A program made the translations under genes and the position numbers. Below, piece by piece: positions 1 to 45,360 of a stretch of DNA of 45,360 bases. Source of the stretch: Bacillota bacterium (GTDB taxonomy: Bacteria; Bacillota; Clostridia; Christensenellales; CAG-138); contig JAEZGQ010000002.1 in the NCBI GenBank assembly GCA_023416895.1, positions 1 to 45,360 of the forward strand, in the 5' to 3' direction. Positions within the stretch are counted from its first letter, which is position 1, and each line of letters begins with the position of its first letter. The notes under the pieces are model-generated. The model was not told the origin of the DNA. It searched no databases and saw only the letters and a list, made by a program, of their open reading frames with translations.

Positions 1-944
1 GTATTCGGGTTCACATCGCCGCCCGTGGCAAGGTGCTCGCCGCGCATCAATCCGCACAGCCTTTCGAAATGTTTTTGGTTGATGATCTTTGCATAATTAG
101 GGTTTTCAAGCGGCTTTTCACCGTAAAAGCGCGCAATATAGTGCTTCATCCGCTCGATAAGTGCCTGTTTGACGCTTGCATGTACCAACACATAATCCGG
201 CGCAACGCAAGTTTGGCCGCCGTTTACAAGCTTGCCCCAAATGATGCGCTTTGCCGCGAGGTCGATGTTCGCGGTTTCATCTACCAAGCAGGGGCTTTTG
301 CCGCCGAGCTCCAACGTGAGCGGCGTAAGGTATTCGGCGGCTGCGCGCATCACAACCTTGCCTACTTCATAGCTACCCGTAAAGAAGATGTAGTCGAACT
401 TCTCCTCCAGAAGAAACCTGTTTTCCTCGCGCCCGCCGCGCACCACGGCGACAAACTCCTCTAAAAAGGCATCCGTCAAAATGCGTTCTACGACCGCCGC
501 GCTGTGCGCGGAATACTCCGACGGCTTTACAACCGCACAGTTGCCCGCGGCAATCGCGCCCGCAAGCGGTGCAAGCGCAAGCTGTATGGGGTAGTTCCAC
601 GGCGAAAGAATAAGCGCAATGCCGTAAGGCTCAGGGTAGAGATATGACGTGGTTTTAAAAAACGCCACGGGCGAGGGAACGCGCTTCCTTGCGCAAAGAG
701 CGTTGAGATGCTTCAAAAAGTAGTCGATCTCGTTGAGCACTATGTAAAGCTCCATTGTGAATGCTTCCTGCTTCGGGCGGTTGAGATCGAGCTTAAGAGC
801 GTCGTACAGATCGGCTTCATGGCGCAATATGGAGGCGCGAAGCGAAAGCAATGCGTCTCTTCGCGCCTGCACGCTTAGCGTGCGTCCGCTGTTGAAATAG
901 GCGCGCTGCTTTGCCACGAGTGCGGCAGTTTGCTCTTTGTTCAT
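1..944 (-). CDS. NAD(P)-dependent aldehyde dehydrogenase (class 3 / YwdH-like), 5' part only; C-terminus lies beyond the window edge
   Basis: ATG at 944 (minus) preceded by GAGGGAG. My translation reads MNKEQTAALVAKQRAYFNSGRT... and contains ELGGKSP and GQTCVAPDY (catalytic Cys region). The frame stays open to position 1, which explains why it is missing from the ORF track. The + strand ORF 33..464 is its shadow. Confidence 0.85.
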   Translation of the reverse strand, partial: MNKEQTAALVAKQRAYFNSGRTLSVQARRDALLSLRASILRHEADLYDALKLDLNRPKQEAFTMELYIVLNEIDYFLKHLNALCARKRVPSPVAFFKTTSYLYPEPYGIALILSPWNYPIQLALAPLAGAIAAGNCAVVKPSEYSAHSAAVVERILTDAFLEEFVAVVRGGREENRFLLEEKFDYIFFTGSYEVGKVVMRAAAEYLTPLTLELGGKSPCLVDETANIDLAAKRIIWGKLVNGGQTCVAPDYVLVHASVKQALIERMKHYIARFYGEKPLENPNYAKIINQKHFERLCGLMRGEHLATGGDVNPN

Positions 945-1096
945 AAAAAGCCAAGCTCCCTCTATGCGTATTTTTTACTATTATAACAGATGCTCATTCT
1001 TTGGAACGCGGACTTTTAAAAAATAAAAAAGGCTCGAGCGTGAGCATAGAAAGTACCGCCGCATAGGCGGTGGGTGAGATATGTACAGTTTATGAT

Positions 1097-1282
1097 TTAT
1101 TGTTTCACAAGGTTGTTCACAAAAGCCTGCATTTCCTCCTTTGAGGAAACGCGGCGCGCGCCCTCAATTACGGTGTGTCGGCGCTCGCGCGACATGCTGG
1201 CAAACGTATGCATTGCGTCCAAGTTCATGGCAAGCGCCATGCTGAAGCCAAGCGGAAGTTCTTCCTGAAGCCTTTTCGGCAT
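1097..1282 (-). CDS. small conserved hypothetical protein (61 aa)
   Basis: The ORF is followed by a short hairpin (ACCGCC-GCATA-GGCGGT, about 1053..1072). The LPLGFSMALAMN...SKEEMQAFV pattern resembles small proteins common in Clostridia. No function is recognised. Confidence 0.5.
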   Translation of the reverse strand: MPKRLQEELPLGFSMALAMNLDAMHTFASMSRERRHTVIEGARRVSSKEEMQAFVNNLVKQ

Positions 1283-1535
1283 AAAATCACCTCATGCCTA
1301 GCGTGCGCAAAAGAGGCAGGCTTCATTCGGGAAAACATCGATTTTCAAAGATGTTTTTACGCATCAGAACTGTCGTTGCTTCAAAACGTGGTGCTAAAAA
1401 GCGAATGCCGTCACTTTTTACACTTTGCTCACATAAAAGAAACGACAAAAACAATTTTATAAAATATAATTATATAAAATCAATAAATAACGCCATAGGC
1501 GAAAGAATAATGGATATTTCTTAGGAGGTTTTTCT

Positions 1536-2111
1536 ATGTTGAATATCGGCATCATCATTGGCAGTACAAGGCCGGGCCGTAAGGCACAAGTAGTTGCAAA
1601 GTGGGTTTACGAGATCGCGAAAAAGCGTTCGAATGTTCGTTTTGAGCTTGTTGACATCAAGGATTATAACCTGCCCCTTTTAGATGAACCCTTACCCGCA
1701 TCCGCGGGGGAATATCAAAACGAGCACACCAAAGTATGGTCGAAAAAAATCGGCTCATTCGACGGCTTTGTTTTCGTAACGCCCGAGTACAACCACACCA
1801 TCCCCGCCGCTCTCAAAAACGCCATCGATTATCTTTATGCGGAATGGAACGATAAGGCTGTGGGGTTTGTGAGCTACGGCGCTGCAAGCGGCATTCGCTC
1901 GGTGGAGCATTTGCGTCAGATCTCGGGTTTTCTGCGGCTTGCCGATGTACAGTCTCAGGTTGGGTTTTCGCTGTTTACCGATTTTGAGAACATGAGCGAA
2001 TTTAAACCCCATCCCCGTCATGAAAAAGAAACCGAGGAGATGCTCGATGATGTAATCGAATGGAGCGGCGCACTCAAGGCCATGCGCGAGGCGCAATCCT
2101 CCGTAAAGTAA
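1536..2111 (+). CDS. NAD(P)H-dependent FMN reductase family oxidoreductase
   Basis: GGAGG RBS 7 nt upstream of the ATG. Motifs are IIGSTRPGR and FVTPEYNHTIPAALKNAIDYL, typical of the FMN_red family. Confidence 0.85.
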   Translation: MLNIGIIIGSTRPGRKAQVVAKWVYEIAKKRSNVRFELVDIKDYNLPLLDEPLPASAGEYQNEHTKVWSKKIGSFDGFVFVTPEYNHTIPAALKNAIDYLYAEWNDKAVGFVSYGAASGIRSVEHLRQISGFLRLADVQSQVGFSLFTDFENMSEFKPHPRHEKETEEMLDDVIEWSGALKAMREAQSSVK

Positions 2112-2145
2112 AAAGCAATCGGCTCCCGCCGATGGAGCAAAACAT

Positions 2146-2181
2146 AAGGGCGTTGCAGGAAGTACTGCATCGCCCTTTTTC
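2146..2181 (+). terminator. intrinsic terminator after the FMN reductase gene
   Basis: AAGGGCGTTGCAG-loop-CTGCATCGCCCTT hairpin followed by a T run. Confidence 0.6.
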
Positions 2182-2193
2182 TTGGCTTTTGTT

Positions 2194-3279
2194 CTATTTG
2201 ATTTTTACAAGCTCATATGCCTGCGTGCCAAGGCCGTATTCCTCAAGCGCACGAATTTGAATGAAGGGATCCTTGCCGTGGATGCGCTCAAAAAGGTGGC
2301 CGGTTTCGCCGAGTTCGTGTCCTTCAGGCAGACCTGCGGAAATGAGGTCTTCCACCTTGATGGCATCGAGGCATGCGCGCTCAATCGCGACAATGTCGTC
2401 GGATGCCATGATGCCGATGTCCGGCACAAGAGCGGGGGTGGTCATGCCCCAGCAATCGCATAAAATGGTGATTTGCGTGAGCACGTTGATAAAAAAGGTG
2501 TGGCCGGGCTTAAAGGTATCGAGCACCGTTTTGGTGCAAAGCGCCATACCCTGTTGGAATGCGTCAAAATTGTTGTCGTCGAGCGTGATGGCGTTCGTGG
2601 GGCAAACCTTTACGCAATGCTGGCAAAGCGTGCAGTCGTGGTAAAAGACATTGTACTTACCCTCTTTGGTAAAACGGTTGGCGTTGTGGTTGCAGGCTTT
2701 GATGCAGCGTTGACAGTGGGTGCAGAGCTCCTCGTTCCAGGAAAGGCCGCCCTCAAGGCGGTGCAGTTCGCGCCTTGTACGCGTGGTAACGCAGCCCATG
2801 GCGATGTTTTTGCACGCGCCGCCATAACCGCACGCGCCGTGGCCTTTGACATGCGAAAAATCGATGAGCACGTCCGCGTCGTTGATGTAACCCGCAACGT
2901 CCACATGCGTGAACGAGCGGAGCGATACCTTTTTGGGGTAATAGTATTTGTCGAGGTGGCCGCATACGTCAAGCACCGGGCAGCCGAGAATGCTTTCCAC
3001 ATACCCGCGGTTTTCGGGGTGGCGTTCCTTCACTGCGTGGTCGCAAACAAAACAATCGCCGCCATGCTCCTTCACAAAGCTCACCAAGATGCGCACGAAC
3101 ACAGGCGGGATGGTGCTGTAGGAGAGGTTGTCGCCAAAGTGCATTTTAATTGCCACGGATTTGCCGTTTACCATATCGGCAAGACTGCTTTTCTCGAGCA
3201 GGCGCTTGAACTTTGCGGGGAGCGTTTGGTTGGAATCGTAACGGGAAAAGCCAAGTGGCGCAAACAATACCTTCGACAT
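2194..3279 (-). CDS. DUF362 domain protein with 4Fe-4S dicluster ferredoxin insert
   Basis: 361 aa ORF with an ACGAGGT RBS. Two CxxCxxCxxxC(P/N) motifs are present (CTHCQRCIKACN, CTLCQHCVKVCP), embedded in a DUF362-like fold (VAIKMHFGD..., SHVKGHG). Confidence 0.7.
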   Translation of the reverse strand: MSKVLFAPLGFSRYDSNQTLPAKFKRLLEKSSLADMVNGKSVAIKMHFGDNLSYSTIPPVFVRILVSFVKEHGGDCFVCDHAVKERHPENRGYVESILGCPVLDVCGHLDKYYYPKKVSLRSFTHVDVAGYINDADVLIDFSHVKGHGACGYGGACKNIAMGCVTTRTRRELHRLEGGLSWNEELCTHCQRCIKACNHNANRFTKEGKYNVFYHDCTLCQHCVKVCPTNAITLDDNNFDAFQQGMALCTKTVLDTFKPGHTFFINVLTQITILCDCWGMTTPALVPDIGIMASDDIVAIERACLDAIKVEDLISAGLPEGHELGETGHLFERIHGKDPFIQIRALEEYGLGTQAYELVKIK

Positions 3280-3423
3280 GCGATCATACCTCGTTTTCTA
3301 TTGTGCCCGGGGTATACAGAAAAGATGGTGAAGTGCCCGGGACTTTTGTTATCATACCACTTCCGCAAGGCGCGGACAAGTGCGCGCGCCATGCCGAAAA
3401 AAAGCTTTACATCGGTATGCGGT

Positions 3424-4053
3424 TTACAAGCAGCGGATACGAACTTCCACCACGCGGCCGATGATCTCTGCGTCGCCCCCGCTTACGAGCATGGGTTCGT
3501 AGCGTGTGTTCGCAGGAATGAGCAATAGCCCGTTTTGCACGCGCTTCACCTTGCGCAAAAGAACCTCGTCCCCCAGCCGAACCACCGCAATGCGCCCATT
3601 TTCAACCGTGGGCTGCATGCGAACGAGCACCAGCGCCCCTTCGGGGATAAACTCACCGATCATGCAGTCGCCTTCTACTTCCATATAAAAGTATTCACCA
3701 GCCGTAACGTCGGCCGCGGGCACGGAAACGTACTCGGTAATGTTTTCATCCGCAAGAATGGGAAGCCCCGCGTGTACGCGCCCCACAAGCGGCACGCCCA
3801 CCGTATCTGTCACCGGAAGAAACGAGGAGGAAACCGTTTTTTGCGGCTTAAAAAGAGGGAGCACACAGTCGCGCCCCATTAAATAGTCAGCCGATACGCC
3901 AAAAAAGTCACACAGGCGCATCAAGGTGTCCGGCGGTATGGCAACGCGTCCGGTTTCATACTTGCAGATGGCCGCTTTTTGCACGCCGAGCTCACGCCCG
4001 AGCTCATCCTGCGTGATACCTTGCTCCACGCGTATTTCGCGCAAACGGTTCAT
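3424..4053 (-). CDS. XRE-family HTH + peptidase S24 (LexA/CI-like) repressor; nucleophile position is Cys (GDCM)
   Basis: Start chosen at MNRLREI (ATG 4053) with an AAGGAG RBS. The 289 aa track ORF is an N-terminal over-extension. The HTH_3 region reads GITQDELGRELGVQKAAICKYETG. A LexA-like linker (VGRVHAGLPI, Ala-Gly) is present. The S24 core reads EVEGDCMIGEFIPEGALVLV ... LLRKVKR. Confidence 0.85.
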   Translation of the reverse strand: MNRLREIRVEQGITQDELGRELGVQKAAICKYETGRVAIPPDTLMRLCDFFGVSADYLMGRDCVLPLFKPQKTVSSSFLPVTDTVGVPLVGRVHAGLPILADENITEYVSVPAADVTAGEYFYMEVEGDCMIGEFIPEGALVLVRMQPTVENGRIAVVRLGDEVLLRKVKRVQNGLLLIPANTRYEPMLVSGGDAEIIGRVVEVRIRCL

Positions 4054-4164
4054 GGAATTCTCCTTTGCTGATTGCTTATTAAATAAGAAATAGATCTTGC
4101 TGTTTATTGTATCGCAAAAGGAAACCGGATTCAACAAAAATTTCCTATGGTACCGAAAATGGTA

Positions 4165-4193
4165 TTGACAGTATCCTAAACGGATACTATAAT
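4165..4193 (+). promoter_or_regulatory. consensus sigma-A promoter (TTGACA-17-TATAAT) whose spacer is filled by the palindrome AGTATCC-N5-GGATACT
   Basis: TTGACA at 4165..4170, TATAAT at 4188..4193, dyad at 4170..4188. A second copy of AAACGGATAC lies at about 4268..4277 near the RBS of the small ORF. Confidence 0.6.
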
Positions 4194-4292
4194 GAAGCCA
4201 CCTTAAGAAAAAATGCAGAGTTTCTCGAAGATTCCGCAAATGTACAGCGAGAAACTGAGGTTTCCAAAACGGATACAAAAGAGGTGCATACA

Positions 4293-4487
4293 ATGAATTA
4301 CTTCGGTTTGTTTTTTAGCTTTATGCTTCCGGGCATTTTAATAGGCGCAATGGCCGTCAGCGTTATGCGTCAGGAGATCGTCCGCCGCAAACGCCGTGAG
4401 GTGCGTGAGGAGCGGGAGCGCCAGCGCAAAAACGCGCGCAGGCTCTATGTGCATTCCTTGGGTACGATCGGCGACCAAGCCGCTTAA
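4293..4487 (+). CDS. 64 aa single-pass membrane protein with a highly basic/acidic RRKRREVREERERQRK tail
   Basis: ATG at 4293 is preceded by AGAGGTG. The hydrophobic N-terminus is FGLFFSFMLPGILIGAMAVSV. The gene is transcribed divergently from the LexA-like gene. The upstream part of track ORF 4107..4487 covers the promoter itself. Confidence 0.55.
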   Translation: MNYFGLFFSFMLPGILIGAMAVSVMRQEIVRRKRREVREERERQRKNARRLYVHSLGTIGDQAA

Positions 4488-4607
4488 CATCAGTTTTTGT
4501 GCGTTGTGCGGAACCTTTCCTCCCCGCGTACGCACGCAAAGTACGCTTTCGCGCAAGGAGCGGGCGGCAAAAAGCCGCAGGTTTCTTCATAGGGGCGTCA
4601 TTGGGTC

Positions 4608-4636
4608 AAAAAAGGCGTCTGCGGCGCCTTTTTTTG
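4608..4636 (+). terminator. intrinsic terminator after the small membrane protein gene
   Basis: AAGGCG-TCTGCGG-CGCCTT followed by T7. Confidence 0.6.
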
Positions 4637-4760
4637 CCCTTTTGGGAACCATAAAATCGCATCCTTTTAGTGCACCTAAGCGTCAATCGCACGCCGCACG
4701 GGTGTTTTTGAAGGAAGGCACACTCCGGCGCGGTATGCGCGCCGTTTCGAAAGGGTGAAC

Positions 4761-6077
4761 ATGGACGCTTACGAGAAGCTGAAAATTCTCACGGACGCCG
4801 CAAAATATGATGTTGCCTGTACCTCCAGCGGAACCGACAGGCAGGCACCGCTCGACGGCATAGGCAACGCATCGGCCGCGGGCTGCTGTCATAGCTTTGC
4901 GGGGGATGGGCGCTGCATCTCTCTTTTGAAGGTGCTCATGACAAACGCTTGCTCCTACGACTGCGCGTACTGTGTGAACCGCCGCACCAACGACACGCCG
5001 CGCGCCACCTTCGAGCCGCGCGAACTTGCGGAGCTTACCATTGCGTTCTACCGCAGAAACTACATCGAAGGGCTTTTTCTAAGCTCCGGTGTACTCAAAA
5101 ACCCAAATTATACGGTGGAACGGATGTGTGAAACGCTACGCATCCTCCGCGAGGAATATAAGTTTTACGGCTACATTCATGCCAAGGCAATTCCTGGGGC
5201 TGACAACGCGCTTTTGACGCGGCTTGGTTTTTTAGCGGATCGGTTGAGCATCAACATCGAGCTGCCGTCGCAGGAAAGCTTAAAGCTTCTCGCGCCCGAC
5301 AAATCCAAGCAGGCAATCCTCGCTCCCATGGGCTTCATCAAAAGCGGTATTGAAAGCAATTCCAAGGAACTTACGCGCTATAAGCATGCAGAAAAGTTCG
5401 CACCCGCTGGGCAGAGCACGCAGATGATCGTCGGCGCGTCGGGCGAAAGCGACCTTCAAATTTTAAATCTCACCGAAGGGCTTTACCGCTCTTATCGGCT
5501 CAAGCGCGTATTCTTTTCCGCCTATATGCCGGTTGTAGAACATTCACTTCTCCCGACGCCTGATGTAAAGCCACCGCTCTTACGGGAGCATCGCCTTTAT
5601 CAGGCGGATTGGCTGCTGCGCTTTTATGGTTTTACGGCCTCCGAAATTCTCGACGAAGCACATCCGAGTTTCAACCAGTATCTCGACCCGAAATGCAACT
5701 GGGCCATCAACCATCCCGAGCGCTTTCCCGTGGAGGTCAATCGAGCGCCGTTTGAAGCGCTTTTAAGGGTGCCGGGCATCGGAGTAAGGAGCGCACAGCG
5801 CATCGTTACCGCGAGAAAGGCGGGGAAGCTTGATTTTTTGGCACTGAAGCGATTGGGTGTGGTGCTTAAGCGCGCACAGTATTTCATTACCTGCTCGGGA
5901 AAGCTTGCTGATGGGTTCGACACCGCACAGGATGCACTTTTGCGGGCGCTCGTTTCCGAACAGGCGAAGGGGCGCGGCGATGAGGCACTTTTGATGCGGC
6001 CAGAGCAGCTTTCGCTTTTGGAGCATCCGGCGCTTAGGAGGGAGGAGCTTTACAAATGTTTGAGCGGGGAGATGTAG
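4761..6077 (+). CDS. putative DNA modification/repair radical SAM protein (TIGR03916-like)
   Basis: Radical SAM CX3CX2C motif (CSYDCAYC), the AKYDVACTSSG N-terminus typical of this family, and a C-terminal helix-hairpin-helix (LLRVPGIGVRSAQRIV). ATG 4761 is preferred over GTG 4755 because GAAAGGG lies 6 nt upstream. Confidence 0.8.
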   Translation: MDAYEKLKILTDAAKYDVACTSSGTDRQAPLDGIGNASAAGCCHSFAGDGRCISLLKVLMTNACSYDCAYCVNRRTNDTPRATFEPRELAELTIAFYRRNYIEGLFLSSGVLKNPNYTVERMCETLRILREEYKFYGYIHAKAIPGADNALLTRLGFLADRLSINIELPSQESLKLLAPDKSKQAILAPMGFIKSGIESNSKELTRYKHAEKFAPAGQSTQMIVGASGESDLQILNLTEGLYRSYRLKRVFFSAYMPVVEHSLLPTPDVKPPLLREHRLYQADWLLRFYGFTASEILDEAHPSFNQYLDPKCNWAINHPERFPVEVNRAPFEALLRVPGIGVRSAQRIVTARKAGKLDFLALKRLGVVLKRAQYFITCSGKLADGFDTAQDALLRALVSEQAKGRGDEALLMRPEQLSLLEHPALRREELYKCLSGEM

Positions 6078-6889
6078 TGTATTGCTACGACGGCAGCTTT
6101 GAAGGCCTTCTTTGCTGCGTGTTCGAAAGTTACGCACAAAAGGAGCTGCCGCTTGACGTGACCTCCTTGGAAGATGGTGCGCCGCTTCTTTTGCCGGTTC
6201 GCATTGTGGAAACCGACGAGGAACGCGCAAGGCGCGTACTAATTTCCATTCCGCAGAAAATCTGCCCGGAGGCACTCTCGCTTGTTAAGCGGGGTTTTTT
6301 GACCTGTCATCCCAAAAAGGAACGGCTTATTTTAAACTTTTTGCGTTTGGGTTTTGCGACGGGCGCAAAGGTAATTCAAATGCTTGCCGACGAAACCGTG
6401 CATGAGCTCAACAAGGCGGTGCAGCATTTGGGCGGCGAGGCGCATCTTTACACGGGATTTGTGCGTTTTAGCGAGGCAAACGGCGCATTGAGTGCGCAAA
6501 TCGAGCCGAAAAACTTTGTGCTACCGCTGATTGCACCGCATTTTGCAGCGCGGCTGCCGCGCGAAAACTTTCTCATTCACGACAAAACACATAAGATGGC
6601 GCTTATCCACAAACCCGGCGTGATGGGTATTGTTCCGGCGGAGGAATATGTAATGCCGCGGCCCGGGCAGGAGGAGCTTCGCTTTCGCGCGCTGTGGCGC
6701 CTGTTTTACGATACCATCGAGGTGGAAGGGCGGCATAACCCGCGCACGCGCATGGGACATATGCCAAAAAGGTACTGGCGCTGCATGACGGAATTTGCAA
6801 GAAACGACGGAGCGCTTTGCGATGAAAGCGCACTTTTGCAAACGGCGAAGCCCGCCGCTCTAATGCCGCCGGAGCACGTGGAACCATAA
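6056..6889 (+). CDS. TIGR03915/DUF4130 family putative DNA metabolism protein, the usual partner of the radical SAM protein
   Basis: The start overlaps the upstream gene by 22 nt. The N-terminus VYCYDGSFEGLLCCVFESY is characteristic of the family. No fused UDG domain is present. Confidence 0.7.
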   Translation: MFERGDVVYCYDGSFEGLLCCVFESYAQKELPLDVTSLEDGAPLLLPVRIVETDEERARRVLISIPQKICPEALSLVKRGFLTCHPKKERLILNFLRLGFATGAKVIQMLADETVHELNKAVQHLGGEAHLYTGFVRFSEANGALSAQIEPKNFVLPLIAPHFAARLPRENFLIHDKTHKMALIHKPGVMGIVPAEEYVMPRPGQEELRFRALWRLFYDTIEVEGRHNPRTRMGHMPKRYWRCMTEFARNDGALCDESALLQTAKPAALMPPEHVEP

Positions 6890-6920
6890 GGCGAGGGGTT
6901 AACTTCCATAGCGCGCCAAC

Positions 6921-6958
6921 CCGAACACGCCCAAACAGCATAGCTTCGCCGTGTTCGG
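6921..6958 (+). terminator. possible terminator hairpin after the repair gene pair
   Basis: CCGAACACG ... CGTGTTCGG with a long loop, followed by a T-rich stretch. Confidence 0.4.
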
Positions 6959-7082
6959 ATTGATTTATTATGTTTAGGGAGGAGATGTTTGAGCTGCCTA
7001 ACATTGCGCGCGTGCAGCGCGTATGGTAAACTCTGCTTAAAAATCAGGCTTAAGGGCGGTTTTGGCCAGAGGAGGATTTGCC

Positions 7083-7835
7083 GTGAAACATACAGCGAAG
7101 CACAAACGAATCATCCTTTCCCTCGTTGCGGTGCTCGCGGTTTGCTGCGGTGTACTTTTTCCCACTGTGGCATCCGCCAATTCGGCGGAACCACCGGCCA
7201 TTATCGTGATTGTAAACAACGCGCCTGCCGACCTTGCGATTGAAGCCGAACTGAACGGTGCGTTTGTCCCCATGCAAAAAAGCACGGCAGGCTGGGAGAG
7301 TTACTACAAACTCCATTATTTTGATTATCCTTCCACCGCGGGTCATGGAGATCGCCCCACGGCGCTTCGTGTTACCCGAAACGGGGAAGCGCAAATCATT
7401 TCACTTCCGGCCGAGCTTTTGTATTACAATAACGTATTTACACTTGATTTTTCGAGCATGACGTTGTGCGAGGGGGTATTGCTGCTAAGGTCCGTGCTGC
7501 TCGTCGCGCTGCGTGTCGTTCTCACGCTGGCGCTTGAAGGTTTTGTGTTTTACTTGTTCCGCTTCCGCGATAAACGAAGCTGGGTGACGTTTTTTGTTAT
7601 CAATCTGATCACACAAGGATTTTTAAACACAGTGTTATCCGGCGGCTCAATCAACGGCGGTTTTTTGCTGCTTTCGCTCATTCTTCTTGAGATTCTTGTT
7701 GTGATCGTTGAGATTCCTGCATTCCTTATCGCGCTAAAGGAGGGCAAGTGGTGGAAACGGCTGCTGTATGTGGTTAGCGCAAACCTCTTGAGCTTGCTCC
7801 TGGGCGGCATACTTTTATCATATCTGCCCGTTTAG
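7083..7835 (+). CDS. hypothetical membrane protein (signal/anchor, ~110 aa external domain, C-terminal multi-TM block)
   Basis: GTG 7083 lies 6 nt after AGAGGAGGA. The sequence reads KRIILSLVAVLAVCCGVLFP...ASA, followed by 4-5 hydrophobic helices. No family is recognised. Confidence 0.55.
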   Translation: MKHTAKHKRIILSLVAVLAVCCGVLFPTVASANSAEPPAIIVIVNNAPADLAIEAELNGAFVPMQKSTAGWESYYKLHYFDYPSTAGHGDRPTALRVTRNGEAQIISLPAELLYYNNVFTLDFSSMTLCEGVLLLRSVLLVALRVVLTLALEGFVFYLFRFRDKRSWVTFFVINLITQGFLNTVLSGGSINGGFLLLSLILLEILVVIVEIPAFLIALKEGKWWKRLLYVVSANLLSLLLGGILLSYLPV

Positions 7836-8024
7836 AATGAAAAATGCATTTTGAACTATAGAGATATTGCACAATTTAAAAGGAAGAATTATACTTATAA
7901 ATAAGTATAAAAATGGCAAAAAATGACAATTTCCGTAACGCATACTTCAGCCTTGATCGTACTTGATTTGCGACGCAGGGGAGCATAGGGTTATGCGTAA
8001 GCGGTATTGCCGGAGGGTGGGCAA

Positions 8025-10544
8025 ATGACGATGATCAGCACTGTTGTTCTAGCAAGCCAAATATTTGCTGCACCTTCTGTGCGAGACGTTTTTGCATCCG
8101 TCGGAACTTTTCTGATCGCTAACGCACGCGAAGCAAATGCGGCAGAGCTTGCTATCATCAGCGTCCTAGTCATTCTCATGCTTGTCCTTCTCTACATTGC
8201 GAGAAACTTAGGTGCCTCCAAACGCGAACTTGAGCGCTTTAACGAACTTCGCAAGGCTTTTTTTGACGCGGAGGATACCGTTACCTATTTGAAAGACGAG
8301 CGCATGCGTTTTGCGTTTGTCAATTCCGCATTTGAAAAGTTCTGTGGGATGAACGAACAGGAAATTATTGGAAAAACTTCGCAGGAGGTGCTTCCTGCCG
8401 CCATTTCCGACGTTGTCCGCCAGATAGAGGCCGAGGCGCTTGAGGATATGCGCATCCAGACCGGCAATGTGGATTGGGAGCGGCGCGTTTATAAAATTAC
8501 GGCATTTCCGGTAAACATGCTCAACGGTAGCGTAGGTGTGGGCGTATATTTGCGCGACGTTACGTTGGAGAACAGCCATATGAAGCTGCAGCAAAGGCTT
8601 CTTAAGCGCAACGAAATTCTGGTGGACGTGCTCAACGGCAGCTTTAAAACAAGGGAAGAACAGCTTCAATACATGCTTTTGCAGGCACTCGAACTGACCG
8701 AGAGCAAGTATGGCTGCATTGTGCTTTATGACCAGCAGAACGACTCGTTCTATGAAGCTACGCTTTCCAACTCGGTTGCCGGCGACTTTGGCGACAAGAT
8801 TGCCGGACCGGTTGTACCTGATTTTTTGATCGACATCTATCGGGAAGCTGTGAAAACGAAAAAGCCGATCATCCAAAACGATTATCAGGATTATCTTGCC
8901 CAAAAAGGAAAAACATCCCCCTTTGCTCCCAATCCCATGCGCTACCTATGCGTTCCCGTGGTGATTGATGGGAATATTCCGGCCGTAGTGGGTTTGGCTG
9001 ATCGTGAAACCCCTTATTTTGGAAATTCGGCCTATGAGGCGACACTTCTGATGAACACCACATGGAATGCGCTTGAACGCCGCGAGGCGCAGGAAAACTT
9101 GATCTTCGCGCGCAACAAATATTTGCAGACCATTCTCTCCATCGGCGACGGCGTGATGGTTGTGGACAAGCTCGGGAAAATCGACATGCTCAATACCGTG
9201 GCTGAAAAGCTTACCGGTTGGTCGCTTGAAGAAGCCAAGGGCAGGCCGTATACGGAGGTTTTTGTACTTCAAAACGAGAGGCATCCAACCTCGATGGATC
9301 CTATCGAGCGCGCGCTCGCAAGCAACACCGTTGAAACCATGGAGAGCGATGCTGTTTTAACCTCGCGCAGCGGGGAACGCTACTTCTTGGAGGATAGCGC
9401 CGCGCCCATCCGCGACGAATCCGGAGAAACCGTGGGTGTTGTTCTTGTGTTCCGCGACGTTACGGATAAGCGCGAGCAGCGCGGCCGCATCGAGTATCTA
9501 AGTATGCATGACTCACTGACCGGCCTCTATAACCGCCGTTATTTCGAAGAGCAGATTCTTCGCTTCGATACGCCCGAAAACCTGCCGATCAGCGTAATCA
9601 TGGGTGACGTAAACGATCTGAAGCTTACAAACGATATTTTCGGTCATTCCGCGGGCGATCTTTCCATTGTCCATTCCGCGCAAGCCATTCAGAATGTCTG
9701 CCGCCCCGGAGACATCGCGGCGCGTTGGGGTGGCGATGAGTTTGTACTGCTGCTCCCTAAAACGATGCCCGAACAGGCGGCGCTCATTGTAGCGCGGATT
9801 CATGAAGAAATGTCTTCGCGTCGCGTTGCGGCGCTTCAATGCACCATGTCGCTCGGATATGATGTAAAAAGCGCGGCCGGTGAAGATATATGGCGTGTTC
9901 TCAACAGCGCAGAGCAAAAGATGTACGCCGAAAAAACGACCGACAGAAGCCGATTGCAGACGAGCACGCTCGATGCCATTGTACAAGCGCTTTACGACAA
10001 CTCCCAGCGCGAGCGGGAGCATGCCGAGCGCACAAGCGCTTACTGTGTGATGATCGGCCGGGCAATGGGCCTTCCCGAAGATGACCTTGCAAAGCTCAAG
10101 GATGCGGGCACCCTGCACGACATCGGCAAAATCGTGCTCGATCAAAACCTCGTGAGGAAAACGAGCGTGTATACCGAGTCCGACGCGAGCGAAATGAAAA
10201 AGCACGCATCCGTAGGCTACCGCATTTTAAATTCGTTTGATAGCACGCTCAACTTGGCGGAGGCCGTGCTTTCGCATCATGAGCGGTACGACGGCTACGG
10301 TTATCCCAAAGGCCTCAAAGGAACGCAAATCCCGATGATGGCGCGTATCATTTCCGTGGCTGAAAGCTATGAGCGCATTACGCGCGACTCCGCCGGCGTG
10401 AATGCCCGCACGCCCATTGAAGCGCTCGACATCCTTACCCAAAATGCGGGTACACAGTTTGACCCGTACATTGTGGAGCTGTTTGTTAAGCTCATTTGCG
10501 AGCGGGAACTTGGCGAAGAAGGCACCGGCGTGCGCAATATTTGA
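8025..10544 (+). CDS. membrane-anchored PAS-GAF-PAS-GGDEF-HD-GYP signalling protein (c-di-GMP synthesis/hydrolysis)
   Basis: ATG 8025 follows GGAGGGTGG. The GGDEF domain reads SLTGLYNRRYF ... RWGGDEFVLLL. The HD-GYP domain reads LHDIGKI ... HHERYDGYGYPKGL. No RxxD I-site is seen 5 residues upstream of GGDEF. Confidence 0.85.
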   Translation: MTMISTVVLASQIFAAPSVRDVFASVGTFLIANAREANAAELAIISVLVILMLVLLYIARNLGASKRELERFNELRKAFFDAEDTVTYLKDERMRFAFVNSAFEKFCGMNEQEIIGKTSQEVLPAAISDVVRQIEAEALEDMRIQTGNVDWERRVYKITAFPVNMLNGSVGVGVYLRDVTLENSHMKLQQRLLKRNEILVDVLNGSFKTREEQLQYMLLQALELTESKYGCIVLYDQQNDSFYEATLSNSVAGDFGDKIAGPVVPDFLIDIYREAVKTKKPIIQNDYQDYLAQKGKTSPFAPNPMRYLCVPVVIDGNIPAVVGLADRETPYFGNSAYEATLLMNTTWNALERREAQENLIFARNKYLQTILSIGDGVMVVDKLGKIDMLNTVAEKLTGWSLEEAKGRPYTEVFVLQNERHPTSMDPIERALASNTVETMESDAVLTSRSGERYFLEDSAAPIRDESGETVGVVLVFRDVTDKREQRGRIEYLSMHDSLTGLYNRRYFEEQILRFDTPENLPISVIMGDVNDLKLTNDIFGHSAGDLSIVHSAQAIQNVCRPGDIAARWGGDEFVLLLPKTMPEQAALIVARIHEEMSSRRVAALQCTMSLGYDVKSAAGEDIWRVLNSAEQKMYAEKTTDRSRLQTSTLDAIVQALYDNSQREREHAERTSAYCVMIGRAMGLPEDDLAKLKDAGTLHDIGKIVLDQNLVRKTSVYTESDASEMKKHASVGYRILNSFDSTLNLAEAVLSHHERYDGYGYPKGLKGTQIPMMARIISVAESYERITRDSAGVNARTPIEALDILTQNAGTQFDPYIVELFVKLICERELGEEGTGVRNI

Positions 10545-10571
10545 TTTTAGAAAGAAGAAGGGCATTTTGCC

Positions 10572-10880
10572 ATGAAAGAAGAAACAGAAAAACTTGTAGA
10601 GCGTTTCCTCGACGACGAAGGCCGCGTGAAACAATTCCCAGCGAAAGCCATACCGCGCGAAGCGGTGCTTTGTTATCTGGCCGAGAAATTTGAGCTTGAC
10701 GTGGAATACAAAGAGCGCGAGGTCAACGCCATTTTGACGCAATGGCATACATTCAACGATTATTTTATTCTGCGCCGATCGCTGATCGAATCGGGTTACC
10801 TCAAACGGCTCAACGATGGCAGCAAGTATTGGAAAAATCCCGAAAAGAAAAAGGAAACGTCAGAGCAAACGACGCTATAA
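10572..10880 (+). CDS. DUF2087 domain-containing protein
   Basis: Pattern FLDDEGRVKQFPAK...YLAEKF...YKEREVNAIL...FNDYFILRRSLIESGYL. Confidence 0.65.
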   Translation: MKEETEKLVERFLDDEGRVKQFPAKAIPREAVLCYLAEKFELDVEYKEREVNAILTQWHTFNDYFILRRSLIESGYLKRLNDGSKYWKNPEKKKETSEQTTL

Positions 10881-10896
10881 CCCACAAATAGCAAAT

Positions 10897-10933
10897 AAAA
10901 CGGCTCCCGTGAAGGTTCGCGGGAGCCGTTTTT
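10897..10933. terminator. bidirectional terminator between convergent DUF2087 gene and gatB
   Basis: AAAA-CGGCTCCCG-loop-CGGGAGCCG-TTTTT. Confidence 0.75.
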
Positions 10934-10941
10934 ACTGCTGC

Positions 10942-12372
10942 TTATTCGGTGCTGTTTACCACTTCTCGTACTAAAATTGTCTTTAGTATTTGCGGGTCTG
11001 CCTTGCCGGTGGCGGCTTTCATCACATACCCCATCAGCGCTTGCAGCGCATCCGCTTTTCCGGCACGGTAATCGGCAGCGGCCTTGGGGTTTTCTTTGAT
11101 CGCTTCTTTTACAAGCGCCGTCAGCGCCGCCTCGTCGCGGAGCTTAAAAAGCCCCATTTCTTCAGCCAAAGTACCGGGGGCTTTGCCGGTCTCCCACATG
11201 GCGCGAAGCACCTGTTTTGCGGCGCTTGCGCTTAGGCTGCCGTTTCCCATCATTTCGCACAATGCGGCAAAATGGACGGCATCGATCCGTGCGGCAATGC
11301 TTTCCTCAGCTTCGCGCAAACGAAACACCGTTCCTATGAGAAGGTTTGCAGCAACTTTGGGGTAGGCAGTTTGCTGCGCCACGGCCTCAAAATAATCCGC
11401 CACTTCGCGTTCGAGCGTCAGCTGCGCGGCAATGGGGGCGGCGAGGTTGTAACGCGCCATGTAGCGCCGCTTTCGTGCCTCGGGCAAAACGGGGAGCGCG
11501 GCGGCGATTTTCTCTACCTCGGTACGGTCGGTCACGATGGCGCACAAGTCGGGGTCTGGGAAGTAGCGGTAGTCGTCCGCATTTTCCTTGCGGCGCATGG
11601 TGTAGGTTTTGCCGCTTGCTTGGTCGAAACGGCGCGTTTCCTGCACGATCGCTTCTCCGGCCTCAATCGCGCGTATCTGGCGAGCTGCCTCGTACTGTGC
11701 CGCGCGGCGCACAGATTGGAAGGAGTTGAGGTTTTTGATTTCCGTGCGCTGTGTGAGAGCGCTCTCGCCAAGCTTGCGCACCGAAAGGTTCACGTCGCAG
11801 CGCATGGAGCCCTCGTTCATTTTGCAGTCGGAAATGCCTGTGTAAAGAAGAATGGCGCGGAGCTTTTCCAAAAAAGCGGCAGCTTCCTCGGGGCTTCTCA
11901 AATCCGGCTCGGTCACGATTTCGATGAGGGGAACGCCGCAACGGTTGCAGTCGAGAAGCGTGCCATGTACGGGATCATGTGTGAGCTTGCCCGCGTCCTC
12001 CTCCAGATGGATGCGGGTGATCCGCACGGTTTTTTCTCCTTGTTCGGTTTCAAGCGTTATATAGCCGTTTGCGCAAAGCGGAAGGTCGTACTGCGAAATT
12101 TGATACGCCTTGGGGAGGTCGGGGTACACATAGTTTTTGCGGTCGAGTTTGGAATAAGGTGCTATAGCACAGTTTGTTGCAAGCCCCGCGCGTATGGCGT
12201 ACTCGACTGCCGTACGGTTAAGCACGGGAAGTGCGCCCGGCATGCCCGTGCAAACGGGGCATATCTGCGTGTTGGGTGGAGCCCCGAAGGCAGTAGAACA
12301 GGAGCAGAAAATTTTCGATTGGGTTTTTAGCTCCACATGAATTTCAAGGCCGATTACAATTTCATACATCAT
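10942..12372 (-). CDS. gatB: Asp-tRNA(Asn)/Glu-tRNA(Gln) amidotransferase subunit B
   Basis: The sequence reads MYEIVIGLEIHVELKT...CPVCTGMPGALP, continues with typical GatB core motifs, and ends in a YqeY-like tail. The start overlaps the gatA stop (ATGA). Confidence 0.95.
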   Translation of the reverse strand: MMYEIVIGLEIHVELKTQSKIFCSCSTAFGAPPNTQICPVCTGMPGALPVLNRTAVEYAIRAGLATNCAIAPYSKLDRKNYVYPDLPKAYQISQYDLPLCANGYITLETEQGEKTVRITRIHLEEDAGKLTHDPVHGTLLDCNRCGVPLIEIVTEPDLRSPEEAAAFLEKLRAILLYTGISDCKMNEGSMRCDVNLSVRKLGESALTQRTEIKNLNSFQSVRRAAQYEAARQIRAIEAGEAIVQETRRFDQASGKTYTMRRKENADDYRYFPDPDLCAIVTDRTEVEKIAAALPVLPEARKRRYMARYNLAAPIAAQLTLEREVADYFEAVAQQTAYPKVAANLLIGTVFRLREAEESIAARIDAVHFAALCEMMGNGSLSASAAKQVLRAMWETGKAPGTLAEEMGLFKLRDEAALTALVKEAIKENPKAAADYRAGKADALQALMGYVMKAATGKADPQILKTILVREVVNSTE

Positions 12373-13844
12373 GCTTCACCTCCAAAGGCAGGCGCGCTCA
12401 TGTGGTAGGCGCCGTACGCGCGCTCAAACGACGCGCCGAGCGCGAGAAGCGTACTTTCGTCAAAGGCTTTTCCGATAAGCTGCATCCCAACGGGAAGCCC
12501 GTCCGTTTCGCCGCAAGGCATGGATAGCGCAGGAAGACCCGCGATGTTCACGGGAACGGTGCAGATATCGCCGAGGTACATGGCAAGCGGGTCGCCTATT
12601 TTTTCGCCGAAGGGGTAGGCTGTGGTAGGGGTAGTGGGGGTGAGCACCGCGTCAAAGCGGCAAAACACTTCATCAAACGCCCCCGAAAGAAGCGTGCGCA
12701 CCTGAAGCGCTTTTTTGTAATAGGCGTCGTAATAGCCCGCGCTAAGTGCAAACGTGCCAAGAAGAATGCGACGTTTTACCTCCGCACCGAAGCCCTCGCT
12801 GCGAGAGCGAAGGTAAAGCTCCTCAAGCGTTTCGCAGTTTTTTGCGCGGTAGCCGTAGCGCACGCCGTCAAACCGTCCGAGGTTTGAGCTTGCCTCGGCG
12901 CTTGAAATGATGTAATAAGCGGGCAGCGCGTGGGAAAGCGAAGGCATGGAAACCTCTTCTACCTTCGCGCCGAGCGATTCAAACCGTTGCGCCGCATGAA
13001 GCACGGAATCCTTTACACCCGCGTCGATGCCCGCACCGAAGAATTCGCGCGGCAAAGCAAGGCGCATCCCTGAAACCTCCCGTTCGAGCGCGCGCTGAAA
13101 CCCTGTTGTTAAATTAGGCACGGAGGTAGAGTCGTGTTCGTCGTAGGCACAGATGGCGTCGAGTACAATGGCGCAATCCTCTACGGTCTTCGTAAAAGCG
13201 CCGATCTGATCGAGCGAGGAGGCAAACGCCACAAGCCCGTAACGCGAAACGCGCCCGTAGGTGGGCTTCATGCCCACGATGCCGCAAAATGCCGCGGGCT
13301 GGCGGATGGAACCGCCTGTGTCGGAGCCCAAAGCATAGGCCGCTTCGTCGGCCGCTACGGCGGCGGCCGAGCCGCCCGAGCTGCCGCCAGGTACGCGCTT
13401 TAATTCACGCGGGTTTTTGGTGGTTTGGAATGCGGAGTTTTCGGTGCTCGAGCCCATGGCGAACTCATCCATATTTGTTTTTCCAAGAAATACCGCGCCC
13501 GCGTTGGAAAGCGCTTTTACAACGGTTGCTTCGTAAGGCGCACGGAAGTGCTCGAGTATTTTAGAGGCGCAGGTGGTATGGCCAAAGGCCGTGCAAAGGT
13601 TATCTTTGAGTGCGGCGGGAATGCCTGAAAGCGCTGGCAAATCCTCGCCCGAAGCACGCCGCGCGTCGATCCTCGCGGCTGTGTCAAGCGCCAAGTCCGC
13701 AAAAACCGAAAGGTACGCGCTGATGTGCGGCTCAACCTTTTCTATGCGCGAAAGGTAAGCCGCTGCGGCCTCCACGGCGCTCAGTTCGCGCGCGACAAGT
13801 TTTGTGCTAAGCTCCTTTATGCTCATGTGTGTAATGTCTTTCAT
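12369..13844 (-). CDS. gatA: Asp-tRNA(Asn)/Glu-tRNA(Gln) amidotransferase subunit A
   Basis: Amidase signature GGSSGGSAAAVAA and DTGGSIRQPAAFCG. The start overlaps the stop of the upstream aspS-gatC ORF (ATGA), and a GGGAGGA RBS is present. Confidence 0.95.
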   Translation of the reverse strand: MKDITHMSIKELSTKLVARELSAVEAAAAYLSRIEKVEPHISAYLSVFADLALDTAARIDARRASGEDLPALSGIPAALKDNLCTAFGHTTCASKILEHFRAPYEATVVKALSNAGAVFLGKTNMDEFAMGSSTENSAFQTTKNPRELKRVPGGSSGGSAAAVAADEAAYALGSDTGGSIRQPAAFCGIVGMKPTYGRVSRYGLVAFASSLDQIGAFTKTVEDCAIVLDAICAYDEHDSTSVPNLTTGFQRALEREVSGMRLALPREFFGAGIDAGVKDSVLHAAQRFESLGAKVEEVSMPSLSHALPAYYIISSAEASSNLGRFDGVRYGYRAKNCETLEELYLRSRSEGFGAEVKRRILLGTFALSAGYYDAYYKKALQVRTLLSGAFDEVFCRFDAVLTPTTPTTAYPFGEKIGDPLAMYLGDICTVPVNIAGLPALSMPCGETDGLPVGMQLIGKAFDESTLLALGASFERAYGAYHMSAPAFGGEA

Positions 13845-15937
13845 AGGCTGTCCTCCCGTTCAATGGCGGCGGGAACACGGATGTAGTCCCCGTAAAGCTC
13901 AGGCGCGTTTTTAAGAAGCGGAGCCTGCTCAAAAAAGTTTGCTTCGTCGGTTCGCAAAACGTTTTGAAGCGGGGCGATGTGCGCGGCGGGAGCGATGCCT
14001 GTGGTGTCGACCCCGTTGAGCTGCGAAGCAAAGCCGAGGATTGCGCCAAGCTCTTTTTGAAGTGTGCCGCGCTCATCTTCATTAAGCGAAAGCGAGGCGA
14101 GCTGCGCCACGCGCGCAATGTCGAAAGCAGCTGTGGAGGGGGAGTTTGGCGAAGCGTGTATGGTAGGAGCTCCATCGCCAAAGGCGGAAATGTGAAGCTC
14201 CTTGAGCTGTGCATCCTCCACAGGATCGGGCGCATTGGTCAAAAGGCATTTCGCATCCTTCGTTTTGGGGAAGGCGGTCACGTCGCGCAGGGAATCCGCG
14301 CCGCTTAAAAGCATCACAAACCGGTCGAGCCCAAAGGCAAAGCCGCCATGCGGCGGGGTGCCGTAGCGAAACGCGCGGATGAAAAACCCGAAGCGCCGTT
14401 CAACCTCTTCGTCGCTAAGCCCAAGCGCCTGAAACATGGCCTGCTGCACGTCGCTTGAATGAATGCGTACGCTGCCACTGCCTAGCTCCACGCCGTTGAG
14501 CACCACATCGTAGGCCTGTGCGCGCACGCGGGCGGGGTCGCTGAGCAAATACGGAAGATCCTCCTCGTGCGGCATGGTAAACGGGTGATGCGAGGCGACA
14601 AAGCGTTTTTCCTGTTCGCTGTATTCAAACTGCGGAAAGTCCACCACGAAAAGAAACGCAAACGCGGCCTTGTCGCGAAGATCGAGCATGTCGGCAATTT
14701 CAAGCCGGAGCGTACCGAGCGTACGCCGCACGGTGGCAAGCTTATCCGCGCAAAAAAGAACAAAGTCGCCGTTTTCAGCGCCGGTTCGGGAAAGGATATC
14801 CTCCCAAGCTTCTTGCGTGAAATACTTCTGGAGAATGGAGTTTACGCTGCCATCCTCGCGTAGCATGATCCAAGCCATGCCCTTTGCGCCGCATTGGATC
14901 GCGCGCTTGGTAAGAAGCTCGATTTCCGTTTTCGTGAAGCGCGCGCCGCCTTTCACTGTGAGAGCGCGCACAAAGCCACCCTTTTGCACAACGCTTTGGA
15001 ACACCGAGAACCCGCTTTTAGCGGCAATGTCCGTTACGTCGAGAATGGGCATTGCAAAGCGGAGATCCGGTTTATCGCTGCCATAAAGATCCATGGCTTG
15101 CTGCCATGTAAGACGCAGAAACGGCTTCTCAAGCTCGATGCCCATCACGGTTTTCATCAAGCTTTTGAAAAGCGTTTCAAGGTGAACGAGAATATCTTCT
15201 TGCGTTACGAAGGAAAGCTCCATGTCAAGCTGGGTGAATTCCGGCTGGCGGTCAGCTCTTAAATCTTCATCGCGGAAGCAGCGGGCCACCTGATAATAAC
15301 GGTCGAGCCCACCTACCATCAACAGCTGCTTGAAAATTTGCGGGCTTTGGGGGAGCGCATAAAACTCACCCGCGTGTACGCGGCTTGGCACAAGGTAATC
15401 GCGCGCGCCCTCCGGCGTGCTTTTGGTGAGGATGGGGGTTTCCACATCTACAAACCCTTGTGCATCAAGGTAATCGCGCGCAGCCTTTACCACCTTGTGG
15501 CGAAAGCGCAGCGCCTGCTGCATTTGCGTGCGGCGCAAATCGAGGAAGCGGTATTCCATGCGAAGATCCTCGCGAATGCGCGCGGAATCCTCCAAGGAAA
15601 AGGGGAGCGGAGCGGCCTCGGAAAGGACTGTAAACGAATCGGCCCTCAACTCGATGGTGCCGGTTTTGAGCTTTTCGTTGTAGGTTTGTGCATCGCGAAT
15701 GTACAAAAGCCCCTCCGCGCTCACAACCGATTCGAGCCTTGCGTTTTCCGCCGCATAAAACGCGCTCTCACCAAGAAGCGCCTTATTGCATACGACCTGC
15801 AATGTCCCCGTATAGTCGCGCACGTCAAGGAATACAACCCCGCCCATGTCGCGCTTGTGAAAGACCCAGCCGCTCACCCTGATGCGCTGCCCAACGCGGT
15901 TTTGCGTCGGCGTGCCGCAGTGCTCTGTTCGGTACAT
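13841..15937 (-). CDS. aspS: aspartyl-tRNA synthetase (likely non-discriminating) fused in frame to a full-length GatC domain
   Basis: ATG 15937 follows GGAGGTG. The AspRS class II core is present (FLDVRD, QSPQIFKQLLM, FRDEDLRADRQPEFTQLD, GLDR). The C-terminal ~94 aa (FDIARVAQLASLSLNEDERGTLQKEL...YIRVPAAIE) is GatC-like. No stop codon separates the two parts. Confidence 0.85.
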   Translation of the reverse strand: MYRTEHCGTPTQNRVGQRIRVSGWVFHKRDMGGVVFLDVRDYTGTLQVVCNKALLGESAFYAAENARLESVVSAEGLLYIRDAQTYNEKLKTGTIELRADSFTVLSEAAPLPFSLEDSARIREDLRMEYRFLDLRRTQMQQALRFRHKVVKAARDYLDAQGFVDVETPILTKSTPEGARDYLVPSRVHAGEFYALPQSPQIFKQLLMVGGLDRYYQVARCFRDEDLRADRQPEFTQLDMELSFVTQEDILVHLETLFKSLMKTVMGIELEKPFLRLTWQQAMDLYGSDKPDLRFAMPILDVTDIAAKSGFSVFQSVVQKGGFVRALTVKGGARFTKTEIELLTKRAIQCGAKGMAWIMLREDGSVNSILQKYFTQEAWEDILSRTGAENGDFVLFCADKLATVRRTLGTLRLEIADMLDLRDKAAFAFLFVVDFPQFEYSEQEKRFVASHHPFTMPHEEDLPYLLSDPARVRAQAYDVVLNGVELGSGSVRIHSSDVQQAMFQALGLSDEEVERRFGFFIRAFRYGTPPHGGFAFGLDRFVMLLSGADSLRDVTAFPKTKDAKCLLTNAPDPVEDAQLKELHISAFGDGAPTIHASPNSPSTAAFDIARVAQLASLSLNEDERGTLQKELGAILGFASQLNGVDTTGIAPAAHIAPLQNVLRTDEANFFEQAPLLKNAPELYGDYIRVPAAIEREDSL

Positions 15938-15959
15938 AACGCCACCTCCAAAGAAAAAA

Positions 15960-16272
15960 TGAATAAAAAAACACAGCCAATCGTCCCTCTTTGGGACGAA
16001 AGACTGTGAGCCTTTCGCGGTACCACCCAATTTGGCGTAAATACGCCCTCTTTATAACGACGCGCGAACTTGCCGCGGATCGCCTACGGCTATAACGCGC
16101 CGTGCGCGTCCGAGCCTACTTGCCGCCAAAACAGGGGCTTTCGGTCGGAGGCTCCGAGCTGTTCTTCCCCTGCGCCGCCGTGCCGCGCTTTCACCTTGCC
16201 GCGGCTCTCTAAGACATTGTACGCAGGATACTCTTCTCATCATCGCCTGAATGAAAATACAATTATATTATG
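15960..16272 (-). promoter_or_regulatory. T-box riboswitch leader of the aspS-gatC/gatA/gatB operon, candidate specifier AAC (Asn)
   Basis: On the minus strand I see a K-turn (TGATGAGAAGAGTA), an AGAGAG bulge, a GGTGAAAG distal loop and a specifier-loop context GAAG-AAC-A (AAC at 16161..16163). The T-box sequence AAATTGGGTGGTACCGCGAAAGG lies at 16009..16033. A terminator (CACAG..TCGTCCC-AAAGA-GGGACGA..CTGTG + T7) follows. Confidence 0.85.
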
Positions 16273-16275
16273 AGC

Positions 16276-16304
16276 ATTATATGCGCGCGCATTCGCATTG
16301 TCAA
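16276..16304 (-). promoter_or_regulatory. sigma-A promoter of the T-box leader (TTGACA-17-TATAAT)
   Basis: Minus strand reads TTGACAATGCGAATGCGCGCGCATATAAT. Confidence 0.75.
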
Positions 16305-16387
16305 TAACATTTCTTTCCTGCGGAAGAAATTATGCTTGTGCTCATAAATTTTGATTTTCATGCAAATAGCAAAAACGGTACTTTAAG

Positions 16388-16424
16388 CGAAAAAGAAAAG
16401 CCGGGTAGCGATTTTACCCGGCTT
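16388..16424 (-). terminator. intrinsic terminator after MCP-1
   Basis: Minus strand reads GCCGGGTA-loop-TACCCGGC followed by TTTTCTTTTT. Confidence 0.75.
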
Positions 16425-16439
16425 CAAGTTCATGCTATT

Positions 16440-19001
16440 TTAGAAAGAATATTTTCCAAAACCGCCGTCCATACGAATGTCCTTGCTGCTTTGTGCCGGA
16501 CGAGCTTGTTTTTGCGGCGCATTTGTCTGCTTTGCCTGTGGGGCGGTGGCCTCCTTCACGGTGAACTGGCTCACCTGCTGCCGGAGCATTTCCGCCTGCC
16601 CGCTGAGCTCCTCACTTGTTGCGGCTTGCTCTTCGGCAGTGGCAGAATTCGTTTGCACCACCTGTGACATCTGCTCAATGCCCCTGTTCACCTGAGAAAT
16701 GGCCGTCGCTTGCTCGTTGGAAGCGGCTGCAATATCGCTTACGAGCTTTGCGGAAGCCTCTACCGCTTCTACGATGCGCTTAAGCTCTTCGGCGGTTTCG
16801 TCCGCAATCATGGAGCCGACTTCCGCTTTTTTTACCGAGCTTTCGATAAGCGCCGTTGTCTCCTTGGCGGCTTGGGCACTCTTGCCTGCAAGGTTCCTTA
16901 CTTCCTCAGCGACTACGGCAAAACCCTTTCCATGTATACCCGCGCGCGCCGCTTCCACAGCCGCGTTGAGCGCGAGGATGTTCGTTTGGAACGCGATGTC
17001 GTCGATCACCTTGATGATCTTGCCGATGCTGGAGGATGCCTCGTTGATCTCCGCCATTGCGTTCTGTAGTTTTTCCATGTGCTCGCTGCCGCCCAAAGCA
17101 CGTGCCCGTGCACCGCCGCTCAGCTCGCTCGCCTTGGTCGCACCCACGGCGTTTTCACGCGTTTGCCCCGCGATGGCGCTGATGGAAGCGGTAAGCTGCT
17201 CAATCGCACTCGCCTGCTCCGTTGCGCCCTGCGAAATAGCCTGGCCTCCGGCGGAAACCTGCCTGGTTCCTGCTGAAACCTGATCAGCCGCGGTACGGAT
17301 GTCTGAGAGCACTGCACTCATGGAATCCGCAATGGTGTTGACGGAGGTTTTAAGCTTCAAAAATTCGCCGCGGTATTCTCCCGTTATGGCAATGTTAAAA
17401 TCACCGCTTGCCATATGGGAAAGAAGCTCACTCAACTCGCCGATATAGCCGCGCAGCGTTTCAATGGTATCGTTGAGCGCATGCTTAATGGTGGCATAGT
17501 CGCCTTTGTAATCGCCTTCTACAGCAATGTCAAGCCTGCCTTGCGAAAGCTCGACAAGTACATTGCTCGCTTCGTTCACAGGCTCTATCACGGCGTCGAG
17601 CGTGCTATTGATGCCTTCAAGAATTTCCTTATATGCGCCCTGATGCTTTTCGGGGTCGGCACGGTAAGCAAGGTTGCCGCTAAGCGCTGCCTGGGTGAGG
17701 GAATTCGTATCTTCCACAAGCTCGTTGAGGGTGTTGCTCACACCGCAAATGGCGTTGAAAATCGTGCCGAACTCGTTTTTCTGCTTTACGCTTTCGGTGA
17801 TGTTCAAATCGCCCTTCTTAAGGCTTTCGGTAACCTTCACGATCTTTTTCACGGGGGATACAAGCCGGAAAATGTTTAGGAAGGTCGCTAAGAACATAAC
17901 CGCAACACCACCGAGGATCAGCAGCAACACATTTCGCAACATGGCGTCACGGCTGCCGTATGCTTCGGAAGTTTCCACGGCAAAGGCGCTGGAAAACGAT
18001 GTATCCATGTGGGAAAGCGAAATGGGCCGGTAAAAGATATAGGCAGGGTTTCCGGCGATGGACGTTGCGTCGTTTTTAAAAAGAGCCTCTCCATTTTTTA
18101 CTGCTGCGAGCGCTTCGGATACATCCGTATCCGCGGCGTCGCTGCCGTATACAGTGCCTACCCGACTGGCATCTCTCGAATGGGAGAGCAAGGTGCCGCT
18201 GTTGGTGAGAATGTAGCTGTATGCGCTTGTATAATCGCCTGTCTTCTGCCCGAGCGCACTGAGCTTTTCAACAGTGATGTTGCAGCATACCGCGCCCACA
18301 AAAGTACCGGTGCCGTTTGTAATGGGGTAACTTACTGTTACCACGGATTTGCCGCCGGCCATGTCGTTTGCGTAAGGTTCGGAAAAATGGGGCACGCCGG
18401 AAGACTGTACTTCGTTATAGGCTTCCATGGTGGAATACACTGCATAGTCGTTGCCGGTAAGGCAGGTAACGCCGGCTCCGTCGCGGTAAACATAGAAAGA
18501 AAGGCCGGTTGGTGTGTTGTCGACGATCAGATTAGGCACCCATGCCACATAAACGCTGTCAATTCTGTCGTCGTTCAGACAATCCTTCAGCGTCTTCTGT
18601 ACAATTTTTGAGAAGGTAGGCTTATCAAGGCCGCCATCCGAAAGCCTTCCCATGAAGATGGAGAGGGAGTCCGCATAAGCGGAAACGGCACCGAAAAATT
18701 CGGAAACCTCCGCTGCGTTCTGCTCAGCCAGCATTTCAACGTTCTTTTGCGCGTTCTTTGTTAAAACATCCGAAAGAGAAAGGTTCAGATACGCGTATAT
18801 CGCCGCCATCACCGCAAACAAAGCAAGCAGTACGACAGCCGTGATATGAACCGATAGCTTGTGAAAAATCTTTGCCTTTGCAAGGGGTTCGGTGACGGGC
18901 TTTGTTTTTGCTTGCAAGGTTTTTTTGACGCGTGGTCTGAAAATGGGGTGGTTTTTGAACTTGGTCCGGATGCTCTGCAAAAATTTACTCGTTTTCTTCA
19001 T
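16440..19001 (-). CDS. methyl-accepting chemotaxis protein (Cache-like periplasmic sensor, HAMP/linker repeats, MCP signalling domain)
   Basis: ATG 19001 follows GGGAGGAG. There are two TM segments flanking a ~290 aa external domain. The conserved hairpin reads [37 protein letters not shown]. Confidence 0.9.
16551..17900 (-). repeat. ~1.35 kb segment (TM2 to signalling domain) closely similar to 19325..20677
   Basis: The encoded C-terminal ~450 aa of the two MCPs align without gaps and with few substitutions. By eye, the DNA matches at roughly nine positions in ten. Confidence 0.8.
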
Positions 19002-19176
19002 TGCTCCTCCCAAATATACCGTATCCTATAAAAAATAAGTCATACTATTAGTTCGTGACTTTTTCGTCCAAAAATTAGCAATTTCGACATAATAATAATA
19101 TACGCATTGCCGCCGGGAAGCAAATATATTGAATTCATGTCTATTTTCAGCCATGTTGGAAAAACAAACGGCGTTG

Positions 19177-19214
19177 AAGAGACCTCCGCAGTATGTGCGG
19201 AGGTCTCTTTTTTC
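19177..19214. terminator. hairpin terminator between the two MCP genes
   Basis: AAGAGACCTCCGCA-GTATG-TGCGGAGGTCTCTT flanked by A and T runs. The T run is better on the + strand. Confidence 0.55.
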
Positions 19215-19312
19215 TGGCATATAGATTCAATAGTTTCCGAGCCCGCCGCTGGACAGATTTTTGTGCTTTCGGCAGGATGAGCTTGTTTTTAGGGATTGCT
19301 CGACCGCTGCGC

Positions 19313-21709
19313 TTACGTTGTGGCCGTTTCCTTTATGTTGAATTGGCCCACCTGCTGGCGGAGCATTTCCGCCTGCCCGTTGAGCTCCTGGCTCGTTGCG
19401 GCCTGTTCCTCGGCGGTGGCGGAATTCGTCTGTACCACCTGCGACATCTGCTCGATGCCTCTGTTTACCTGCGAAATGGCCGTCGCCTGCTCGTTGGATG
19501 CGGCGGCGATGTCGCTCACAAGCTTTGCGGAGGCCTCTACCGCGTCTACGATGCGCTTAAGCTCTTCGGCGGTTTCGTCCGCGATCTTTGAGCCAGCCTC
19601 CGTTTTTTTCACTGAACTTTCGATGAGCGTCGTTGTTTCCTTGGCAGCTTGCGCACTCTTGCCCGCAAGGTTTCTTACTTCCTCGGCGACTACCGCAAAG
19701 CCCTTGCCGTGCACGCCCGCACGCGCCGCTTCCACCGCCGCGTTGAGCGCGAGGATGTTCGTTTGGAATGCGATGTCGTCGATTACTTTGATGATCTTCC
19801 CGATGCTTGCGGACGCTTCGTTGATTTGAGCCATCGCGCCCTGCAATTTTTCCATATGCTCGCTGCCGCCCAAAGCACGTTCCCGTGCGCCGCCGCTCAG
19901 CTCGCTCGCCTTGGCCGCACCTACGGCGTTTTCACGCGTTTGCCCCGCGATGGCGCTGATGGAGGCGGTAAGCTGCTCGATTGCGCTCGCCTGCTCGGTT
20001 GCGCCCTGTGAAATGGCTTGGCTCCCATCGGATACCTGCTTTGTTCCGGCGGAAACCTGATCCGCAGCGGCGCGGATGTCCGAAAGAACATGGCTCATGG
20101 AATCCGCAATGGTGTTGACGGAGGTTTTGAGCTTTAAGAATTCGCCGCGGTATTCGCCCGTGATGGCAACGCTAAAGTCTCCGTTTGCCATGCGGGAAAG
20201 AAGCTCGCTCAATTCGCCGATGTAACCGCGCAGGGTTTCAATGGTGTCGTTGAGCGCATGCTTGATGGTGGCGTGATCGCCCTTATAATCACCTTCCACG
20301 GCAATGTCAAGCCTGCCCTGCGAAAGCTCTACAAGTACGTTGCTGGCTTCATTTACGGGTTCGATCACAGCGTCGAGGGTGCTGTTGATGCCGTCGAGAA
20401 TCTCCTTGTATGCACCCTGATGCTTCTCAGGGTCGGCGCGGTAAGCAAGGTTGCCGCTATGGGCCGCCTGGGTGAGGGCTGTCGTATCGTCCACAAGCTC
20501 GTTGAGGGTGCTGCTCACGCCGCAGATGGCGTTGAAAATCGTACCGAACTCGTTTTTCTGCTTCACGCTTTCGGTGATGTTCAAATCGCCTTTTTTAAGG
20601 TTTTCTGCGACCTTCACGATCTTTTTCACGGGGGATACAAGCCGCAAAATGTTAAGGAAGGTGGCTGCGAACATAACAACAGCGCCGACAATGATCACAA
20701 CAAGCAACTTTGCCATGATCGCATCGTGCTGCGCCATCATTTCGGAAGTGTCTACGACAAAGGCACTGGAATACGCGTAGCTGAAACCGTCCGGCTTGAT
20801 GGGCCTGTAAATGATGTGGGCCGGGTTTCCAGTGACTGCGTTTACACCTTCGGTACTTAATGCAAGACCGTTTCCTACTGCATCCAAAACCTTTGCTGCG
20901 TCCGTATCGGCAGTGGTGTCGCTCCCGTATGCAGTGCCGACGCGTTCGGGGTGAACGGAGTGGGAAAGAATCGTTCCCGCGTTTGTAAGCGTATAGTTGT
21001 ATGCGGTGTCATAGCCGCCGTGAGCAGCGGCCAGATCATTGATCTTGTTTGCGTTGATGTCAAAATTAACAACGCCAAGTACTTTGTCACTCGCGTCAAA
21101 AACGGGATAGCTCACAGTCACAAGCCAGTTGACGTCGCCGTTATACACTGCGTCGTCGTATGGCTCCGTGAGGTGTGCAGCACCTGTTTCAAAGGATACG
21201 GAGTAATACTCAAGCGAGCGGTATTCACTGTAATTGTTTTTAATTTCCGTAAGTAACTTGTCGCCATCGGTGCGGCATACGTAAAATGACAGGCCATTTG
21301 GCGTGTGAGGTTCTCCGGCGTTTGGTTCCCATGCAACGTACGCGCCGAAAATTCGCTCGTCATCCAAGTATTGTTTGAGGGTGGCAACGATGGAGTTTTC
21401 ATACTGCATCTTGTTCATATCCGCATTAGCAAACTGCTCCATCTGAATGGAGAGTGACTTCGCATACGAAAGCATGGAGGAAAAGTACTCTGTGAGTGTC
21501 TGTGCGTTTTGTGTGGCAAGCAGCTCCGCTTTTTCCTTAGCGCTTGCTGACATAGCCGACGAGAGGGAGTTGCCCATGATTGCATAGATTACGCCCATTA
21601 CTACGACAAGGGAAGCGAGCACAACTGCTGTAACCATAAAGGTTAACTTTTGCCAAGCTTTTTGTTTGATTAGTTGCTTCAAGACCAAGAACCTCCAAGT
21701 TAATACCAT
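19313..21709 (-). CDS. methyl-accepting chemotaxis protein, paralog of the neighbouring MCP with a divergent Cache-like sensor
   Basis: Same domain order and conserved hairpin as MCP-1. An alternative start at TTG 21682 (MKQLIKQK...) lies 9 nt after GGAGG and may be the true start. Confidence 0.9.
19325..20677 (-). repeat. second copy of the ~1.35 kb MCP cytoplasmic-module repeat
   Basis: See 16551..17900. Confidence 0.8.
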
Positions 21710-21934
21710 TAATAAATTAATCGGTTTTTTACCAAAGAGAATCCAGCTTTTCCTGCTACTCGCATAGATTTTATTTTTTTACGCAATTAAGATAAGACTG
21801 TGCGCCTGCAAAAGGAGTTTGCTACGCGCATGACAAATGTGCAAAAAACGCTCATCCGACGCATAAAAACATCCGAAAGAATAATGTATGGACAAACGGC
21901 CGTATCGCGACCATCCAACGGAGGTGTACTGGAA

Positions 21935-23353
21935 ATGAAAAGGAACCGTTTTGTGTTGTGCGCGCTTTTTGCAGCGCTTTTGCTTGTTCTCACGGGATGT
22001 GCAGCCGAAAACAATGTGGGGGAGGCAACGCCTAGTGCATCTCCTACGCCGGGGCCTACGTTTGCCATGCCGGAGCTGCCGGCGAACACGGAGGAAGCGC
22101 TTGTCCAATACGATTCTCTCTCGCTTGACGAACAGCTTGCTTGCCACTCCATTGGCCGGCTTGTACATTTGGCGGCTGAGGACAATCCGGGAACGGATTA
22201 TTACGAAACCATACGAACCTACATCACGTCGTATATGGCGTCGGGCGGCGTTACGCTGCCGGAGGGCTTCACCGTTTCACAAGATGGCGGCACAGAACTA
22301 TATCTTGAGGGCGACACGCAGGGGGAGAGCGCGCCTTCTGCGAAGTTCTACATCACCAATTTCAATTCGCCCGAGGGCGGGGAAAGCGTGATCGCCTCCG
22401 TGATCGAGCTTGAAAGTGACTATTTGGCCGGGGACGATTTCCCACGCTACATCGCGCGCACGGTGCTTACGCCGCAGTCGCCCAAAAGCACCGAGAACTT
22501 TTTGTTCGATGCGGATGGCGACGGTTCTCTCGACTATGCATTTCGTTTCTATGTTCCCAATACGGAATATGACCAAAGCCAAAGCGAATGCTATATCATC
22601 CACTTAAAGGACTGGCGCTTTGAGATGCAAAGCGTAACGCCCGAAACTTGGGCCGAGGCGAAAAAAGGCTACGAGCATTATTGCGCGGTGTATGCCATGC
22701 GCGAGAATGTAAAAAAGGGTGTCAATTTGCTGGCGCAATCGTTCGAGCATCCAAGCGTGCTTTTGACCCCGTATAAGGGAAGCGGAAGCCGCGGTACCTA
22801 CACGGTAAACGACCTTTACGAGGTACAAGGTGAAACGGGCACGTTTACCGTCAAGTATCTTTATGAGGGCGGCGTTTCCACGTGGCAACTTTCTTTGGCC
22901 CTTTCTGAGCAAACGCTTGAAGGCGGTTTCAGCGCAGGCGCGGCGGATGCGGCGATGTATGAAACGGGGCTTTTGTGCGTTGATTTGACCGAGGACGGGA
23001 AAGAGGAGATCATCCTGAGCGTAATGCCGCAGGGTGCCACAACGGGCGGTGAGCTTCATGTGTTCTCCGAGCGTGACGGTGTGCTCAAGGAAATTTTGAC
23101 CGTGTGCGACGGCAACCCGGAGCAGAAGCAGGCGCAGTACAAAGACTCCTATTTTGTGATTCCCGACGGTTATGTACACAAAGACGGTGTTTCGGTTTTT
23201 GGGTTGAACAACGTATACACCCGTGCTACTTGCATTTCCACCTCCGGCTTAAAGGTTTTGCGCATCACCGCAGAAAGAGGTAGTACGACCGCGCAAACGT
23301 ACCTTTGGTGGAACGGCGAGGCATTTGAGATCGTATACCAAGCTGCGTTTTAA
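21935..23353 (+). CDS. hypothetical lipoprotein
   Basis: ATG 21935 follows GGAGGTG. The signal peptide has a lipobox (MKRNRFVLCALFAALLLVLTGC), followed by a Pro/Ser/Thr linker. No family is recognised. The track ORF start at 21800 is an over-extension. Confidence 0.65.
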   Translation: MKRNRFVLCALFAALLLVLTGCAAENNVGEATPSASPTPGPTFAMPELPANTEEALVQYDSLSLDEQLACHSIGRLVHLAAEDNPGTDYYETIRTYITSYMASGGVTLPEGFTVSQDGGTELYLEGDTQGESAPSAKFYITNFNSPEGGESVIASVIELESDYLAGDDFPRYIARTVLTPQSPKSTENFLFDADGDGSLDYAFRFYVPNTEYDQSQSECYIIHLKDWRFEMQSVTPETWAEAKKGYEHYCAVYAMRENVKKGVNLLAQSFEHPSVLLTPYKGSGSRGTYTVNDLYEVQGETGTFTVKYLYEGGVSTWQLSLALSEQTLEGGFSAGAADAAMYETGLLCVDLTEDGKEEIILSVMPQGATTGGELHVFSERDGVLKEILTVCDGNPEQKQAQYKDSYFVIPDGYVHKDGVSVFGLNNVYTRATCISTSGLKVLRITAERGSTTAQTYLWWNGEAFEIVYQAAF

Positions 23354-23396
23354 CCTGCAAATTTATCGATAATGTGGTGCAAGCCGCTTTCTAAAA

Positions 23397-23437
23397 ATAC
23401 GAGGGCCGCATACATCGTATGCGGCCCTCGTATTTTG
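23397..23437 (+). terminator. intrinsic terminator after the lipoprotein gene
   Basis: 16-bp perfect stem ATACGAGGGCCGCATA/TATGCGGCCCTCGTAT followed by TTT. Confidence 0.8.
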
Positions 23438-23559
23438 CCTACACTTTCATAAAAGCGCTGTTAATCTGAGGCGCATTCCCCAACTGCGCAAAAAGCGCAT
23501 AGTATGGTGCATGCAGCGTGTATTGCAATTATTGAGAGGGAAGAAAAGGTGATTTTGAT

Positions 23560-25401
23560 ATGTGCGGAATCACAGGGGTGATCCATTATGAACAAAACCT
23601 GTCCGAACGCCGCGAAACCATCGTGCGTATGATGGATACGTTAAAGCGGCGCGGGCCGGATGACGCGGCGTTTTACGCGTCGCCCCATGCGCTTTTGGGG
23701 CATAGGCGGCTTGTGGTTGTGGATCCGGAGGGCGGCGCGCAGCCCATGCAGAAAACTGTGGGGGGAACAACCTATACCATCGTTTACAATGGCGAGCTTT
23801 ACAACACGGAGGAGCTCAGGAGGGAGCTTGCCGCGCTTGGTTTCTCGTTCCGTTCCTATTCGGATACGGAGGTGCTTTTGTGCGCGTACATCGCTTGGGG
23901 GACGGGCTGCGTGAAAAAGCTCAACGGCATTTTCAGCTTCGGGGTGTGGAACGAGCGCGACGAAACGCTTTTTTTGTGCCGCGACCCGCTTGGCGTAAAG
24001 CCGCTTTATTACGCGAAAAAGGATGGTGCGTTTTTGTTCGGCTCGGAAATTAAGGCCATTTTGGCGTACCCGGGCATGCGGGCAGAGCTCGACGGGGAGG
24101 GCGTGCTGGAGCTTATCGGGCTTGGCCCCGCGCACACGCAATCAAGCGGTGTGCTCAAGGGCATTTCGCAACTTCCGGCTGCGCACTTTTTGCTCTGTGG
24201 CAAAGAGGGTTTTCACATCGAGGAATACTGGAGGCTTTCGAGCCACACGCACGAAAAAGACCCGCAGGAAACCGCGCAGGAGGTGCGGACGCTCCTTGTT
24301 GACGCTGTGAAGCGCCAGCTCGTAGCCGATGTGCCGGTTTGCACCTTCCTTTCGGGCGGGCTTGATTCAAGCGCCATTTCCGCCATCGCGGCAGCCGAGT
24401 TTGAAAAGCGCGGGGAAAGGCTCAACACTTTCTCCATTGAATACGAAAACAACGCCGATTTTTATAAGAAAAGCGACTTTCAGCCCGACGCGGATGATCT
24501 GTGGGTGGACGTGATGGCGGAGCACATCAAAAGCAGCCACACGCGGGTGGTACTCAACAACGCTACGCTTGCAGACGCACTCCTGGATGCTGTGCGCGCC
24601 AACGATATGCCCGGCATGGCGGACATCGACTCGTCGCTTTTGCTGTTTTGCGCGGAGGTCAAAAAGAAGGCAACCGTTGCGCTTTCCGGTGAGTGTGCGG
24701 ATGAGATCTTCGGCGGCTATCCGTGGTATGTGCGAAAGGACTTGGCCTATGCGGGCACATTCCCATGGTCGGGCGCTGTGAAAGAGCGCGAGGCGCTTCT
24801 TACCTCGGGTGCAAAAAAGCTCGACTTGCCCGGCTATGTGCAAATGCGCCACCTTGAAACCGTAAACGCAACGCCGCTTTCAGGCGCGGAAAACGCGGAA
24901 GAGGCGGAGCACAAGCGCATGTTTTACCTCAACATCAAGTGGTTTATGAACACGCTTTTGACGCGCAAGGATCGCATGAGTATGTTCAACAGCCTAGAGG
25001 TGCGCGTGCCGTTTGCGGATCACCGCATCGTTGAATACGCCTACAACATCCCAAAGGATATGCTGTTTTACGGCGGGCGTGAAAAAGGGCTTTTGCGCAC
25101 GGCCATGCAGGGCATTTTGCCCGAAAGTGTGCTCTGGCGGAAAAAAAGCCCGTATCCGAAAACTTTCAACCCCGTGTACACGGCGCGCGTTACAAAAGCG
25201 CTGCAAACCTACCTTGAAGACGGCGACTTGCGGCTTTCACAATTTTTGGATGAAAGCGCCGTCAGGGAGCTTGTGGAAACGGAAGGCCGCTCCTTCCAGC
25301 GCCCTTGGTACGGGCAGCTTATGACGGGCCCGCAGCTGATCGCGTACCTTGTACAGCTTGAATACTGGCTCAGGGAATATGACGTGAATGTATTCTTTTA
25401 A
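23560..25401 (+). CDS. asnB: asparagine synthase (glutamine-hydrolysing)
   Basis: MCGITG N-terminal nucleophile, an Ntn amidotransferase domain, and the SGGLDSS PP-loop. Confidence 0.92.
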   Translation: MCGITGVIHYEQNLSERRETIVRMMDTLKRRGPDDAAFYASPHALLGHRRLVVVDPEGGAQPMQKTVGGTTYTIVYNGELYNTEELRRELAALGFSFRSYSDTEVLLCAYIAWGTGCVKKLNGIFSFGVWNERDETLFLCRDPLGVKPLYYAKKDGAFLFGSEIKAILAYPGMRAELDGEGVLELIGLGPAHTQSSGVLKGISQLPAAHFLLCGKEGFHIEEYWRLSSHTHEKDPQETAQEVRTLLVDAVKRQLVADVPVCTFLSGGLDSSAISAIAAAEFEKRGERLNTFSIEYENNADFYKKSDFQPDADDLWVDVMAEHIKSSHTRVVLNNATLADALLDAVRANDMPGMADIDSSLLLFCAEVKKKATVALSGECADEIFGGYPWYVRKDLAYAGTFPWSGAVKEREALLTSGAKKLDLPGYVQMRHLETVNATPLSGAENAEEAEHKRMFYLNIKWFMNTLLTRKDRMSMFNSLEVRVPFADHRIVEYAYNIPKDMLFYGGREKGLLRTAMQGILPESVLWRKKSPYPKTFNPVYTARVTKALQTYLEDGDLRLSQFLDESAVRELVETEGRSFQRPWYGQLMTGPQLIAYLVQLEYWLREYDVNVFF

Positions 25402-25435
25402 CCGCCTTTAAAAGGCTGCAAATATATCCCGCGGA

Positions 25436-25466
25436 GGAAACTCCTCCGCGGGATTTCCTATGGAGC
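25436..25466 (+). terminator. intrinsic terminator after asnB
   Basis: 12-bp perfect stem TCCCGCGGAGGA/TCCTCCGCGGGA followed by TTT. Confidence 0.75.
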
Positions 25467-25497
25467 GCAAAAAAATGAGAAATTTTTAAAAAAGGTA

Positions 25498-25528
25498 TTG
25501 ACTTAGAGTTCACTCCAGGTGTTACATT
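25498..25528 (+). promoter_or_regulatory. MerR-type promoter: TTGACT-19 bp-TACATT with imperfect dyad CTTAGAGT-TC-ACTCCAGG in the spacer
   Basis: The spacer, counted directly, is 19 bp. The dyad lies at 25502..25519. An AdhR/NmlR-like MerR gene sits at the end of the downstream gene string. Confidence 0.55.
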
Positions 25529-25591
25529 CGTCATGGAAGAAAATGCGGCGGCTTTTTAAGAAGGCGCGCAAATGCCGAAGGGGGAAACGGA

Positions 25592-26599
25592 ATGCAAAAG
25601 GTCGTTCTTGGTAGAACAGGGCTTACGGTGGGCAAAAACAGCTTTGGTGCGCTCCCCGTGCAGCGCGTTTCGCAAACAGAAGCGGTGCGCCTTTTGCATA
25701 AAGCGTTTCACGGTGGCATGAACTACTTCGATACCGCCCGTTGGTACAGCGACAGCGAAGAAAAGCTTGGCGTCGCGTTTGCGGGCATGCGGGAAAAAAT
25801 CGTAATCAGCACCAAAACGGGTGCCCGCACCGGTGAGGAGTTTTGGAAGGATCTTTCCATAAGCCTTAACAACCTTCGCACGGATTACATCGACATTTAC
25901 CAGTTCCATAACCCCTCGTTCTGCCCAAAGCCCGGCGACGGAAGCGGTCTTTACGAGGCGATGCTTGAGGCGAAGGCACAGGGGAAAATTCGTTTCATCG
26001 GCATTACGAACCACAGCCTTTCCCTTGCCCGTGAAGCTGTGCAAAGCGGCCTTTATGATACCCTTCAGTTCCCCTTGAGCTATCTATCCTCTGAGGATGA
26101 CGTGGCTCTTGCGGAACAGTGCCACCGCGCAGATGTGGGCTTCATTGCCATGAAGGCGCTTTCGGGCGGGCTCATCACAAATGCGGCGCTCGCATATGCT
26201 TATCTTGCGCAATTCCCGCATGTGGTGCCTATTTGGGGCATCCAGAAGGAAAGCGAGCTCGACGAGTTTTTGTCCTTCAACGAAACCCCGCCTGTGCTCG
26301 ACGCGCAAGCGCTCCGTCAAATTGAGGCGGATCGCAAACAGCTTTCCGGCTCGTTTTGCCGGGGCTGCGGCTACTGCATGCCTTGCCCCGTAGGCATCAA
26401 AATAAACAACTGCGCGCGCATGAGCCTGCTTTTGCGGCGTTCGCCGCAGGCGCAATGGCTCACGGATGAGTGGCAGGCGAACATGCGCCAAATTGAAAGC
26501 TGCCTCAACTGCGGGCAATGCTTGAAAAAGTGTCCCTACGGGCTGGATACCCCCGCGTTGCTTCAGGCAAACTATGCGGATTACAAAACTTTCCTTTGA
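25592..26599 (+). CDS. aldo/keto reductase with C-terminal 4Fe-4S ferredoxin-like domain
   Basis: The AKR N-terminus reads LGRTGLTV...NYFDTARWYSDSEEKLG. The C-terminal cluster motifs are CRGCGYCMPCP and CLNCGQCLKKCP. Confidence 0.85.
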   Translation: MQKVVLGRTGLTVGKNSFGALPVQRVSQTEAVRLLHKAFHGGMNYFDTARWYSDSEEKLGVAFAGMREKIVISTKTGARTGEEFWKDLSISLNNLRTDYIDIYQFHNPSFCPKPGDGSGLYEAMLEAKAQGKIRFIGITNHSLSLAREAVQSGLYDTLQFPLSYLSSEDDVALAEQCHRADVGFIAMKALSGGLITNAALAYAYLAQFPHVVPIWGIQKESELDEFLSFNETPPVLDAQALRQIEADRKQLSGSFCRGCGYCMPCPVGIKINNCARMSLLLRRSPQAQWLTDEWQANMRQIESCLNCGQCLKKCPYGLDTPALLQANYADYKTFL

Positions 26600-26681
26600 T
26601 ATCGTCGTCTTTTCTTTGCCCGGCAACGGACAAACGGCGGAGAGAGACGGTAAATTTTAAAATTCAGGAGAATCAAAAACC

Positions 26682-27242
26682 ATGGAAGCTGTAAGAAATT
26701 ATGAACCCTGTTGCTGTATGACGGCAAACTGCGAGCCGCTGTGTTGTGAAATACCCACGCCGCGGCGAACAAAAACCTTTTTTTATCTGGCCGTAGCGCT
26801 TGTGGCAACGGTCGCTGCGAGTGTGGCGCTTCTAGCCAAGGTGCCTGTTACGGCAGCAAACGCGGTGCAAACCATGCCCGCCGCCGCGCTCGCCGTAATG
26901 GAGCAGCCTTCTTTGCAAAGCGACCTCGGTGCGCTCAACATATCGGAGGCCGAGCGGTTTCTCGCATCCGCTGATACGGTCGTGAAGGTGGATGTTTCCG
27001 CCCCGCAGGCGTATGTGAATGGGCATTTGAAAGACGCTGTGACCGTGCCGGTTTCGCTTTTGACGCAAAGCGGCACCATACAGCTTCTATCGGCGCTGCC
27101 CGAGGGCTTTCCGGTGCTTGTTTACGCGAGCGACGCTTCGGACGCCGCCTCGGTATATGCCCTCCTCAAGGAGCAGCGCACGGATATCCCCGCGGTCGCC
27201 TATGTGGAAGGCGCCGTTGACCCCGCGGTGTTTGTAAACTAA
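26682..27242 (+). CDS. membrane protein with Cys-rich N-terminus and an external rhodanese-homology domain lacking the catalytic Cys
   Basis: The N-terminus EPCCCMTANCEPLCCEIP has 7 Cys in 20 aa. One TM follows (FFYLAVALVATVAASVALL). The rhodanese-like pattern reads VKVDVSAPQAYVNGHLKDAVTVP...PVLVYASDASDAAS, with Ala where the active-site Cys is expected. Confidence 0.6.
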   Translation: MEAVRNYEPCCCMTANCEPLCCEIPTPRRTKTFFYLAVALVATVAASVALLAKVPVTAANAVQTMPAAALAVMEQPSLQSDLGALNISEAERFLASADTVVKVDVSAPQAYVNGHLKDAVTVPVSLLTQSGTIQLLSALPEGFPVLVYASDASDAASVYALLKEQRTDIPAVAYVEGAVDPAVFVN

Positions 27243-27275
27243 ACTACTTAATAAAGAAAAGGGAGGAATGCCGAT

Positions 27276-27641
27276 ATGACGATTGCACAGGTGAGCAAGC
27301 TATACGGATTAAGTGCGGATACACTTCGTTATTATGAGCGTGTGGGACTGATTCCCGACGTGCGCCGTAGTCAAAGCGGCATTCGCGATTATACGGACGC
27401 AGACTGCCGATGGATCGAGTTCATCAAGTGCCTGCGCGCTGCAGGGCTTCCCATTGAGGCGCTCATCGAATATGTAGCGCTTGCGCAGGCGGGTGAAGGC
27501 ACGCAAATCGAACGCATGAACCTTTTGATGCGAGAAAGGGAAAAGCTTGCCGAACGAATTGAGGAGCAGCAAAAAACGCTTAAGCACCTCGATGATAAAA
27601 TTGCTTTTTACCAAAATAAAATGAAAGAAGCGCAGAACTAG
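27276..27641 (+). CDS. MerR family transcriptional regulator, AdhR/NmlR-like (aldehyde/electrophile-stress type)
   Basis: The HTH reads IAQVSKLYGLSADTLRYYERVGLIP. A Cys lies at position 52 in FIKCLR, followed by a coiled-coil tail. No C-terminal metal-binding Cys cluster is present. Confidence 0.8.
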   Translation: MTIAQVSKLYGLSADTLRYYERVGLIPDVRRSQSGIRDYTDADCRWIEFIKCLRAAGLPIEALIEYVALAQAGEGTQIERMNLLMREREKLAERIEEQQKTLKHLDDKIAFYQNKMKEAQN

Positions 27642-27662
27642 GAAAAAGGCATACAAACGGAG

Positions 27663-27702
27663 CCGCGTCGGTTTTGAGTTTTTAAAATCGACGCGGTTTT
27701 TT
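27663..27702 (+). terminator. intrinsic terminator after the MerR gene
   Basis: CCGCGTCG-loop-CGACGCGG followed by T6. Confidence 0.65.
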
Positions 27703-27846
27703 GTATTCAAGGTGATTTTGCGGGTGGCAGGGGTTACTTTTCCGGCAAACAAAGCCGCTTTTCGGTTGACGCGGCGGTTTCGTGTGCTATAATGGCTCTT
27801 GGCGCGCCAAAAAACCGTGCTTGAGCGCGCGAACAGGAGAACTGCT

Positions 27847-29493
27847 GTGAAGTTTTTTAAGGGCTTTTCCGGCATGCTTGCGCGTGAATTTAAGGGCTAC
27901 AACGCGCAAAAATTCGGCAAGGATATGCTTGCCGGTGTTACGGTGGCAGCGGTAGCGCTTCCGCTTGCTCTGGCGTTTGGCGTAAGCAGCGGCGCAAGCG
28001 CGGCGGCCGGGCTTGTAACGGCCATCGTTGCGGGTATCGTCATCGGCGGGCTTTCGGGTGCGTCGTTTCAAATTTCGGGCCCGACGGGCGCGATGACGGC
28101 CATTCTTGTTTCGCTTGTGGCGCGTTATGGGATGCAGGGCGTGTTCATCGCCTGTGCGCTCTCCGGCGTGCTTTTGATCCTCGCGGGCGTTTTGAAGCTT
28201 GGGGACTTGGTGTCGTTCATCCCGATGCCTGTGATCACCGGTTTTACCTCGGGCATTGCGGTCATCATTGCGCTCGGTCAGGTCAACAACCTCACCGGCC
28301 TTTCTTCCGAAGGTACGGAAACCATTGAGCGCATCGTAAGCTATTTTACGCTCCCGCAAAGCATTAACCTGTATTCCGTGGGCATCGGCCTTGCGGTCAT
28401 TGTGTTTATGGCGCTATACCCCAAAAAGTGGTCGGCGGTGGTTCCGGGTTCGCTTGTCGCGATCATCCTTGCCACGGCGGCCAATGCGGTTTTTGCGCTT
28501 CCGGTGGCGGTGGTGGGAGAAATCCCCCAAACGCTTCTTTTGAGCGACAGGCTTACCTTTTCGGGTTTAAACATCAATCGTATGAGTGAGCTTTTGATGC
28601 CCGCCGTGAGCATTGCAGCACTCGGCATGATCGAGAGCTTGCTCTGTGGTGCCGCCGCAGGCCGCATGAAGGGCGAAAAGCTCAACGCGGGCGCGGAGCT
28701 TATGTCGCAGGGCATCGGCAACCTTATCATGCCATTTTTCGGCGGTGTGCCCGCAACGGCTGCCATCGCCCGCACAAGCGTTGCGGTGAAGGCGGGCGGG
28801 CAAACGCGCCTTACGAGCATCATCCACTCCGCGGTGCTTCTGCTCTCCATGTTTGCGCTCGGCGGCATCATGTCAAAGATCCCGCTTTGCGCACTCGCCG
28901 GTGTGCTTATGGTAACCGCGTGGCGCATGAACGAGTGGCACGCCATCAAGGATATTTTCCGCAAGCGCTTCAAAAGCGCCATGCTGCAATTTGGCGTTAC
29001 CATGGCGTGTACGGTGGTGTTCGACCTCACCGTTGCGATCGTGATCGGCGTTCTGTTCTCCCTTTTCACGTTTGTCCTCAAGGTTTCGCAAATGGAAGTT
29101 ACCGTGAGTGACATCGTGCCTGAAAAGCTCCCCGTGGAGTGCGCTTGCATGACGGGCATTCAGGATACGGCAGTCGTGTACGTGAGCGGGCCTCTTTATT
29201 TCGGCTCCATCCGTAGGCTTGAGGACTGTTTGAAGGAGCTTGAGGGCAAGCGCCGCATCGTTTTTTCCATGCGCGGTGTTCCGCTTGCGGACATTAGCGC
29301 CGTTCAGGCTGTAACCGACCTTTGCAAGGGCATGATGGACGGCGGCGCGGAGGTTTACTTTACAAGCCTTCAACCGGGCGTGGAGCGCATGTTTGAAAGG
29401 TGCGGCCTCAAGCACGCCGTGGGTGCGGATCGTTTTTACTGGAGCACCGACCAGGCCTTCAAGGGCATGGCGGAACTGCCGGAAATGGAATAG
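27847..29493 (+). CDS. SulP family inorganic anion transporter with C-terminal STAS domain
   Basis: GTG 27847 lies 6 nt after CAGGAGA (the track ORF starts at 27799). The sequence includes AGVTVAAVALPLALAFG, many TM helices, and a STAS-like tail (VVYVSGPLYFGS...). Confidence 0.85.
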   Translation: MKFFKGFSGMLAREFKGYNAQKFGKDMLAGVTVAAVALPLALAFGVSSGASAAAGLVTAIVAGIVIGGLSGASFQISGPTGAMTAILVSLVARYGMQGVFIACALSGVLLILAGVLKLGDLVSFIPMPVITGFTSGIAVIIALGQVNNLTGLSSEGTETIERIVSYFTLPQSINLYSVGIGLAVIVFMALYPKKWSAVVPGSLVAIILATAANAVFALPVAVVGEIPQTLLLSDRLTFSGLNINRMSELLMPAVSIAALGMIESLLCGAAAGRMKGEKLNAGAELMSQGIGNLIMPFFGGVPATAAIARTSVAVKAGGQTRLTSIIHSAVLLLSMFALGGIMSKIPLCALAGVLMVTAWRMNEWHAIKDIFRKRFKSAMLQFGVTMACTVVFDLTVAIVIGVLFSLFTFVLKVSQMEVTVSDIVPEKLPVECACMTGIQDTAVVYVSGPLYFGSIRRLEDCLKELEGKRRIVFSMRGVPLADISAVQAVTDLCKGMMDGGAEVYFTSLQPGVERMFERCGLKHAVGADRFYWSTDQAFKGMAELPEME

Positions 29494-29520
29494 AAAAACA
29501 GAACGGAGCGTGAGAAATCC

Positions 29521-29976
29521 ATGGAGCCCATTGTTGTTTCCGTGCGCGAAAACCCAAGGTATCTGTCCCTTGCGGTCAATTACTTCGCAGAAAAATGGGG
29601 CATCGACGCTCGTGTGTATGAAAACTGCATTTCTCACAGCCTCGACACGCAAAGCCCGCTCCCGCGCTGGTACCTTTTGATGCGGAATGATACCATCATC
29701 GGCAGTTACGGGTTGATTGCGAACGACTTTATCAGCCGCCAGGATCTGTGGCCGTGGCTGTGTGCGCTTTACATAGAGGAGAGCGAGCGGAACAAGGGGT
29801 TTGGCGGCATGCTTCTCTTACACGGCAGGCATGAGGCGAAGAAGCTCGGCTTTGAAAAGCTCTACCTTTCCACCGATCACACGGGCTACTACGAAAGGTA
29901 TGGCTGGCGCTTTTTGGAAACAGCCTACGGTCCGTTTGGTGAATCCCGCGTTTACGAGGCGGACACGCTTTTGTGA
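29521..29976 (+). CDS. GNAT family N-acetyltransferase
   Basis: The acetyl-CoA binding region reads LYIEESERNKGFGGMLLLHGRHEAKKLGF. Confidence 0.75.
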   Translation: MEPIVVSVRENPRYLSLAVNYFAEKWGIDARVYENCISHSLDTQSPLPRWYLLMRNDTIIGSYGLIANDFISRQDLWPWLCALYIEESERNKGFGGMLLLHGRHEAKKLGFEKLYLSTDHTGYYERYGWRFLETAYGPFGESRVYEADTLL

Positions 29977-30062
29977 GTGCCTTATATGCCCCCGCCCCGC
30001 ATTGCACGGCGCGGGGATTTTTCGTATAATAAACAGGAAGAACCGCCAAGAGGGTGAAGCAT

Positions 30063-30386
30063 ATGCCAAGGGAACATGACCATCCGCAGGATGCGGCACA
30101 CGTGCATCCGCACCGCCACATCCATTCGGAAGAGGAAAAGAAAGCGCTCATCAATAGGCTTGCGCGCATCACCGGCCACATCGAGTCCATCCGCCGTATG
30201 ATTGAGGAAGACCGCGATTGCAGCGAGGTGCTGGTGCAGCTTGCTGCCGTGCGAAGCGCAGTCAACAGCGCGGGTAAGGCACTTTTGCAAAACCACATCG
30301 AGCAATGCCTGGTGGACGCCGTGCGGCACGACGATATGGAGAGCATTCGCGAACTCAACAAATCCATCGAGCAGTTTATCAAATAG
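30063..30386 (+). CDS. CsoR/RcnR-family metal-sensing repressor (C-H-C signature, His-rich N-terminus)
   Basis: The sequence reads INRLARITGHIESIRRMIEEDRDCSEVLVQLAAVRSAVNSAG...NHIEQC. ATG 30063 follows AGAGGGTG. Confidence 0.8.
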   Translation: MPREHDHPQDAAHVHPHRHIHSEEEKKALINRLARITGHIESIRRMIEEDRDCSEVLVQLAAVRSAVNSAGKALLQNHIEQCLVDAVRHDDMESIRELNKSIEQFIK

Positions 30387-30411
30387 CGATAAGTCGCGAA
30401 ATGTTGCAATG

Positions 30412-30446
30412 AAAAAGCCCGCCGAATTCTGTTCGGCGGGCTTTCT
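30412..30446. terminator. bidirectional terminator between the CsoR-like gene and the convergent methyltransferase gene
   Basis: AAAGCCCGCCGAA-TTCTG-TTCGGCGGGCTTT. Confidence 0.75.
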
Positions 30447-30462
30447 GCTCTACTTGTAGTGT

Positions 30463-31056
30463 TTACATCGCTGTACCTGAAATCGCGTAGCAGCTTTCCG
30501 TATCGACTTTTAAATCGATGCGGAACAACCCTTCAAAAGCGAGCGCTTCCTCCTCACAGGAACCAAGGGGAACGGAAACATGAACCGCCTCGCCCTGATT
30601 GTGATGGGAATTGATCGTCTCGCGCCCGCGCCCGTGTACGATCAAAAACCTGCCGCCCTTTCCAAGCAAAGCGTGAAGTTTTTTTGCAAATCGCGCCTTT
30701 TCCGTAAAATGTGGGTAAGCGTTGTACGCAACCGCAAAGTCGTAGTGGCAAGCGGGGGAAAACTCGTAAAAATTCGCCGCGAATAGTTCGATGCGGGGAT
30801 CCTCCGTTTTTTTACGCGCGTGCTTCACCATTTCGTCCGAAAGGTCGATGCCGTGAATAAGCTGCGGATTGGTTTCGAGCAGCAGTGGGAAAAGCACGCC
30901 TGTGCCGCAGGCGATGTCAAGAATGCGTGCTCCTTCCGTTAAGCCCGCAGCGCTTAAAATGCCGCGCAGCAGCGCCGTGTTATCGGCATGCCCGCGCGCG
31001 TCCCAATGCGCGGCGCGCTCATCGAAAAAGCATTTTATACGCTCTGTTTGTGTCAT
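30463..31056 (-). CDS. class I SAM-dependent methyltransferase
   Basis: Motif I reads ILDIACGTGVL. The protein is 197 aa. Confidence 0.75.
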   Translation of the reverse strand: MTQTERIKCFFDERAAHWDARGHADNTALLRGILSAAGLTEGARILDIACGTGVLFPLLLETNPQLIHGIDLSDEMVKHARKKTEDPRIELFAANFYEFSPACHYDFAVAYNAYPHFTEKARFAKKLHALLGKGGRFLIVHGRGRETINSHHNQGEAVHVSVPLGSCEEEALAFEGLFRIDLKVDTESCYAISGTAM

Positions 31057-31067
31057 GCCAAAATACC

Positions 31068-31625
31068 CTAATCTTCTTTGGAATGTGAGGAACCTTTTGT
31101 TTGGCGCACAATGGGCTCCACAAGCTTCAGCTTTTCAATCGCGATTACCAAAACCGGAATGAACACGATTTGGATGGCGATGCCCGGAAGCGCCGTTACA
31201 AACGACGCGGTTAAAAACGCCTCAAAGCCGTACGGTGCGCCGGTGATGCCGAAAAGCACCGCGTTTGCAATGCCCGAAACCACGCGGCCAACAAGCATGG
31301 CGGCGAGCAGGGAAACGTAGAGGTTCCATTTAAAGCTCCTGTAAAAAAGCCCCGTCATCGCGCCGTAGGCGCAAAGCTCCAGCGACATGGAAACAGCCAC
31401 GGGGAAAAGCGGTGGCATGCCCGTAATCGCGGAGGAAAGAAACGGCACGATGAGCCCGCAAGCGGCGCCCCAAGGAACCCCGCAAAGGAGCCCGCAAAGA
31501 AGCACGGGAATGTGCATGGGAAGAAGCACCGTGCCTGCGCCAAGCATGTGGAAGAGCATTGGCAGAAGAACACCGAGAGCGGCCATGAGCGCCGCGATTA
31601 CCAGTTTTTTAACATTTGTACGCAT
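31068..31625 (-). CDS. ECF transporter S (substrate-capture) component, substrate unknown
   Basis: Six hydrophobic helices with a KKLVIAALMAALGVLLP...LPMHIPVLLCG...ELCAYG pattern typical of ECF S units, and a GGGAGG RBS. No ECF A/T genes occur in the window. Confidence 0.6.
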   Translation of the reverse strand: MRTNVKKLVIAALMAALGVLLPMLFHMLGAGTVLLPMHIPVLLCGLLCGVPWGAACGLIVPFLSSAITGMPPLFPVAVSMSLELCAYGAMTGLFYRSFKWNLYVSLLAAMLVGRVVSGIANAVLFGITGAPYGFEAFLTASFVTALPGIAIQIVFIPVLVIAIEKLKLVEPIVRQTKGSSHSKED

Positions 31626-31715
31626 AAAACCTCCCTAAAAAGACCTGTATTAAGTATAACGGCGTTTTTTCGCGCCCGCAAGCCGCAGGGGGGGATGGAG
31701 AAAAGACACCCAATG

Positions 31716-32423
31716 TCAGTCCTCGTAGATTTCCCTTGCGCCTTCTATGGCCTCGCCGACGGATTGTTCTACACAGCGTACGGCACCTTCCGCATCGCGT
31801 GATTGAATAAAGTCATTGAGGCGCTTCGCGTTGCCGGATAGGGAACTTATGCCATGCTTTCGCGCAAACCTTGCCCAAAGGCTTAAAATCGGGGCGCGAA
31901 AGGAATGATAAATGAGTGGTGCAAGCGTGTTGCCGCTCACGAGCGAAAGCTCGTGATAATACAAAAATGCCGCTTGCGCCGCTTCCTCCGGCGTAGTTGC
32001 TTCATCAAAGGCTTTTAGCCGCTCGCAAAGCGTTAAAAGATCCGCATCGGAGGCGTTTTGTGTTGCGAGTTCCGCCGAAAGCCTATCGAGCACGAGCTTA
32101 ATTTGCAAAATCGATCGAACCTCGTCTCGCCGCAGCCGCCCGCCGTTGTATTTCATAATGGAAAGTAGCGTGTCCGCCGTGCCTTTGCGGCGGTAGTCCG
32201 CCACAAACGCACCAACGCGCGGGTGTATCTCCACAAAACCTTTGGCTTCCATTTCGCTTAAACCAGCATTTACGACTGCGCGGCTTACCTGCATATCCCG
32301 TGCGAGCTCGCGCTCGGGTGGCAGTTTTGTGCCGATGGGGAGCCGGCCGGAAAGAACCATTGCCTCGAGCTCCTGTACAAAAAGCTCCTTAAGCGAAGGT
32401 GCACTCAGTTTGGGAAACTGCAT
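31716..32423 (-). CDS. GntR family transcriptional regulator (FadR-like, FCD C-terminal domain)
   Basis: ATG 32423 lies 8 nt after GGAGG. The wHTH reads LPPERELARDMQVSRAVVNAGLSEMEAKGFV. Confidence 0.85.
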   Translation of the reverse strand: MQFPKLSAPSLKELFVQELEAMVLSGRLPIGTKLPPERELARDMQVSRAVVNAGLSEMEAKGFVEIHPRVGAFVADYRRKGTADTLLSIMKYNGGRLRRDEVRSILQIKLVLDRLSAELATQNASDADLLTLCERLKAFDEATTPEEAAQAAFLYYHELSLVSGNTLAPLIYHSFRAPILSLWARFARKHGISSLSGNAKRLNDFIQSRDAEGAVRCVEQSVGEAIEGAREIYED

Positions 32424-32466
32424 ATACAAAACCTCCTAATCATTGGCTTAACCACATACCAAAAGC

Positions 32467-32495
32467 ATTTTATCATGACGTCTGTGCCATTTCAA
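32467..32495 (-). promoter_or_regulatory. promoter of the GntR operon (TTGAAA-17-TAAAAT on the minus strand)
   Basis: Hexamers and the 17-nt spacer were counted directly. The motif TGGTTAAGCCA lies just downstream of the predicted TSS. Confidence 0.55.
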
Positions 32496-32546
32496 CTCGT
32501 TTCTGAAAACAAAAAAGCAGAAAATCAGGCAAGCTTAGCGTTTTGA

Positions 32547-32575
32547 TTGACGAATAAATCACAAAGTGTTACACT
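32547..32575 (+). promoter_or_regulatory. promoter of the membrane protein-hypB-oxidoreductase-hypA unit (TTGACG-17-TGtTACACT)
   Basis: A -35 hexamer and an extended -10 are present. The motif TGGCTCAACCA (32587..32597) lies just downstream of the predicted TSS. Confidence 0.5.
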
Positions 32576-32709
32576 ATAAAAAGTTCTGGCTCAACCAATT
32601 CTATTCACCGTGCCAATCGCACGGCGGCGTCGGCAAAACAGCAGCAACATATTCGGATTTTATAGGGCTTTTTGCCGCGGCAAAACAAGTATTTGGGAGG
32701 TTTTGAGGC

Positions 32710-33621
32710 ATGTTTTTGTTTGAGGCGATTCCTTGGTACACGTGGCTGATGTTTCTTGCTGTTACGGCAGGGCTGATCCTTCTCAACGAGTTTTCCCGCA
32801 TCAACAAGTGGACGGCACTTTTCTGCTTTGGGCTTTTGCCGTTGGCGCTCACCATTTTTGTGTGGCCCAACACCGCCGGGGCAGACTCAAGCACAGGAAC
32901 ATGGTTCCACTGGGTTAAGGTGTATTCTGCGCTTGCGGGCTGCCTGGGCTTCCTTCTCATCCGTATGTCGAAAAAAGTGGAGCAGAGCAAGTTCCGCGTC
33001 ATTTTCCCTCCCCTTATTCTTGCCATCAACATTTTGGAAGCCTGCATCCGCGACTTTCAATGTTTTAGCCTCAACGGCATCGTGGACGGCGTGATGATGG
33101 TAGGCGGCCCGTGGAACATCATGAACGGCATTGCCGGCATTTTGAACATCGTTACCATTACGGGCTTCATGGGTATCTATGTAAGCTCCGATAAGCGGCG
33201 CGACATGATGTGGCCGGATATGCTGTGGTTCTGGGTCATCGCTTACGACATTTGGAATTTTGCCTATGTGTACAACTGCGTATCCGACCATTCTTTCTAC
33301 GCGGGTGCTGCACTCCTCATTGCTCCCACGCTGGCCGCGTTTTTTATCAAAAAAGGCGCGTGGCTCCAACACAGGGCACACACCCTTGCATTCTGGATGA
33401 TGTTTACCATGGCGTACCCCACCTTTGTGGACGATACCATTTTTGCCGTAAAGTCGAGCCACGACCCCGTGGCGCTTTTCACCGTGAGCGCACTTGCGCT
33501 TGCCGCCAACATCGCCGTACTCGTGTATGCGGTGTATCGTATTGTAAAATACAAGCGCAACCCGCTGAAGCAGGAAATCTATACAAACTTGAAGGTATAC
33601 GCGGAGGTTGCGGCGAAGTAA
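32710..33621 (+). CDS. multi-pass integral membrane protein of unknown function (possibly DUF5692-like)
   Basis: 303 aa with about 9 hydrophobic helices and a GGGAGG RBS. It is the first gene of an apparent operon with hypB. Confidence 0.6.
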   Translation: MFLFEAIPWYTWLMFLAVTAGLILLNEFSRINKWTALFCFGLLPLALTIFVWPNTAGADSSTGTWFHWVKVYSALAGCLGFLLIRMSKKVEQSKFRVIFPPLILAINILEACIRDFQCFSLNGIVDGVMMVGGPWNIMNGIAGILNIVTITGFMGIYVSSDKRRDMMWPDMLWFWVIAYDIWNFAYVYNCVSDHSFYAGAALLIAPTLAAFFIKKGAWLQHRAHTLAFWMMFTMAYPTFVDDTIFAVKSSHDPVALFTVSALALAANIAVLVYAVYRIVKYKRNPLKQEIYTNLKVYAEVAAK

Positions 33622-33719
33622 CAGCCGTCAAGCTTTCTAATATCTTAGGCCGCGTGGCGTCCGCTTTTTAGGGGCGTACGTTCGCGCGGTCACGCGAGAA
33701 ACCGCACAAGGAGAAACCA

Positions 33720-34400
33720 ATGGAAAACTTTAAGATCCTCAGCATCAAACAAAGCGTGTTTGAAAACAACGACCGCGATGCCGACAAACTCCGTGAGGAG
33801 CTCAAAGGGAAGGGCGTTTACCTTCTCAACCTTATGTCGTCACCCGGCGCGGGAAAAACCACCACGCTTACAAAAACCATCAACGCCCTAAAAAATGATT
33901 TTCGCATCGGCGTAATGGAGGCGGACATCGATTCCGACGTGGATGCGCGTACCATTTCACAAACAGGCGCGCGGGTAATCCAACTTCATACGGGCGGCAT
34001 GTGCCACCTCGACGCGGACATGACGAGGCAGGGCCTTTACGGCCTTTCAACCGACGAGCTCGATCTGATCTTCCTTGAAAATGTGGGCAACCTTGTATGC
34101 CCCGCCGAGTTCGACACGGGCGCAACCAAAAACGCCATGATCTTAAGCGTGCCCGAAGGGGACGATAAGCCCCTCAAATACCCGCTGATGTTCACCATCT
34201 GCGATGCGCTCCTTATCAACAAAATCGACGCAGCGCCGTTTTTCAACTTCGATTTCGAGGCCTGCGCTGCGCGTGCCAAAAAGCTCAACCCCAACATAAA
34301 AATCTTCCCTGTTTCCGCAAAGACGGGCGAGGGGATGGAAGCCTTTTACGCATGGCTTCGCGGCGAGGTTTTAGCTTACCGCGCCAATATCGGAAAGTAA
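33720..34400 (+). CDS. hypB: hydrogenase/nickel-enzyme maturation GTPase HypB
   Basis: P-loop SSPGAGKTT, metal site GGMCHLDA and ENVGNLVCPAEFD, and NKID. There is no His-rich or CxxCGC N-terminus. Confidence 0.88.
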   Translation: MENFKILSIKQSVFENNDRDADKLREELKGKGVYLLNLMSSPGAGKTTTLTKTINALKNDFRIGVMEADIDSDVDARTISQTGARVIQLHTGGMCHLDADMTRQGLYGLSTDELDLIFLENVGNLVCPAEFDTGATKNAMILSVPEGDDKPLKYPLMFTICDALLINKIDAAPFFNFDFEACAARAKKLNPNIKIFPVSAKTGEGMEAFYAWLRGEVLAYRANIGK

Positions 34401-34412
34401 CGGAGGATATTT

Positions 34413-37145
34413 ATGGAAAGCTTGACAAAAATGTGGTTCCCCGAGGGCTATCAGTGTAAATACAACGAAAAGGTGATGGCGCTCGCGAACATGCTTGGCC
34501 GTAAAAAGCCAGGCAAGGGTTATGCCTGGGATGACCCGGAATACGTCATTCTGGAAGCGGGTGTTGACGATGAAATGGCCGAAATGGGCCTTGCCATGGG
34601 TTATTTTACAAGACGCACGGCGGCTGAAATGGCAGCCATTACCGGAAAACCCGAGGAATATTGCCACGAACAGATGATGAAGCTCGCCCAGTACGGCACC
34701 TGCTTTGTGAACGTCATCAACGGCGTTGATACCTTTTGGCATGCCGAAAGCTGGATACCCGGCATTATGGAAATGATCGTTAACAACCTCGACAACGTGG
34801 AAAAGTACCCCGTTGTGGCCTACGCCATGGAGGCATACGGGCGCGTGCGCGGGCCGTTTAGCGCGGGCATGTTCCCGCCGGGCATCGGGCTGATGCGCGT
34901 AATCCCCATTGAGTCTGCAATCGAAGGCAACACCCGCCGCGCAAGCTACGAGGAGGTTTCCACCTATCTTAATCAAAACACAGTGTTCTCCTGTTCGCCC
35001 TGTTCCTGCCGTACCGACCGCGAGGTCATGGGCGAGGGCTGCGGCCATTTGAAAGAGGATATGTGCATCCAACTAGGGGCCGGGGCGGAGTATTATATCC
35101 GCACGGGCCGCGCTCGCGCCATCACGCGAGAAGAGGCGTTTGACATCATCCGCCGCGCGGAGGAAAACGGCCTTATGCACCAAATCCCAAACATCGACGG
35201 TTCGGGGAAAACGCACGCCATCTGCAATTGCTGCGGCTGCGGCTGCTTGTCGCTTCGCACGGGTGCGATGTACAAAAACACCGACATGCTGCGCTCCAAC
35301 TATGTATCCCGTGTGGACAAGGAAAAATGCGTGGCGTGCGGACAATGCGTGGAAAACTGCCCCACCAATGCGCTCAAGCTTGGGCAGAAGCTCTGCTCGC
35401 GCGGTCCGGTAACAGAGGATATTACAACCCGCTACACCCCGCGGGACAACGAATGGGTGCAGAAGGATTGGAATGCCGATTACCGCATCAACCGCGAGGA
35501 AGTGGTGGATACAGGTACTGCTCCGTGCAAGACCAACTGCCCCGCGCATATCGCCGTGCAGGGTTACATTAAACTTGCAGCACAGGGGAGATATGCGGAA
35601 GCGCTCGAGCTTATCAAAATGGAAAACCCGTTTCCCGCGGTTTGCGGCCGCGTTTGCAACCGCCGCTGCGAGGATGCCTGCACACGGGGCAATCTGGATG
35701 AGCCCATTGCCATCGACGAGATCAAAAAGTTCATCGCCGAGCAGGATTTAAACAAGGAAACACGCTTTATCCCGAAAAAACGTTACGATTACAGCGACAA
35801 AAAGATCGCGGTTGTCGGCGCCGGTCCAGCGGGGCTTTCCTGCGCGTATTACTTGGCAATCGACGGTTACGATGTTACTGTGTTTGAAAAACAGCAGCGC
35901 CTAGGCGGTATGCTTACGCTTGGCATTCCTTCGTTTGTGCTCGAGAAGAACGTGGTGGACGCGGAGATCGACGTGCTTCGTGAGCTTGGCGTAACCTTCA
36001 AAACCGGCGTGGAGGTCGGCAAGGACGTTACGCTTGATGAATTGCGCGCGCAGGGCTACAAGGCGTTTTACCTCGCCGTTGGCGCGCAGCAGGGCCGAAG
36101 CCTTAACCTTCCGGGCGAGGATGCCCAAGGGGTTATGTCCGGCGTGGAGTTTTTAAGAAACGTCAACCTCTCCGAGGAAAGGCTTTTAAACGGAAAGGTT
36201 ATTGTGATCGGCGGCGGCAATGTGGCCATCGACGTAGCGCGCTGCGCCGTGCGAAGCGGCGGCGAACAGGTTTCCATGTACTGCCTTGAAAAGCCTGAGG
36301 AAATGCCTGCGCTCCCCGAGGAAATCGAGCTTGCGCACAGCGAGGGCATCTCCGTTTGCAACGGATGGGGACCCAAGCGCATCGTTACGGAAAACGGCAG
36401 GGTGACGGGTGTTGAGTTCATGCGCTGTGTTTCGGTTTTTGACGCGCAGGGGCGCTTCTCGCCGCAATACGATGAAAACGATACCTTTGTTGCGGATGCA
36501 CAATGGGTCGTTCTCTCGGTGGGTCAGAGCATTGAGTGGGGTGGGCTTCTTAACGGCAGCAAGGCCGTTTTGAACCGCAACAATACCCTTCAGGTGGACG
36601 ATTGGACGTACCAGACCGCCCAGCCCGACGTATTTGCGGGCGGCGACGCGGTGACCGGCCCCAAATTTGCCATCGACGCGATCGCGGCGGGCAAGCAGGC
36701 GGCGATCTCCATTCACCGCTTTGTACACCCCGGCCAGGATCTGCGCTTTGGGCGCAGCCGCCGCGCCTTCATCGAACTCGACAAATCCGCCGCCATCCTT
36801 GAAAGCTACGACAACACGCCCCGTCAGCGCGTTGGTGCGGTGGAAGGGGAGAAGGCAAAAGCGACCTTTAGGGATATGCGCAAAACCTTTACTGAGGAGC
36901 AAATGAAAAAGGAAAGCGAACGCTGCCTCGGCTGCGGCGCTACGGTGGTGGATGAATACATGTGCGTGGGCTGCGGCATGTGCGTTACCAAGTGCAAGTT
37001 CGACGCAATCAGCCTTGAGCGCGTGTACAATGGCGAGGGGGTTAAGTTCCTTTCGATCAAAAAAGCCATTACGCCGCATGTGCTCAAGCGCAAAGTCAGG
37101 ATCGCCGTCAAAAAGGCAAAGAACCTCTTTGTGAAGGCAAAATAA
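34413..37145 (+). CDS. 910 aa multidomain Fe-S flavoprotein: Cys-rich N-terminal domain + ferredoxin motif + GltD-like NAD(P)H/FAD oxidoreductase + C-terminal 4Fe-4S motif
   Basis: Cys motifs are CSPCSC, CNCCGCGC, CVACGQCVENCP, CGRVCNRRCEDAC and CVGCGMCVTKC. Rossmann motifs are VVGAGPAGLSCA and VIGGGNVAIDVA. Confidence 0.75.
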   Translation: MESLTKMWFPEGYQCKYNEKVMALANMLGRKKPGKGYAWDDPEYVILEAGVDDEMAEMGLAMGYFTRRTAAEMAAITGKPEEYCHEQMMKLAQYGTCFVNVINGVDTFWHAESWIPGIMEMIVNNLDNVEKYPVVAYAMEAYGRVRGPFSAGMFPPGIGLMRVIPIESAIEGNTRRASYEEVSTYLNQNTVFSCSPCSCRTDREVMGEGCGHLKEDMCIQLGAGAEYYIRTGRARAITREEAFDIIRRAEENGLMHQIPNIDGSGKTHAICNCCGCGCLSLRTGAMYKNTDMLRSNYVSRVDKEKCVACGQCVENCPTNALKLGQKLCSRGPVTEDITTRYTPRDNEWVQKDWNADYRINREEVVDTGTAPCKTNCPAHIAVQGYIKLAAQGRYAEALELIKMENPFPAVCGRVCNRRCEDACTRGNLDEPIAIDEIKKFIAEQDLNKETRFIPKKRYDYSDKKIAVVGAGPAGLSCAYYLAIDGYDVTVFEKQQRLGGMLTLGIPSFVLEKNVVDAEIDVLRELGVTFKTGVEVGKDVTLDELRAQGYKAFYLAVGAQQGRSLNLPGEDAQGVMSGVEFLRNVNLSEERLLNGKVIVIGGGNVAIDVARCAVRSGGEQVSMYCLEKPEEMPALPEEIELAHSEGISVCNGWGPKRIVTENGRVTGVEFMRCVSVFDAQGRFSPQYDENDTFVADAQWVVLSVGQSIEWGGLLNGSKAVLNRNNTLQVDDWTYQTAQPDVFAGGDAVTGPKFAIDAIAAGKQAAISIHRFVHPGQDLRFGRSRRAFIELDKSAAILESYDNTPRQRVGAVEGEKAKATFRDMRKTFTEEQMKKESERCLGCGATVVDEYMCVGCGMCVTKCKFDAISLERVYNGEGVKFLSIKKAITPHVLKRKVRIAVKKAKNLFVKAK

Positions 37146-37167
37146 GCACGGAAACGCGGTGAAAGGC

Positions 37168-37509
37168 ATGCACGAGCTTGGCGTTGTGCTCGAAGTCGTA
37201 AAAACGGTAGAAAAAATTTATGAGGAGCGGCACCTTTCAAAAATTGACGCCCTGGTGCTGCAAATCGGCGAGCTTTCCTCCATGGTTCCAAAATATGTGG
37301 AGGCATGCTATCCCGCCGCGGTTGAGGGCACTGTTTTAGAGGACACGCGCCTTATAATTGAGGTTCTGCCCGGCAATGGATTTTGCACAAGCTGCAAAAA
37401 AGTGTTCAACGTTCTTCAAAACAAGGGAAAATGCCCTTGCTGCGGCACAAACCGCTTCGACCTTTTGGGCGGCAGGGAGTTTTTTATCAAAGAAATTGTG
37501 GCGTGTTAG
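37168..37509 (+). CDS. hypA: nickel metallochaperone HypA
   Basis: MHE N-terminus (Ni site) and a zinc site CTSC...CPCC. The protein is 113 aa. Confidence 0.85.
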   Translation: MHELGVVLEVVKTVEKIYEERHLSKIDALVLQIGELSSMVPKYVEACYPAAVEGTVLEDTRLIIEVLPGNGFCTSCKKVFNVLQNKGKCPCCGTNRFDLLGGREFFIKEIVAC

Positions 37510-37523
37510 CTGCCAAACGAAAG

Positions 37524-37552
37524 AACGCTTTCCCATGAGGGAAAGCGTTTTT
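37524..37552 (+). terminator. intrinsic terminator after hypA
   Basis: AACGCTTTCCC-ATGA-GGGAAAGCGTT followed by T run. Confidence 0.8.
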
Positions 37553-37675
37553 GCATACGCAATCGGGGCTCGCGACGCGTTGAAACGCGTCGATTGTTGT
37601 GGTAAGATGAGCCATCCGCTTTTCTGTTCTTTTTTACATTTATACAAAAGCGCCTTCGGGTGCATGGAGGAGATC

Positions 37676-39496
37676 ATGACGCTCAAAAAAACGGCACGCG
37701 TTTTGCTGCCCTTGCTCTCGGTGCTTGCGGTGGTCGTTTTTTTGGTTGCGCCCGCGCTGAATTCTCACGCGGTTCGCGCGCAATCGGGCGTTTTGGATCT
37801 TCGCAGATGGGATGCGCAGCGCGCGTTTGCTATTGCCGGGGAATGGCGGTGCTACAGCGGGCTTTTGCTTTCGCCCGCGCAGACGAAAAGCGGCCAAAAC
37901 GCCTCTTCTTTTGTGTATTTGCCCGCAACATGGAGTGGGGATGGCGCAAATACCTATTGCCTGCAAATCGACGGCGCATCAGAAGGTGCGCGGTACGGGC
38001 TTCGTATACAAGGGCAGACCGGGGCCTATCGTTTTTTTGTGCAGGATGAGCTGATTGCCGTATGCGGCGAACTTGCGGACACGGCGTCGGCGCCATGTGG
38101 CGAATACCGCCCGCAGACAGTCTCTTTTGCTGCACCGTCGCAAAGCTTTACGCTTACGCTTCAGGTTCAAAACAATATTTACCCGTTTTCGGGAGCAACG
38201 GAACCGGTGCTTTTCGGCACGGAACAACAGCTTGCGGAGGCTGAAAGCCTTCTTATGTGGCTTACCGCCGTTTCCGTTGCGGGCGTGGCGCTGGCGGTGG
38301 CGTATTTTTTGGCATTTTTTGCGGGGAAAGGCGCCGAGCGATCTTTTTTGGCCATGTGCGCACTTTGCTTTACGGCGGTTTTGCGGCTGCTTATCATCGG
38401 CGACGCGGCATTGAGCGGGCTTTTTCCTGCGCTTTCTCTGGAATGGCTTACAAAGCTTGACTTTCTGAGCATGCTTTTTGCGCAGCTTTTCTTAGCGCTG
38501 TTTTTGCGCGCGGCATACGCTACGTGTATGCCGCGTTTTGCCGTTGCGGCACTGTTGTGTTATGCCCTCGTTGTGGCGCTGCTTGTAGCGGTTTTGCCTC
38601 TTGCGACGTTCGTGACCTTTTATACGTGGCTCAACGTGGTGCTCCTTGTGGTGCTTGTACTTTGTGCCTGTGTGCTCGCCCGCGCCGCTTGGCGCGCGGA
38701 GGAGGGGTCTCCTGTGCTGTTCTTCGCGGTGTTGATGTTGCTTGCAATGGTACTCTATAAGCTTTTTGTTCCGGATGGAGCACTTTTTGCATACCTTGCG
38801 AAGATAACCGCGTCCGAATATCTTGTTGTTGTGTTTGTGCAGATGGGGGTCATGGCGAAGCGCTACCGAAGCGCACAGGCGCTTGAGATCGCCTATCTTA
38901 GGGGGCAGATTCGTCCGCACTTTATCAACAACGCGCTTACGGCCATCATTTCCGTTTCGCGGGAAGACCCCGAAAAGGCACGCGGCCTTCTTGCGGACTT
39001 CAGCGTTTATCTGCGTGGCTTTTACGAAAACGATCGGCTGGAAACCGTGCCGCTTTCGCGTGAGCTTGAGCTTGTAAGCGCTTATGCGGCACTTGAGCAG
39101 GCGCGGTTTGGGGAAAAGCTTCGCATACGTTATTGCATAGAAAAAGAGAACGTACTTCTACCGCCACTGACGCTACAACCGCTGGTAGAAAACGCGTTCG
39201 TCCACGGCCTTCGCCCCAAAAAAGAGGGAGGGACGGTTACGGTTTACGCCAGAAGCGAAAAAAAAGGATGGATGCGCATCGGTGTGCGCGATGATGGCGT
39301 GGGCTGCGAGCCGGGAAAGCTCGTGTGGGGTGTTGCGCTTGAAAACATCGACCGCCGTTTGCGCAAACTTTATAAAACCTCGCTCGTGTTTGCTACAGCG
39401 CAGGGCGGCGGCTGCGAGGTCTATTTCGAAATCCCCAGCAGAAAAAAAGAAAGAAAAATGGGGAAGGAGAGGCAGCATGAAAGTTTGGCTCATTGA
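37676..39496 (+). CDS. sensor histidine kinase, 7TMR-DISM extracellular/7TM module + LytS/YehU-type His_kinase + HATPase
   Basis: ATG 37676 follows GGAGGAG. There is a signal/TM segment, then an external domain (LDLRRWD...GEWRCYSGLLLSP), then 7 TM helices. Kinase motifs are LRGQIRPHFINNALTAI and LQPLVENAFVHGL. The track ORF start at 37358 overlaps hypA and is rejected. Confidence 0.85.
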   Translation: MTLKKTARVLLPLLSVLAVVVFLVAPALNSHAVRAQSGVLDLRRWDAQRAFAIAGEWRCYSGLLLSPAQTKSGQNASSFVYLPATWSGDGANTYCLQIDGASEGARYGLRIQGQTGAYRFFVQDELIAVCGELADTASAPCGEYRPQTVSFAAPSQSFTLTLQVQNNIYPFSGATEPVLFGTEQQLAEAESLLMWLTAVSVAGVALAVAYFLAFFAGKGAERSFLAMCALCFTAVLRLLIIGDAALSGLFPALSLEWLTKLDFLSMLFAQLFLALFLRAAYATCMPRFAVAALLCYALVVALLVAVLPLATFVTFYTWLNVVLLVVLVLCACVLARAAWRAEEGSPVLFFAVLMLLAMVLYKLFVPDGALFAYLAKITASEYLVVVFVQMGVMAKRYRSAQALEIAYLRGQIRPHFINNALTAIISVSREDPEKARGLLADFSVYLRGFYENDRLETVPLSRELELVSAYAALEQARFGEKLRIRYCIEKENVLLPPLTLQPLVENAFVHGLRPKKEGGTVTVYARSEKKGWMRIGVRDDGVGCEPGKLVWGVALENIDRRLRKLYKTSLVFATAQGGGCEVYFEIPSRKKERKMGKERQHESLAH

Positions 39497-40574
39497 CGAC
39501 GAACTGCCCGCCCTGAAGGAAATGGCTTACCTGCTATCACAATACAAAGAGGTAGAGATCATCGGTGCCGATACCGCTCCCTTGGAGGCGCTTGAAAAAA
39601 TGCAGCAAAACCCATCCGACGCTGTGTTTCTCGACATTGACATGCCGGAACTGAATGGGCTTGAAACCGCAGTTCGCATACGCGACGCCGCGCCGCAAAC
39701 GCTTGTGATCTTTGTGAGCGCATATCCTCAATATGCGCTTGAGGCTTACGCCACGCATCCGGAGGACTTCCTTCTCAAGCCCGTGCGCCAACAGAGGCTT
39801 CATAGCTGCATGGAACATTTGAAAAAACGGTTTCCGCCAGCGCTGCACACGGGGAAAACGCCGTTAACCATACGCTGTTTCGGTGCGTTTCACATCGGCG
39901 CGCCGATTGAGGTCAGATGGGAGACACGGCGCGTACGCGAGTTGTTTTTGTACTTGATTGACCGCTGCGGATCACCCGCCTCCAACCAAGAATTGGCAGA
40001 GGTCCTTTTTGGAGAGCCCAGCGACAAAAAAACGCTCCATAACCTTTGCATGACGCTTTACCGGCTTAAGGGTCTTCTTTATCAAATGGATCCTACGCAA
40101 ACGCTTTTACGGCTCACGGAGCAAAATGCGCTCTTGATTGCACCCGGTGTGTGCGACTTTTCAGATTTTATGCGGTTTGCCCGCGCCAACGCGGTTGTCT
40201 GCACAGGCAACGCTTCGGAGGCTGCGCGGGTGCTTGGGCTGTGCGAAGGGCCGTATCTTGATGGCATGGGGTTTGATTGGGCGGCAGAGAGTGCGCGAGA
40301 GACGGAAGAGGAATACGAACGCATCGCGCTGGGGTTGAGCGATTGGTATCAGGCAAACGCGAAAGACGAGGAAGCGGGACGCATGCTGAACGCGATGATA
40401 CAGCGCGGAGGGTTTTGCGAGGAGGCACACGTAAAGCTTATGGAGCTTGCACTTGCAAAAAATGACCGCGAGGGCTTCCTATCCTGCTATCTCCAATACG
40501 CACGCACGCTTAAGAAGGAACTTGGGCAAAGCCCTTCCCGCAGGCTGCGGGAGGCTTACGAGCGGCTCAAATAA
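39477..40574 (+). CDS. response regulator: REC + winged-helix + BTAD (SARP-like) output
   Basis: ATG 39477 follows GGAAGGAGAGG and overlaps the kinase gene by 20 nt. REC reads VWLIDDE...FLDIDMPELNG. The wHTH reads TIRCFGAFHI...RELFLYL. The BTAD tail reads GPYLDGMGFDW...EEAHVKLMELAL...KELGQSPS. Confidence 0.8.
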   Translation: MKVWLIDDELPALKEMAYLLSQYKEVEIIGADTAPLEALEKMQQNPSDAVFLDIDMPELNGLETAVRIRDAAPQTLVIFVSAYPQYALEAYATHPEDFLLKPVRQQRLHSCMEHLKKRFPPALHTGKTPLTIRCFGAFHIGAPIEVRWETRRVRELFLYLIDRCGSPASNQELAEVLFGEPSDKKTLHNLCMTLYRLKGLLYQMDPTQTLLRLTEQNALLIAPGVCDFSDFMRFARANAVVCTGNASEAARVLGLCEGPYLDGMGFDWAAESARETEEEYERIALGLSDWYQANAKDEEAGRMLNAMIQRGGFCEEAHVKLMELALAKNDREGFLSCYLQYARTLKKELGQSPSRRLREAYERLK

Positions 40575-40590
40575 ATAACGGATGGTTTTT

Positions 40591-40630
40591 AAAAGGTTAG
40601 GCGGCGCAAAACTGCGCCGCCTAACCTTTT
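40591..40630 (+). terminator. strong intrinsic terminator after the response regulator gene
   Basis: 18-bp stem AAAAGGTTAGGCGGCGCA/TGCGCCGCCTAACCTTTT. Confidence 0.8.
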
Positions 40631-40646
40631 GTGATATTTTGTGATA
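40627..40646 (+). repeat. perfect tandem direct repeat TTTTGTGATA x2 overlapping the -35 region of an extended -10 promoter (TGcTATGAT, 40653..40661)
   Basis: Read directly from the sequence. The 10-bp period equals one helical turn. The repeat lies immediately upstream of the LRR protein gene. Confidence 0.6.
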
Positions 40647-40721
40647 AGCACGTGCTATGATATGCCAAATCGGAATGGCCAAAGTGGTTTTGCGGCGGCA
40701 AACAGAATGAGGAGGGGCAGT

Positions 40722-42641
40722 ATGACGCGCAAGGGCTTAGCAATATTTTTAGCGGTGATGATGGCGGCGTTTCTTGTACCGTATACGAGAGCATCGGCAG
40801 AGGGGGCTTTGGTCATTACCATTGCCTCGCATACGGCAGGGCAGCTTGAAGCGGAGGTGGACGCTCAAAAGGGTATCAGCGCCTATTCTGATATCACAGG
40901 GCTTGTTGTTGCGGGCGGCACGCTCAACAATACCGACAGGATTTTCTTGTATACAAGCGGAATGAGCGCCAACCTTCAAACCATCGATTGGACGGCAACA
41001 AGCCTTGATTATTCCGGCTATGAGGTAGATCCTGAGGCCGCTCCAAACCTCCTTCCCCAATATGCGTTTGGCAACTGGAGCAAACTCGCTTCTGTAAAGC
41101 TACCAGATAGTATCACAAAAATATCTGAATGGGCGTTTAGCAACTGTGGAGAGTTGACCTCTGTAACGCTTCCCTCCGCACTGAGCCAAATCGAGTACAA
41201 CGTATTTTATAACAGTAGCAAGCTTACCTCCATTACCCTTCCCGCCAACCCCGTGGGGTTTATTTGCCATCCGAACGCCTTTACTGGCATCGCTTCCGAT
41301 GCGGCACTGTATGTAACGCCTGGTACGCAAAGCGCGTGGGACGCAAAGGATTATGGTGCAACCGACGGGAAGCTTAATGGGGTTCGCATTGAAAACCTTG
41401 CGCCGCTGCTCAGCAACATAACTGCACAGAGAACTTCTGAAACCGCCGCGACCATAACTTTCTATTCCTCGGAGGCAGGAACGTGCTATTACGCGGTCGT
41501 AGAAGCGGGCGCGGCTGCACCTGCGATTGATACATCAACTGGCGGCGCTGCGATCAGCGGTACGCAAAAGAATACCGTTGCAATTGGCGGACTTCTAGCG
41601 GGCAAGGCTTACGATGTATATCTTGCAGCAAAAGACACGCTGGGGAATGTTACCGATTTGCCTACAAAGGTTGAACTTGAGACCTATGTGGCGCCTGTGG
41701 ATGTGGTAATCGTAAACCATGTGGCGGACGCGCTGAATAGCGAGTTGAATGCTGCTTTGACGGCGCAAGGATTATCCGGCCGTTACGATAAAATAAAAAG
41801 CCTTACCATACAGGGCGGAAACATTGGTAGCGACGACTGGAGTGTATTTATAAACCTTTGGATGGCCGCTGCAATTGAACGCCTCGATCTTTCGGGTACA
41901 ACGATAACCGAGGTTCCAAGCTATGGGTTTTGGAACTATACCTTTCGCGAGGTTTTGCTGCCTGCAACACTTGAAAGCATTGATGAAGACGCGTTTTACG
42001 GTTGCACAGCCCTTATGAAACTCAACCTACCTGCCGCTGTACCGCCTATCGTAGGGAGCACCGCGTTTGACGATATTCCTTTGGGGGCTAGCGTGCTCGT
42101 GCCTAAGGGGAGCAAGGCGCTCTACCTTTTGGCAAACGACGGTAACACGACGGATGCTTTCTGGTACGGCTTTTTGGTGATAACAGAAGAGGAGGAAACT
42201 GGGGAGACAACGGTAGCTCCCTCTGTTGGTGGTGCGTCGGCAAACGTTACAGGTGCGAACGCGGCGTTTTCGGCTGTGGCCTTTGCGGGTACGCTTGCCA
42301 TAGACGAGCGCGGCTTTGTGTACGGTATGGGCGAAAACCCCGCCATTGGAGCCACAGGCTATTTGAAGGCGGCGGCGGGGAGCGGGGCCGGGAGCTATGC
42401 CGTTACCGTTTCGGGGCTTTTGCCAAACATCAAATACCATGCGCGCGCCTATATGATTAGCGGCGGCGCTGTATACTATGGGGGTGTGTTCTCTTTCACA
42501 ACAGGCGCAGGTACAAGCGTACCAAACACCGGTTCGCAACAAAGCGTATTCGGCTTTGTTGCTGCGGGGGGGGCGGTGCTCCTGTTTGCTTGCGCTGGCA
42601 CGCTACGCTTTGCTAAACGAAGCGGCAAGCGTCAAAAATAA
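40722..42641 (+). CDS. cell-wall anchored leucine-rich repeat (BspA-type) surface protein with Fn3/Ig-like domains
   Basis: ATG 40722 follows GAGGAGGGG. The signal peptide ends ...YTRASAEG. There are two LRR blocks (e.g. ISEWAFSNCGELTSVTLPSAL...). The C-terminus carries a VPNTG sorting-like motif, a hydrophobic stretch and a KRSGKRQK tail. Confidence 0.8.
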   Translation: MTRKGLAIFLAVMMAAFLVPYTRASAEGALVITIASHTAGQLEAEVDAQKGISAYSDITGLVVAGGTLNNTDRIFLYTSGMSANLQTIDWTATSLDYSGYEVDPEAAPNLLPQYAFGNWSKLASVKLPDSITKISEWAFSNCGELTSVTLPSALSQIEYNVFYNSSKLTSITLPANPVGFICHPNAFTGIASDAALYVTPGTQSAWDAKDYGATDGKLNGVRIENLAPLLSNITAQRTSETAATITFYSSEAGTCYYAVVEAGAAAPAIDTSTGGAAISGTQKNTVAIGGLLAGKAYDVYLAAKDTLGNVTDLPTKVELETYVAPVDVVIVNHVADALNSELNAALTAQGLSGRYDKIKSLTIQGGNIGSDDWSVFINLWMAAAIERLDLSGTTITEVPSYGFWNYTFREVLLPATLESIDEDAFYGCTALMKLNLPAAVPPIVGSTAFDDIPLGASVLVPKGSKALYLLANDGNTTDAFWYGFLVITEEEETGETTVAPSVGGASANVTGANAAFSAVAFAGTLAIDERGFVYGMGENPAIGATGYLKAAAGSGAGSYAVTVSGLLPNIKYHARAYMISGGAVYYGGVFSFTTGAGTSVPNTGSQQSVFGFVAAGGAVLLFACAGTLRFAKRSGKRQK

Positions 42642-42663
42642 GAGAACATAGCAAATAGAAAAG

Positions 42664-42701
42664 GCGGGATAGGGCTTGGCATATGCCGAACCCTATCCCG
42701 C
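42664..42701. terminator. long hairpin between convergent LRR gene and small gene
   Basis: GCGGGATAGGG...CCCTATCCCGC with an inner GGCATATGCC palindrome. Confidence 0.6.
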
Positions 42702-42770
42702 AATCGTTATCTTTCAATTAAGGTGAGCGCCGATTCAAACCCGGCGCAAAAGCTTCGTGCGGAATTACAC

Positions 42771-43040
42771 TCATCCGAGCGCGCGCTGCTTCACGATTTT
42801 TCGTATGCTGTCGGTGGATAAATAAAACTGTTTGGCAAGCTCACCAACTGCCGCGCCATTGCGGTAGCTCTGTACAATCTGGCGGTTGCGCGCTTCATAA
42901 CGTGCACGCGAACCGTTCACTTCGCCCCATGCAGCTTTGCTTTCGCCACTGGGTACATAAATAAGTTCGCCCGCGCAGTATTTTTGAAGTTCAGCCAACA
43001 GCGCCTCGGGCAATACTGCCTCTGCGTTGCGATATTTCAT
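42771..43040 (-). CDS. small conserved protein (CD3324-like / Mor-type HTH family)
   Basis: ATG 43040 follows AAGGAG. The sequence reads MKYRNAEAVLPEALLAELQKYCAGELIYVP...RNRQI...LAKQFYLSTDSIRKIV, with a C-terminal HTH-like segment. Confidence 0.6.
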   Translation of the reverse strand: MKYRNAEAVLPEALLAELQKYCAGELIYVPSGESKAAWGEVNGSRARYEARNRQIVQSYRNGAAVGELAKQFYLSTDSIRKIVKQRALG

Positions 43041-43084
43041 GCAATCTCCTTGAAAAAACATGGTCGGTTGAATGGGTGCGGAAC

Positions 43085-43115
43085 ATAAAAAAACCGCGGA
43101 GCAACCCGCGGTTTT
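43085..43115 (-). terminator. intrinsic terminator ~45 nt upstream of the CD3324-like start codon
   Basis: Minus strand reads AAAA-CCGCGG-GTTGCT-CCGCGG followed by T7. Confidence 0.7.
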
Positions 43116-43401
43116 AGGTCCCTCGCAAAGAGCGGCATCCGGCGCGCGGGAAACAACAGGGCAAAAAAGCCCCGGCTCCTACGCGCCGAACACCTGTTTG
43201 AATTTAGAGGCTCAACACCTCATCCAAAATCTTCACCACTTGATCAACCCCCTTCAAAGAGATTGCAATTCCGGATTGCAGCTTTATTTTACCGCGCTTG
43301 CCGCTATTAGGCAAGGGAAAAAACGGATAAAGAGGTTTTTCCGCCAGCCAAAACACGAAATACTCTTTGCCCGCGCCACAAGGAAACTACAATGCGGCGG
43401 C

Positions 43402-43692
43402 TCAATGTGTCACGGTGGGCAGACTGTCGAGGTTGTTATCCTCCCGATCATCGGGGAGGGATTTTAAGTATTCGTTACCGTTGCGTGTGGCAATACCAAC
43501 GCCCTTGATTCCGCCCTCGTGCGCCATGCGCACGCCTTCCTCTTTGGTAACGCAGTTGCCGTCAGAAAGTTGGTAGCCTGTAACGTGGCCGCCTTCCTTG
43601 ACGAGTGCAATGATCTCCTTTGCGTCCGCATGTGGCGAAGGTACCTCCTTCATGGCGGCCATTGCCAAAAACGACAAATCGCGAAACTCCAT
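43402..43692 (-). CDS. DUF3892 domain-containing protein
   Basis: The sequence reads GYQLSDGNCVTKEEGVRMAHEGGIKGVGIATRNGNEYLKSLPDDREDNNLDSLP. An AAAGGAGGA RBS is present. Confidence 0.7.
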   Translation of the reverse strand: MEFRDLSFLAMAAMKEVPSPHADAKEIIALVKEGGHVTGYQLSDGNCVTKEEGVRMAHEGGIKGVGIATRNGNEYLKSLPDDREDNNLDSLPTVTH

Positions 43693-43785
43693 GCCCGCTT
43701 CCTCCTTTTACGCGGCGAAATACCGCGTCTGATGGACTTATCCTTTGAAGAGGCGCGTCTTGCTATTCCCGCTTGGCATTGGTGC

Positions 43786-43814
43786 TTGAAACAAAAGCGG
43801 GGAGATGATAAAAT
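43786..43814 (+). promoter_or_regulatory. promoter of the fluoride riboswitch-crcB unit (TTGAAA-17-TAAAAT)
   Basis: Hexamers and spacer were counted directly. The predicted TSS lies just before GGGAATGAAG. Confidence 0.65.
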
Positions 43815-43819
43815 CTCCT

Positions 43820-43909
43820 TTGGGAATGAAGTTCTCCCCCGGCAATTTGCCGAAACTGCGGTTGGCTGATGACTTCTATGCTGTTTGCGTGGAAGCGTCG
43901 GCTTTTTTT
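43820..43909 (+). promoter_or_regulatory. fluoride (crcB motif) riboswitch with terminator expression platform
   Basis: The sequence GGGAAUGAAGUUCUCCC ... AAACUGCGGUUGGCUGAUGACUUCUAUG resembles the crcB motif (GGnGAUGnnnnUCnCC ... GGCUGAUGAnnnCUnC). AAGU and ACUU are pseudoknot partners. A hairpin plus T7 ending at 43909 follows, directly upstream of crcB. Confidence 0.7.
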
Positions 43910-43924
43910 GTGAAAGGCGGCTTT

Positions 43925-44293
43925 ATGAAAACGGTTCTTTTGGTGGGGCTTGGCGGCATGATCGGCACGATTTTAAGGTATTTGCTCGGGCTTGTTCCCG
44001 TACAGGGCGACCTTCCGCTGGTTACGCTTTTGATCAATTTTTCGGGCTCGTTCGTCATCGGCATGGTTGCGGGGCTTGCTGCATGCTCGCACCTGAATGG
44101 CGATGCTGTGCTTTTCTTGCGCACGGGCATCTGCGGCGGGTTTACCACGTTTTCCGCATTTTCTTTGGAAACCTTTCAGCTTTTGGAGAGCCGCAAATTT
44201 GCCGCCGCTGGCATCTACGCAACGCTGAGCGTGGTGCTTTGCGTTGCTGGTGCGGCGCTTGGCTATGCGTTTGCCCGCTTGGTGGCCGAATAA
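43925..44293 (+). CDS. crcB: fluoride channel CrcB/FluC
   Basis: The sequence reads MKTVLLVGLGGMIGTILRY...GICGGFTTFSAFSLE. It has four TM helices and is 122 aa. Confidence 0.9.
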   Translation: MKTVLLVGLGGMIGTILRYLLGLVPVQGDLPLVTLLINFSGSFVIGMVAGLAACSHLNGDAVLFLRTGICGGFTTFSAFSLETFQLLESRKFAAAGIYATLSVVLCVAGAALGYAFARLVAE

Positions 44294-44341
44294 ACGCTGC
44301 GTTCCTCCGGCAAGCTATGAAAAAAGAAAGGGGAACGCTTT

Positions 44342-44485
44342 ATGGGCAACAAAATGAAAAGCACGCACAACAAAAAGAAGGAAGACGGCAAATTCCGCTC
44401 CAAACATGTAAAGCATGACCCGCCTGCGGAAAGCGCCCGCGCAGTGTTTGGCAAAAAGGGGCCGGAAGAAGGTTCCTTCGATTGA
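44342..44485 (+). CDS. possible 47 aa highly basic small protein (below the ORF-track cutoff)
   Basis: ATG lies 8 nt after AAAGGGGA. Translation is MGNKMKSTHNKKKEDGKFRSKHVKHDPPAESARAVFGKKGPEEGSFD. The stop overlaps the TTG start of the next gene. Confidence 0.35.
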   Translation: MGNKMKSTHNKKKEDGKFRSKHVKHDPPAESARAVFGKKGPEEGSFD

Positions 44486-45093
44486 GCGGGGAAACGCTGT
44501 TTTTTGAAATACAACAGCATCTATTGAACGACGAAAAGCCGTCGCTCTATTTGGAAGCGGCGAGCAAAACCGCGCCTTTTCGGGAGCCGCCTTTTTCCAT
44601 GCTTTTGCGCCTTAAAAAAACGGAGCAGTCGCCCGTGCGTCATCCCGAAGGCAACGTATGGAATCACACCATGCTCGTGGTGGATGAGGCAGCCGCGCGG
44701 TGCGGCGAAAGCAAAGCTCCCGCGGCGTTTATGTGGGCGGCTCTCCTTCATGACATCGGAAAGCCCTACGCAACGCGTGTACGGCGCGGCAAAATAACCG
44801 CCTACGGGCACGATGCAACGGGCGCGGCGCTGGCGGAACGGTTTTTAAGCGCCTTTGTAACGGATGAAGCATTTATACGCGCGGTATGCATGCTTGTGCG
44901 CTACCACATGCACATGCTCTACGTTTTGAAGAACCTGCCCTTTGGAGATCTTTCGGCGCTTCGGCGGGAGACGGATGCTGAGGAGATTGCCCTTCTTTGC
45001 CTGTGCGACAGGCTTGGGCGGCTCAATCCCGACCGTACCTCGGAGGAGCAAAACCGGCAGACATTTTTAAGAAGAATCAAAGCCGAAGCATAA
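44482..45093 (+). CDS. HD domain phosphohydrolase (similar to the HD domain of CCA-adding enzymes)
   Basis: Motifs are HPEGNVWNHTMLVVDEAA and LLHDIGKP. The TTG start is uncertain. Confidence 0.7.
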   Translation: MSGETLFFEIQQHLLNDEKPSLYLEAASKTAPFREPPFSMLLRLKKTEQSPVRHPEGNVWNHTMLVVDEAAARCGESKAPAAFMWAALLHDIGKPYATRVRRGKITAYGHDATGAALAERFLSAFVTDEAFIRAVCMLVRYHMHMLYVLKNLPFGDLSALRRETDAEEIALLCLCDRLGRLNPDRTSEEQNRQTFLRRIKAEA

Positions 45094-45360
45094 ATGCAAC
45101 GTGAAAAACGCCGCGCGGAGAACTTCCGAGTGGCGTTTTCTCCAAAAAAGGACAAATGCTTCAAAAAAAACAGCGCTTACGCCTTCACTTCGTCCTTTTC
45201 TTTAGCGCTCGGTTTGCGAGGAAGGGGAGCCCAAACGAAAGCGCAACGTGGTGTAAAAACGTACGCATTTGCGTTTTGAAGGCGGCTATGATATTTTTGA
45301 TAGTATAAAAATACCGCGAAGGCATAAAGAGGGTGATTCGTGTAAATACGGAAGCATCTG

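Follow-up and report, generated by a model that had tools for sequence, protein, structure and literature searches.

The window analysed here, a 45,360-nucleotide stretch of a Bacillota contig from a gut-type Clostridia bacterium, carries on its reverse strand a promoter and T-box leader followed by three overlapping genes, the first of which joins aspS to gatC in one reading frame (Table 1). The ORF listing gives a single open frame at 13841..16030; translation from the ATG at 15937 yields 698 aa, and this start is supported by the N-terminus MYRTEHCG, which lines up with those of homologues. The TTG at 16030 was considered as a start and rejected, as it falls within the conserved T-box core. 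With AspRS, GatC, GatA and GatB, all protein parts of an Asn-transamidosome are encoded at the locus.

Table 1. Features of the aspS::gatC-gatA-gatB locus, in window coordinates and in order of transcription
Feature	Position	Strand	Basis
Sigma-70 promoter, TTGACA-17 nt-TATAAT, 12/12 matches	16276..16304	-	promoter scan
T-box leader, RF00230, model 1-219 complete	15989..16252	-	116.4 bits, gathering 93, E 3e-25
Specifier loop 3' side, GAA-G-AAC-A	16160..16167	-	sequence and Rfam model alignment
Overlapping GAA (Glu) codon	16162..16164	-	GAAC = 16161..16164
AAC (Asn) specifier	16161..16163	-	next purine A at 16160
T-box sequence AAAUUGGGUGGUACCGCG, UGGUACC (UGGN bulge), in antiterminator	16014..16031	-	sequence
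Intrinsic terminator, 14-bp interrupted helix (15972..16008) and U-run	15964..16008	-	folding, sequence
Shine-Dalgarno GGAGG, 7 nt before ATG 15937	15945..15949	-	sequence
aspS::gatC fusion ORF, 698 aa and stop	13841..15937	-	ORF calls, Pfam, NCBIfam, homologues
AspRS moiety, residues 1-585, OB, class II core and GAD	14183..15937	-	Pfam, NCBIfam, PDB matches, pLDDT
Linker FGDGAPTIHASPNSPSTAA, residues 586-604, disordered non-conserved spacer	14126..14182	-	pLDDT, 29-locus comparison
GatC moiety, full length, residues 605-698	13844..14125	-	PF02686, TIGR00135, 2DF4_C alignment
gatA Shine-Dalgarno GGGAGGA, within the last codons of the fusion	13851..13857	-	sequence
gatA, 491 aa, Amidase family; ATG overlaps fusion stop (ATGA)	12369..13844	-	ORFs, Pfam
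gatB, 476 aa, GatB_N and GatB_Yqey; ATGA overlap onto gatA	10942..12372	-	ORFs, Pfam

The synthetase moiety is complete and of bacterial type. Pfam finds tRNA_anti-codon (PF01336) at residues 20-105, tRNA-synt_2 (PF00152) at 123-560 and GAD (PF02938) at 313-407; the NCBIfam AspRS equivalog NF001750 (810 bits, cutoff 443) and TIGR00459 (741 bits against a cutoff of 374) both cover residues 1-584, and bacterial AspRS chains in the PDB match over residues 1-585. The AspRS core motifs are invariant across 120 homologues, and in the predicted model the pLDDT of this moiety is ~90 or higher over most of its length and drops locally to ~50 around residues 170-230; in the linker it lies below 50 throughout. 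Beyond the linker, PF02686 is matched at residues 618-688 (E 8e-17, profile positions 1-66 of 66), TIGR00135 scores 67.6 bits within the fusion (residues 606-693) and 72.6 bits for the GatC part alone (cutoff 47.1), and residues 8-99 of S. aureus GatC (2DF4_C) align, residue 8 corresponding to fusion residue 606. The GatC helices are only moderately confident in the monomer model, in which GatC is not confidently docked onto the AspRS of its own chain. The GatC of the window is not a free-standing polypeptide of ~95-100 aa, since no stop or start parts it from AspRS, and the same single uninterrupted frame is shared by 28 complete relatives. The exact 698-aa protein was found on four contigs, including ENA ERZ27268868 and Logan SRR13358386, and in the 90% cluster to which it belongs, ten members from many assemblies have the full 698 aa and two are shorter, at 660-664 aa (one marked partial). 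The first-pass annotation had read the frame as one continuous AspRS-GatC polypeptide, open across the junction, with a linker of ~20 aa leading into a full-length GatC-like domain, and had placed ATGA overlaps between the fusion and gatA and between gatA and gatB; all of this is borne out. It had also dismissed the other-frame ORF 13807..14235 as not GatC-like, and a six-frame HMM scan agrees, since the sole GatC domain in the whole window is that of the fusion.

The same architecture recurs well beyond this genome. Homologues fall into at least 120 clusters, the most distant still 58% identical along the entire protein, and the best 120 (58-100% identity, 685-771 aa) all carry both GatC and AspRS domains; identity in the C-terminal region among the fusion clade is 41-67%. 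Where loci from species-representative genomes extend far enough, every fusion locus (32/32) reads aspS::gatC-gatA-gatB, and none of these 32 has reverted to the unfused state. None of the 48 loci with a plain AspRS has gatC, gatA or gatB nearby. Carriers include Feifaniaceae, Christensenellales, Oscillospiraceae, Tissierellaceae, Peptostreptococcaceae, Epulonipiscium, Limiplasma and others, with Ligaoa zhengdingensis as a cultured carrier of a related fusion, and in a neighbor-joining tree the AspRS parts of the fusions group as a single clade. The aspS::gatC fusion is therefore genuine, full-length on both sides and maintained in evolution.

The promoter and T-box leader lie directly upstream of the fusion and did not figure in the first-pass annotation. 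Promoter-like sites number 8 in the region against 2.2 expected; the one in Table 1 is the only perfect one and lies 24 nt upstream of the start of the T-box. The Stem I specifier loop follows the T-box pattern, in which an S-turn GAA is succeeded by a codon and then a purine, with the AAC one nucleotide farther from the S-turn GAA than in the canonical register. The terminator (MFE -31.5 kcal/mol, z = -4.5; none of 200 shuffles folds equally well) and the antiterminator bearing UGGUACC are competing alternatives. With nhmmer, homologous leaders were found in 25 of 29 sequences, namely the window and 24 of the 28 relatives (one leader is partial), and the window and 14 relatives score above the Rfam gathering threshold; for the remaining 4 of these 29 fusion genes, the 420 nt upstream contain no detectable T-box. 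Among the related leaders that could be read (n = 24), AAC is present in all 24, followed by A in 23, and GAAC in 21. The leaders L015, L016 and L023 read AAAC and have thereby lost the Glu codon, so that only AAC is universally kept. Judged from these sequences, the T-box most likely responds to uncharged tRNA-Asn.

A T-box-controlled aspS-gatCAB transamidation operon is said to have been described in C. acetobutylicum by Saad et al. (JBC in 2012, PNAS in 2013). We take aspS and gatC to be separate genes in that operon, unlike in the window, where they form one ORF. In both cases an AspRS and GatCAB set sits in one Clostridia operon behind a T-box, and an asparagine synthetase gene co-exists, in the C. 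acetobutylicum genome and, as AsnB, in the window. The C. acetobutylicum 'NT-box' is presented as a two-codon T-box that answers to tRNA-Asn and tRNA-Glu and controls the transamidation operon (PMC4052509, PMC4574755, PMC4206432). Its specifier loop has the same overlap of AAC and GAA (GAAC) that we read here from sequence alone, whereas the three fusion-clade relatives with AAAC have kept only the Asn codon of this two-codon box.

From the T-box with its Asn specifier and the presence of gatCAB in the operon, we infer that the fused AspRS would aspartylate tRNA-Asn. The position that we take to be P. aeruginosa H31, and to be diagnostic for non-discriminating AspRS in the anticodon domain, is Met in 27 of 29 members of the fusion clade and Leu in 2, with no His; His is reportedly the anticodon-domain signature there, as put forward by Bernard et al. 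in 2006, and Met is neither of the two diagnostic states. Plain AspRS in our sample have His (14), Leu (7) or Phe (2) at this position. No AsnRS was found among the annotated proteins of the 45-kb window. As the window also encodes an AsnB-type asparagine synthase, 8 kb from the fusion locus, Asn need not come from the tRNA-dependent route alone.

Because the Asn-specifier T-box matches the transamidation T-box of C. acetobutylicum, the locus most likely makes Asn-tRNA-Asn. We consider it probable that its three genes form an operon with four functions, devoted to the tRNA-dependent formation of asparagine, and that Asn-tRNA-Asn arises on a transamidosome whose first enzyme is covalently tethered to the second. 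The strong promoter would drive the T-box leader, and a build-up of uncharged tRNA-Asn would allow the anticodon to pair with AAC while the free 3' end stabilizes the antiterminator, giving readthrough into aspS::gatC-gatA-gatB; tRNA-Glu may act likewise through the overlapping GAA. The ATGA overlaps would couple translation of the three ORFs. The AspRS moiety would dimerize in the fashion of class II AspRS, each protomer bearing GatC on a flexible spacer of ~20 residues, and each GatC would wrap one GatA-GatB pair to form (AspRS-GatC)2-GatA2-GatB2 with an obligatory 1:1 ratio. Asp-tRNA-Asn made by AspRS could then be amidated by the tethered GatCAB to Asn-tRNA-Asn before it escapes to EF-Tu. 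The hard-wired transamidosome proposed in the first-pass annotation thus stands as the best-supported function, given the 32/32 operons, the AAC T-box and the predicted disorder of the linker, but we infer its assembly via the fused GatC, any gain in kinetics or fidelity that the tether may bring, and the absence of free GatC in the cell.

Known transamidosomes offer several points of comparison for such a tethered complex. The Asn-transamidosomes of T. thermophilus (3KFU), P. aeruginosa (4WJ3) and H. pylori (PMC3367201) likewise combine an ND-AspRS dimer, GatCAB and tRNA-Asn, components that here are represented by genes, and share the proposed purpose of handing over Asp-tRNA-Asn without release; the AspRS of P. 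aeruginosa and H. pylori is, like that of the fusion, bacterial-type with a GAD domain. They are held together only by tRNA and protein contacts, whereas the fusion places an amidotransferase subunit in the synthetase chain. The bacterial-type complex of H. pylori is dynamic (PMC3367201), and a tether would plausibly add something to such otherwise dynamic assemblies. The P. aeruginosa entry 4WJ3 has four GatC chains, and its AspRS sequence accounts for five chains across 4WJ3 and 4WJ4, a total not divided between the two; we read this as an AspRS:GatC ratio of 1:1, as the fusion would enforce. An engineered parallel is the GatC-linker-GluRS of the Thermotoga maritima Gln-transamidosome (3AL0_C), in which GatC is also covalently joined to the non-discriminating synthetase of its pathway and which was viable enough for crystallization. 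That construct is man-made, joins its parts in the reverse order, from the C-terminus of GatC to the N-terminus of GluRS, and serves the synthetase and tRNA of the Gln pathway. In M. smegmatis, loss of a stop codon likewise fused GatC to a gat-operon neighbor, and the resulting GatC-GatA impairs fidelity and raises mistranslation (PMC7541841), so a GatC fusion need not be harmless; that fusion was laboratory-selected and involves the GatC C-terminus, whereas the one described here involves the GatC N-terminus and is conserved in nature.

More tentatively, the fused AspRS may be a dedicated paralogue apart from a housekeeping AspRS, with GatA and GatB permanently attached through its GatC tail. 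It would then amount to a single two-step 'asparaginyl-tRNA synthetase' particle, induced only by uncharged tRNA-Asn, and to a natural obligate transamidosome in which the tether replaces tRNA-dependent assembly, possible only because GatCAB would not be shared with a Gln pathway in these organisms. We regard this stronger version as possible but doubtful. Neutral fusion is a rather unlikely explanation, in which the aspS stop was lost from an ancestral aspS-gatC-gatA-gatB operon and the tether is tolerated without gain in channelling or fidelity, AspRS and GatCAB working as if unfused. It would fit C. acetobutylicum, where genes that we take to be unfused stand under a T-box of the same kind (PMC4052509), as well as the unconserved linker sequence and the undocked GatC of the monomer model. 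It does not readily account for retention without reversion over so deep a clade and so many families, nor for the linker itself, which varies in sequence and length among 29 fusion loci but stays within 18-31 aa, suggesting a constraint on tether length, and which in relatives often ends in a K/R-rich patch directly before GatC.

Separation of the polypeptide into ordinary free AspRS and GatC, by internal initiation or by linker proteolysis, appears highly improbable. An exposed disordered linker would in principle be accessible to proteases, and the window junction does have AAGGAG 6 nt before an in-frame ATT, which the first-pass annotation took for a relic of a gatC ribosome-binding site. 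ATT is a very rare initiator codon. The AAGGAG merely encodes the Lys-Glu of the LKEL motif at the AspRS C-terminus, a motif shared by plain AspRS, and is missing from the junction in all but two of the 29 fusion loci, which removes the case for a relic. Shine-Dalgarno-plus-start pairs occur near the junction in 6 of the 29, at non-homologous positions; none is conserved among them, nor is any Met or start codon at the GatC N-terminus. An artefact of sequencing or assembly, in which an indel erased a stop or frameshift that had kept aspS and gatC apart, has in its favor only the general expectation of indels in MAG contigs; it is refuted by the identical ORF in independent assemblies, the shared frame of the 28 relatives and 120 homologue clusters and the lack of a start codon for a separate gatC. 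The tethered transamidosome remains our preferred reading.

The AspRS-GatC architecture is widespread in Clostridia and already in databases, which limits its novelty; the first-pass annotation had left open whether it was catalogued, and the fusion itself stands as an observation. NF009460 (PRK12820), 'bifunctional aspartyl-tRNA synthetase/aspartyl/glutamyl-tRNA amidotransferase subunit C', records the same architecture and aligns end to end (fusion residues 6-691 against model positions 25-721 of 723), at 621 bits. This score and those of ten other Clostridia fusions (590-673 bits) fall below the curated cutoff of 1379, indicating that the equivalog represents another, narrow lineage, to which the fragments P0126-P0128 are closer. 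We found no paper in the literature characterizing an AspRS-GatC fusion. UniProt/UniRef calls one relative a 'Multifunctional fusion protein', and NCBI names proteins of the clade plain 'aspartate--tRNA ligase'. For many Clostridia MAGs from gut and rumen, automated reconstructions will consequently score gatC as absent and GatCAB as incomplete. Should the tether function as suggested here, covalent linkage would be a natural solution to the problem of toxic mischarged Asp-tRNA-Asn, by the same trick that was used artificially to trap the Gln-transamidosome (3AL0). The fusion proteins, including that of Ligaoa zhengdingensis, would make convenient targets for cryo-EM and channelling kinetics of the otherwise dynamic bacterial-type transamidosomes, and the conserved Asn-specifier T-box gives clean comparative material on specifier loops of the 'shifted/two-codon' class.

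The first-pass annotation had read AspRS and GatC as one polypeptide, and the window bears this out: a single minus-strand frame lies open from 16030 to 13841 in the ORF listing, and its 698-aa product contains both proteins in full. Domain profiles identify the OB anticodon-binding domain, class II catalytic core and GAD insertion of AspRS, with a match to the bacterial AspRS equivalog of 810 bits across residues 1-584, and the last ~95 residues form a full-length GatC (PF02686, positions 1-66 of 66; TIGR00135 above cutoff). Because the match to solved bacterial AspRS chains (580-620 aa) ends at residue ~585 in the PDB comparison and residue 8 of S. aureus GatC aligns to fusion residue 606, only about 14-20 residues lie outside both partners. 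A TTG at 16030 was rejected as the start codon, since it falls inside the conserved T-box core sequence. The other-frame ORF at 13807..14235 had been called unlike GatC, and a six-frame scan of the window indeed returned no second GatC; the ATGA overlaps that place gatA and gatB downstream of the fusion were likewise confirmed. In the window protein and its nearest relatives a short stretch extends beyond the usual C-terminus of GatC (...AAIE-REDSL), and the Shine-Dalgarno sequence of gatA lies within the codons of this extension.

Coordinates of the features in the window
Feature	Coordinates	Strand	Details
gatB	10942..12372	-	
gatA	12369..13844	-	
Shine-Dalgarno of gatA	13851..13857	-	GGGAGGA
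Fusion start codon, ATG	15937	-	GGAGG at 7-nt spacing before ATG; product begins MYRTEHCG as in all homologues
T-box leader, complete	16252..15989	-	116 bits (gathering score 93)
Promoter TTGACA-17-TATAAT, perfect	16304..16276	-	promoter scan
Strong terminator	16397..16425		end of first chemoreceptor gene
dCache/HAMP/MCP chemoreceptor gene, first of tandem pair	16440..19013	-	upstream of operon
dCache/HAMP/MCP chemoreceptor gene, second of tandem pair	19313..21709	-	upstream of operon
AsnB-type glutamine-dependent asparagine synthase	23560..25401	+	613 aa; N-terminal MCG nucleophile; PF00733 and GATase_7
Fluoride riboswitch RF01734	43813..43885	+	36.7 bits (gathering score 34)

An indel or other artefact at the junction, which had been raised as a concern, is not borne out, as contigs of different projects, four in all, encode exactly this protein. 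Its 90% cluster holds ten full-length members of 698 aa (from ENA, Logan and NCBI assemblies) and two shorter ones, and the best 120 homologue clusters, with identities down to 58%, all measure 685-771 aa and carry both GatC and AspRS domains. When species-representative genomes were scanned with a junction-spanning profile, the match continued through the linker into GatC in at least 32 loci among the matches listed, drawn from Feifaniaceae, Christensenellales, Oscillospiraceae, Tissierellaceae, Peptostreptococcaceae (Acetoanaerobium), Epulonipiscium, Mageeibacillus, Limiplasma, Clostridiaceae and unclassified Clostridia. In the 28 loci with a complete gene, a single uninterrupted frame (691-704 aa) spans everything between the N-terminus of AspRS and the end of GatC, and gatA and gatB follow in every fusion locus of sufficient extent. 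Among the matches listed, none of the 48 plain-AspRS loci has gatC, gatA or gatB in its flanks, and none shows an intermediate arrangement of aspS, stop codon and gatC. A neighbor-joining tree of the AspRS part, built without bootstrap, groups the fused sequences into a single clade, which excludes plain AspRS sequences from other Clostridia.

The spacer between the two parts ranges from 18 to 31 aa across loci and is not conserved in sequence. Many relatives (loci L002-L035, residues ~583-610) have a Lys/Arg-rich patch such as KKKK or KKKEKK directly before GatC, and basic residues are absent from the spacer in the window; the patch might contact tRNA or might simply be low-complexity sequence. 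In an AlphaFold2 model of the fusion built on 120 sequences, the AspRS part has pLDDT values mostly of ~90 or more, with local dips to ~50 near residues 170-230, and residues 586-604 fall below 50, so that the linker is predicted to be disordered. The GatC part is modeled with moderate confidence in its two N-terminal helices and with less elsewhere, which fits a subunit that becomes ordered only when bound to GatA/GatB. The AAGGAG near the junction had been viewed as a relic gatC ribosome-binding site that might still permit independent initiation. It consists of the Lys and Glu codons (AAG-GAG) of the AspRS tail motif LKEL, which also occurs in plain AspRS. Both ideas were rejected on comparative grounds: among 29 loci, AAGGAG occurs in two, a Shine-Dalgarno-like sequence followed by a start codon occurs in six at unrelated positions, and the first residues of the GatC part include no conserved Met. 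The comparison thus gives no support for GatC being initiated on its own, and from the sequence the two parts might conceivably, though improbably, be separated by proteolysis.

The first-pass annotation missed the control region of the operon, a promoter and a T-box leader. Within the leader lie the T-box sequence UGGUACC and a terminator made up of a helix and a U-run (z = -4.5), and the 3' side of the specifier loop reads GAA-G-AAC-A. A T-box scores above the gathering score in 14 of 28 related fusion genes, and an nhmmer leader profile finds homologous leaders in 25 of 29 sequences (the window and 24 of the 28 relatives, one of them partial). All 24 readable leaders have AAC, followed by A in 23; the sequence is GAAC, with its overlapping GAA, in 21 of the 24 and AAAC in the other three (loci L015, L016 and L023). 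The overlapping GAA/AAC is the specifier arrangement described for the C. acetobutylicum T-box (PMC4052509). As AAC is an Asn codon, the operon is predicted to respond to how far tRNA-Asn is charged. No T-box was detected within 420 nt upstream of 4 of the 29 fusion genes (L007, L020, L022 and L027), which may be regulated otherwise or lie inside longer operons.

Class II AspRS dimers, GatC as a belt around GatA/GatB, and transamidosomes are all established, and together they suggest how the operon could work. Uncharged tRNA-Asn would cause antitermination of the leader, and the three ORFs would be coupled in translation. The AspRS dimer would bear two GatC tails, each recruiting GatA-GatB, giving a 2:2:2 particle with AspRS and GatC at 1:1, the ratio read from the chain counts of the P. 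aeruginosa transamidosome (PDB 4WJ3). The Asp-tRNA-Asn that the AspRS moiety makes would stay on the particle while the tethered GatCAB amidates it. In H. pylori, GAD-containing, bacterial-type Asn-transamidosomes are dynamic, and the sharing of GatCAB by two synthetases has been argued to favor such dynamics (PMC3367201); a covalent tether would thus be easiest to understand in organisms whose GatCAB is dedicated to the Asn pathway. Fusions involving GatC can be harmful, as with GatC-GatA in M. smegmatis (PMC7541841). The engineered GatC-linker-GluRS chain in the Thermotoga maritima Gln-transamidosome (PDB 3AL0) shows that fusions of this type are structurally viable.

The AspRS of the proposed particle is presumed to be non-discriminating. 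At the position equivalent to H31 of P. aeruginosa AspRS, which we take to be diagnostic for non-discrimination, the fusion clade has Met or Leu, not His. The AsnB gene lies ~8 kb from this tRNA-dependent Asn operon, and an Rfam search found no T-box in front of it. Asn may thus be made by more than one route here, a redundancy reported in some Clostridiaceae.

Whether the architecture was already catalogued had been left open; it is catalogued. NCBIfam NF009460/PRK12820, named 'bifunctional aspartyl-tRNA synthetase/aspartyl/glutamyl-tRNA amidotransferase subunit C', covers AspRS-GatC fusions, and its alignment with the window protein runs over the full length. The score of the window protein is 621 bits, where the cutoff is 1379, and ten further Clostridia fusions score 590-673 bits, so the clade falls outside this equivalog. 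In NCBI the clade's proteins are called plain 'aspartate--tRNA ligase', and 'Multifunctional fusion protein' is the automatic UniProt label of the one from Ligaoa zhengdingensis. No natural AspRS-GatC fusion was found among PDB chains or described in the literature searched, and the Sheppard 2008 review mentions neither fusions nor operons. The window's clade is a large, under-annotated set of a known architecture and not a new category; the fusion is of moderate interest, as a natural covalent transamidosome, if it is one, and as an annotation trap. Searched against a representative library, the junction and GatC segment matched mainly short metagenomic fragments at the top, more divergent fusions among them. 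Three AspRS-GatC fragments (P0126, P0127 and P0128), unlike the window's clade, match NF009460 with a better score than the model of plain AspRS, so that one or more further, more divergent lineages of the fusion must exist. Another library protein, P0121 (363 aa), joins an SdhA/FrdA-like N-terminal piece to an AspRS tail and GatC; it probably comes from a contig or gene call that is chimeric and is not a real protein.

Elsewhere in the window, the terminator at the end of the first chemoreceptor gene sets the T-box operon apart as a separate unit of transcription, and the fluoride riboswitch lies directly upstream of an ORF at 43885..44418 (+).
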